NCBI GenBank assembly: GCA_013239625.1
Contig: MU053881.1
Span: 11,150,873 to 11,214,872 of the forward strand
Length of the DNA stretch: 64,000 nt
Origin: Lama guanicoe
Lineage: Eukaryota
Reading direction: 5' to 3'
Shown: positions 1 through 64,000 of the stretch, piece after piece
How positions within the stretch are numbered: the first letter of the stretch is position 1
How the letters are laid out: each line of letters begins with the position of its first letter
Notes under the pieces: generated by a model
What the model was told of the DNA's origin: nothing
Databases searched by the model: none
What the model saw: only the letters and a program-made list of their open reading frames with translations
Made by a program: the position numbers and the translations under genes

Positions 1-1725
1 TGTTCTTTCACAAAATTGAACTTACTGGGGTGACATTATTAAAGGTACTTTCTTCCTTTATATGCCTTTAAAAACAGAGTAAGATTATACTTTACACCTG
101 CATTTCTCTAATCAAAACAGAAGAGAGATGTTTTTAACAGAGTCCAAATACCCTGTTTTGTCTTTGGGCCTCAAGTCTGAGTATCAATAGTGTTCCAATA
201 ACATAAGGTTATGCCCATATACGTATATGTATGGACATGTTCCCTTCCATTTCTGAAGCACTCACTGCTATAGTTTCTAAGCATTCAGTCATGATAATTA
301 CTTTTTAATTAGCTGAGTGCCCCACTTTGTTCATTTAAGAAGCATTCATGCAATATTGAAGACTAAAATTGTATTTTAAATTAACTAAAACTCCTTAAAG
401 TCAGGGGTTATTTCTTAAAATTCTTTGTAGCACAAATTCACAGTGCAGTGTTAAGATTTACTGATTGGTAACTTTTTAAAAAAAGTTTTACTAAGGTGTC
501 AATCATAATACTAGCTAATAAGTAAAACAAGCAGATACGCATTGTTTACTCTTTTTAATCTATGAAAAATGTGAGAGTGTTCTAAGAGTATTCATTTACG
601 GACATTTCATCTCAAATTTTTCTGAGTATGAGCGATTTGTGGAGTCTATTTTTGCCCTTGCTGTTTTGTACTACTTAAGCAATCAAACATGACAGAATGT
701 GCAATTATTCCGAGGGGTGGAGGAGGGCCTCCACACGCACAGACTTTGTTTCACTCCTGCTTTCAATCTTGATAGACGTGCAGTTATTACACAACTGTAT
801 CTTGAAACCATCAAAATAGTCAGTTATTTATAAAAACAAGAAAGAGCCTACAGATATGTATTTCCAAATTAAACTGCTGAGACATTTTTATTCCTACTTA
901 ACATTTGTATTTCTAAGTAATTACGAGCCTGCTCTTCATAGAATGGATTTGTTAGACTGTCATACAGATAAGTATGTTCATTACTATCACGCTCACCTTT
1001 CCCGAATATTCTAAAACCTTGTGGTTTATATTTTACTTACTGACTACTCAGAATGATTCTCCCTAGGTTAGTTCTATCCATTTTTAAAAAATAATTAACT
1101 GGATGAACATAGAAAACAAAATCAGAGAATTCTAATCTCAAAGTGTTTAAAAAGCAGGAATTTTTTTTTTTTTTGCTGTGTATTTGGCCCCAGAATATCT
1201 GAATGTGGAGAATTCAACTGAACTTTGTACTGAGAAAACACAAATTTAGGCTCAGTCCATTTGGAATGTGACAGACGGTGAAATAGTAAATTACCTTGTT
1301 CACTTGAACTTCATGATATGCTAAAAAGGTGAGCTCTTTACATGGGTTTACAACTTGTACACTACATGTGTTAAACCTATATAACTCGCTTAACATCATG
1401 GTTTCCTTTTCATCAATATTGCAAAAAAATGAAAGAAAATTGATCTCTCCACACTTTCATGGACAGCTAACACGTTCACTGCAAACAACATTTTCACTCC
1501 TGTTAAGATTACTATTCAATATCTGTACCAACTACGTGCAAGGATATGTCAGAATGCCATTTGAATACATATATAGTAGGCACGCTGAGAGTAACAGCTA
1601 TTTTTATTATTTAAATTTTACTCCAGATTGACCCATAACTCTATAATGAGAATTTATATGTAACAGCAGGCAAATCTTGATAATCATGCATGTTAAAATA
1701 ATTCTGTTTCAGATCGTTTGAGATC

Positions 1726-1880
1726 ATTCCCTGACCACATCACCTTCACTAAAGTAGCCTTCCACACTTCTATTTTCTACCCCCCTACACAGTTCTGTTT
1801 TTCCCGTGGTTCTTTTCCTTTTCTGAAATTATGGTATTCATCTATTTTTTTATGAGTTTATCTGTCACCCACATCAGAAT
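1726..1880 (+). mobile_element. L2 (L2a-like) 3' fragment
   Basis: ttccctgaccac...ttctgtttttcc...tttatctgtcacccacatcagaat follows the L2 3' consensus pattern; heavily diverged. Confidence 0.6.
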
Positions 1881-1929
1881 AGTTATAAGAACAGCAGCAA
1901 TAACAACAATATGTAACATCATTCAACAG

Positions 1930-2078
1930 TAACTAATATTTACTGAGAACTTACTATAAGCCAGAAACGACCCACGGCCTTTACAAGTATTAACACGTAT
2001 AATCTTCATAAGGACACTATGACCTTGGTACTACTATTATGCCCCTTCGATACATGAAGAAACTGAGTGATAGAGGTT
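1930..2078 (-). mobile_element. MIR SINE
   Basis: taatatttactgagaacttacta...atgaagaaactgagtgatagaggtt matches the reverse complement of the MIR core. Confidence 0.8.
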
Positions 2079-2544
2079 TCCTGGCCCATCTGCAATTCAG
2101 GTCACACAATCCTCTCTCCAAAGCTGCCTCTTCAATAGTCTTTATCTTTCCTCTTCACTGTCTTCTGCCTTACTCATAGTTCACTGCTAATTTCTACAAC
2201 CAGAATCACCACTCTCATAATAGTGAAATAAGTGTTTCAGCAAAGGTTTTAAAAATGCATTTGGGGAGCAAAAATTTTTAGCACATAGGCACACACCCCC
2301 TATATGTTTATTTCTAATGAATAAAATAGTTATGGAATAGTGACCAGAGATATAGTCCATTTTGTACTTTTTAAATATTTCTCTGAGTAAACCAGAACAC
2401 TGAAAGCTTTGTCTTCAACATTCTAGTGGCTCCTTCCTATCTGCCTCAAAAAGCCCCACATAATTATTTATACTGAACTGTTTAAGTGAATTCTATTTAA
2501 AAAAAAAAAAAAAGAGTTGTCACATTGCCACATTGCTATTCCCA

Positions 2545-2720
2545 CTTCCTGTTCCAAGCCGGTTTCTGTCCCTCCGAATGCACTGAGATATTCCAGTCAA
2601 GGTCACCGGTGACCTCTATCTCCATGTTCTCAAAGGAAATGGTTACACTTTACTCCATCCTCTCTCACCTTCTCAGATGCCCCCAGGCCAGTTTCCCACC
2701 TAGCTCACAAGCACTTCCAT
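2545..2720 (+). mobile_element. L2 ORF2 (reverse transcriptase) fragment, decayed
   Basis: caagccggtttctgtccc...cactgaga...gtcaaggtcaccggtgacctc; the translation QAGFCP..TE resembles the L2/CR1 RT motif QSGFRP.HSTETAL.KV.NDL. Confidence 0.7.
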
Positions 2721-3334
2721 CTCAGTATCTTCTGCTTTCGCACCTCTAAGTTATGAATATGAAGTTATTCAGGAAAAGATACAATTATTCAGATGAAGCT
2801 GAGGTAAATCAGTAAACCAAATTTGAATATAAAGTCTTGTCTTTAAGTTGCTCTCCTGAGAGTCCAAAGCTTAAAAAAAAAGGCTCGTCTTTTGGCCACA
2901 GATGGTTTGCACAATTAGACTACAAGCTTCAGAGATGCCAACTCAAAGAATGACCAGTAATTTGCAGTAATTTACTAACTGCACGTTTCTGCTTCAAATA
3001 CTTTGCTTCTTGTCTCTTGCCCTCCTCTCTTTTTCCAAGACTATATCAAGAAACAATATCTAAAAGTACACCTATCTTTTACACTCAAACTCTGGAACCT
3101 CTTCTTCAAACAACAAGACAGCCATCTCTGAAGGCTGACAAAAACACTGTGCATCACACAGGTGTAAAATAGTAATCTTATTTTCCCACTCTGGACAGCA
3201 AGAGACTGTATGCCTGGAATTAAGTACCCATGCTGAGACAGTGTAAGTTAAATAAACGTGCTGAATGCTCAAACTACTCTAATTTACATTATTCTGAAAG
3301 ATAATAATGATGAGGGTGAGGGTAGATAAAAAAA

Positions 3335-3440
3335 TATGTTCTGGTCAAATAGTTTTGGTGTATATTGTTTACTATTTTTCTACTTGAGAGTTCACGGTAC
3401 ATATTTGCATATTAAAGGCTCTGAGAAGTACTTTGGAACA
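3335..3440. mobile_element. hAT-Charlie-type MER DNA transposon fragment
   Basis: ggtcaaatagttttgg...gcatattaaaggctctgagaagt resembles ancient MER (Charlie) MITE sequence; subfamily uncertain. Confidence 0.45.
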
Positions 3441-4819
3441 TTATTTTGTGCTATGCTAACTTGGAAAATGTTATTAAAGAAAAGTTATCTGAATACACAA
3501 AGTCAGAAACACTGTTTACATCAATCTGTTGTCATTATTTATTACTATAATTGTTACTATTATCATCATCATTATCATCCTAGATCAGGATCCTTACTTA
3601 AGTTGACGGAGGAAGAGAAATTTCAGAATCACTTTTTTAAAAAAAATCTCTCTCTTTAGGCCTATCCAAAATGTTCTCAGTCATCTCTGAAGGAGAAAAA
3701 CCAGGGAGACACATCCTTTGGAAAAGCTCTGCGGATGATCTGAATACAGATATCTGAATACTGATACTTCCTCCTCCAGTTTTGTCTTTCCCCCAACCAC
3801 TCATCTATATCAACATTCCAATGTTTCATTTCACTGTGTTTTGTAAAAGAGCATATTAATCTCTCAAGACCAAATCTGACAGACATAATAGCAAACTTTG
3901 CAACTATCCCATAGTTTGAACTATTCAAAGCAAGCTTTGCTCTTCTTTCCCATTTCAGGTAGTTATCTAAACTATTAGATTTTAGGTAGTTATATTTATA
4001 TACAACTATATATATTTTATATATAACTATATATGTATTTTTAGTTATCTACGTTTACAGAAATAATGGTGCACTTATTTTCAAGAATTCTCAATGTTTC
4101 CTGATCCTCAAATATCAACTAAACATATTTTTTCCCCTTCAAAAATGTAAGTATTCATTTCCCATAAATCCCATAAGCCCTATCAAGGGAGACAAGTATC
4201 AAGCATTTCACTTCTAGGCAGACACTCCCCTCAAAGCATGTCTATGCTGGGCCCACACATTGTGCTGCAGATTCTCCTATAGTGAGTTAAAAATTACTCA
4301 GAATTGTAGTCTCTCAGCTGAGTACTACATCTTAACAACTACTATGTGAATTTTGTCAGAGGGAAAATATCAATAATCATTATGTTTATAAAATTATACT
4401 TATATTATTTAAAACAATATTCAAATATGAGGAAGCAGTGGATAAGATGAAATTAAATTTACCAGTGATGTATTTTTCACATTATTTAGAGGCACGGTCC
4501 ATTTAAAGCTAACTGGATCTGGCATTGGTTATTTTGGATTGATGGTCTGCTTTGACCACGCTGGCCAAGCTGGTTGTAAGACATTTAACTTCAAGTTCCA
4601 ACTGGCTTTTGCTTTACATATGTGTATTCAGTGTTCACTCATCTGGCTTTAGTAAGAGTCCCATTTTAATTTGTGAAGGATTTGTCCCCTTTATCAACTG
4701 ATATTTATTCATTTTACTTGACTTCCAAATTGGCAGGGTATTTCTAGTGCCATCACATGGCATCCAAACTTACAAGGCTGATCAAATTTCAGATGCAGGT
4801 CATAATAAACCATAATCTT

Positions 4820-4958
4820 CCATTCATTGAAAATTCACTGAGTGTACAGCCTTTTGCTTGTACAGCACCCAGTAGGCAAAAGAGCAAAGGGGAAGACAGT
4901 TCGTAAGTGTCATAAGGAAGACATGGTTACTTCCCTCAAAGGATTTACAGTCTAGTGA
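4820..4958 (-). mobile_element. L2 3' end fragment
   Basis: cattcattgaaaattcactgagtg...aagacatggttacttccctcaaaggatttacagtctagtg. Confidence 0.6.
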
Positions 4959-5473
4959 ACCCCCCCTTTTTATATGCAACTTGAGTGGCATTCACTTCTG
5001 TCTATAAGTTATAAATCAAAATAATTTTATAGCCTTCTTATTAAAACAAAAAAGCCAACCACTTCTGAATTTATAACCAAAAGAAGCACAAAAATTCTGG
5101 TAAATTAGACTGCTTAGTAGATTAAAAAATTAAACTTCTTTATGAAAGAGAAGCATTGTTACAGCACTGAAATATAACTATTATTTTGTGGCTGGAATAT
5201 GCATATGTGAAGAAGACATATGCATATATTTTATACAGATGCAAAAACCGTCATCTTAGTTATAATGCCACTACTGACTTATCCAAGTGCTGCTTGGAAG
5301 TAATTATCTCTGCTAGTATATCACACAATTAAATAGTATCTCTTGATTAGAAATATTTTGACATAAATATATTTTCAACTCATCAGGAGAAAAAAATTAC
5401 CATAATACCTTCAGACCTAGATATGAGTATCAACTTTCAATCTCTAGTCAGGAAACTTTGATTTTAGCACCAA

Positions 5474-5918
5474 AGTAATGGAGCAGGACCCTGTGGGGCC
5501 TTCCTCCATATCCTTTGCTGTAGCTCATCCCAGAAATACCCAGATAAGAGTATTTTGTTTTTCAGATGCTAATACCCACCACCAAATGGAAGAAATTAAC
5601 TACTTGATGATTGAGACCATGTGGCCCCAGACCTACGGGCGCCTAGGGGTTGATAATGTTGACCGCCATGTTCCCTCCAAATCAACCAATCAGAAGATTG
5701 TGCACAAGCTGCTCACATACCCTGTCACCCCCATCACCAAGCTGGCCTTTAAATATATTTTGCTGGAACCTTTCAAGGAGTTTGGGGTTTCCATGGGCAT
5801 GAGCCACCCCGTCCTCCTTGCTCGGCCCTGCAATAAACCTTTCTCTGCTCCAAACTCCAATGTTCTGGTTTATTTGGCCTCATGGGGCATCAGGCACAGG
5901 AGCTTGCGTTTGGAGACA
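5474..5918 (+). mobile_element. ERV1-class solo LTR (~445 bp)
   Basis: Begins AGTAATGG (TG end mutated) and ends GAGACA; CCAAT 5686-5690, TTTAAATA 5748, AATAAA 5832-5837; 4-bp TSD CCAA (5470-5473) / CCGA (5919-5922) differing by one CpG-type change. Confidence 0.8.
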
Positions 5919-7659
5919 CCGACAATTAAAAACTCTCACAGGAGCCGATAGTTCTATAAAGCAAACTGATCTTACAGGAAACCCAAGACAGGTTTGTTTG
6001 TGTTTCCGCTAAGCATCTCTCTTTCCAGAAAGGAGAGGTCACAGCTGAGAGACTGGCTGAGAATATCTGCATGCAGCCAGCATCATGGATCTCCAGAGTC
6101 GGTAGCCTGCTTGGGGCAGAGGTGAATTACCTGGTTTATGGGGCTCAGATAGAGGTCACTTCTTGGATTGCAGTTCTGACTTGCCTGTAGTTTATTTTGT
6201 GTCAATGTGGAAGAAGCAGCTTGTGAATCCCTGTAGTGAAGCAAACCTTATCCTCTGTTTGAAGCTGGATTTACCCTGCGTTTCCATGATGAGATCTTAC
6301 AAACAAAATTCTCTTCTTGGCAGATATAAATATGAAGAGATTTAGCTTGTGATCCTCTCTGTGAATTGTTACAAGCTCCAAAATGTGACCATTAACATGT
6401 CAAAGAACATTTGGGGTAGAGGGTGGACATGCTTATTTCTAAGATGTACAAACTGAGACTCGAATCAGTTATTTTTCATGAAAAAAAGCACTCTACAGCA
6501 GACAACTTTTCTAAACAGTGCAGAATTTCGGTTGGTTGTAAAAAGGATTAACTATTCTGTATTCATAGAATGAACAGGAAATTATTTTAGTGATAATGTC
6601 ATTAAGGCAGCAGCAAAACTGGGACTAGGGAAACACCATCAGATCATTTTCTTGGGAACAAAATGTTGTGTTAACTTTATGGGCAGTGAAGGAAAAAAGA
6701 AAAATCCGGGTAACAGCTTTAATGTCCTTGCCAATTTCAAAATGCCTAACATAAGTAAAGAGCTAGCTGAGTTTCAAATACCCCTGGAAAGGTCATTATC
6801 TTGAGGCAGCATGAACATGTATAGTTGAATGTTTTTATGTCACTGAAGAGCACGTTTCAGAACAGAATTCTCCAGGTCTCAAAGTTGGCAATTCATGAAG
6901 GTAGAGTAAATTGCCAAAAACATTCTTTCAAACAGGAAGTGCTTAATGAAACAAAGCTGGATATCAGATACTCAAGAGGATTTTGTTGTTTTTGTTGTTA
7001 CCTGCAAGCAATTCTAAATATGTCAAATAGATCATTCACTGGCCTCAGGAGGGAGGCAGGGAAACATAATTGTTTTACTTCTTAACTTTAATGGGGACAG
7101 GACACTGAGTCACTGATTATTTACACCTTCTTTAGAATCACTGTTCTACCCTGCTGATATCATGTGAGTAGTTTGCAATAATGGAAAACCTATTTGGTTT
7201 CATTAAGGGAGAAGGTGTTCAAAGGCAATAAAATTTGTCAACCTGAGGTTGACTCTGCAGAAAATGATTTCAAAATGTTGTTTATTTTGTTAAGGAGATT
7301 CTCCTTCTATGTAAATATGATAGAGAGGATAATAGACATAATAAGCTAATTATCATCAAGTGAGCAAGTATGAACCATAGGTAGACTTTTAGTAATGAAA
7401 ACTGGGTTAAATTGCACAAATCTAAGCATTTTAATGTTTCAACCATATGTAAATGCAATTTTTTTTTTTTACAGTTAGGGTGATTCTATCTGCACAACAG
7501 AGGTTTCACATGGGCTTATTTCAGTTCTAGATAAAGGACCAGAACCCCTTTTCCCCCTCTGCCTCCTTAAAATGTAGTATCTCTTTTCCCTAGACTCTCT
7601 CACTTGTAGAATTCACAGGTATGAGCACTAGACTCCAGCTTACTTTGTTTTTTTTTCCC

Positions 7660-8400
7660 CCCAACTTTTTTGGGTCCAATTTACTCAAAGACAAATACAT
7701 AATAAATCTTAAGTGTACCACCCAATGAATTCTGACAGATATGCACACCCAGGCAACCCAAATCTTCTCAAGTTACAGAATATTTCCAACACAACAGCAG
7801 TTTTCTCATGCCCCTTACCAGCTAAATCCGAATACCCCGCTGCCAGAGCAATCCTTATTCTAACATTTTTCACCTTTTCAGAAACATGATATTAATAGAA
7901 TCATATGAAGGTCTTTATTTAGAATAATGTTTTTCAGATCTGTCTTGTTGCTACATGGTTTTGCAGTTTGTCCTTTTTCATTACGGAGTAGGACTACTCC
8001 ATTATCTGAACATCCTAGTTTGTTTACCCATTCTCCTTGGTGATGGACATCCAGGCTGTTCTCTAGTTTGGGCTGTTACGAATAAAGCCATTATTAACAT
8101 TCTTACGCAAGTCTTTTTGTAGAGAGCTATTTTAACTTTTCTTAGCTAAATACCTGACAATAGGATTGCTCATAGGTATACACTTTGTTTTCTAATAAAT
8201 GCACAAGGTCTTTTGCCAAATTGTTGGCACCATATTACACTCTTACCAAAGAAGCCATGAGAGTTCATGTGCTAAATGGTCATTCCTATATTTTTCTTTG
8301 TGAATTATCTGTCCAACTGTTTTGTGCATTATTATACATTTCTTTTTTTTTTTAAATATTATGTTGTAGGAAGTCCTTATGTATTTTAGATAGACTCCAG
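7660..8400 (-). mobile_element. Old L1M (L1MB/MC/ME-like) 3' region
   Basis: cttaagtgtaccacccaatgaattctgaca...tgatggacatccaggctgttc...gaataaagccattattaacattcttacgcaagtctttttgt is typical antisense L1M 3' sequence. Confidence 0.8.
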
Positions 8401-8439
8401 CTTTCCTGAGGGGTGCTGAGGAAAGTACATAGACTTGAT

Positions 8440-8550
8440 ACATTTATTTATTCATTTGTTCACCAAGTGATTATAAGCTGTCTACCATGTTCCAAGGGCT
8501 GGTCAGGATGTTAATTAAGGACACAGTAGTGAATAAGAAAAACAACTGTT
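8440..8550 (-). mobile_element. L2 3' terminal fragment
   Basis: ttattcatttgttcaccaagtgattataagctgtctaccatgttccaagg...acacagtagtgaataaga. Confidence 0.6.
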
Positions 8551-8611
8551 TAAAATATAATACCATGTTTGATCATGATTATTAGGCAACATCTAAAACA
8601 CAACATTTTAA

Positions 8612-8741
8612 GGGAAGGAAGGTATAGGTCATACTGGTAAAGTACATGCTTGGCATGCATGAGATCCTGAGTTCAATCCAGTACTCCCTCTAAAAATAAA
8701 AAAGTAAATAAACCTAATTACCCTCCTCAAAGGAAAAAAAA
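8612..8741 (+). mobile_element. tRNA-derived camelid SINE (vic-1-like)
   Basis: ggaaggtatagg...tggtaaagtacatgcttggcatgcatgagatcctgagttcaatcc (B-box-like 8669-8679), then A-rich aaataaacctaattacc segment and A tail. Confidence 0.85.
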
Positions 8742-8749
8742 GTTTTACT

Positions 8750-8830
8750 AATCAGTCACTCATTCTTATCTGTAAAATGGGGATATGAGTACATGCCTTA
8801 TATAATTTTTATGAAGATTAAAAGAGAAAT
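8750..8830 (+). mobile_element. MIR fragment
   Basis: cttatctgtaaaatggggat...atgaagattaaaagaga is the MIR core. Confidence 0.8.
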
Positions 8831-8831
8831 T

Positions 8832-9149
8832 ACAGCACTACATACAATAGTCAAGATATGGAAGCAACCTAACTGCCCATGACTGGATGATTGGATAAAG
8901 AACTTGTGGCATATTTATACAACAGAATACTACTCAGCCATAAAAAGAATAAAACAATGACATTTGCAGCAACACGGGTGGACCTGGAGATCACCATTTT
9001 ATGTGAAATAAGACAGAGAAAGAAAAATACCATATGATAGTATTCATATGTGGAATATAAAAAAAGAAAAAAGAAGACACTAAGGAGCTCATCTACAAAA
9101 CAGAAACAGACTCACAGACACAGTGAACAATTTTATGGTTACGGGGGGA
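8832..9149 (+). mobile_element. L1 internal fragment (end of ORF2 and start of 3' UTR), no poly(A) tail
   Basis: acagcactacatacaatagtcaagatatggaagcaacctaa...tactactcagccataaaaagaat...acagaaacagactcacagaca; homologous to 27815-28130. Confidence 0.9.
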
Positions 9150-10106
9150 GTGCTTCTTAAGAGGTAAGCAAAGCCTTTGCTCTTTTAGTCCTTTTTCCTT
9201 CATAAGTGAAGAGTCACGATAAACTTGTAGGTACTTCTAAAATATGTAAGCTAGGAAAGTGCTGGGGTCTCATTAATTTTACCAATTGTGATGGAAAAGA
9301 GAAAAAGAAAAATAATATCTTCAGCTGTCAATAAATCAACTCACTAGAAGATACATTCTGAATCGAGTGCTTAATTTTCTGCAAAAGCTATTTTGTCAAT
9401 TTTAGATTCTTTAGGGGTGATGTGTAAACATCTTTTTAATGTTTTTAGGTTATACATAGCAGTTAATTATTGCTTAAGAGTAGTTTCATAAAACTATTCA
9501 CATGAAAGCATGAATTCAATGCTCTCAACTGCATCACGTGAACTAAAACACTTCTTTCTTCTCATTAATATCAAATTAGAAAAATATCCCATTTGCCATA
9601 TATTTCACTAAGTATGGCTTGCAGAACATCATTTTCCATAATCTGCCAAAGTCTCCTACACCTGCACAAAGATTACAACCTTGGTCATAATTAACCTATG
9701 GAAGAGAAATGAAATACACAAGCAATAGCAGTACTGTGGAGATGAAAAGAAATGTCTTCTATTGTATTTCTTAGAGAATATTAGATTAAAATTCAAATTC
9801 TTTCTAGTGACAGATTGTTACATGAATAAGAAATGGCATAAACAATCCATTTCAGGACAAAGATTTAGCAAAAGTAGGAAGGTTAATTATAATTGAATAT
9901 TCCCTATGGATATCTCGGAAGATATGCCTCAGTCTATTTCTTATTGACAGGTGGTAGTGTAAATTAAACGTGGTATTATGCATTCAAATTGGATTTCAAC
10001 TACTCATCATCCGTAGTGTAACATTAGAATTAGCCCTGATGATGACAGTCTAAAGATCATAATGAGAATAGGTGCCCTTTTCCATTCATACTGAAGTTTC
10101 ACTGGT

Positions 10107-10123
10107 GGGGAGGGTGGGGAGGG
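10107..10123 (+). other. Canonical G-quadruplex motif
   Basis: GGGG-A-GGG-T-GGGG-A-GGG: four G-runs with single-nucleotide loops. Confidence 0.75.
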
Positions 10124-10259
10124 TAGGAGTTGGAGATTGGATTCATAATTTTGTTATAATCTTTGCCACCTGAAAAATTCATTCCATGTATCAACAATCC
10201 AGAATATTAATACCGTACTGATTATTCTTTGAATTAATGACAGGCAAAAGGCCACTTGC

Positions 10260-10570
10260 CTTCCATAAGTATTGTGCAAAATCCAAAAAAAAAAAATGAG
10301 AAGGATTTAGAATCCTGTCATTCTACGATCAGTCACTGTTTATATAAACATGGGGATGTTAGTGTGTTCTCTAGGACCTCAGGCAAAAAAAATAAATAAA
10401 AGAAAGAAAGTCAGCAGTGAGGCATTGTTAAACAATGTTAACCAAGACAGTCCTTTATAAAAAAAAGGGAAAAAGAGAGCAAGAGACAGAGAGACAGAGA
10501 GAGGTGAAAGAGAGGAGGAGGGGGAAGGAATGGATGAAGGATTTGCCTCTCTGCTGACGGTCATGAGTGG
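10260..10570 (-). other. Candidate alternative first exon (5' UTR plus ATG GAA G) with GC-type splice donor
   Basis: Minus strand reads ...cacaatactt ATGGAAG|GCAAGT (ATG at 10266-10264, donor 10259-10254), preceded by a TC-rich leader in TE-free sequence; gene not identified. Confidence 0.3.
10465..10540 (+). repeat. GA-rich purine tract
   Basis: aagagagcaagagacagagagacagagagaggtgaaagagaggaggagggggaagg. Confidence 0.85.
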
Positions 10571-10760
10571 CTTTAATTGCGTGGCTCGGTGGTTCTCATT
10601 CAGAATTATACAAAGAAATCTGATGTGGAATTCTATGAAGATATCCATGTGCCTGGGCGTGCAAATGCTCAATACACTCCCTATGTAACTCTGATGCATA
10701 GCTTGCCTCGTGATCCTATGAAATATTTCTCAAAGCAAAAGTTGTGCATTATCTGCATTA
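10541..10760. promoter_or_regulatory. Candidate promoter/enhancer block
   Basis: Five CpGs in ~155 bp (10558-10710) in a CpG-depleted window; palindrome TGACGGTCA 10555-10563 overlapping TGCTGA; TAATTG; no TE signature. Confidence 0.3.
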
Positions 10761-11055
10761 GAAAAAAGCACTGGGAGCAGGAAAAGGGGGTGCTTGCTGA
10801 AAGTTATGGGTCCTACTCTGATGTTACTGATTCAGTTTCTCTGAGAGTGAGACCTGTTTTTTTTAGCACCATCTGCAGGTCTGATGATTCTCAACCATCT
10901 GTGGCATCCTGGCCATGCACTCTGTGATGGGCTGCTCCCTGGCCTGATGCTTCTGCTCCTCGACCAGCTGCCACACTTTTAAAGAGTGAGAATCTCTGGA
11001 GCAAGGTTGGAGAACTAGCACTTGGCCTCTCACTCATAAGGGCAATCTCAAAATA

Positions 11056-11501
11056 ATTTGCAGCAACATGGATGGACCTAGAGATTACCATTCTAAGTGA
11101 AGTAAGCCAGAAAGAAAAAGAAAAATACCATATGATATCATTTACATGTGGAATCTTAAAAAAAAAAAAAAGAAAAACAAACCTATTTACAAAACAGAAA
11201 GAGACTCACAGACAGAGAAAACAAACTTATGGTTACTGGGGTGGTGAAGGTGGTGGGAAAAGATAAATTGGGAGTTCGAGAGATTTGAAGACTAATATAT
11301 ATAAAATAGATAAACAAGTTCGTACTGTACAGCACAGGGAACTATATTCAATGTCTTGTAGTAACCTATGGTGAAAAAGAATATGAAAACAAATATATGT
11401 ATGTTCATGTATGACTGAAGCCTTATGCTGTACACCAGAAATTGACACAATATTGTAAACTGATTATACTTCAATAAAAAATATATATAAGAAAAAAAAA
11501 A
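11056..11501 (+). mobile_element. 5'-truncated young L1 (3' UTR and A tail)
   Basis: atttgcagcaacatggatggacctagagattaccattctaagtgaagtaagccag...cttcaataaaaa followed by an A-rich tail; no clear TSD seen. Confidence 0.92.
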
Positions 11502-12382
11502 CCTAGGTAAGAAAGGTTAAGACAGGGATGTCCCATGATGATCTACTCTGATTGTTCTGTTTGTGAAATTGATATATTGTTTCAGCTGTTAAAGAACATT
11601 TGACTGACAGGACCATAGCATTTTCAAGCCACAATTTCCTCAAATGTTTCATATGTTTCTGGTTAGTCATTAAGACTAACAACTAAGAATGATTTTGTTT
11701 AAAATTATTGCTAGTTACCATGCAGGAAGATTGAAGAAAAACAGTTGGCACATAATACTAGATATCTGAACACAAGTATAACACATAACAAGTAGCTTCA
11801 ATAAAACAAATGTCCATTTTCTTTTAATTTGTCTCCAAACAATTGCCTAAAATTTAAACTGCAAGAAACAGTGATTATAATAGCATCTGGTAGAATTTCT
11901 ATCTCAACAGAGTATTTTTTTTAAATAACTGCATGTAATTATTCATGACATTTGGGATTATTGAACACAAATAGAAGAAAAGGAATGAAATGTTAAGCCT
12001 TCCTGGGGATAAAAAATATTGTATATCTTTATTATAACTCCTGATTTAATTAATGTATTCTTAATGCCATCTGGTCAGATTATCTTAAAAACTAACAAAA
12101 GAGATCAATCGGACACTTAACAAACAATAAATCTGAAAGTGTAATACCAGAACATTGATATTATGCCATCAACAGAACTAGAGTAATGCAAAAAATAAAA
12201 AACAAAAGAAGGAAACCATCTTAGTCAACTTGAGTACACATTTAGTATGATCTCGGCCTGAAGAAGGGAAACTCTTTTTCTTATTCTCCCAATCATTACC
12301 TTATATATAACAATAATCATATATTTAAAGAAAAGTGAGACGTGTACCTGCTCCAAAAGCTTTCCAGGTAGAAAGTAAGAAT

Positions 12383-12550
12383 GTGTGGTTAAGAACAATA
12401 CATACCTGGAGTCAAATACTCAAGGTATCAAGCTCTTTTCCAGTTATCAGACCTGGGTGAGCAGTCTAACTTCTCTGGACCTTGGGTCCTCATTAGAAAG
12501 ATATGATTATCCACTTAATGCATTTAGAAGAGTAATAGGCATATAGTACT
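12383..12550 (+). mobile_element. MIR SINE
   Basis: gtgtggttaagaac...tggagtcaaa...gacctgggtgagcagtctaacttctctggacctt. Confidence 0.65.
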
Positions 12551-12607
12551 ATATATGTACATATATATCTTTATATATCATGTGTAACTTCTTTTGCAGT
12601 TGAAAAT

Positions 12608-12835
12608 CAATGTGGTATCATACAAACAATACTTGATTTGACATCAGAAAACACCTTCAGATTCTGCCTCTGTCACAGGGGCATATCACTTTACTTCTCT
12701 GTAACTTAGGGGGGTCTTTTGGTTGGAATATAAGGTATTATTTATTTTACAAGTTTATTATTAGGATTAAATAAAATTGCCTTTGCTAAAGTCCCCATCA
12801 AGTCTCTGATAAACATTAGGTGCCTGATTAGTCTC
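12608..12835 (+). mobile_element. MIR SINE
   Basis: tcactttacttctctgtaacttag...ttaggattaaataaaa...taggtgcctgatta. Confidence 0.55.
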
Positions 12836-14265
12836 AGTTCAATACAGAATTCGAGCCATTGCCAGACAGCAAAGAACACAGATTCTGAAAACTGTAGGTA
12901 ACTCTGAACTTAGAAAGACTAAAATTTGGTTTGAGAAATAAGAAGCCTCTTTTCTTAGTTCTGTAATATGACATCTGAGATCAGACCAGGTATTTAATCC
13001 ATATTTTTGAATACCTCATTCTGTTTCTGTGAGTTTGTTTCAAAGGCCACCCTAGTCTTTAATAACTATAAAGTGCACACATTTGGACACATCAAAACAA
13101 CTGATGCATTCTGGTGTTCTGAGTAATCAATCCCACCTGGAAAAGGAGTCATGTTGTTTCTCTATTTTTGTGCACCTGAAGATGTGAAGTGTTCGAGGAT
13201 GTTAAAGTACTACAATTAGCAACCTCAGTTATTTATATTTTACACCATCCTAAAGACTCTTATTTTTTAAAATATTATGGAAAATTCCAGAAAATATCAT
13301 TCAATAAGGGATCAAGTTAAGAAAACATTGTTCCTCATTCAGTTCATATTATATCATGAATACAATTTTTCTCAACTTAAAGGCAATATAATAAAACCAG
13401 GCAAAAGCATTCAGACAATATGGTGTGCTATGATTAAGAGCAAGATATCAGCATAGAAATTCATCATTTAGGGAGCTTAATAGAGTAGTCAATTCAGTTA
13501 ACAACAGAGTAAAATAAGGTATAAAATTGTAACTAAATAATACAGAAAGCCATGAAAGGAAATCAAGTCAGATGAAAAACATCTTTTAATTTTTTACTAG
13601 AAAATTAACGTTTTTGTTGAAATAGTTCAAATTCAGTGTGGTGCACTGAACTGATTAAGTTTAGGTGTTGTATTGGCAGTCTATACACTTTTCTTTGACA
13701 TTCACTTATTTCCCATGCGTTATAACACCCAAATGCATGTATCAATTTGCAGAGAAAGAGTAACTGTAAGTTATTTTTGCTGTTTATTCATATGTTAGAT
13801 TAACTTTGTTTATCAACCCATATATTAAAATGTAATCATTTCATTGTCAGGAGCCTAAAGCTAATGTTAATTACAGTTTGAAACTTTGATTATTAATGCA
13901 TCTTTACCTACTGAAGTGTGAAATAAGCAATAGTAGTTGAAATTCACCAATTAAATTAGCTTCTGAGACAAGAATTCATAAGTAGGCATTTGTTCATAAT
14001 AAACAAATGCTGTAGGATTTCGTGTTCTAAGCTACATTTGTGAAATATTAGTCCCAAAGAGGGAGAACAATGATTCAAAAAAACTAAGATTAAATGACAT
14101 GTACAATAAATACAATAAATGTGATAGGTATTCTGTATCTTGTCTCTTCACATTTCATATGCCATCAGAAAAAAGAATACACAGACTTAATCCATAGAAG
14201 AGTACATAAGTTTTTGTTTTGTTTTAAATAAACAAGGGGAAAAGAGATATATTTTGTTCACACAG

Positions 14266-14627
14266 TGCCTTAGCCCACTAAGACTATTACAATGGGATAT
14301 CATAGACTAGATGGCTTATAAAGAACAGAAATGTATCTCTCACAGTTCTGGAGCCTTGGAAACCCAAGATGAAGGAGCCAGCAGACTCAGGGTTTGGCAA
14401 GGATCTCCTTCTTTGTTCATGTGACCATCTTCTCACTGTGTCTTCACATGTACAAGGGGAGAGGGCATTTCCTAGGTCTCCTTTATAAGGACACTAATCC
14501 CATTTACGAGGACTCCACCCTCATGATCTAATCACCTCCCACAGCTCCACTTCCTAATGCTCTCATATTAGAGATTAGGATTTAACAAATGAATTTTTGG
14601 CCAGACACAAACATGCAGTCTATAAGA
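14266..14627 (-). mobile_element. MaLR solo LTR (MLT1A/MLT1A0-like)
   Basis: tggcttataaagaacagaaatgtatctctcacagttctggag...tttataaggacactaatccc...ctcatgatctaatcacctccc...gacacaaacatgcagtctata. Confidence 0.9.
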
Positions 14628-14924
14628 TACAATATACCTAACATCAAGAAATGCTTTGGCAATTATCATTTATTGTCTTATTTTTATTGAAGTACATATA
14701 TATGTAAGTCTTGCCCCACTCATTTGACCTTTGATATGATTTTCAGGTAAGGCTATGCTTCCTACTTGTTGGCTGATTGGTCATGCTTCTCATGGTACTA
14801 AATGCATAATAAACAGTTTAATTCTACTACTTGTGAAGGATGATTTTGACTAATATCTACTTACTATTTATTATCATGTGTTATAGCACAGTAACCCCCA
14901 GAGTACTCTTGTCATGTCTGTGCA

Positions 14925-15000
14925 ATTAGTATAACCATTTTACAGGTAGGGAACTGGGACCACAGAAAGATTAAGTTAACTGATCTAAGAAGCCACAATT
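14925..15000 (-). mobile_element. MIR fragment
   Basis: ccattttacaggtagggaactgggaccacagaaagattaagttaactg. Confidence 0.7.
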
Positions 15001-15059
15001 TGGAAGGACCCACTCCGAACTCCATACATTTTTTACCAAGCTTTTGTTCCTAATGGAAT

Positions 15060-15400
15060 TTTTAAGCGTAAAACACAATGAAGAACAATGGACTCATATG
15101 AAACCACCAAGATTTCACATACTTTCATGATTGGTCAATTGTTTTTTTTTTTTAAATGAGAGTATTACATATGAAGTTGAAGTTCCCTGTACACTCCTCC
15201 ATAATCCTATTATGTTTTATTTCTCCCAAGAACTTCTATTAATAATTTGTTTTTTATACTCCTGATGTCATATTTTTATACTTTAACAAGGAAAGCATGT
15301 ATATTTTTTCTTCTTTAAAACTTGTTGTAAATATTATCATGCTCTACTACAGTAGCATTAGGCAACTTTTCATTTCACTTTTTTTTGGTATTTAAATATG
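15060..15400 (-). mobile_element. Ancient L1ME-like 3' fragment
   Basis: gagtattac...gttgaagttccctgtacactcctcc...atttttatacttta; very diverged. Confidence 0.5.
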
Positions 15401-16589
15401 TACTATATGCATTTTTAGTTTATTTTCTATGCATTACCATTTACCTTTGAATGGACTATGGTTTAATGGCTTTTACTAGAAAGCTTCAAGTAGGTACTTA
15501 TTTATATTTTTCTTGCTTATATTTCATTTGAGAATTCCTGTCCCTCCATTCTGGGCAGTTCTCTGCTTTTATCTTTATATCTAAGTATGCATGCATCTTA
15601 TCTACCTATCGCTCTCTACTACTTAGAACTTCTCTGAATTACCTTGTAGTTCATGGTCTGGACTTTCTACACCTTTGCACCTTTCTTCTATTCTGTTTAT
15701 GACTTAAAAGTGAATATTTTCCAAAGAGTAAAATCTATAACTTTGCCAAAGATTACATATGTCTCTTAACTTCTGCTTTCTGTCTTGGCCCAAAACAGAT
15801 GCAGAGAGGACCAGGATGCTCTCGCCATATTTTTAGTATATTGAGCAAGTTTCTAGTGTCTCATTTAAAGGAGAAATAAATGCTGAAAAACTTTCCAAAT
15901 CAACCATATGTTCTGACATAATTTCAGATACAGTCATATACACACACTCATGCATATATATGTCATTTCTCTATGTTTAGACTAGTAAGGTCTATTAAAA
16001 TTATACATAAATTATTGAGAGATATGCATGTAGGAATATATACACACATATATTCATGTATTTGGGTAGAGAGAGAAGAGAGTGGAGAGCTACACATATT
16101 ACATACGTATATACAATAGTTAAAAAAATTAATTACTCGATTTATCTGTTGAATTCTTCTCCTCAACAAAAGAGATGCCACTGATCAAGAATATACTGTT
16201 AATAAGTATATCTATTATGAGGACACAGCCCTATGCATATAGCCGGGTAGCTAGAAGAGATCAAGGGACTGATAAATATCACTGTTTTCTATGAGAATGG
16301 GAATTCAGGGAATTGAGAGTGAAATACATTCTGTTAAAAATAGCCACAATAAGTATGTATCAGTAGATAGAAAGTAATAGAATAAAAACGGCCGACAATA
16401 ATTTCAGTAAGTATAACACCATTATGTTGTATCTGTATGTTCCCTATTTCTAGCATTTTTTTCCAGCTCCATTTTATTCAGTGAGGTGGGATGTGTAGAG
16501 GTCAATCTAAATCACTCAAATTATTTCAGGGTTTCTGATCTTTATTTTAAATTTGCATTTGTGATACTGAAGTATAAAAAGAGCCAAAT

Positions 16590-16980
16590 CATGTCTACAT
16601 AATGGCATATTATTTGGCAATAAAAAGAAATGAAGTACTGACACATGTTGTACCATGAAATAATCTTGAAAACATTATGCTATAAGAAAGAAGACAATCA
16701 CAAAAGGTCATACTTAGTATGATTTCATTATATAAACTGTCCAGACTAGTATCTGTAGAGACAGATAATAGAATAGTGGTTGCCTAGGACTTGGGCTGTT
16801 GGAAGCAGATGGAACATGACTATTAACAGGTACTAGAGAGTTAATTTTGAGACTGATAATAATACTGTAAAATGAATAGTGGCTACGTTTATACAATTCT
16901 ATGAATACACTAAAAATAACTTATTTTTATAATTTAAATGGGTGAATCGTACAGTATGTAAATTATATCATAATAAAGAT
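16590..16980 (+). mobile_element. L1MB-like 3' end
   Basis: tattatttggcaataaaaagaaatgaagtactgacacatg...tagtggttgcctagg...aaatgggtgaatcgtacagtatgtaaattatatcataataaag. Confidence 0.88.
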
Positions 16981-17964
16981 GACCAAGAATAAGTAAGCCA
17001 AACACTTTGTGTGTAAGATATGCTCAATCTTAAATATTGTAACATAAAAGGAAAGGGTGCTATAGAATTAAATGAGGTGATTGAATTAAATTACAACATG
17101 GATTCCACATGAAGTTTCAAATTCATAGCATTGAAAGTCACATTAGAAGCCCTCCCAACCCACCAAGAGATGGAAATAATGATGATGAAACAATAATCAT
17201 ACAGGGATCCAGACAAATGTATTTGTAGAACCACGTGAAGAGAATGAAAATAGAGTATAGAAATGTTTTAACTCCTGTATACCCTTAGAACACTGAGGCA
17301 GGGAAGAAACAGCAAAATTGCAAGAATCAATCATGTAACAGTTCTAATTCTTTCATTTAAAATAATTTTAAACGACCAAAAACCATTTGTTTCATTTGTT
17401 TTAAGTGAAATACTTTTGATAGTGCAACAATATCTGATGGCTTCAGTACTGCAGTATTCTAGGAGCTCACAACAGCTCCTATTTGATGTTAATAAAATCT
17501 GTCACTGATTTGAGAAGGAAGGAAAAAAGAAAAAAAACAACAACTCTTGACTTAGATTACTGGCCAAGTAAGGGTTTTAAGTTTCTGCAAAATAAGAGTG
17601 CTGGAGTCCAAAGCCCTTAGGCCAGCTGGACAATGAATTCACCTTATGGAGACAGAGACTGTTTCACGTTCACATTGCCTAGTTGCCTAATAAATCGGTC
17701 ATTCACTGACCATGTGATAGTCTACTGTGCCAGAAGCGAAATGTCACAGAAATCCTGCCACCTCTGCATTTCTTATAAAAAAAAAAAAAAGTTAGGAATC
17801 GCACTTAGTTTACAGTTAAGCCAGAGGGAGTTTTCCTTCCGTGTTCTATAGGTAAACAATCTGAAAATCAAGCAATTTTGGGGACTGCTTCACCATTACC
17901 AGTAAGTTTTTCTAGAAAACCAACCAAGTTCTGTTTATCATCAAGCACTATGTATAGTAACACT

Positions 17965-18450
17965 TGGGATTGCATATCCCCTTTTTTCTTGATGAGAAAA
18001 TGCTAATTTTTCCAGGTGTCTGTAATCAACAGGTCACCACAGATATAATCACCTTCCATGCCCTCACTGATCAAATCAGTCAACTTAATCTATTCCTTTA
18101 AATGTTTGATTTAAGCAAGGACAATAAGCATTTCTGATCTATAACAAATAAACAGAGTTTGCTGGAACTCTTCTGAAAAATATTTTCTCACTTTAAAGTT
18201 GACATTTGGTATATGGGAGAGAAAAAATTACATATATATATATATATATATATGCACATATATATATATATATATATGAGTAAAGAAAGGCATGGTGGAC
18301 AGGAAAGAGCTCAGTATGTGCAAATATTGTTGATACGGTTGAGCTACTGAATTAATCAATTTTCAATTTCTTCTTGCATAAACACTTTCTCATTTTTCAA
18401 GCCCAGTGAATCTGGATTTTCTTTTATTTACAGACCAAAGCATTCCCACA
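17965..18450 (+). mobile_element. Old MaLR (MLT1-type) LTR remnant
   Basis: Ends in tttttcaagcccagtgaatctggattttcttttatttacagaccaaagcattccca, similar to old MLT1 3' termini; interrupted by a (TA)n tract. Confidence 0.4.
18232..18277. repeat. Interrupted (TA)n microsatellite
   Basis: Two (TA)n runs separated by gcac. Confidence 0.95.
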
Positions 18451-18933
18451 TGCTATTTCAACATGTTGTGAGGACATCATCAGCTCATGATCATCTACTT
18501 AGTGGTCTGTCCCAATGGACAGGTTCTTATTAACAGTCTTAACTTGTAGCTACATCACAAAAACAATCCCTGGATATTCCATCCTGATAAGTGCAACTTA
18601 CTGTAAGCTCTTTTTCATTCGAGAAGAGCAACAGAAGGTCATTTTGAGTATGCATATCTGAATGGTAGTAACTTTCAGCCAATGTACTGAGAAAGATATC
18701 AAAGTAATTTTTGGAAGACAGGATGAGGGGTGCTCATTGATAACTTGTATAGGTGTCAGCAGCAGAATCTGTCCATCTATTAACCTCTGCCGATTCAGTT
18801 TTTTTGTTTAAAGAAGCAGCTAATTTATCTATAAATTGCTTGCATAATACTGACACATAGGCATATGCCTAGGGTAAAAGCAATGACTTCATGCTCACGA
18901 TGGACAAACTTTGCCAATAATGGACTACAAAGA

Positions 18934-19016
18934 AATATATATATATTTATAAATATATATAAAACATGTAAATATATATATTTATAAATATATATAAAAC
19001 ATATAAATATATATAA
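18934..19016. repeat. AT-rich low-complexity tract
   Basis: Repeated aaatatatatat/ttataaatatatataaaaca units. Confidence 0.85.
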
Positions 19017-19027
19017 ATGTTTTACTT

Positions 19028-19465
19028 CTGTGAGATGGAGAACCCATTTCAGGGAGGGAGCTGTCACCATAGATAACTACAATATAACCCAGTCTACAGA
19101 CAGGAAGGAACCTAGCAAAGTCTGTTAAAATTCCTCTCTGTGTCCCATTGCCTCCGCATGGCCCAGCAAACATTTTTTAACCAAACATTTGTTTTACTAT
19201 TTCCACATCAATTGCCTTCCTCCCCTTTGAGGTCCCAAACCACTACCCCCAATATCCTCTTTTGTCTTTAGCTGAAGACAGCATTTAAGGCGAGGGCTTC
19301 CGCCATTTTGGTGAGTTACTTGTTTTCCTGAGTCTCACCCATGTATACATGTTATTAAACTTCTGTTTGATTTTTTTTTTCTGTTAATCTGTTTCACGTC
19401 GATTTACTTTTCAGACCAGCCAAAAGAACCAAGAAGAGTAGAGAAAAATGTCTTCCTCTCCAACA
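19028..19465 (+). mobile_element. ERV1 LTR (MER34/MER39-like), 5' part missing
   Basis: tgtcaccatagataactaca...tttagctgaagacagcatttaagg...attaaacttctgtttg...aagaagagtagagaaaaatgtcttcctctccaaca terminus. Confidence 0.75.
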
Positions 19466-19662
19466 CTGGAAAGGGCTAAACTCTTAAAAAGAGGTACATC
19501 TATTCCATACTTCTCTCTGTAGTTGTGGCCCCTGAGACAATGTAAAATAAAAGATGAAATCTTTGTTTTTGTTTTGTTTTTGTTTTTGGTCACACAATAT
19601 CTCACATGCTGTGAGAGTTGAGCCATGTTCCAATTCAAACCTGACATAGGGAGAGAGAAAGG

Positions 19663-19698
19663 AAGCAAGCTCTGAGAATTAAGCAAGCTCTGAGAATT
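19663..19698 (+). repeat. Perfect 18-bp tandem duplication
   Basis: AAGCAAGCTCTGAGAATT twice (19663-19680, 19681-19698). Confidence 0.95.
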
Positions 19699-19704
19699 AG
19701 AAAG

Positions 19705-19855
19705 TTAGCTAACCTTTGTGTCTTCCATCATCTAAAAAATGAAATGTTGATGCTATCAGCCTTATAGGTTGTTATGACATTAAATAAGATAACAATTATA
19801 ATGGACTTAAGCCAGTGATTGACACATAAAAAGCTCACGTTTATTAGCTGTTGTA
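19705..19855 (+). mobile_element. MIR SINE
   Basis: taacctttgtgtcttccatcatctaaaaaatg...ataggttgttatgacattaaataagata...gacacataaaaagctca. Confidence 0.75.
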
Positions 19856-21542
19856 CTGATACTCTTTTCGGAGCTGTTATAATTATTTTAATTAGTATTA
19901 CTACTGTATTGCATCTGTGCCTGGTTTATAGGTATAATAGCTGTGACTGACACTAAAACTTGGAAGTTTGGATGTTTCTTTAACAAAGGTGTTGGAATCT
20001 GTGAAAACAAGAAAAAGCAATTATGCAGATATATGACTCTACAAAGTCAGCTCTTTAAAGAGCACCTTAAGAAAGAAAATTTGAAAAATTCCTGTCCTTT
20101 ACAAGTTTATTGCTAATTCTAAATTTTTGTTAGTCCTTCATATGAATAAGAATATCGTAACTGCAAAAAGTCAGTCCCAAAATTGGCGATGGATCTCTAA
20201 GTTGGTTAAGGAGAAGGTGTTTTTTTAAAGTACATTAAGGTATAGTTTGCCAAATCATAGTTAGTTTTAATCTAATACTTTTCTGCTGCATATTAAAAAT
20301 TATGTATTTATCAAAATGTTGGTGTATTTAGTGACAGATTCTATCTAAATCCAATGCCTCACAAGCATATATGTTCAGTAGGCACTAAAAATTACTGCCT
20401 TGCCTCATTTTTACACCCATCCAAAATTGGATGAAATATCCGCTGATTCTCTTCACTTCCCTTCACATCTATTTGGAAAACAATTCATGAAGACAAAAAT
20501 TTTAAAGTAGCCTATGTTTCTGAGTGTCCTAAATTTATTGTAAATTATAATTTATTAAACAACCTTAAGAGTCAGACTCAAAGGTTTTCAGATTTCTTTA
20601 CTAATACAAGCAACAGTAAGGTAAAAACAGGTTAACTTCCCAGCAATGGAAAAGCTTCTTACAAAGTTACTGATAAGTCTAAAAAAAGATGAGGTATGTT
20701 TTAGAAAATGGTTGATGAAAATCACTGAGCGTCTGCATAAGTATTTATCTTTCCCTTTCCTTGAATCAGAGAGATCCATATAATTTACATGCTTTTCTCC
20801 TACCTTCGATAACAGATAATAAATGTTAAGTGGGACCTCAGCATATATTAAAAGCACTTGGATCCTGTTCAGACAGCTTCCTCACTCTTCCTGAGCATCT
20901 CTGTAAACTAGGGAAACAGGATACATCACAGATCAATTCAATCAATCGACTTTAATCATAACAGAGGAATTAAGCTGCTTTTCAGGCATGATGAAATAGA
21001 GAAAATTGCTTGGAGATTTTTTTAAGCCACCAAAGATCCCACAAGGGCTGTCATTTTGCTTCTACATCTGCTCTCTATTCCAGAAGTCTGCATTTTCTTG
21101 AGAAATGTACAAGAAAGGCTAAAGCAGTTGGAATCTGGGGGCATAATGAATACATTTTATGTCATTTTAAACACACCCAGGATCACTGACAAGAAATAAA
21201 AACAGAAAGTGAAAATCTTTGCTGAAAGAGAGAGCCCCAGAAGGATTTTTTTCCCCTCCATTATTTGTTGCTTTGGGTTATGTCAGTTTATTTTATGGCT
21301 GCAGTAATTTTAAATGCATTTTCCTCTCCTGTGAGATGCACCTTTCAACTTTCCTGGAGGTGAGCTTGAGGGTCTGATTGATGGTTTACACACATACTCA
21401 CACACCCCTATCTGACCATAAAACATACAGTAATTCAGCATTTACTTTCGGAAGGTGTGTTCTCTCTGCTTTTTTTCCTTATTCTTGGGATCAAATCTTT
21501 CCTGCTACATAAAACTGCTTAATGATTTTTCTGGAACACATT

Positions 21543-21545
21543 CAC

Positions 21546-21588
<43 letters not shown>
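21543..21588. repeat. (CA)n microsatellite
   Basis: About 17 uninterrupted CA units preceded by cacacatacata. Confidence 0.97.
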
Positions 21589-21591
<3 letters not shown>

Positions 21592-22243
21592 GAAGCATTT
21601 CAAACAACATCAGTGTTATTTTTTCCTTGAAGAAAATATTTAAAGAATTCTGAATGGATCTGAGAAAGGAAAAAATATTCATTTTTGAAATATTTGGATA
21701 GGAATATTTCAAGTCAAAAAACAACTGCAAAGTAAACCATGTAATAAGGCCCTTTAAACAAATAAATCCAAAATACTATAAAGTTTTCTCACCTCTTATT
21801 AACTCCAATAACCTGTCGTATGAACATATGAACATTTTCAATTTAATTAATATGAGCAAAATAAATTGGCATGCCATCCTCAAGTTACACGACAGAAAAA
21901 TGAGGAAAAGGGCAACCAGAATTTCCCAATTGAGTGATAGTTTTTCTCTCTGATTAAAAACCTCTTTTCAGCTAAAATATATGACCTGACAGTAAAACAG
22001 ACTAATTCAAAAATACTTTCTATTTTGTTCAAAATATGAAAGATAGGGTACTAGCTAAAGTGTTAATAGTGCAGAATTTCTAACGCATTTCAACTTAGCA
22101 AAATACAAATTATGTATCTAACACCAAGGAATTCAAAGAGGAGGAAGGATAAATTATGAGTCCAAAAAAAAAAAAACCCAGAAAAATCAACTTTGCCAAT
22201 TACATTTAAGTTTAAATTTCATTGCTAAAAATGTTGATGATTC

Positions 22244-22389
22244 TTTTTTTTTTCTCTTTTTAAAATTTTTTGAGGGGGTGGGGAATTAGGTTTATTTATT
22301 TATTTATTTTAATGAAGATACTGGGGATTGAACCCAGGACCTCACGCATGCTAAGCTTGCAGTCTACCACTGAGCTACACTCTCCCTTC
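22244..22389 (-). mobile_element. tRNA-derived camelid SINE (vic-1-like)
   Basis: Reverse complement reads ggagagtgtagctcagtggtagactgcaagcttagcatgcgtgaggtcctgggttcaatcccc (A and B boxes); TSD AATGTTGATGATTC (22230-22243) / AATGTAGAGGATTC (22390-22403), 12/14 identical. Confidence 0.92.
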
Positions 22390-22489
22390 AATGTAGAGGA
22401 TTCTCACATTTGCATTTTCCTACTCATACCTTAGAGGCAAAAACAAAAAAACAAAAATAAACAAAAAAACCCTACAAACCGCTCTTGCT

Positions 22490-23195
22490 GACAGGAGTTC
22501 CTGCCTAGTCAACATTTAATGTCCTTCCTGCTAATTACAACATAGTTTTCTCGGGTAAGTGTCTCAATTTTCTCTCTACAACTCACTGTGGATCAGTAGG
22601 AACTGATGCAGCTTCCCGTTTCTCAGGCTTTACACTGCTGATATTTTGAGCTGGATAATTCTTTGTTTTGCGGTGTGGGGCTATTTGTGTATCCTAGGAT
22701 ATATAGTGTCCTCTCTGATCTCTACTAACCAGAAGCCAATGGCAACCTTTCTCCTGTTTAGCAACTAGAAATGTCCATAGAGATTGCCCAAACTGCACCT
22801 TCCACCATCCCACACTTTGAGGACCAGTTTAATAGTGTCATGGTTTGGCATGTGGGCTTATTCAGGACCAATCAGGACCAATGTCAGGATTTCCAGGAAA
22901 ACAGGGTTCTTCAGTCTGCCAGTTTCAAGCTATGAGTTGGTTGTTGACAAAGTTGAAAGAAGTCTGTCTTAGAATGCAACCAAAATGGTGAGAAAAACAA
23001 AACAAAACAAAAAACCACTAAACGGTGAAGAAGTCTGGATTTCTGATGACATTTGCAGACCTGAGTGCCAAACCCAAAGCAGCACAGCACTTATCCTTGA
23101 CCTTAAGTTTCTCAGATGAACTCAAAACTTCTCTTTTTCTTTCTTTATTTTTTTTTTTTTTGGCTTGGGTCATTTGAGGTGGTTTCTATCACCGA
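22490..23195 (+). mobile_element. Old MaLR (MLT1-type) LTR remnant interrupted by MER20
   Basis: ggcatgtgggcttattcaggaccaatcag and terminal ttggcttgggtcatttgaggtggtttctatcac resemble old MLT1 LTRs. Confidence 0.45.
22618..22828 (-). mobile_element. MER20 (hAT-Charlie MITE)
   Basis: gtttctca...cactgctgatattttgagctggataattctttgtt...atctctactaaccagaagccaatggca matches the MER20 reverse complement. Confidence 0.85.
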
Positions 23196-25766
23196 TCTGA
23201 TTAATAGACTTACTGTGAAAATAAATTATCTCATTCAGAAAAGCTTTCTAAATGTCCAACAATAAATGCAGTATGCATTCTAAAAGTCTCAAATATGTAG
23301 TTTTATGCCTACACTATATACAGAAAAACATACACATTATTTTATGATATTTCCATCTGATGATTGAAGTCAAATGATAAGAAGTTCTCAATGTTCCTTT
23401 TGGCCATCATTGCAAAGTCTGTTTATTCCCAATAAGCATGCTGCTTTAGGTGTGCTGGGTTACACAAATGGGTGATGGACAGATAATCTGAAGACCATCA
23501 TGCCCTTAAGTACAACGTTTTTTTTCCTAGTAGAGTCTGGTCAACTTCAGTCAGCATCTCAGAACTTCAAACTGGCTTTTTGAAAAGATACGTAAATAAG
23601 ATTTTCTGCACAATTACTGAATCAAAATCACAGTTAACCAATATTGCAATCCTGTCATTAACTAGGTTTACACAATTAAAATGAAAATCAGGGAGGAACG
23701 ACAGAAGGCAATTCATGTGGGATCCCTGCAATCACTCCTCACCCTTTAATAATTAAATGAAACAGCACAAATTCTGCTGGTCTCATGAGCAATAATGAAA
23801 GTAAGAATTATTTCACAGGATTTGCTCAATTTGGTATTTTTTCATTTTACTTAAGGAAAGAAAACTCTAAGACTTATAAAGTCAAAATATAAAATATAAA
23901 GTTGCATAGAGTATGAATTTACTCTCTTTGACCAATAATTTCACCTCCCAACGTTAGCTGGAAGAGTTACTATAATTTTAAAAACTTAACTGACAGAAAA
24001 AATTAAAATAATAAATCATGTCAAAATAGGCTTGAATTATTCAATATTAGGTGCATTATAAAATAAACAAACTTTATAAGGAAAAAGAACAAAGGAAAAC
24101 AAGTGTCCAGAACTGATACAAATATTCTCAAGTAGTTGCTTTACTCCTGCTGATTATTTGAATCATGTTAATAATAATATTTGTGTCAAGAGTTGATCCC
24201 TGCTTTGCTAATCTGTTTATATCCCATAAAACAATTTAAAAAGAAGGTAAAAAAAATTCTCTACCAGTGCTGGTTTTGCTATAAAACTCAATGAGTGTAT
24301 TTCCTGTTAGTTGGGGGACTAGCACATTAAGTGATGGTCTTCTTGTTTTTTAATGCTGAGAATCCAGATATTTTCTTCTCAAAAAGAAGAAAAAAAACTT
24401 CCATTAAGCTTTTTCCCATCAGAACAGCTTGTTATTATGCTTTTCCCTTCCTACTTTATATAATGTGGCCATCAATTCCAAAAAAAGAAAAGCATAATAA
24501 TATGATTTTCCTTTAGGTTATTGGAGAATTATTGCCTTTAAAGTAAAATGCTTGCTATTAAGTCTGAAGGCTGTTTTAATCATTGGAGCCTTTACCTGCT
24601 GTACAAATATGCAAGACCTTTTCACTTTTCACTTCTTCTTACTGAATATTGCTGAAAAACTTCAAGGGAATGTTACCCTTACAATTTCATGAGGGAGAGA
24701 ATACCAAGAGAGTTTTCTGAGCTCATTTGAAGTCTGAGAAGGCTATTGTACCCATTTTTAAAACCTGATCAAAATTCAGTCTGCTGTTTGTTACTAAATT
24801 ATGTATCTCTGAAGCATAAATATGTTGGCTTTAGAAAGTTACAAATTAGTGCATTTCCATATGACTTGGGAAAATGTAATTTTAACCAATTTTGTTTGGG
24901 GTGAAAAAATATTGTTTGCATTATTTTATAACACAAGGGAGCTGTCAGCCCACATGGTCATCCAATTTCTCTGGCAGAGAGAGCTCCCTTGCATCTCAAA
25001 TTGTCAGCAATAAAGCTTATACTTTTCACATTAATGCTACCGATAACCTACAAAAATGCCTGCCTTGAACATTGTTTTGCAGAAGAGAATGTGGCAAGCC
25101 TAACAGAAGAATCTGGTACCTCCTTGAGTAGATATTTCATTTTTCACTCCATTATCTTTAATTCAAAAGTGTGAAACCATATTTGAAATTGTCCTGAAAC
25201 TTATTATTTTTAATCCTTTTCAGATATGCTGATTTCACTGTATCCTAGGGAGTTTCGTTTGCACCAGCTTCTCCTTCTGTCTCCTTCTCCAATGCTGCTG
25301 GGCTGTTCTTTGCTCTGTTAGTCAGTAGAAGCAGAGATTACTGTTTCTAAGGATTCCAATTTGAAGACTAAGTCATAAGACCTACAACAATATTGCTAAA
25401 AATCCATTAAATATGACTGTATTAGGAAAGATAAATGAGGACGTACTAAAAAGAGAAAGGAAAGGAGAGCAGGAAGTGTAGTGAGAGGATAAAAGGAAAA
25501 GGGGAAGTTAAAACACAGGGAGGAGTATGCAGGAAAAGAAACAGATGAAGAATGGATAGGAATGGCAGAAGTATTTTAGAGGTGACATGAATCCTATGAT
25601 ATCAGCTAGTAAGTAGAACCGGACAGGCATTGTTTTATACATTATATAATACGCCTTTTTTTTCAGGCTCTCTGTGTCTAAAGTGAGGAAGTCAATTCCA
25701 AGGTATAGGTGTAAAGCCTGGTGATATCAACATGATGACAAAAGATAAAATAATATTTACTCATGA

Positions 25767-25947
25767 CAGTGGTTTTTAATGTGGGGTATCACTGTCTACC
25801 AGGTGGCATGTTTGGTTTTCAGAACTGCAGTATGTGTGTGTGGAGGGGGTTGCTATTGGCATCTGGTGGGTAGAGGTCAGGGGTGCTGCTATGTATCCTA
25901 CAATGCAGAGCCCAAATGTCATTAGTGCCAAGATAGAGAAACCCTGA
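25767..25947 (+). mobile_element. MER20 (hAT-Charlie MITE)
   Basis: cagtggtttttaa...tgctattggcatctggtgggtagaggtcaggggtgctgct...cctacaatgca...gagaaaccctg. Confidence 0.88.
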
Positions 25948-26444
25948 TCTGTGCCATTATTGGATTCCTGAAGAATAGTGAAGTGAACCAGATTTCTGAC
26001 TGATGTTTGATCTGAAAACACTTTACCTTGCCCAAATGCCCATTTGAATCTCAAATCAGGCAAAACCATCAGTGGCCGTGAACTGATACAAACCTCATTT
26101 TACTTAAATTACTGTGAGTGGTACTTCTACTCAGTAAGCATTGGTTGGCAGAGGTATATTCTGAGTTCTTTGTGCCTCTAACATTGAACTCAGGTTCATT
26201 TAATCAAATGCATCCCTGAATAAATAAGTATTGATGAGAAAGTATGTATCTCTCTAAGAGGAAAGAATACAAACTGAAGGACAAGTGGTGTTTCAGAAGG
26301 TCCCTGACTTAGATGTTCCAAGATGATCAATAAAATATTTAACTTCATTTTCAGGACTAAATATGAGATGAGGTGGAGAGGAAATGTTCATTTTGAGTTG
26401 GGTATCAGGCCAATCTAACACCAGAGAGAATTTCACAGAATGTT

Positions 26445-26612
26445 GTTTCTTAAACTTTATATGCCTACAGATTATCAGGGATTGATTTGTTTTTTTCATG
26501 TACATTCTGAACCAGCCAGTCTAATGTTAAAAACAGGTACTTTGGATTTGTAATAAGTTGCCAGATGATGCTGATTGTACAAAACCAAGGACCATCCTTC
26601 GAGTGCCAAGGC
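26445..26612. mobile_element. MER5A-like hAT MITE
   Basis: gtttcttaaacttt...taataagttgccagatgatgctgat...ggaccatccttcgag. Confidence 0.55.
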
Positions 26613-26808
26613 ACTGGAATTGTTCATTTTTAAAAAACATTGAACAAAACAATATCATCCTAAAGGCAAATCACATATATAAAATTTGTTGAATTATACA
26701 ACAATTTCATAGAGAAGATGAGGGTTCTTCCAAATAGCTCTCACACATTCATTTTCATTATTTAAAATAAATGTAATTGCTTTTGGTTAATTTAAAACTT
26801 TACTGCTT

Positions 26809-28353
26809 TTACTGAAGAAAAAGAAAGAGGCTGGAGGAATAACGCTCCCAGACTTCAGATAATACAATAGAACTACAGTCATCAAGACAGCATGGTATTG
26901 GTACAAAAACAGACATATAGATCAATGGAACAGAATAGAGAGCCCAGAAATGTAACTACAAACTTTTGGTCAACTAATCGTCAACAAAGGAGGAAAGAAT
27001 ATGCAATGGAATAAAGACAGTCTCTTCAGCAAATGGTGTTGGGAAAACTGGACAGCAGCATGTAAATCAATGAAGCTAGAACACTCCCTTACACCATACA
27101 CAAAAATAAACTCAAAATGCATCAAAGACTTAAACATAAGGCAAGATACAATAAACCTCCCAGAAGAAAATATAGGCAAAATATTATCTGACATACATCT
27201 CAAAAATGTTCTCCTAGAACAGTCTACCCAAGCAATAGAAATAAAGGCAAGAATAAACAAGTGGGACCTAATGAAACTTACAAGCTCTGCACAGCAAAGG
27301 AAACCATAAGTAAAACAAAAAGACAACCTACAGAATGGGAGAAAATTTTTGCAAATGAAACTGACAAAGGCTTGATCTCCAGAATATATAAGCAGCTCAT
27401 ATGACTCAATAAGAAAACAGCAAACAACCCAATCCAAAAATGGGCAGAAGACCTAAACAAGCAATTCTCTAAGGAAGAAATACAAATGATCAATAAGCAC
27501 ATGAAAAAATACTCATTATCACTCATTATCAGAGAAATGCAAATCAAAACTACAATGAGGTATCACCTCACACCAGTAAGAATGGCCATCATTCAAAAAT
27601 CCACAAATGAGAAATGCTGGAGAGGCTGGGGAGAAAAGGGAACCCTCCTACACTGCTGGTGGGAATGCAGTTTAGTGCGGCCACTGTGGAGAACAGTGTG
27701 GAGATTCCTCAAAAGACTAGGAATAGACTTACCGTATGACCCAGGAATCCCGCTCCTGGGCATATATCCAGAAGGAACCCTACTTCAGGATGACACATGT
27801 ACCCCAGTGTTCATAGCAGCACTATTTACAATAGCCAAAACATGGAAACAGCCTAAATGTCCATCAACGGATGACTAGATAAAGAAGAGGTGGTATATTT
27901 ATACAATGGAATACTATTCAGCCATAAAAACCAACAACATAACGCCATATGCAGCAACATGGATGCTCCTGGAGAATGTCATTCTGAGTGAAGTAAGCCA
28001 GAAAGAGGAAGAAAAATACCATGTGAGATCGCTTATATGTGGAATCTAAAACAAACAAACAAACAAAACATAAATATACAACAGAAACAGACTCATAAAC
28101 ATAGAATACAAACTTGTGGTTGCCAAGGGGGTGGAGGGTGGGAAGGGATAGACTGGGATTTCAAAATGTAGAACAGATAAACAAGATTATACTGTATAGC
28201 ACAAGCAAATATATACAAGATCTTATGGTAGCTCACAGAGAAAAAAATGTAACAATGAATATATACATGTTCATGTATAACTGAAAAATTGTGCTCTACT
28301 CTGGAATTTGACAAAACATGGTAAAATGATTATAAATCAATAAAAAATGTTAA
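26809..28353 (+). mobile_element. 5'-truncated young L1 (~1.5 kb): C-terminal ORF2, 3' UTR and short A tail
   Basis: ORF track gives L1 ORF2 peptides ([34 protein letters not shown]...[18 protein letters not shown]...[12 protein letters not shown]); TSD AAAACTTTACTGCTT (26794-26808) / AAAAATTAACTGCTT (28354-28368), 13/15 identical. Confidence 0.97.
26815..27990 (+). pseudogene. Disrupted L1 ORF2 C-terminus including the Cys-rich domain
   Basis: Split between ORFs 27001-27309 and 27486-27878 by frameshifts and stops; endonuclease and RT core absent. Confidence 0.9.
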
Positions 28354-28369
28354 AAAAATTAACTGCTTA

Positions 28370-28870
28370 AGTACTGAATAAATTCTAATTGTAAGAAAAA
28401 AGTGTATAAATAAGGCCAAAGACCCTCTTTGATAATTTAATATGTCCCACAACCCAGTCCTTTCTTCTTCATATTTCAGTATTTTTTCCCCTACCCCACC
28501 CAGAATTAAACATTATTTTTATTAGACTGGTTTTTCGTCTTCCGTATCTCTTTCTGTGCATTTACATACATACACATGTATCTACACAGCATTTTATCTT
28601 ATAATTTTTAAAAATTAATTAAATATTATAATTGTGTCTGTATCATTATGCAACTTACTTTTTCACTCATAATTACATCTTGGAATATAATTATATTAAA
28701 TTTTGTTCCATAATTAGATGTGATTTTTCTGTACATACACATAATACACATATATGTAATTTTATCAGTTACATCTTGGAACATAGTAGTATATACTGAA
28801 CAACTGAATCTTCCTGAATTCCTAAATTGTATTTCATAAAATGGATATGCCATCTGCCTTTTGGTAGGTA
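28370..28870 (-). mobile_element. Ancient L1ME-like 3' remnant
   Basis: aaaagtgtataaataaggccaaaga...tatcattatgcaacttactttttcactca...aatggatatgcca; very diverged. Confidence 0.4.
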
Positions 28871-31800
28871 TTAGGTTTTTTATAACACATTTAAAATACC
28901 TTGATGTTAAAAAAAAAGAAAAAGAAGAGGTAGATAACAACTGCATGTCTTAAGCTCAACATAAAGATTATAGATTCTACAGAGTGTGGAGATTTGAGTT
29001 TTTCAAGTCAAAATATTATACACTTGTTAAACATAAACTACCAATCCAAAATGTATGTGTATATTCACAAGGGAACTGGGACAGAATAGAAGAAGTCTAG
29101 GCAAGGAAAGGATATGTATACGTACTTCCTCGATACAAGGATGCAGTTTTCCGTGGCTTAGAGATTTTTTGAAGATAATACCTAAACCATTAAAATCTGT
29201 GTTTGCTCTTTACTTTGTTAGGGTTTTCCATACGACTGCAGCCTATACAAAGAATGAAAGACAGAAATCTGGGTCCCTAATGACAGAGCATATTTTGCTT
29301 TTATTGTCAGACATAACTTAGCCTTCTTAAAAATGAGTTGCTGCAAGAAAGTAATTGAGGGCCATAGTCAAAATTTCTTCTAAGGCTTAGAAGGCTCAGA
29401 AAATACGACCTCAAATCATCATCTTCAAAAAATCTAAATTTGTTAACAAATTTGTAATATTCAACCATATAATTCTTAGTTTGTCCCTCCTGATTTTGCT
29501 GCCTTTTAAGCAAGTCCATGACAGTTTTTGACAAATTTTAAGCTTTCACCTGGCATTCTGCAAAAGAACTTTTAAGTACCACAGGATGTGTGAAGGTTTT
29601 GTCATGAATAGCGCCGATGCCATGTTATATTGTGCTGATGGTCCACATACTGTGGCTGTTTTGAGTCAAGCCTGTAGCTCACTTGGGTATCATCTCCATG
29701 GTAACTTGTTTACAAAGGCTGAAATACAAGCTGAAAATTCAAGGTTAGCTTTTTCTTTGTTGCTGTTTTGATGTTTTTGGCAATCGAAATAACGTGGGTA
29801 TAAGACTTGATTTAAACAGCTTCATGGCAGGCTGAGTCAAAACAAAACTCCATACAAAATGTGCTTTCTTCATCTCCATTAAAAAGGAGAGAATTCAAAA
29901 TGATCTTTAATCAGAACCATCACTTATATCTCCCTTTCATATTCCAAAACAACAGTCCGCCTGCTGCACTTTGGAATCTCATCTTGGGAAATAGGTTTAA
30001 GGCTTCGTATTTTTTGAAGCAATGATTTTTTTGTATGCATATGTTCTGCCTTAGATGAAGAATTCAGTTTATTTTAAATCACCACTGTGTTGGGAGGAAG
30101 TGAGCAGTTTTAGTACCTATGCTAAAGCACTTCATCCTCCAAGTGGATGAGCCTTTTGAATTCTAAAAATTGACTGCATTTTTGATATTATGAAAAACAG
30201 TTACTACTCAAAATTACTCTTTCCCAGAAATAATTATAAAATGACTCTGATGATAACATTAGTTTAGTAGAATGTTTATTTTGATTATGGAAAATTTAAA
30301 TTTAGATTGTTTAAGAAGAACTGCTGTCTTCTGAAAGCAAGTTATAACCCAGAGTGATCTTAAATCTAGAGTATTTGATCCTTTGAATAAATTTCCACTA
30401 AAGAAAGTAGAAAAATAATGCTATATATCTTATCTGCTCTTTATGAATCTTCATAAGCATTTAAAGAATTCAATATAACCCCCAAAACAAGGCCAAGATG
30501 CCCACTACTACTTGTTCACTAGAATTTCCATCATACAGAATGTAACTGATATGGAAATATAATAATGTGCCTATTACCATAAAGGTGGTGCTTGTTGCAA
30601 AAATCAAAGACAGGCTTTAAGACAGAAAATTAAATTTGGAGTTGGCATTGTTCTAACAAGAGTAATAAAACGATGAGGCTTATGCTTGCTGAGTTTTTAG
30701 GAATTAGCTCACGAAGGTGACTAGATTCTTCTTGACCCAAATCCTCTTCCCTGCTCCTTTCAGAGCTCTTGAGATACAGATATAGAAATAGATATAGATA
30801 CAGCAACATTACCTACTATTATAATCATTGATTTACTTACTGGCCTCACCAATCACCAGTCATCACAGTGTCTGATGTAGGAAGACAGTCAATAGTATTT
30901 ATTGCATAAATACCTGATTTTGCAATAATCAATATAATTTCTAGGGCTTTGTCAGGAATGTTGCCTTTCCTACCATGATCTCTCTCATGATTTTGCTTTT
31001 CTTTTCTCAATGAAGATTTGTGGAACATTTTGCTTTCCTGATACCACATGGGAGAAAGGATAGACAGTTATTTGCCCAACACGTTCCAAAGCACGTAGAC
31101 TCAGACTTTCCTTTCAATTCCTTCACCCAAGCCCTTGCCTCATATGAGAACACTTTATTTTCCACTCAAACTTCGCTATGATTCTTCCTCTAAGCAGAGC
31201 TGAAAGAATGGGTTTCCCTCTGACAGTGACTCCTGAGCATTTCACTTGGATTTAGCCCTGTTCACTAAAACGTCTTCAGTAAAGACAGGAAGTAGGAATG
31301 GGAGCGGATGCTGAAATGAGAGTACCTGGAGGGATTTATTCTGACTTGGAATATTCTCTTCACCTGATTAGATTCTACCTTGATTAAAATATTTTTCAGT
31401 TCTCCTCTTAATGATGTTGATTTTTTTAAATGTAATTTTACTTATTATTGATTTTTATTTATTGCATTGCATCTTTGGTTTGCACAGCTTCTCAGTCTCA
31501 AGACACAGCTTCCCCCACACACTATCCATTTTTTTGTTTACTCTTACAACATTTAAACCATTAAACATACAACGTTTACTACTAGAAAAATATTGTAACT
31601 CAAGTTTCTGACTGTGAAATAACTTCATCAAATTATCTTTTGGGCAAGATTGAAGTAACCTAAAGATGACTTCAAGTTAAATGAAAATATGTGATTTTAT
31701 TGATTACTTCTCACGTGGCTACAACCAGAGACCAGTAAAATCCTAGAGTAGCACACAAGTGATTTTCATCCAAAGATTATGGGTTTAGTTCTAAAATAAA

Positions 31801-32779
31801 CAGTGAGGGAAGATATTTTTTTCCTTAATGAACTTGTATCCAAGTAGATGCAACCAAAGCTGATGATGTTACAGGGGGACAAGTGGACACAATCGTTACA
31901 TGTTGAGTCAACAACACAATTAAGAAACAACATGATTCTTCCATCTTTTAAACTCTCCTTTTACTTTAATTAAGCTCACACTGAGAAATATTTCCGTTTC
32001 TTGTTAAAGATATAATAAAAAAGGTGAATTAAGAAACAGGATCCCCCTTCAGTCTTCTATTCGTTTTTTGGCTGAGTGAGGGGCAACAGAGCATTAGAAT
32101 AGAATCTCTGGAATTCTGTGGTCTAAAATTCATATTTAGCATAGCCTAGCTTATTACCGAGAATTGTGTTAATTGTTCTATAAAATAAATAAAAGATACT
32201 GAAAGAGGAAACGCAAATAAGGTATAAAGAGCCTCAGCTTGATTCCCCAGTTGTAACGTCTGGCAGCTAACTCTGCCCAAAACAATGAACAAGACATACA
32301 TCACTAGAGAAGAGCAGATACGTGTCAATCAAATATGTTCTTATGGTGAAGAGAGTGTGATAACATTAGCACATTTACACAATATGACCTTGCCTATTAA
32401 GCCTCATTTTTCCTTTCAAACTCCTCAGTCAGATGGTATTGTATAAATAAGAGCATCACTGTTTAGTAAGTCTTCATTCAGGCTTTCCTAGTTGCTTACA
32501 AGATTTCTTTGAAATGAAAGAATAAATGTAGGAACACTCTCTTTTATTCGCTAGAATCAACAATTAAATTTCAATAAGAAATGGAAATCCAAATGCAACT
32601 TAGTAGCCTCAAAATAGAATATTAAGTTGGTTAGATAGATCTCTTATGACACTCAAGTGATTGAAATTACTTTTAAGAATTCAATATCTAAATAGAAGCA
32701 TTAATAGCTATTCAATAAATCAAATCCACCCCAATGATACCATCAATACAAAATAGTATACATAGTTAAGGACTAAACT

Positions 32780-33420
32780 GTATGATATACTAAAAATGCT
32801 ACAGCTTTTCAAAAGGGAGAATTATTATTAAAGGGTCAGTCAGTAAATCTTTCATGGAAAATAAAACTTTTAATTTGAATTTGAATTTTTAAGTTTTGAA
32901 TAGGTGAAATTTTATATTCATGCAAGGATAAAAATAAGCATAAAGTTCATGGAAGTCAAAGAATGTTTTTTTATGGAAGAGAAAAGAAAACAATCTGATG
33001 AAGAGAGAAATGTCTATGAGGCAGACACAGAGAAAAAGGAAGCACAGCATCAGATTTTTCTAATCATTTGAAACTAGGTAGAGAATTTTAGACTTAACCA
33101 GAGAGCAATTCAAGGTCTTGGAAGGATTAAGTTAGTGAATTTTTCTTAGAAGAAAAGAACATTTAAAGAATATTTGCATGACATGTAGAAATGATGGGTT
33201 GTAGGTAGATGAAGCTTGTGTCAGGAGGAATATTTTAAGAGGCTACTGAAGGGATCCTTTTTGTTCAATCTGGTACTGATAAGAATTAAAAAAAAAAAGT
33301 CAGGGTGACATAAGATTTTTGTCCTGCTAAATATATCTAATGAATAAGAGGAACTGGTCAACATTTCAAACTGCAAGTTTGGTAACAAAGAGAATATAAT
33401 CTCAATGAGAGAAATAGCAT
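32780..33420 (-). mobile_element. Highly diverged L2 fragment
   Basis: Purine-rich tract with actaggtagagaattttagactt, gtcaggaggaatattttaagaggctactgaa, ctcaatgagagaaatag. Confidence 0.4.
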
Positions 33421-36097
33421 GTTTAACATACGGTAAAAATCATCTTGAACATTCCCTTATGACACCAGTAAAACTGTCTTATGTTCCTTCCCTAGCTTTA
33501 TAGCAAACTCTTGCTTTTAGATTCATATTTTAATGATTCATGAAGTTCTACCAACTTTATTTAAGTTTCTGTGTGCTGGGGTCACCAATATTCCTGAACT
33601 GTCCTTAAAATTTATCTATTATATGACTTTTATAATTTTTCTCTTTGCCAAAGAAATGTTTATTTGAATGTATTAGTGTAGTTTAAGGATGTATTCATTA
33701 CATACTTATTTTTGTGTTATTATTCTAGGTTAAATTCTCTGCTAGCTACTGTAGACACTGTTTACATGCTGTTTTAATAAGCAAACAGAGAGAAGGCACG
33801 AGAAAGATTTAGATCAATCTAGTTATCTGACCTACCACTAACATACTTCAAGAAGAAATGCAAAATACTTCAATAAATCAGAGATTCTTTACCAGCATTA
33901 GGAACATTTCTGACTCTTTAACCCCCAAAATAAATTATCTAGTTAATTTTGCACTCTCTTTTCATAATAAAATTTAAATAAGATACACATTTGAGTTCTA
34001 GAAACTGTTGCCCACACATCAAGGTATGGAATCATTGGGCATTAAAATCCTTTTAAAATCCTCTGCAGGCAAAGGTGCTGATTAGGAAAACATAGGGGTC
34101 TCTAAGTTCTTCAGTAGATGATTTACACATAGTTTGAAAAATTAGAATTTATTAGCTCTCAAAAAATTCATGAAGATAAAAATGAAAAGAAAAAAGAAAA
34201 AAATGCCTCAGATTTACAATCCAGAGCAAATTCTACAAAACAGTAAATGTACAGGTCATAGAGAATATGACGTGACAACCAAGTGAGGCACCCATGAAGA
34301 CAGGGCAGAACTGCAGCCCAACACAGACAATAAGGAATTAAAACCAGGCCCTTTGTAAAAATCACTGAAGGATTGCAACCATCTTTCAATGTGCTTGAAT
34401 AAAGATCAAATTTAAGATTTTACACTTGAGATACTGCAGTGGCCAAGTGTGATCACTGTCTTCAATCAGCAGTAAGGATTACTGCTCTAAGGAAATATAC
34501 ATTTCAGCATGTTAGTATAGAGCAAGGAGAGGACCCATAAAATGGCCAATGAAAAGAGAAAACCAGATTCAATATTATAAAAGTTATTCTTTAAGTAAAA
34601 TTAAGCTAAGGGTCTTCCAGGACCCTGAGAGAGAGAGTCTGATGAACCCCAATGAGTATTACTTCCAGGTAACCGTATGTGAGGTTTATATTAACTATAC
34701 TGCTAATGGCATATAGTTCTTTCATAGTGTGGATTTGGGTGCCACTTAAAAGAAAATACTCCAGAAATAATATTTTTAAACCTGTATATAGTCAGTGTTT
34801 TAAATTCTGATTCTGAGATAGCAAGCCAGGTAGCACAACCCCTTTTGGAATGTTTTATATTACTAGCAGAAAAAGTTTCCGTATTTTTCACCACAGAGCA
34901 ATCAAGGAAGACTTCTTGAGACCTTTAATATGGATTTTTCCCTGAAATTAATTAATAACAGTTATCAAAAATAGGTTCATGCCCTGAGTGAAAAGAAACA
35001 ATTAGCTAGTTTAGGATAATTAATTCCTACATCTTGTACACTTTTCAGGGACTACTTATATATGCCAATATTCCTTTGGCTGTCTGCCAAATAATGAGCT
35101 GCTGTTTATTTTTTAAGGTTAGCCATATCATCATCACTGAGAATACCCTAAGCACTGAGTTATATATTGGATAGCATAGTTCTCCTTATTAATTTCAACT
35201 CAAGCATTTCAGTTTATTCTAGAAAATATTTGTTATTTTATTTCTGATGAATTATTTTAGGTTGCCTTTGAAAATTCACTATAAATCGCCTGTGTTTGGT
35301 ACTTTAATTTTAAAAACATTAATTAGTATTGTCATAGAGTTCCTTGTGTATTGCATCATACTTAGCAATATGTAATAGCTGAGAAGTAATGGCAACCTAG
35401 AAGAGGTATGTTAGATATTCCATATATAGGAAATCAGAGAACCCTGAGATTAAAGAAAAGGTTAAAAATTGAGGGAAGAGGGAAGAAATGATAAACAATC
35501 TAATATAAAAGGCAACTGCTGTAAACTGACCGAATTCTGCCATACCACTTTCTCCATGATGGCTACCATTTTAATTGAATCTCTTTCATGTGTGTATCTT
35601 AAAAGTGTCATTGGCCTTTAAGATACAAAATTTGATAGTTTTCTCTTAACTATTTGATTTGAATTGCTTGTATGATTGAAGTTGGTTTCACTGGAAGAAT
35701 GAAAGAAAACATTGCCTTCCATGATTAAATAAAGCAGAATGTTTTGGTAGAAGAAAATTTGGATAAAGGCACGAGGGGAAAGGTAGGCATTTTAACACGT
35801 TCGTAGTTATTCAAATTTCAAGGTAAAATTAAGCTTCTGGTCAGTTCAAGTAAATCACTAACTCAAAGGTAATTTAATCCATATATGTGGTCAGTTTCTT
35901 TGATGGAAGACAATATTGAGACCAGCAATAGAAGTGATAATCCATGGAGTTAAGGGGTGAGAGAGTTTCAATCATGTGTATTATGCTTCAGAGAATCATG
36001 AATAGTAAGAATTTAAAGGGATCTTAACAGATCATCAAATCCATTTTGCCATGTGTTTTACATGCCTTAATTATATGTATTAAATTAAATCAAAATA

Positions 36098-38410
36098 CTC
36101 CAGGATGGCTGTAAGGAACTTGACAAATCCTCTCTTCATAGTCAAAGAAAAACTGGACATAACTGTCCAAAACAACCATCTTTAGTCTCTGGAAATTGAT
36201 TAAAAGGCATATAAAAATCAGAAGCACTTATTCAAGAGAATTTACTGAACTTCATTATGAACGGTAGGGGTCTGTGCTGTTTATACCAGGGGCTGCCATT
36301 TCCTCCCACCCCTGCTCTGTGTCGCAGAAGTTTTATACTGGGCAGGTTGAGCAGCTCACAAGGATCTACAGCTCCATACCTTCTCCCCAGCTTCAGGATG
36401 TAGAAGTTCTACTCTAAGCATCTCCTCACAGGACCAATGATTGGCATCACCTTGACAACTCCATGTCTGTGATGCAGAAGTTCTGACAAGGGTAGGCATG
36501 GCAGGCTATAAGAAATAGTCAGCTAAGTGTATTTGCCTGAGGGGAGCGGCTTTATTTGCAGCATAAAATGAAAAAAAATTCCTAGAAGTTTTATCAAAAT
36601 TCAAAATAGATCATAGTGGCAATTAACCAGGGAAGACTAACATCTCCATTATAGGATTAGAAATAAAACAAACAGCAGACCAGACAGAAATTTAACAGTG
36701 AGACCCAAAGACAGAGAGAGTCAAAGAGACCCTGCTAAGATTTCATGCCTGCCTGGTGATCTGGAGGGCTGAGTACCTGCACAAAACTATGCCCATGCAG
36801 GAGCGATAGAAGATACGACTTGTGAGCCTAATGCACAACAGACCTGTAGACACTTTGAACTTCTAAAGAAACCTCAAGACACCACAGATCCATGGGCAAC
36901 GTGTGGAAGCCTTCTTGCTTCAGGGGGCTTAAGCACAAGTTCCGACCAACCCTTGACTGACTACTAAGCTACAGTGATTTAGCAATCCAGACTTAAGTTT
37001 TTGTTTTTGTTTTTTTAACAAAAATCTAAGCCACAGTATCAGAGGCTGTACATTAAAGAGAAAACAGATTTCACAGAATTTATAAAAATAAGTCACTAAA
37101 CAAGCAAATATAAAGCAGTGAAAACCAACTCTGCCGAATGAGCTTCATAATTCAGAATTGCTATATGTTATATTTTACAACTATAAAATGTCTCAAAAAT
37201 TATGAAGATGCACATACAAGTATGTATGATCCACACAGTGAAAGCATGTGGGTAATAAAAATGCCTTTGAAGGTGTCCAGATGTTGGATTTCGTAGAAAA
37301 ACATTTCAAATCAGCTATTATAAATATGTTCAAAGCACTAAAAGAAACTATGTTTAAAAAATGAAAGGAAGGTATGGTAATAACAACCTATCAAATAAAG
37401 AATAACAATAAAGAGAAATAAATTATGAAAAAAGATGTAAATAGAAATTCTTGAACTGAAAATAAAATAACTGAAACAAAAAATTAAGGGGAGAGACTCA
37501 ATAGTAGATTTGATCGTAAGAAGAATCAGTGAACTTCAGTATAGATCAATAGAAGTACTCCAATTTGAGATACAGAAAGAAAAAGAAATAAAATGAACAC
37601 AGACTCAAAGATCTGTGGGAAACAATTAAGCAAACTGACTTATGTATAATGATAGTACCAAAAAGAGAGGACAGAGAGAAAGGGGCAGAAAAATTGTTCA
37701 AGGACATAATGGCTAAAAAGTTTCCAAATTAAACGAAAAACTTCACACATCTAAGAACCTTCACAAACTCATAAAAGATAAACACAAAGAGATCCATACC
37801 TAGTAACATCACAGCCAAACACTTGAAAGATAAAAGACAAAATCTCTAGAGCATCAAGAGAAAATGACTCATTATGCACAAAAGAACCCCATTAAGATTA
37901 ACAGATAACTTCTCACCAGAAATGACAGAGGCCAGGAGGCAGTTGTCAGGATGACATTTGAAATGATGAAAGAAAAACCAAACCAAGCAAAAAACAGCTG
38001 TCAACCAAGAATCCAGCAGACTATCTTTCAAAAATGAAGGCAAATAACGACCTAACCAGATAAACAAAGACAGAGAGAATACGTCGACAGCGGACCTGCC
38101 TTGTGAGAAATACCAAAGGAAATTCTTCAGTCTGAATGGAAGTGATACCAGATGAGAATTCAAATTCACATGATGAAAGAAAATGTGCCAGTAAGTGTAA
38201 TTATAAAAGGAATCATACAATCCATTATAATTATAAATTTTCTTATTTTTAACTGTAAAATCTTATATCTAGAAAATTATATTATTAAAAAGCTGTATTA
38301 CTAAATTTAATATAAAGATGTAATTTATATGACATTAACAGCACAAAGAAAGGAGGAGGAAATGAAGCTATATTTGAGCAAGAATATGACACAAAGTGGC
38401 GATTCAAACA
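36098..38410 (+). mobile_element. Old L1M 5' UTR and decayed ORF1
   Basis: Starts tccaggatggc; ORF1-like A-rich segments (gctattataaatatgttcaaag, atagatcaatagaa, gacataatggctaaaaagtttccaaatt, agataacttctcaccagaaatgacagaggccagg, ctatctttcaaaaatgaagg). Confidence 0.85.
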
Positions 38411-38479
38411 CACAGAAGAAAAACTCCTATTCAAATATTTTGCCCATTTTTTGGCTGGTCTTCTCTTTCATTCACTCAC

Positions 38480-38700
38480 TTGCCCTATCCACTGGCCAGT
38501 TGTTCCTGGAACGAGCCAAGCTCAATCTTGCCTTAGAGCTTTCGCTTTCTGACTCCTCTCTTCCTGAGGCACTGGAGGATCTTCAGGTTGTGAGCTCATC
38601 GGGATTCCTCCCGAATGGCTAACTTCATTCAGAACCCTACCAAAAAGTCACATGCTAGGATCCCCTTTACCAGTCTAAGACAGCATTCCAAGCCATCTTT
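38480..38700 (+). mobile_element. L2 fragment
   Basis: ccactggccagttgttcctggaacgagccaagctcaatcttgccttagagctttcgc. Confidence 0.55.
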
Positions 38701-39897
38701 CTGTCATTTCCATCCCAATAGATACATATCTTAGAAACACTCAGACTCACAGGACAAATCAGTCACAGTGATAAACGGTCATAATTCTTATCAGCAAAGA
38801 CATAAAAACCTGATGCAGAACTTGCCGTTCTAACAGTAATTATTTAACTTTATTTTGATTCATGTATTTCTAAGAAAATTTAATTATCTATCCATAATTT
38901 ATTTACCTCAATATTTGTTTTTTATTTCTCCTGAACAATTGAGATATCTCATTTTTTAATCCCTATGATGTGTTTGTCTTTCTCTTCCTAGCACATTCTG
39001 TGCTCATGAGTAACTGATATAATTTAGGATGCAGCAGGCATTTGAAATGATGATAACTCATTATTTGACAAGTACCAGTCAAAGGGCTAGAGTTTCTTAG
39101 GAATTTCTAAAAGCTCCATCATGAGACTGAGACGTCCTACAAACTCCAGTCGAGTACATGAAGCCCTAAGTTCCATTTATAGGTAGGCAGCTTAGCTTTG
39201 TACTGCCAGCTACAGTTTTACTTGATAATCTTTCCCACATCCAAGATCCTGTTTCCAAACTTATAACTAACTCCAGAAGAAGGTAATATGGGAGTGTGTG
39301 CAGTCAAGGCTTTGAAAACATCTACTATAGTGTGGAGTGTGAAATTGAGAAATAAACAACAAATACCAACTATGGTCTAACTTGGTATCTTAGTGTCATT
39401 AGATCATTTTGTCATGCTGAAAGGGCTTTAACAGTATTACCTCTGTATTAGGCCCAGTCAAAGAATGGGGCAAGTTATCATTTGTGCATGACCCCAGTGT
39501 TTCAAGAATTTGAACAGAATAAAACACACTTAACCTTAAAATTGTATTTAATGAAACATAATTTTCTTTTGGCTATTGAAAAGGCACTTGAGAATTTCAC
39601 AGGGCTTTGGGTTTATTACAGACATCAATTATCATTGCACTGACAAGTATGAAGGAGCCGGCTAAGAGGGAATTACGGTTAACAGGAAGCCAGAAAGACT
39701 AATTCTTACTAGGTCATTAGTTCTGCATAATTTTGAAAAGGAAAACTTCCAAAAGTCAATCAGTAAAAAGCATGGAGAAATAGAGGTGGGAAAGAGTGTA
39801 AAAGGACAGTTATTACCTTGGTTTAAATGCAACAGAAAGATAAAAGCAAACAACAAAAAAAGAAATATAGCAGAAGTTTGCCTTTGTATTAGATGAG

Positions 39898-40048
39898 TAA
39901 TTCTAAACTGGAAGTGATTCTGCCTCCCAGGGGACTTCTGGTGATGTCTGGTGACATTCTGTTGTCACAACTTGAGGGTGCTATAGGACAGCTTCTCACA
40001 ACAAAGAATTATGTGGAATGTTAATAGTTCTCAGGTTGAGAAAGCCAA
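39898..40048 (+). mobile_element. MER20 with internal deletion
   Basis: gtgattctgcctcccaggggacttctggtgatgtctggtgacattctgttgtcacaact...acaacaaagaattat...ggttgagaaa. Confidence 0.88.
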
Positions 40049-41928
40049 CATTAGGCCATTCAAACTTTTTAAGAATAAATTTAATGTGGTGTATTATACT
40101 TTGTCTATCTGCAATTTGCATTAAAGAATTAGAGTAAATGTGGAAAATTACAGATCTTTGTTGGAAAGATAATCAAAGAAGACTGGCAGACATTCAAAAC
40201 TTAGATCCAAGTATAACTTTTTGAAGGTCAAATTCCTTTTAACTTCATCCTAATCAAGATGGGATTTGTGTCTTTAGAGATTACAAATTCTGGTCATTCT
40301 TTGACATGTTTCTCTATCTGTTAGAGAATATATAACAAATGCTGGTCAGGAATGAATCCCCTGTCAATTTTCACTCTTCTTCTACCTCAGCTCATTTTCT
40401 CAACTTGATAGAAATAAAGTAGACACAGACAGATTGTGTATGTGGAAGGGAAAAAGAGCTGGAAAGAAACTGAAAAGCTAATCCACTGTGATGCCAGTCT
40501 ACACCAAGGACCATGTGCCAGAAATCTAAGGAGCCATCCGTTAGAAATGCTGACAGTGTTGGCTCCTGTGACAGACTTTGAAATACTGAGTTTCGATAGT
40601 TATGCTCTCAAATTTTGAAGGCAACTGTGAACGTTATCCCAAAGTTTTATATCTTCCACTTAAAAGATTTTTTTTTACTTCAAAATTAGTGTTTTCCAAA
40701 ATACTTGGAGATTACGTCAATCAATCTTTTATTCTCTAACAGTGTCTCTTAGAGGTATCGTAGGGATTTTGTAATATTCAAATAAAATAAGTATTTGTTT
40801 GTTCCTGGGGATTTCATGACACCGGCTGAAATCAATTGGAAACGATCTAAGTGATGAAAGATCATGCTTCTGAGTCATTATATTAACATATTCATGATAC
40901 CTGAGAATATAACAACCAAATATTTAAAAAATAATTTTCATTTAAATTCTGTAGAGTATTGTTATATCATTCACACAGTTATATTCTAATTCCATTTTTA
41001 GCATTTTTCCTGTTAAGCATTATGCAGTATGGAGGGAAGATGATCTCATTGGCTTCAGAAAATACGAGGTTGCTCTTGACCACCTGGACTCTTCCTGGAA
41101 ACTAGAGGACACTATGGTTCCCCCTGCAGAATATGGCTTTACCTCAGGCACAGACAGAGCTAGCTTAGGGTGCTCTTGGCCAACGGTGTTGTGAGCCTTC
41201 CAGCCCTTTTCACCTGGTCTAGAGGCTGCCAGAGCCAATTTACCCTACCCCTACCCTCAAGGACAATTCATCTCCACCCAGACTGTCCTCAGACTTCTCA
41301 AATCAAGAGTCTGGTCAAGGCTGCTGGGTCAGCCTTCATCACACAAGCAGGCAGACGCGGATCTGGCCTTGCTATTTTCATCACTCCTTCCCAGTCCCAC
41401 TATTTACGATTCTAAAATAGACAGGCCTTGATCACAAAAGAAAAACAACAAAAGTAAATTTAAAAAATACTTTCATTCAAATTGTTTTGACATATATGAG
41501 TGATTAAACTCTGCTTTAGACCCACTTTCTTAGATTTTTAAAGTGAAGATATTAATAATAGCTACTCGAACAATCTCAAAGCTATTCTCAGGTTCAAAAG
41601 AGATATCATATATTATCTTCAAATTCTAGCATCTCCTTCCCCATTCTCACCTTGTCTCACTTGATGACTTATATATCTGTCTACTTTACGCCTTCAGTTG
41701 GATGGTAACAGGTATTCCAAACTCAACACGTTCAAAATTGAACTGATCTTTCCTCCAAATTTACTGCACCCACAGCCTTTTCAATCTCACTCTGTCATAA
41801 CAACTCTTAGTTTCTAAGGCTAAAATCTCAGAGATAAACTTCACTTCTTTCTCATTCACCTCCCAAATTTAATCTGTCGGGAAATGTTACTTGTTTTCCT
41901 TCAAAGTATAGAATTTGACCTCTATAAG

Positions 41929-42359
41929 TGTATAGGTTTCACTGTGTCCCCTCAAGAAGACACACTGTAGCCCTGGCCTCCAGTGCCTCAGAGTCAGTCC
42001 TTGTCTGGAAATATGGTCTTCACAGAGGTAATCAGAATGGACCCTAAACAATATGACTGTCTTTATAAAAAAGAAATTGGGAGACAGAAACACATGCACA
42101 AGGAGAAGACAGTTACGTGAAGATGGAGGATTGGGGTGAAACATCTGCAAACCCAGGGACACCAAAGGACGGAGGGCAATCCACCAGGATCTGGAAAAGG
42201 CAAAGAAATCATCCTTCTTGTACAGGTTTCTTAGAGAGCATAGCCCAACACTTTGATTCCATACTTCCGGCGTCCAGAATTGTGAGACAATAAATTTCTG
42301 TTGTTATAAGCCTCCCATATTGTGGTACATTATTATGGCAGCCCTAATAAACTGATAGA
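41929..42359 (+). mobile_element. MaLR solo LTR (MLT1B/C-like)
   Basis: tggaaatatggtcttcacagaggtaatcag...ccagaattgtgagacaataaatttctgttgttataagcc...ttatggcagccctaataaactgata. Confidence 0.9.
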
Positions 42360-42616
42360 ACAGCTACTATAATCTCTCATCTGGGTGATTGTTCTAACCT
42401 CCTAACTAGCCTCTTGGCTTCTGCTTGTGAAACACTACAGAGTGATCTTTTGAAATGTAAGTCAGATTGTATTTTCTTCTATTCAAAACCCCAAAGCAAG
42501 AATTATTACAACGTCTTAAAGGCTATAATGTGATGTTCCGCCACTGCCATTTTGAACTTAGGGCACTGTTCTTTCTCACTCTTCTCTCCAGCCACACTGT
42601 CCTCTGTGCTGGACTG

Positions 42617-42715
42617 AGAGTGACCAACTGTTCAAGTTTGCCTGGAGCTGAGAATAGGGGACATTCAAAGATAAGTCAAGGTAATTCCAGGCTAACTGGG
42701 AAAGTCGGTCACCCT
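42617..42715. mobile_element. MER94-like hAT (Blackjack) MITE
   Basis: Terminal inverted repeats AGAGTGACCAACT (42617-42629) / AGTCGGTCACCCT (42703-42715), 11/13 complementary. Confidence 0.75.
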
Positions 42716-43564
42716 ATGGCTATTTATTGAATAGGCTAGACACCTTTCTGCAGTAAGACCTTTGATCTAGAAGTTTGCTCTGGCTAGAGTGAGCCTTCAA
42801 GGGCAACACCTAGATCTCCACTTTAGTAACTCCTTCAACTGCTTAAAAATGTTGTTCACATCTTACTCTCTTCACAAAGTCTACACCGTCCAGTCTATTT
42901 AAATTGTGATCCTTCCTCCTATGCTTCCAAATTTCCTATCTAGCCCTAAGTTTTCTTTTTTCCATCATACAAATCACCTTCTCATATAACATATATCACA
43001 TACACATAATTTACTTACTATTACTTATTATAGCTAATAAATCCATGTACTCAACTGTGAATTTATAGTAAAATAGTATTTACAGCAAGAATTATTTTCT
43101 ATTTACAACCCTTCCCTCTATTTCTGGATTAAAAATATCAGTATAAATGTATTTCCTATGTGCCTTGGAGAGGTTTTCTTAGGCATTCTTTGTATCATAA
43201 GCCATTCTCTTTGCTTTCCACTTGCACTCACACACACAGACTCACATTTGTCTAGTACTCTCATATAGCTGTTTAGTATCTCTATGTGTATCATCTATGT
43301 GAATCTCATACTTTGGGCAGGGTACTAGGTTAGATATAGGGAATTGAAGGATGAATATGAAATAGCCCCTAATCTCATGAGTAGCTGTGCTTACAGACAA
43401 ACAGAATTTTAATGTGTTAAATCTTTTAAGGATTGTTTGAATTTTAAAAGGCATGCCTTTAAGAAAAGTGTCCCAACCCCCAAAAAAGTGTATTTCTCTT
43501 AGAGATTTGTAGGTCAGGAAGCTATTTTAGGGATTCTTAAAACAAATAGTGTGCTAATAATACT

Positions 43565-43795
43565 TAGGATGTAGTATAGCTGAGGAATCCATGTTCTGGA
43601 GTCAAGACGTCTTCTGTTTAAAATCTACTTCCTCTATTTATTAACTCTGCGAATTCAGATATGCAAAGTTCTTTAAGCTTTTGCTTTCTTGTCTGTGAAA
43701 TGGAGCAATAACTGTGTAACTCTTTCTGCCTCATAGTATGTGGCACAGTGTCAAACATATAGTAATTGCTCAGTAAAAGCTACTGTTCATTATTT
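43565..43795 (+). mobile_element. MIR SINE
   Basis: tctggagtcaagac...tctgtgaaatggagcaataac...tggcacagtgtcaaacatatagtaattgctcagtaaaagctactg. Confidence 0.8.
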
Positions 43796-43844
43796 AAATA
43801 TACAAAATATGCTGACTGCAATATTAAGATCTTTGAAAAGTTTT

Positions 43845-44000
43845 ATTTTTTTAAACAATCTCAGTTTCAGGTGTACAGAATTCAACATCTGTCTACACTA
43901 CAAAGTGGTCACCAGCACAAGTCTAGTTACCATCCACCCCCATACAGCTGACGCTCTTCATCTATCTTGCCCCCCCAAACACCCTTCCCCTCTGGGAACG
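43845..44000 (-). mobile_element. L1 (L1MA-type) extreme 3' fragment
   Basis: agtttcaggtgtaca...caccagcacaagtctagttaccatccacc...cccttcccctctgg. Confidence 0.75.
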
Positions 44001-44042
44001 TATTAAAATCTTCTGAAGGTCTTTGCTTGAATTGTGACAGTT

Positions 44043-44083
44043 TATGTGTGTGTGTGTGTGTGTGTTTGCGCACGCGCACGCGC
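44043..44083. repeat. (TG)10 followed by a GCGCAC-type alternating purine-pyrimidine tract
   Basis: (tg)10 ttt gcgcacgcgcacgcgc. Confidence 0.9.
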
Positions 44084-45404
44084 CTACCTGCAATGTGCAC
44101 ATTTGTACATGTTCTTTTACTTCAGGGCTGGGAAAGAATTCAAAGACATGTAGATGCAAGCACACCTCAGTTTAGGAACAAGTGCACATCCTATTTTTGG
44201 TGTATGTGCAGGAAGGGCTGATTTAGTTTGGAGACGGCATTTGAAAATGTAGTAGTGTGTCCTGAGGACTCAAATCAAAATTCTTCTGATGTCAAAAAGG
44301 ATGTGGAATAGTTAATATGATTGCCACAAGTGGTTTCTCTAGGTAAGTGCCTTGAAGAAATAACGTTGCTATTTATCTCCTTTGAATATACAAGTTTCTC
44401 TTAAATCTCTGGTGAGCATCTCCTGAGGATGTGTCAGACTATGCTCTGTGTATAAAACTATACATAGAACTGCTCAATATGTCTATCATCCAAGAGTCAC
44501 TATATATTCCTACAGTCCACAGTTCATATAGCTTCCAAGTATATGAACTCACTCAGATCGCTCATTTATTGGACCATTGTGGGAAACTGTTGGTCTTACT
44601 AGAGGAAACAAAATTTTATAAAATTTAGGAAACAGTTTTTTACCTGCAGATAGAAACTTAAAAAAATAGAGAAATACTTAACTTCTGTTCCCGAATTATT
44701 TCACATTTAGTCTGGATAAAAGTCTTTTGAAAGAGTTCATTGTTATTTCCTGGCTAACTTTTGATTTATTTGATATTATGTGAGTTGTATTATTAAAAAA
44801 AACAGCAGGGCAAAATGATGGTTCCAAGTTTCCTTATTTTTTTATAATTTCTTCCTTCAATTTACTCTATATTGATAATCAGCAATTAATAAAATATTAG
44901 TCACTACAGGAAAACATTTATGTTACATATAAACTTGTGATGGTGTATATCCTAAGACAGTGATACAAAGTCAGTAGTTTGATGTATTGCTTTTTTCACT
45001 GAGTAAATTTACAATTTGGATAAAGCCATTTCCCCTAAAATATAAGTAGTAACTATTACAAAATGATTAATAGTTTAGAAACTTTGAGAATATTGTTCGG
45101 AACATAAAATAATAACAAAATGTATCCACTTAAATTGCTTCTGTATAATTGCAATAAGATTAAAATGCACCAAATTGTATCTCTAATGTATCTACTCCAG
45201 TGGGTATTTGTGGGGTTTAATGCTTCTTGGTAACAGCAAGGCATGTGAAGTGTGACCACAAACTCTTTGGGCACATACCCTTCATCCATTTAAAAATTTA
45301 AAAAGAGAAATATCTTACTCATCACGTAGATTTTGATCACAACAACTTTTTTAAACAGGTTGAGTAAATAATAAACTTTGGAAAAATCATTCCCTCAATG
45401 AAAT

Positions 45405-45930
45405 TAATTCATTTGGTTCCTACTTACATATTAAGTACCTCAATGAAGTATTCCTAGTGATAGGGACTCAGCAACAAACAAGGGGGACAGAACTGTTGCT
45501 CTTGTACAGTTTATAGCACAGTGAGAGAGGTTAGGAAATACCCTGATATCAAGTAAATAAATATTAGGATGTAGTCAGTGCTAAAAAAAAAAAATCATCA
45601 TCAAGGGCAGGTTGTGATAGAGAGTGCCAAAGTTATAGGCCTGGAAGATTTACTATGTGGTTGCTCATGAAATATCACTTCTGATATGGTGACAACTGTG
45701 ATGAATCATGAACACTGAGAGTCTGACGTGGTGAAATATGTGGAAAGCACTAGTAGAGTGCAAATACGCAGAAGAGGGGAACACCCTGGGCTTGCTGAAG
45801 AAAGGGAAAGAAACAGACCATGTGGCTAAGACACACTGTGGAAGGGGAGAAGCATGAGATGTTGGAGCGTAAGTTAGGGACAGACCACAAAGGGCCCCGC
45901 AGCCCAGGGTAATCTCTCCTGGCTTCACCA
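45405..45930 (-). mobile_element. L2 3' region
   Basis: acatattaagtacctc...gggactcagcaacaaaca...agaagaggggaacaccctgggcttgctgaagaaagggaaagaaacagaccatgtggct. Confidence 0.7.
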
Positions 45931-46159
45931 GCAACAGTCTCTCTTGCTGCCTCACTGGTGTAACGTTTCTCACCTGAGTAGTGTAGTGGATCTGAAGAGA
46001 ATAGGTCAGTACAGGCTTCACTGGAGCTCACATATTTAGGCAATTTTTGTCCCAGTAAATAATTTCTTTAATTGGGACTCTGAAAATAAATACAATCTTC
46101 CATATAACATCTTTTAGTGTGGTAACTGGAACTGGAACATTGACTACCTGGGCTCTGAA

Positions 46160-46600
46160 GCTGGCTGACTAGTGCTTCCTCCCCTAAAATTCTCGTCCTA
46201 TTGAAACCTCTGAATGTGACCTTGTTTGGAAATATGATCTTTGCAGATATAATCAGTTAAGATGGTGTCATATTGGATGAGAGTGGGCCCTAAATCCAAT
46301 GTCTGGTGTCCTTACAAGAAGAGAAGACACAAAGGGACACACACAAGGAAGAATGCTATGTAAAGACGGCGGCAGAGACTGGAGTGATGTAGCTACCAGC
46401 CAAGAAACACCAAGGTAACTACAAAAAAAACTAGGAAGAAGCAAGGGTAAGATTTTCCTGTAGATTCTTCAAAGGATGCACAGCGCTGGGGACATCTTGA
46501 TTTCAGATGTCTACATTCCAGAACTATGAGAATACATTTCTGTTGTTCAAGCCACCATGTTTGTGGTAAATTGCAGGAGTAGCCCGAGGACACTAATTCA
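46160..46600 (+). mobile_element. MaLR solo LTR (MLT1C-like)
   Basis: gaatgtgaccttgtttggaaatatgatctttgcagatataatcagttaagatg...ccctaaatccaatg...ccagaactatgagaatacatttctgttgttcaagccacc. Confidence 0.92.
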
Positions 46601-46879
46601 GATCACACAGCCAAGATTCTAGCCACAGCAGGTAGCACCAGGGTTCCTTTTTGACCCAGACAATGGGAGACGTGCACAGGACCTGAGAGGGTGAGCAGCA
46701 AGACTGCGGGGTCTTTTCCCTTGCTTTCTTCCTTCTTCAGCTTTATAGTTCTGGCAATGACTTCACCCCTCTATGGCCACAGCTCCCACCTGGCAGCCTG
46801 TCTTCCATATTGCAGCTCTCACTGACTCCTGTGACACCACATCCCCTTCTGGTACCCCTTCCCCCTGGGGTGATAACAG

Positions 46880-47128
46880 CCACACTTTGTTGTTCATCTC
46901 TAGATCCCTCGATATGCCAAGCTTCTTCCTCACCTTTCTCTGCTATATTTCTCACAATCTGAAATTTTGTTCATTCGTTTGTATTAAGTATTCATTTGTT
47001 ATCTATTTCCTTAATAAGAATATGTTTTCCATTAGACCTGGATCTTGTCTCTTCATTGCGCTATTCCCCGCACCTGGAACAGTAGTTCCAGTCACATAAT
47101 AGGAGCTCAAAATACTTGTTGAATGAAA
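46880..47128 (+). mobile_element. L2 3' end
   Basis: tcttgtctcttcattgcgctattccccgcacctggaacagtagttccagtcacataataggagctcaaaatacttgttgaatgaa. Confidence 0.8.
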
Positions 47129-48322
47129 AAGGATGACAATGAAAAAAAAATCTAAAATGTCACAAACCACCTGAAAAAGTCAACTGATCAAAAAGCTGTC
47201 TCTCCTTTATAGGAGACTACATTTACACACATATTTATAGGCTATACATACAAGTGTTGATATGTCTTGCTTAACTGACTTAAAACCTTAGGTAATTTTG
47301 CCACACAGTAAAATTTTTTGCATGGTGAAAAGGAGAACTGTGACATAAAACCTAATCTACTAGATCTAATTCAATGTTTCTTCCTGGTGACAAGGGCATG
47401 TCTGGGCTGGATGGGTCAATATCTATGAATGTTCTCAAGTGACTATGCTTAGTAAGTGTCCCAGTTTACACTCAAATTTACATAACCCTGGATGTATTAT
47501 TTGGATTGCAATGGATTTCTTATAGGTAGAATCTTGATTACAATGTCCATATAAAAAATGCTCCAATACAGCTTATTTCATTACTGCTAACAAAACTGCA
47601 CAATTAAAGCATAGTGAATGTTGAAATTTCCACAATTTTATGCTTTTCAATAGCACCACAACAAAAATGCTCAGATAATAAAAGAGAATTTATGTAAAGT
47701 AACACATGAAACATTTGGTTATATTTGACTCCTTAATGTATTCCAAAGGCATCTATTGCCTCAGGGAGAGAGGGTATTTGTACAGAGGAAAAATAATAAC
47801 CCAGAGAAGAGCAAACAACAGGGAAATTCTACTTATGGCTGAGGATAATAATCAGATGATACCCCAATCATCTAAAAGAGAGATGACTTAAGGAAAAGAA
47901 ACATAATTGGTCAAGGTTAAATAGCAGTGTGTATCCAAGGGACACAAATGAGATATACATACTCAAAAAGACTACTAGAAGATTTAAAACAAGAAATGTA
48001 AGGGAGTCATCATAAAGGAAATACTGCTATTTGAAAGGAGTGATGAGATCAAGAACAGAATCAAGTCACTTTTTCTTAAAAGGTTTCAATAGGAAAGGAA
48101 AAATAACAGGCTAAAATGTAAAAGGAACATCTTCTAAAATATGTTAACTATGAAATGATATATGCATATTTAAGACGAGTAATGCCATTAGTCCTCAGAT
48201 TGATATTCATACTTTAAAGGGGTGCCAGAAAAATCACACATGGAAAACTGAAGGTAATATCTGTCAGGTGAAAAAAATGGCACACAATAGAGGTACACTT
48301 AGATGCTTGGGTGTAAGGAGCG

Positions 48323-48729
48323 TAATGACATGGATAGAAGGAAGGGTATAATAAAATGCATAAATGAAATGGCATAATGAGATGCATAATTGGACAAATG
48401 TAACGATATGCAAAGAAGGAAGATGTAATATACACATTTTTTAGGCGTGTAATGAGATGCATAAATAGAAAGGTGTAATGAGATGTGCATGTTTAAGTAA
48501 TGCAATGAGAAATATAGGTTATAATAACATACATGAAAGTAATTTAGTAATGAGATATACAAGGGAAAGGCTTTAATGAAATCCACAAATGGAGAATACG
48601 TAAAGATGCTGAAAGGAGATGTAATGAGATGCACATATTTGAAAGTTATAATGAGATGCTTTAATGGAAGTGTGCAATGAAATGTATATGTTTGAAAGGT
48701 GTAATAAGACACATTAAAAGGGAAGAATG
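48323..48729 (+). repeat. Degenerate ~26-bp tandem array (16 units) with a TAATGARAT core
   Basis: Unit starts at 48323, 48349, 48375, 48401, 48426, 48450, 48476, 48503, 48522, 48548, 48574, 48601, 48622, 48649, 48675, 48702; approximate consensus TAATGAGATGCATAAATGGAAAGGTG. Confidence 0.9.
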
Positions 48730-49014
48730 TAAAGCAATTCTCTCCTCCTATGGAGAATAATGCTTCCTGAAAGCTTTGAAGAGTCATCATCCTAAGGGAT
48801 TTCTGTATTTTTACTTCAGTATAAATTAGGATACCATCAGCAGCTTCAGCCATTACTACATCTAATAGGTTTTCCCCTGGGTCCATGTTATTTTTGGCTA
48901 TATGGCTGAAAACAATGCCCCATGCCTGGGGCCACATTCCAAGGACAATTTCGAGCTGATTGCTGATCTTTAGACTAGAACACAAGAAGAGGAAAAGAAT
49001 AAAGAAAGGCAGAA

Positions 49015-49225
49015 ATTAACAGCTACTGAGTCTTCATTTGACACTGGAGTACTGCCAGGAATATTTGTGTAATTAAATGTTTCAATAATCTTATAAGGCA
49101 GACGTTATTATCTGCTCTTGACAACTTAGAAAAGCGAGCTCAGAGGTCAAAGTGGTTGCTCCAGGTCATATGGCTGGTAACTGTTGGAGCCAGAACTTGA
49201 GAATAGAGCTGCTTAACTCTTAATT
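49015..49225 (-). mobile_element. MIR SINE
   Basis: taacagctactgag...caataatcttataaggcagacgttattatc...gagctcagaggtcaaagtggttgctccaggtcatatggctggtaa. Confidence 0.8.
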
Positions 49226-49629
49226 GCTCCTTTCTTTCTATCTTTATTTGTATTTTTTTATTATTTTTTTCTTTCTTCTCTTTCTTTCTCTTACTCTGTT
49301 TTTTTAAACTTTTGTTTCATTTTATTTTGCTGAGTAATCACTGCTAATTATGGCTGAAATCTCCAGGGAGGCCTTATTAACACCTCCAGTCATGAATGTC
49401 ACACGTTTACATAGCCAATAGTTTTGCTGAGAGAATAAGGGCTATCAGGGTAACCACCTTGTTACTTGAGGATCTGAAAGATTATTAATGCCATTTATTT
49501 TCTGAACAATTTTGCACCATATTTTGCTCCATTACATAACTATGTGAACTTGAAGAAATTAATGTTTTTTTCTAATTAGACCAATAATTTTGAAAAGTTA
49601 TTTTGGAACACATTTTTGCTAGACTGTGA

Positions 49630-49850
49630 TTTTCTAGAGAACGAGTATGAAGACCTGATTCACTGCCACCTAAAAATCTGTGTGTACTCACCCAAGTGTC
49701 ATAGCCTCCCTTGAGATTTGGTTTCCTTATCTATAAAATGGGGATTATAGAATTTGTCTTATCAAATTTTATTATAGTGAAATAAAATACATGTAATATA
49801 TCTAGGACATTCTGCGGTGCAAAATAAATGGTGAATTAGTGTTAATTCCT
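49630..49850 (+). mobile_element. MIR SINE
   Basis: ggtttccttatctataaaatggggattatag core. Confidence 0.75.
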
Positions 49851-50759
49851 TCCTTACCAACTTTTAATCAAGTTTGAATAAGTAATTATATATTATATGT
49901 TATAAGTAAATGATCCTGGAATTCCAATTTTATTTGCATTTAGTTGGTAGTAGTCTATGTCAATAGATTAACTTATCAGAGGAAATAAAACCTAGAAAAC
50001 GTATATAGCAATGCTCTCTCTGACGGTTGTGGGCAATAATTTATTTTTGGGTTAATTGCTTACAGAATAGAAAGACATTAATTGGAAGAGAAAATTATTT
50101 CTTAAATAAAATATGTGTACCACAATTATTTCCTCTTTTATTGACAGAATTCAAATTAAACTAAGGACAAGGTAAATTCGTACCCCTCTACCCTCACACT
50201 AACAACTTTCCATAACCTTAATCAATCAGCCTAATATAGCAATTATCATCTTGACCACAGTCCCATTGGAGTCCATGATTATTTTAGGATAACTACTTAT
50301 TGTTCAATTAAGAGTCCATGAAAGGAGGTCAAACGTTGGTCACTTTTACTCATTAAAATTTTGAAGTTTTATCCAGAGTATTTTTCTACACAATTGAGGA
50401 TCATATTTGTAATTAATTATGAAAAAGTCATTCACCATACAAAGAAAAGCTGACTAGCTAGCTCAGTCCTAGCAACTGAATCTAAGTGTATATTTTACAT
50501 TGACACACACATTCTATTTAAGGACCCCAAACAGTAGGAGTTGTGTTAGATGGGCCAGCACAAAGATGAAGCAAGAGTGATTTCAAAAATTTCACATGGG
50601 CAGCTTTTTCTCAGTTTGAAAAACTGACAAAACTACCCCCCATTCACTTTCCCACATTGTGACTAAGTGATTCAAAATGCAGACGATTGGTTTTACTTTT
50701 CATTCACCAAGTGTATGACTATTTGAAGGTTACTTCCCTTTCTTAGAACTGGAAGAGGA

Positions 50760-50940
50760 GTTCAGTGATTAAATGTCTGTGCTCTGAAGTTTAGTTGGTT
50801 TGGTTCAGAGCTCATCCATGCTACTTGCTATTGTGCAACTATGGACGAATTTCGTACTCATAGTAAGCCTCATTTTCCTGTTGTCTACTTCATGTGTTAC
50901 CTATGCGGATTAAGTAAGACAGCTCATGAACGGTGTCAGG
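50760..50940 (+). mobile_element. MIR SINE
   Basis: cagtgattaaatgtctgtgctctgaagt...taagcctcattttcc...ggattaagtaagaca. Confidence 0.65.
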
Positions 50941-51219
50941 CAAATAAATTCAGAGCTCTGGCAAGAGCGTGTCCCCTCTCATATGAGCAGAGTAATGAGA
51001 AATTATAGTTTTGGATTTCCTACAGCTCTCTTACTGTAATAAATTAGGACTCACTTGGGGAGTAGTTCATATTCTGTTTAATTTGGCGTCAGACGTCTAG
51101 ACTATGACTTTTGTTCCACTTGTGAAATTAGACTAATCGTGTACCACAAAATTATGCCACTCCAGTGGATCCAAGAATATCTGGAGTTTCCTCTCTTAAA
51201 AGTAATGTGTTTTGTTACC

Positions 51220-52380
51220 ACCAAGATGCAGAGAGCTAGAAAAGAGAGTAGCCTCCATTCATACAATAAAAAAAAAAATTAAGCCAGGCAAACTGAAGGG
51301 GTATAATTTTTTCAACTTAACATAGAGCTGGCATCACAGGGCAACCAGTTACTCCAAAATCTAAACGGAGATAGGTGCCTATAAGGACAGACGTGATATG
51401 AAAACTTGTATACCTGAAGCAGATGCAGTGGAAAACTGGTCAGAAGAAATCAGCTAGAATTGTGCAGAAATTTAAGGAGGCAAAATATAGGCTGGCAAGA
51501 GAGTGTGAAGCCTATGTAGCCAAAAAAACACTGCAGCTTTTTCCCTCCAAGGTTGCACTGTATACTTACAAAAATAATTAGGAGGAGTCCTGATAAAGCA
51601 CTGCTCAGGGTGCAGCCCAGGGGAGGGGAGCAGGGGCCAGTGTACCAGGGCACAAAACTCCACTTGTATCACCCTGTTCTATCTCCTTTATGGAACAAAA
51701 ATCTTAATTTGGATGTGGGGGTGGGGAGAGCAAATCTACTAGGTATCTTAGAGCACCAGGGAAAACCCACTATCTAGGAGAAGGAAATAGAAGCATCTCT
51801 CTGCTGCTAGGAAAGGGAACAGGACTGTGCATTCATTAAGCCACAGCTGGAGGAAAGGCAGTAATATTCAGAAGGACACATTCCTGAGACCCAGGGACAC
51901 AGTGTTTGCCTAAGACTAAGGTTAAATCAGAACAACAGAGAACTTCCCTCACCCCACAACCAGGCTGACAAACAACGAATAACAAGTAACAGCGTAACGT
52001 TGCTCAGGGAGTTGCAAGAGCAAATACAAGACCTAAAACTGAGAATGAGACAGAAATTGAGAAAGACCTTCTGATAAACTAGCCTCCTCCAGAGCACAAG
52101 GCACCACTAAAAAACTCTGAAACTGGTGGTAACCTTCGTGAAAAACAACACATTGGCTAGACATAAAATAATAGAATCAGACTCAAGAGATGGCACAGAT
52201 ATTGGAACATGCAAATAACTAAGATTAATAAATAAAGGCTCTAATGGAAAAGACAGACAATATGCAAAATTAAATGAATGATTTCGGCAAAGTAATTTCA
52301 GCAAATTTCCATAAATTGAGGAATTATGAGTCAAATGGAAAAGCTAACAACAAAAAACACAATAACATACATAAGAACAC
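51220..52380 (+). mobile_element. Old L1M 5' UTR and start of ORF1
   Basis: accaagatg start; GC-richer UTR; aatagaatcagactcaagagatggcacagatattggaa and aaaggctctaatggaaaagacagacaatatgcaa are ORF1-proximal L1M motifs. Confidence 0.7.
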
Positions 52381-52389
52381 CTTATGGTA

Positions 52390-53495
52390 AAGATACAGAT
52401 GAATCTTAAATGCATACTGATAAGTAAAAGAAGTCAGTCTAAAAGGCTGCACATTTTATTACTCCAGTTATATGACATTCTGGAAAAAGGGAGACAACAG
52501 AAATGGTAAACAGATAACTGGTTGCCGGCAGTTCAAGGAAGAGGACAGTTAAGTAGATGAAACATTAGGGATTTTTTTTTTTAGGGCAGTAAAATGATTG
52601 TGCATGGTCCTTCAATGGTAGATACATGACCCTAAGCACTTCTCAAACCCCACTGAACTTTACAGCACAGAGACTGAACGTTGATGAATGCAAAATTTTA
52701 AAACTAATTTAGGATACAAGGAGACTTCAGGATTGAATGAAAACTGTGACTGAAGAACATAACTATATGACAAATGTAAGCAATCGTCTCCTTAAAGAGG
52801 GTGGGGGAAATGGCCCTGACCTAAGTAACCTTGGAAATAAATAAAATTTATACATACACACACAAACAAACACACACGCACCCTTGGGAAATGAACAATT
52901 AAGTAAATGCATGATAAATGATGGGAGGTAAAGTGTCCTTACTGGAGTGGGAGTTTACACATAAGCAATTAAGAGTCAGTTAGAATGACACATGTGGTGA
53001 CAGATCAGAGTTGGGGACATCAGTATAAACTCATGTGTACCTTACATATGCATATACTGCGTATGGTTAAATTTAGAAAGATTTGTCGATGTGTGTATAT
53101 ACACATATTTTCTTAAGTTGTAAGCTGAGAGGACCAGAAGCAGTGAAACCCCTGAGCAAACCTAATGCCCAGTACTCTTCAAAACTGTTAAAGTCACGAA
53201 AAACAAGGGGAGTCTGAGAAACCATCACAGCCAAGAGACACTAAGGAAACATGGCAATTGAATGTAATGCGGTGATCATAAACCAGAAAAAAATGACATT
53301 GGGTAAAAATTAAGGCAATATGAATAATTTATGGACTTTAGTTAAAATGTATCAATACGGTCCAGTAATTGTGAAAAAAGGTATGATATTAATGTAAGAT
53401 GTTAATAATAGGAGTAGATGACTATGGGAGTGTATGGAAATTCTCTATTATCTTTGCATTGTTTTGCCAATCTAAAACTATTTTAAAATTTATGT
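52390..53495 (+). mobile_element. L1MC-like 3' end
   Basis: gatgaatcttaaatgcatactgataagtaaaagaagtcagtc...aaaaacaaggggagtctgagaaaccatcacagccaagag...aatctaaaactattttaaaa. Confidence 0.85.
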
Positions 53496-53519
53496 TTATT
53501 AGAACAAAGTTATATACAA

Positions 53520-55600
53520 CCACTAAAAAAAGTAGAAATAAAGGCTTTCTCAAGTAAAAATAGAGAAGTCATTGCCAAAATACCTAAATTACAGGAAATG
53601 TTAAAGGAATTTTCCAAACCATATGCCAGAGAAAAGCTGGAATCTACATAAGTAAATAAAGAATGCTGCAAATGGAATAAATATAAAATAAAGTTCATGC
53701 ATTTCTCACTTTTTGTTTCTCTAAAAGATAATTAACTATGTATAGTAAAAATAGTAGCAATGTAATATATATTTACAGCATATGGAAAACTAAAATATGT
53801 TACATCCATAGTAAAAAGAATGGGAGGGGGAATAAGAAATGTTTTAAGTTTAATATACTACATGTAAAGATGTATAGTGTTATTTGAAATGCACTCTGAT
53901 TACAAAAGGTGTTTATTGTAAACATTAAGGCAACCAAGGTAGGATGGGGGAGATAAAGAACCCAAAGGAACCTTTAGGTCCAAACTAAAGGAAAGCCAGG
54001 GTTGAGAGGAGAAATGAACACAGATGTAAAACTCAACACAATGTTAGCAAATAAAATTTAGAAATATAAAAAAAGAATAATATAACTATACCAGATGAGG
54101 TTCAACCTATGAATACGAGGCTGGCTCAACATATGAAAATGAATTAAGGTAATCGGACATACTTTTATAGTAATGAAGAAAAACATATGATTATCTCAAT
54201 TGATGCATAAGACACTTCAAAAAAATGTAACATCCATTTAGGAAATAAAGAGGAGTTTACTCAACCATCTAATGGGCAGATAAAAATAATAAAACAAGTC
54301 ACCCCTGATATAATGTGATACTTAATGATGAATTAATGATTCTCCCCTAAGTTCAAGAACAAGGCAAGATCGATTCCCCTACCTCCTATTCAACAAGTAC
54401 TGGAAGACCTAGGCAGTGCAATAAAGAAAGAAAAAAAAGTCATATAGATTAGAAAGCAAGGATTCAAATTGCATCTATTCACAGACCATGACTGCCTACA
54501 AAGGAAATTCCAAAGGATTTACAAAAAAAATTAGAACTAAAAATTGAGTTTTAGCAAAGGTAGAGGATGATGTCAATGTAGAAAAATCAGTTACATTTAT
54601 ACAAATTGGCAATGAGTAATAAAAATTTGAAATAAAAACCACCGCTTATAATAGCATCACAAAACAATGAAAATTTAGATATAATCTAAAAATATGTATA
54701 GGACTTGTGTGCTAAAAAGCACTGATAAAATGAAGAAATTCTTAATAAATGGAGATACACACACCGTGTTCATGTATTAGAAAACTTAGTATCGTTAAGA
54801 TGTCATTTCTCCACAAATAGATTTAGAGATTTCAATTCAATCTCAATCAGAATCCCAGCAGGCATTTTCATAACTATGAACAAGCTGATTCTAACATTTG
54901 TATGGAAAAGTAAGTAAACTAGAAAAGTCAAACAAATTTGAGACAATAGATCTAAGTTTGAAGAGAAACAGGAAATTAGTATTTTCTTAAATTATCTCTC
55001 CCAAGATATTTACTAGTGACAAAGGGACTAACATTTTTCGAGTACTTTTCTGCATCAATTAAGATAATACTATGTGGGAAAACCCAGCAGACGTCACTTT
55101 AACCAAGTTAGCAGGTTAATTTCACCTGAGATATGACAATCAATAATGTATGCCCTGACCTGATGCCTTCAGAAAGGCATATCTCACTTACATGTTTCTC
55201 TTGCCAAAAATGCATAACCTCAATCTAATCATGAGAAAACATGAAATCAATCCAAACTATGAAACATTATGCAAAATAAGTAACGAATATTCTTCAAAAG
55301 TGTCAAAACATGAAAGACAAGGAGAGACTGAAAAAGCATGGCACATTGGAAGAGACTATGGAGACGTGACATAACTAAATGCAATGTGTGATTCTGGAAG
55401 ATGAAAAGGATGTTAGTGGAAGAACTACTGAAATCTGAATAATGTCTGTATATCAGTTAAGACTGAGTACTAATGTTAACTTTTTAGTTTTGACAACTAT
55501 CCCACAGTAATGTAAGATGTTGACATTAAGGGAAGCTGAGTGATGTGTGTACCAGAAACAAACTTTTCTGCAAGTCTATTTCAAAATAGAAAGTAAAAAA
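53520..55600 (+). mobile_element. L1M fragments: ORF1 end, decayed ORF2 (RT region) and L1MC4/5-like 3' end
   Basis: aaacatatgattatctcaattgatgca, ctattcaacaagtactggaagacctaggcagtgcaataa, tcaatctcaatcagaatcccagcagg, atgcataacctcaatctaatcatgagaaaaca. Confidence 0.85.
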
Positions 55601-56271
55601 TACAAACAAACAAAACCTTTAAATTTAAAAGGTTATTATGTTAATCATTACTTATGAACATTTATCAAGTAAATACCTTACAATCACCTAGATAAAGAAC
55701 AGTACAAAGAACAAACAAAGGACACAGCTTCTGCATTTATATGATATGATACACACTGACAGAAACAGATTTTTTTAGGAAATAGTCTGCATTGCAGAAT
55801 GAGGTATTTTGGTCAAGTCTAATATATTTTTAAGTATTTTCCTTTTTTAGAACTTCCCCACCATAAATCAATTGGTAGAAAAAGTAGAACAGACACAAGA
55901 ACAGTTAAAAAAAAAGTTTCAGAGATTTTCAACCAATGATAGTGACAATTCCCATCAACTAAAATGCAGAAAGAAGCTGAATGAAAGGACAACTCCAGGA
56001 TGCAGGAAATATAATACAGTTGCATCATTATAGAATTACAGAAATGAAGAATTAAAACGTCATTGATAATTTATTCATTCCATTGACTGGTGAGTGCATT
56101 TTCACACATCAGATTTCATTCCTCCTTTGATCAGTTATAATCAGTAAATCACTTTGTTTCTTTACACTTTCCGTTTAAAAACTCAAGACTCATGAAATTA
56201 AATATAACGATTGCTATAAGCACTTAAAACAATTCTAGACTCAAATTAACTGTCCCCTAATCTGGACCACC

Positions 56272-56740
56272 TTTTTAGTTTGCAAGTGTAAGAAACTCAA
56301 CTCAAACTGGATTAAGCAAAAAAAAAATGAACTGATCTATTCAAATAGATTAAACATCCAGAGAAAACAATTAGTTCTAGGCTATGCTGAATGTAGATCT
56401 CAAACTATTATTAGGGGGTCTCCAGCTCTCTTTCTCTGTCTCCAAGTTCTGTTTCCCTCTGTGTTGGCTTCATTAAGGCAGCCTTCTTCACATGATGGGA
56501 ACACTGATCTCCAGCAGCTAGTAATTGTTTAGCCTTTACTTCTGGAAATTTCCAGATAAATAACATTTTTTGGAAGCTTCTCAAAAGAACTAGGGAATTC
56601 TGGCCTGTTGGGAGATGTGTCCTGAAGTAACGTCTGTAGTCAGGGAATACTGGAATAGTGTCACCGATGAGGTCTGAATTACGTTTCTTCTTCTGGGGCA
56701 GGACCTGTGATCTCACCCAGCCAAACCACATGAACAGAGC
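56272..56740 (-). mobile_element. Old MaLR LTR (MLT1J/K/L-like)
   Basis: tttgcaagtgtaagaaactcaactcaaactggattaagcaaaaa...ctctgtgttggcttcattaaggcagccttc. Confidence 0.75.
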
Positions 56741-58869
56741 AAGAGTCTTATACAGAGTCATAATATCATAAAGGACAAAATCTGAAATATATCCATTGCA
56801 GTTGTTATTATTAGTCTTTTTTCTATCATGACCATAATAACACTATCTTTATTTTCCCTAGGAATTCATACCCTCAGTTACAGGTTGATTTCCTTTTTTG
56901 CCTAGTATTTGCATTAGCGCAGACTTCTTTTACTTGGTTCTCTTATCTCTCTCCTATTTAATTATCATAAAGTGAGAGGCAAATGTATATAAATTACAAC
57001 TGAAGAAAATCTGCACTGTAATTTAAATATGCAAAATAAAACACAGCATTTTTCAAACACTTACTGACATCCACGCATCCAACAGACAAAATAACTTATG
57101 GAGAATATAAACCCTCAATACTTGTATTTCACACCTTAAGAAAAATGATGTGTAAGGTTTTTCTTTCACTATTAGAGCTAAACCATATACACATTGTTTT
57201 TCAAATTTTATTTTCCATTTGAATGGTTTTCTTTTCTGAGCAGAATAATTAGTTGCATACATTTCTCCTTAGAATATGAAATATAAAACAAGTCAACAAC
57301 CTACCCATATCTTATATGTTAAGGAATATTGTGCTAAAGAACAAGAGGTGGAGAGTCAAATAAACATTAGTAATACTTATTCAGTCTAATCTACTTCCTC
57401 ATAATCTAGCTGCCCCTATTTCTTTTGCTATTAAAAGTCACGCTTCGTGAATTTAAATGTGCTTAACTTTGTGCAATTATTTTGCAAAGGAACAATACAG
57501 TTTTACATTTTACCTAAAACGGAAACAACAGAGAATTAAATTTGTTCCCTGTGCAGTTGAAGTCCTATTTTAGAGGGAAGATGCAAATTACAATAGTTAA
57601 ATGCAGTTAAATTACATTAATTTGATCTTTATCAGACAGAAAATATTTAAAAAATTAAAAAAGTAACTTATGACAGCTTCAGAATATAGAATTCATTAAT
57701 CTAAAAAATTGTAGATTACATACTCCAAATTTAGAAATAAAACTGTTTCTGCTTGCAATATTATTTTCATTTTGCTCAAGCAAAGATAAACTGTATTGTT
57801 TAAAAAATTAATACCACACATATGACACTTCTTTTTTCATTTTTCCTACCTTTTTTTTCTTTAATTTCCTAAGGCTTGTTTTAATGATTCAGACATTATT
57901 TCAGGGGTATAGAGTCATTTCTAGATCCACGGCCCATTTTGGCTGGCATTCTTACAATTATAATACCTACAATTTTTTGAACTGTTTCCTAGGTATTCCT
58001 CATGTTTTGTACATGTGAAACAGTTGTTAAAATGTCTGGCCCCTAACTCAGTTCATCTGAAGCCCTATGACCATAAGTGCCTTCTACTTGCCAATGTGAT
58101 AGGCAACATTTCCTTGGACTCTCAGACTATAAAAAAATGTTGGACATATGCAGAGGAAGCTGGAAATTCATGAGAGTATTTCTTTGGAAAGAACTGATAG
58201 TATGTTATGAATCCTGAATCCCCTATCTATAGGGGAGCAAAAGTCTAGTGAGGGATAGCTTTAAGAAGTCCGTATCTAGTTTGATCATTTGATTCATGGA
58301 TTCAATACACTCAGTGGGACTGAGGAGGTGATGGTGTGCTTCCTTTAGAGTTTGGGAAAAATAGTGCACCAGCATCATTTCACACTCGAAGTGCATCAAT
58401 CAGCTCTTGAAATCATGTCAGCTTATGGTTGCCCAAGATTATGACCTGCAGGGAGAGCTTGAAGACTAAGGTGTCCTCAGCAAAAAGAGCCCAGCACAGG
58501 GGCAGAATCAGATTATGTGGATCCTGGAACATGGACCATGTTGGGGTAGGAGGCATTATGAAAAATAACATAAAGGATATCTTAATGCTACAACTTAACA
58601 AAAACATAACAGTGCAAACATATTGTTAAGTTCCCCCTCAGGGCTTTGGATAGAGTTGGTGCATATATAGGTTCCTGGTTTAAGTTCCATTAGCTTCAGC
58701 AAATCTCCACTGGAGCTAGAACTTCAGATGAGTAGGTTGAGGAGAAATCATAATCAAAAGGTGGAGAATTAGTTATTCACTTCACAGTATCTCCAAAGAA
58801 CTCCCAAAATAAACTATGCGAGAGAGAGTAAATTTGTTTTCTGATACACCTAAGGAGCTCCATTATGAA

Positions 58870-59045
58870 CTTTACTATGTAATTACTCTTAATATTAGTA
58901 TTTTACAGAAAGGGGATCCTAAAAGTTAAAACTACTTGATTAAGTTTACAAAGTCATTAGTGGCAAATGAGGATTTGTATGCATGACTGGCTGACCTCAG
59001 AATGAGCAGATGAAATATTTTTAATCACGATGTTACACCACCTCA
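58870..59045 (-). mobile_element. MIR SINE
   Basis: attttacagaaagggga...aagttaaaactacttgattaagtttacaaagtcattagtggca...ggatttg. Confidence 0.65.
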
Positions 59046-62000
59046 ACAGGGCCTAACCAGTGATCTCCTTAAGCCCAGAGGTGTAATCAGAAACTAAATT
59101 GACTCTCTTGAACATGCTCCATAGCTCTTAACCTTGATCTATGAACCATCTTAATCTCAGTCTTCTGTTTCTATTCTTGTCTCCCAACTCCAAACCATAC
59201 TTTATACATTGCACTTCTGCCAAAGGGATTCTGGCCAAGTCCTTCACCTGAAACACTCTAACAAGTGTATTGTTTTTAAACTTTGCAACCTGTATTTTAA
59301 ATAATAAAGCATTTAAATTAATAACATTTCAATTATAAAATATTTAACACTTATACAGTATTCACTTACATAATAATATGGATATGTATTAACAGACTTC
59401 CACACACAAAGCACTGTCCTTGAGCTTTATAAAGGGAACACAGATAATGAGTTAAGGGGACAGTGCAAGTAAAAAGGTGTGAGGCAACAGGATTGGCCAG
59501 AGGGGAGGGAAGACTGTGGGCTGTGTGAATACTGATTAAACAGAGCCTGTGGTCACTAGGGCCTAAAAGTACAAGAGACAGGCTTTCAGCATTCCTTTCT
59601 CCCTTTTCTTTTCTTTCTTCTCAGTTTCTCAACTTTCCATTGTTAGGACATTTGATGTCCTCAAGGCTGTGATTGAAAGGAGTACAGTTACTGACATTGT
59701 TAGAATGTAATATTCACTGTCAAATAATTTCCATCAGTGATGGTCTATGGGGCGATTTCTAATCAAAATACTCAATTGCCACTCAACACACTCCTAGGCG
59801 ATTATTAGTTCTGAGTATACCTTTAAAACAAGTGTGGCTTTGTATTATAAATTAGTGACATTAGCAGACTTGGGGGTTTTATTTGTGTGTTTGTTTGTTT
59901 TGGTTTCTCCCCCTTACCCTGCTTGACTCTGCCATCCTCCACCTAAACAAACTCTTACAAACAAGAAAGGGAGTGGAGCTGCAGCAGAGCATAAAAGGGT
60001 TTTGCGTCCTGGAGGACATCCAGGGTTGCCTGGGGAGTGAGACTCCCAGATAGGTTAGAGAACTTAAGAATGGAGACGAATTGTGCTTCACATTTTGTCT
60101 AGCACACAACTCATGGAATCCCCCATGCAATCAGGATATGACAAAAAAGTCCTGCCATCTAAGAGAGCTTTTCATAACCTACATGTAAACCCAATATACT
60201 GCAGTGAGCAGCTATGTTTTGTTTTGTTTTGTTTTTTTCTGTGTGGTTCTGAATAGCATGCCAGGTTGCTATTCAGATCCTAAACAGATCTTAAATTGGG
60301 ACTAGGAGATTGATCCTCCAATGATAGAGTGGGCAGTAGAGCTAGTGACCAAGTAGGGACATGGACTTCTGGGCAGCAGACATCAACCTGTCACAATCAG
60401 ATATGGTAAGGACACAGTGGGTGTTTTACATCACAGGGGTGAAAAAGTGGTCCTTCTCTCAGACCACAGTACTGTGCAAGTCATGGAAACTACCCCACCT
60501 CACCCACCTTGGATGTTAGATGCCATCTCATGGAACAGAAGATGAGAATAGAGGAAGAAAAAAAAATGAAAGCAGAGTATGATGGAGGCTAAACCTAAAA
60601 CAAGTGAGAAAAATGGGCTACATTAAATTTTCTGCTATCACACAGAATGACTAATTTGAATTATAGAAAAAAAAAAAAGAAAATGGCATTTCTCTTGCAC
60701 CTGAATTTCTTCCCTGAAAATATCACAATTGGTAAAGGAGTTTATCAACTTTCACATAACTGATCTATGGCTCAAGTTAATTCTTTTTATGGAGTGACTG
60801 AATATTCATGAAGCTGCAGCTATACTGTGATTATGATTCTCTATTGGTATTTGAAATTCACACTAGACAGGCACCTACATATTCCCAAAGGAATAGGAGC
60901 TATGTACCCATTTGAAAACATTAGCTGGTTTCAATAAGCTAAGCCTTAAGAAATGCATCCTTAACTCAAGGGAAAAATCACAGGAAAGCTGGTGCACAAG
61001 TACGAGGTTGGTAAAAACTCTCCTGAGGATTTGTGACCTATAATTTCACAATATACTTTTTTCTAAAACACCAGGCTCTTATTCTAAATAGTTGGCTTCA
61101 TTTAGAGCAGTTAGATGCCATCTGATTAAAAGAAAGAGTCTATAGCTGAAAAACTGCTGAGAAGTCAAGTTATTTCCAGCTATAATATTTTATAACTATA
61201 TATATGTTTTAAATCCTGGGGAAAATTTTTACCATCTTTCTAAAAGTGAAATCCCATTTACAAGTATTCTAAAATGTTAGACAGTTTACACTGCTATGCA
61301 CATTCTAAGATGAAATATAGGCAGGGGTGGGAGGGAAAAGGTGTTAATTGATTAAAAATATTAGTTTTGTATGAATGACTGCAGAGGATGTCAGAGCTTA
61401 GTTCTACTAAAAGATTCAATGCCAAATTACACACTGTATTAAACAACATAAGAAGCATTAAAAATTAATAGCAACTTAGCATTAAGTCCTGATTATATTG
61501 TCAATGAAGATGATAATTGGGAAGGTTTAAAATAAAATTTGCAATAAAGAAAACAATTTAATTACTTTAAGTGCTTCTATGATACAGTGATTTTGCTTAA
61601 ACTATCTATTTAAAACTTTTATTTAAAAGTACTTTATATTAATCACTTATATATTTTGGTATATTTAAATGTATTAACATTTACATATTTATATAAAAGC
61701 GCTTGAACCATTGGTTTTAGATGCCCTACAATAATAAGTATAGCAAACATATTCAGGTACAAAAATGAAGATCAAGTATATGCAGGAAAGCACAGGGCTA
61801 AATACAGAAGTACAGACGCCACCAACACTTTTCAGTTGATAGAAGGGGGTCACCTATTTGATTCTAAGCTTCTTTGCAAGTAGAGCAAATAGGAAATCAA
61901 CATCAATTACTGTATTCACAGGCTCAAAAGGACTCAGCTATGGGAAGAAACTGAAAGGTCAATGAGCGTCCAGTGATTTCAATCAGTAACATATAAAAAT

Positions 62001-62714
62001 AACACTGATTGTCTTCATCATTGTCACACAATTATTACCACTTCTTTCTTGATAAAGGCACTTCTCTATCTTGTTCAGACATTTTTGAAATAGAACTTTT
62101 ACACTAACATACTCTACTATAGGTCATAAAGTCATAGATGAAAACACTATTCATTGTATGCATATGAAGCAGCAACCCAAACACGGAAAGTACACCCAAC
62201 TAAAGATAAAGAAATCAAAGTTTATAGTTAAGATTTGTGTTTAAGCTTTAAATTATTCCAGTTATGTATGGTGTGGTACAGCAATTAATTCAGCTATGTA
62301 TTAATTAAAAAACAGACGAGTCCATGGAGAAATAACTTTCAGAGCCATTATAACTCTCAGAACTTGCAAGTTTTTAAAATACAGTTTAGTAACATGAAGT
62401 GACAGCCTCCAAAAGTGTGTATTATGTTTCTTGAAATTAAGCATTTGCTAAAACAATGCTTACTACAGCATGGCAAGTGAGAAATAAAAGACACACACCA
62501 CTTCGAACAGAAAACATCTGCTCTGTCTATACTTCATGTGGAGACCATTACTGAAAATATAGGTCAATTAATTTCTTCTGTTAGCTTTTCACTTTGCAAG
62601 GATCACTTAGACTGTCAGATCCTACTTAAGAAATTCATTAGTGAAAACAAGGAAACCAATATTTGAGTAATTCTCTGTTAAAAATAAAAACAACAAGGAA
62701 CTTTGCTGTGCTCC

Positions 62715-62880
62715 GGAGTTCCACTTCTCTTCCTTTTTGGTATCACTGCAATCATGTCCAGGCGTCAGACACTCACGCCTTCAGCTTCATTGTGCTCGCT
62801 GACCTCCATCTCATCTATGTCATCCTATAGCATCTCCAGCAAATGTTACTTCCTTGCCTTTCATAATTGCCACAATCCCA
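62715..62880 (+). mobile_element. Diverged L2 fragment
   Basis: tccacttctcttcc...cactgcaatcatgtccaggc resembles L2 internal consensus. Confidence 0.45.
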
Positions 62881-63764
62881 TTTCATACCAGGGCCAGTGA
62901 AACGACCAACTGCCTTCTCCATTTTACATCAGTCTTGAAGTTGCATCAACTCTACTTTACTGCATTTAAAAGGCTTTTCATTACTCACACCTAGCAGTAA
63001 AAGTGAAGAAAGCCCTTAATACATATAATAATGTTAACTTATAATATTGCATCTTGAGATATTTGCTAATAAACTTTTCACATGATAAAACAACAAAATA
63101 TAACAGATATATCTGAAAGGTGAGATAAAGATAAAATAATCTTTTTAATTGCCTCCTAAGCATAGTTACTAATTCCATCACTAATAATAGTGGTTATTTA
63201 TGTACACACCAAACTGTCCTCTTAATAATTAAATTTTGGCCCATTTCCAAACAGTTTATATCCTAACTGTATGACCTCATTATGCTGGTGACCAACAGTT
63301 TATAATTAAATTTGTGGCATCACTACTATTTCTTATTGACTGTTTGTGCTAGCATTATGAGAGTGATCTTCAACTATTTTGTAAAACATCCACCCATTTT
63401 GCCAAGTTAAGCTTAGTGAAAACCGGACAGTATAATACATGAACCCACTAACCAGGTAGACAAAAATGTCAATAAGTAACAGTGAACTGAAAGCTAAAAG
63501 GAATGAGGGGGTGCACTGCCACCCCCATTGGCTGAAATCTCCATACTTTCCTAAAGGATGCTTCCCGACCAGGTGTTACAAGGGACCATGTGACACACAG
63601 ACTAAATGCTAATGCCAGATCAACCCATGTATTAAGTGTGACCAAGCTAAGCATTTTAATTGTAGATGAAAAACAATCATAGGAATTTCTAATATATATA
63701 GTTTTAAATACCCCGAAGGACTGTGATTTCCAAACCCTGGTTATGCACATACTGCTTTAGAAAT

Positions 63765-63890
63765 TACCATGCTGAAGTACGATTCTGATCACATCCCTCT
63801 GCTTTCTAAAACTGAGAGGCTTTCCATCGCTTTACTAAATTATCTTTACATTCAAGAGAGTCTACATTATAATTCCAATCTATGCTTCCC
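63765..63890 (+). mobile_element. Diverged L2 fragment
   Basis: tctgatcacatccctctgctttctaaaac...ggctttccatcgc. Confidence 0.5.
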
Positions 63891-64000
63891 GATTAAATTT
63901 TATATATGTGCCGTTGGTTCTAATCACCTGGAAATAACTTACATTTTTCAAAAGTATACCATATCTTTACATCAATGAATTTCTGTTCAAGCTATTCCTT

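What the first reader, a model, noticed from the sequence alone, without database searches (positions are those of the whole stretch)
48323..48729. Array of TAATGARAT (POU-type) motifs within a decayed 26-bp tandem repeat
Seen: 16 head-to-tail units. Exact TAATGARAT occurs 7 times on the same strand (48375, 48450, 48476, 48548, 48574, 48622, 48649), and near-matches fill the other registers (TAATGACAT, TAATAAAAT, TAACGATAT, CAATGAGAA, TAATAACAT, CAATGAAAT, TAATAAGAC). The first ~12 bp of each unit (TAATGAGATGCA) are better kept than the remaining ~14 bp, which differ in every unit. Several units also contain ATGCATAA(A/T)T. I do not recognise it as a TE or named satellite. Established: TAATGARAT is the element bound by Oct-1 (POU2F1) with HCF-1 and herpesviral VP16; TAATGAG resembles POU6F sites and ATGCATAAT resembles POU3/POU4 sites. 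Inference: an old minisatellite whose core was selectively retained as a homotypic POU-binding platform, possibly a host enhancer or factor sink responsive to alphaherpesvirus VP16. Tandem origin alone explains multiple copies; the uneven conservation is the signal that needs testing.
Basis: partly seen in the sequence, partly recalled or inferred. Interest (0 to 1): 0.75.

Follow-up and report, generated by a model that had tools for sequence, protein, structure and literature searches.

The report
Conserved 16-unit non-coding motif array
A 400-base stretch built from sixteen old copies of a 26-base unit has changed far less than its neighbouring DNA in about a dozen related animal lineages, which points to a row of docking sites for one still unidentified regulatory protein, probably not the herpesvirus-type Oct-1/VP16 site first proposed.

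Summary
The array is real: 16 units of about 26 bp, with 7 exact TAATGARAT at the stated positions. A chance open frame on the minus strand let me retrieve 17 clusters of collinear homologues from unnamed, presumably mammalian, assemblies. Across 13 lineages the array differs from the window at 139 of 1399 residues (10%), against 25% and 45% in the flanks. The units differ from each other by about 42%, so they diverged early and were then frozen, spacers included. Constraint repeats with the unit (P<1/400) and covers columns 2-17. The first T of TAAT is not constrained (8/130 versus 3/518). The selected motif is therefore not TAATGARAT, and a VP16-responsive role is unsupported. Best reading: an exapted minisatellite serving as a homotypic binding cluster for one factor with a footprint of about 16 bp, like the ZNF410 clusters at CHD4. 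An RNA-level platform is the main rival. One lineage (P0006) seems to have lost the constraint. All evidence is read through amino acids; the host gene is unknown.

The parts
48323..48728 (+). Array of 16 head-to-tail units of about 26 bp; conserved non-coding element
48451..48466 (+). Example of the constrained footprint (columns 2-17 of unit 6); pattern about AATRANATNYAYA plus three A/T-rich bases, repeated in each regular unit
   Evidence: columns 2-6 3/518, 8-9 2.7/231, 12-17 6/675 against columns 18-end 29/939
48426..48449 (+). Unit 5, three bases shorter in this genome than in the homologues that span it
   Evidence: one extra residue at 48432 in P0034, P0012, P0013, P0016, P0049, P0050, P0051, P0075, P0054
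48503..48521 (+). Short unit 8 (19 nt, starts with C); no visible change in any lineage
   Evidence: 0 changes in 112 visible lineage-sites
48600..48621 (+). Irregular unit 12 (22 nt)
48729..48975 (.). Right flank, collinear in the homologues, moderately diverged (154 of 618 residues differ)
48069..48322 (.). Left flank, collinear, strongly diverged (35 of 84 and 39 of 84 residues differ in P0053 and P0075)
48299..49015 (-). 238-codon stop-free frame crossing the array; judged not to be a gene, used only as a handle to find homologues

Best explanation
An ancient 26-bp minisatellite was expanded to 16 units, its units drifted apart, and before the sampled lineages split it was recruited as a cis-regulatory element and frozen. 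It most likely works at the DNA level as a homotypic cluster: each unit offers one same-strand site of about 16 bp (columns 2-17, read mainly at A/T positions) to one sequence-specific factor, many copies binding cooperatively to open or silence chromatin for a distant gene, with unit-specific variants tuning affinity. Shown: array, collinear homologues, constraint on the whole array, its 26-bp periodicity, early divergence of units. Inferred: DNA rather than RNA level, a single factor, enhancer or silencer action. The factor is unidentified; a POU or other homeodomain protein using the ATGCATAAAT-like half is one candidate (about one in three), a multi-finger zinc-finger protein another.
For: Array 139/1399 residues differ against 154/618 and 54/119 in the flanks, 13 lineages; P0050 21/42 in the flank against 9/135 in the array. 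Constraint follows unit phase (0 of 400 phase randomisations) and survives dropping any one lineage. Units are 0.58 identical to each other, yet unit-specific bases are kept. Out-of-frame segments, which expose the third codon positions, also differ less than the flanks (24/161; p=0.006 and 2e-8). No RNA structure on either strand (z 0.11 and -0.43), no Rfam match, no convincing coding exon among 264 ORFs of 55 aa or more. Precedent: ZNF410 needs dense conserved clusters of 15 and 11 motifs with conserved spacing (10.1101/2020.08.31.274324 and 10.1101/2024.02.24.581901, passages).
Against: All cross-species evidence is back-inferred from predicted proteins, not DNA alignments; silent changes are mostly invisible and the search favours open frames. 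Organisms are unnamed and lineages were grouped by eye. Column groups were chosen after seeing the data (the phase test covers the choice of window position, not its width); columns 12-17 versus 18-end loses significance (p=0.10) without the three fastest lineages. P0006 shows no constraint (12/44 against 21/68 in its flank). All units lie on one strand, as expected from tandem origin but also from an RNA element. No binding, chromatin or expression data; no target gene found.
Confidence: 0.55

Rival explanations
1. RNA-level platform: the array lies in an intron or long non-coding RNA and offers repeated single-stranded sites to an RNA-binding protein. On the minus strand the most conserved columns read UCAUU, a NOVA-type element (motif recalled).
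For: Columns 2-6 are the least changed and column 1 is free, which fits UCAUU better than TAAT; 11 TCATY on minus against at most 8 elsewhere; unstructured on both strands; splice-acceptor-like sequence lies near the array on both strands (by eye).
Against: YCAY count (16) is not exceptional in this window (maximum 18 elsewhere); a 16-nt footprint is long for a KH-type protein; unit-specific variants lacking the C are kept; the minus-strand acceptor region is not conserved in P0049; no host transcript shown.
Confidence: 0.22
2. One reading: a platform of TAATGARAT elements for Oct-1, responsive to HCF-1/VP16, kept as a host enhancer or sink.
For: 7 exact copies here, and an eighth in the homologues at unit 15; column 7 tolerates G>A as R would; columns 8-9 are conserved. 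Brain POU factors also bind TAATGARAT (PMC7461839, passage).
Against: First T changes in 8 of 130 visible lineage-sites, including T>G, against 3 of 518 for columns 2-6; columns 12-17, outside the element, are as constrained as columns 2-9; units without TAATGARAT (8, 9) are among the best kept.
Confidence: 0.07
3. The minus-strand frame is a real, repeat-derived protein-coding exon, and the low amino-acid change reflects coding constraint.
For: Longest ORF of the window; open across the array in 6 of 14 lineages counting the window; a borderline excess of silent changes when three fast lineages are dropped (11 of 19, expected share 0.36, p=0.054).
Against: Broken by a stop or shift inside the array in 8 of 14 lineages (some shifts may be assembly errors in base runs); no silent excess overall (16 of 35, p=0.22); only 9 stop triplets on that strand, so one open frame is unremarkable; constraint follows the 26-bp unit, not codons; no Pfam, PDB or Atlas support, recognition 1442; none of the homologues carries a name.
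Confidence: 0.05
4. A neutrally decayed minisatellite, or the internal repeat of an old transposable element, whose apparent conservation comes from low local mutation rate or from how the homologues were found.
For: Homologues were selected by similarity and open frames; no repeat library could be searched; P0006 is eroded.
Against: The first search was weighted to the flank yet its hits are best conserved in the array; a 2.5- to 4.5-fold drop in divergence at the array edges; periodic constraint; every homologue is collinear in unit-specific spacers, none looks like a second family member; no second cluster in the window.
Confidence: 0.06

Closest known systems
ZNF410 motif clusters at CHD4 (10.1101/2020.08.31.274324; 10.1101/2024.02.24.581901; passages read)
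   Same: Dense same-factor cluster of 11-15 long motifs, unique in the genome, with number and spacing conserved among mammals.
   Different: Those motifs are spread over up to 1.5 kb; here 16 sites sit at a strict 26-bp period in 406 bp. The motif differs: only 1 of 16 units is within 2 mismatches of CATCCCATAATA and the essential AA is a conserved TT here.
MORC3-repressed tandem-repeat enhancers, IFNB1-MRE (PMC13373173; abstract and section 13 read)
   Same: Tandem repeat that carries a homotypic cluster of transcription-factor motifs and acts as an enhancer.
   Different: Motifs are SPI, AP-1 or SP/KLF; the section read does not describe frozen, individually conserved units. MORC3 binding here is untested.
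Herpesviral TAATGARAT elements bound by Oct-1/HCF-1/VP16 (PMC3936734, PMC7461839; passages read)
   Same: Seven exact 9-mers in one orientation.
   Different: The first T of TAAT is unconstrained and the conserved footprint runs eight bases past GARAT.
Repeat-built RNA platforms such as Xist A-repeat, NORAD and CDR1as (recalled, not fetched)
   Same: Repeated conserved core with more variable spacer, one strand.
   Different: No transcript, hairpin or seed-match signature shown here.

Membership tests
Conserved non-coding element | Present at the orthologous place in other species | tested here: met
   17 clusters collinear with array and flanks; species unnamed
Conserved non-coding element | Changes more slowly than neighbouring DNA | tested here: met
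   10% against 25% and 45% of residues; 12 of 13 lineages fit or lack a flank to compare, P0006 does not
Conserved non-coding element | Not protein-coding | tested here: met
   frame broken in 8 of 14 lineages, no overall silent excess; one borderline subset p=0.054
Homotypic binding cluster (ZNF410/CHD4 kind) | Many copies of one motif, with conserved number and spacing | tested here: met
Homotypic binding cluster (ZNF410/CHD4 kind) | Occupied by one factor in vivo and needed for a target gene | not testable with these tools
   no ChIP, ATAC or deletion data
ZNF410 target | CATCCCATAATA motif with the AA dinucleotide | tested here: not met
   1 of 16 units at 2 mismatches
TAATGARAT / VP16 response element | Exact TAATGARAT present | tested here: met
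TAATGARAT / VP16 response element | TAAT core is the constrained part and the footprint ends at GARAT | tested here: not met
TAATGARAT / VP16 response element | Oct-1/HCF-1/VP16 complex forms and activates | not testable with these tools
   needs EMSA and reporter
microRNA sponge (miR-143 site, recalled) | Seed-match columns invariant | tested here: not met
   5 sites on minus, but columns 7 and 10 of the match are the loosest in the core
NOVA-type YCAY cluster | YCAY density above background, in a transcript near a regulated exon | tested here: inconclusive
   16 YCAY against up to 18 elsewhere; 11 TCATY against up to 8; no exon identified
Interior of a known transposable element or named satellite | Match to a Dfam/Repbase consensus; many dispersed copies | not testable with these tools
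   no repeat library or whole genome; no second cluster in the window
Structured RNA family | Rfam match or stable fold | tested here: not met

The most novel reading that the evidence does not exclude
The array is the single dedicated target of an orphan transcription factor with a 16-bp footprint: sixteen sites at 2.5 helical turns form a cooperative switch or dosage sensor for one gene, each unit's variant fixed since the early placental radiation, and lost in at least one lineage (P0006). It would be a second ZNF410-CHD4-like one-factor-one-locus circuit, with a visible origin from a minisatellite.
Probability: 0.15. Interest if true: 0.85.

Novelty: new variant of a known kind. Interest (0 to 1): 0.58.

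Why it matters
Sixteen natural replicates of one site, each with its own conserved variants, give a ready-made mutational scan of an unknown binding motif, so the partner can be found with one pull-down. The element also shows directly how a minisatellite can become a frozen regulatory element, and one lineage that has lost the constraint offers a natural knockout. If it is only one more mammalian enhancer with a motif cluster, it remains a tidy but ordinary conserved element.

Tried and rejected
A 160-nt minus-strand exon at 48815-48974, suggested by acceptor and donor look-alikes: no protein relative; its best hits were chance matches to repetitive proteins plus P0006; the acceptor region is not conserved in P0049. 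miR-143 sponge, ZNF410 site, RNA hairpins and a higher-order repeat (no lag stands out) were rejected as given above. Six scans for homologous DNA found nothing: metagenome contigs, viral contigs, prokaryote genomes. One search listed 24 runs: 14 DNA-type or untyped runs hold 0.98-1.00 of the words, 2 RNA runs hold 0.59, 4 RNA runs hold 0.09-0.11; no reads were laid, so these show neither expression nor conservation. A likeness of the unit to part of the MIR SINE is recalled only; (family D14, 76% over 25 nt) is too weak to test it. Literature searches (listings only) showed no description of this element, with six exact 12-14-mers, returned 0 papers. Rows left out of the per-lineage counts: P0034 (near-identical to the window); P0010, P0011, P0015, P0052, P0053, P0055 and other cluster members (close to a lineage already counted); P0054; P0006 and P0054 (mostly out of frame).

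Full report
Observation. The array is as described. Seven exact TAATGARAT lie on the plus strand at the stated positions, within 16 units starting at 48323 to 48702. A profile built from 14 regular units scores them at 5.4-23 bits when each is left out, and no 400-nt stretch elsewhere in the window holds more than 2 hits. Between units, the first 12 columns are 0.83 identical and the rest 0.63, more uneven than uniform decay allows (0 of 4000 at each of three rates). The spacers still share ancestry (0.59 against 0.46 shuffled). Mean pairwise identity of units is 0.58, with no higher-order period.

Setting. The window is mammalian: CpG observed/expected 0.18, a LINE-1 ORF2 end near 27 kb, a tRNA-derived SINE. 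The LINE-1 wording looks camelid to me (recalled, not tested). Pfam scans of all 264 stop-free stretches of 55 aa or more found no family above its cut-off; the best was a GADD45GIP1-like fragment. The array thus lies in a gene desert or a long intron. No whole genome was held, so the host gene is unknown.

Homologues. The minus strand happens to be stop-free across the array (238 codons). Gene callers have translated the matching frame in public assemblies, and searches with it returned 10 clusters and 7 more, all unnamed, from Logan or ENA. Each is collinear with the window, including unit-specific spacers, and most include a flank. I read them as orthologues from other mammals; this is inference, since no organism is given. 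P0054 matches only units 1-7 and has unrelated sequence before that.

Whole-array constraint. With a frameshift-aware alignment of one sequence for each of 13 lineages (grouped by eye), residues differ from the window at 154 of 618 positions in the right flank, 139 of 1399 in the array and 54 of 119 in the left flank. P0050 differs at 21 of 42 flank and 9 of 135 array residues; P0009 at 18 of 70 and 5 of 95; P0075 at 9 of 41, 12 of 135 and 40 of 85. Taken singly against the majority residue, only 3 of 12 testable rows reach p<0.05, though all point the same way. Back-inferred base changes per visible lineage-site are 0.096 in the flank, 0.035 in the spacers and 0.023 in columns 1-12; core against spacer gives p=0.08. 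Units that differ from each other by about 42% thus differ between lineages by a few percent: they diverged first and were then frozen. The exception is P0006, whose array is as diverged as its flank (12 of 44 against 21 of 68, p=0.83; against the other arrays p=0.0007) with three frameshifts. P0014, P0051, P0053 and P0054 are also faster than the rest.

Footprint. Distinct changes per visible lineage-site, 11 lineages plus the window: column 1, 8/130; columns 2-6, 3/518; column 7, 3/137; columns 8-9, 2.7/231; column 10, 6/122; column 11, 2.3/132; columns 12-17, 6/675; columns 18 to end, 29/939. Within columns 2-17, A and T change at 0.005-0.007 and G and C at 0.03-0.04; outside, A, G and T all change at about 0.035. 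Random phase shifts of the units never reach the observed contrast (0 of 400). Column 1 against columns 2-6 holds when any lineage is dropped (p at most 0.011) and without the three fastest (p=0.007); columns 12-17 against the spacer end falls to p=0.10 in that last test. Column groups were chosen after seeing the data.

What this means for TAATGARAT. In the VP16 complex Oct-1 reads TAAT and VP16 reads GARAT (PMC3936734, passage), and the variant elements quoted for other alphaherpesviruses keep TAAT (PMC7461839, passage). Here the first T is free, with changes to C, G and A, while six bases beyond the element are as constrained as the element. The G of the ATGC that a POU-specific domain reads (recalled) is loose too. 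The 9-mer is therefore best seen as a by-product of a longer motif, about AATRANATNYAYA followed by A/T-rich bases. A POU factor in a non-canonical mode is not excluded.

Not a protein, not a structured RNA. The long frame is broken within the array in 8 of 14 lineages counting the window, although the search favours open frames; some shifts fall in base runs and may be assembly errors. Out-of-frame segments differ at 24 of 161 residues, below both flanks but above the in-frame figure. Silent changes are not in excess overall (16 of 35, expected share 0.36, p=0.22), with a borderline 11 of 19 (p=0.054) when three fast lineages are dropped. Neither strand folds better than shuffles, and Rfam has no match.

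Mechanism. A periodic, 16-bp, A/T-read footprint repeated 16 times and fixed in number, spacing and variant is what a cooperative homotypic cluster looks like. The best-studied case is ZNF410, which occupies only two conserved clusters of 15 and 11 motifs at CHD4 and activates that one gene (passages), with spacing conserved in human, mouse, pig and dog (passages). This array is not a ZNF410 site. Tandem repeats that act as motif-cluster enhancers are also known from MORC3-repressed elements (abstract and one section). I give the DNA-level reading 0.55. An RNA-level platform (0.22) fits the free column 1 and the UCAUU reading of columns 2-6, but YCAY density is not exceptional and no transcript is shown. 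PMC9976917 (passages) and PMC13466046 (abstract) were seen and add nothing decisive. No supplementary files were consulted; motif-cluster tables in the supplements of the ZNF410, MORC3 and Motif-Cluster papers could list this locus.

Novelty. Eight literature searches, seen as listings only, and six answered look-ups in this scan's notes showed no description of this element. The library lacks most subscription journals, and the element may well be catalogued anonymously as a conserved element or candidate enhancer. It works like a homotypic cluster; membership awaits binding data. I rate it a new variant of a known kind, interest 0.58.

Noticed in passing
P0006 against window 48597-48930: In this lineage the array has decayed to flank level with three frameshifts: a possible lineage-specific loss of function.
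   Followed up: partly
P0054 against window 48335-48486: Matches units 1-7 only, preceded by unrelated sequence: an insertion, deletion or chimeric contig.
   Followed up: no
window 47947-47959 and 48154-48166 (+): Two isolated copies of the footprint pattern upstream, same strand; the second looks altered in P0053 and P0075.
   Followed up: partly
window 48800-48819 (+) and 48975-49010 (-): Splice-acceptor-like pyrimidine tracts on both strands beside the array; the plus-strand one seems better kept in the homologues, the minus-strand one is not kept in P0049.
   Followed up: partly
window 10866-11033 (-): Fragment resembling GADD45GIP1 (PF10147, E 6e-6, below cut-off) abutting a LINE-1 3' end; probably a processed pseudogene piece.
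   Followed up: no
window 26830-28350 (+): Young 5'-truncated LINE-1 with nearly intact ORF2 end; older LINE-1 pieces at about 36.1-38.3 kb and 51.3-55.6 kb (by eye).
   Followed up: no
window 22313-22384 (-): Rfam tRNA hit with an A-rich tail, most likely a tRNA-derived SINE.
   Followed up: no
window 29450-29830: Unique-looking stretch with minus-strand acceptor and donor look-alikes but stops in all three frames; possible non-coding exon or conserved element (by eye).
   Followed up: no
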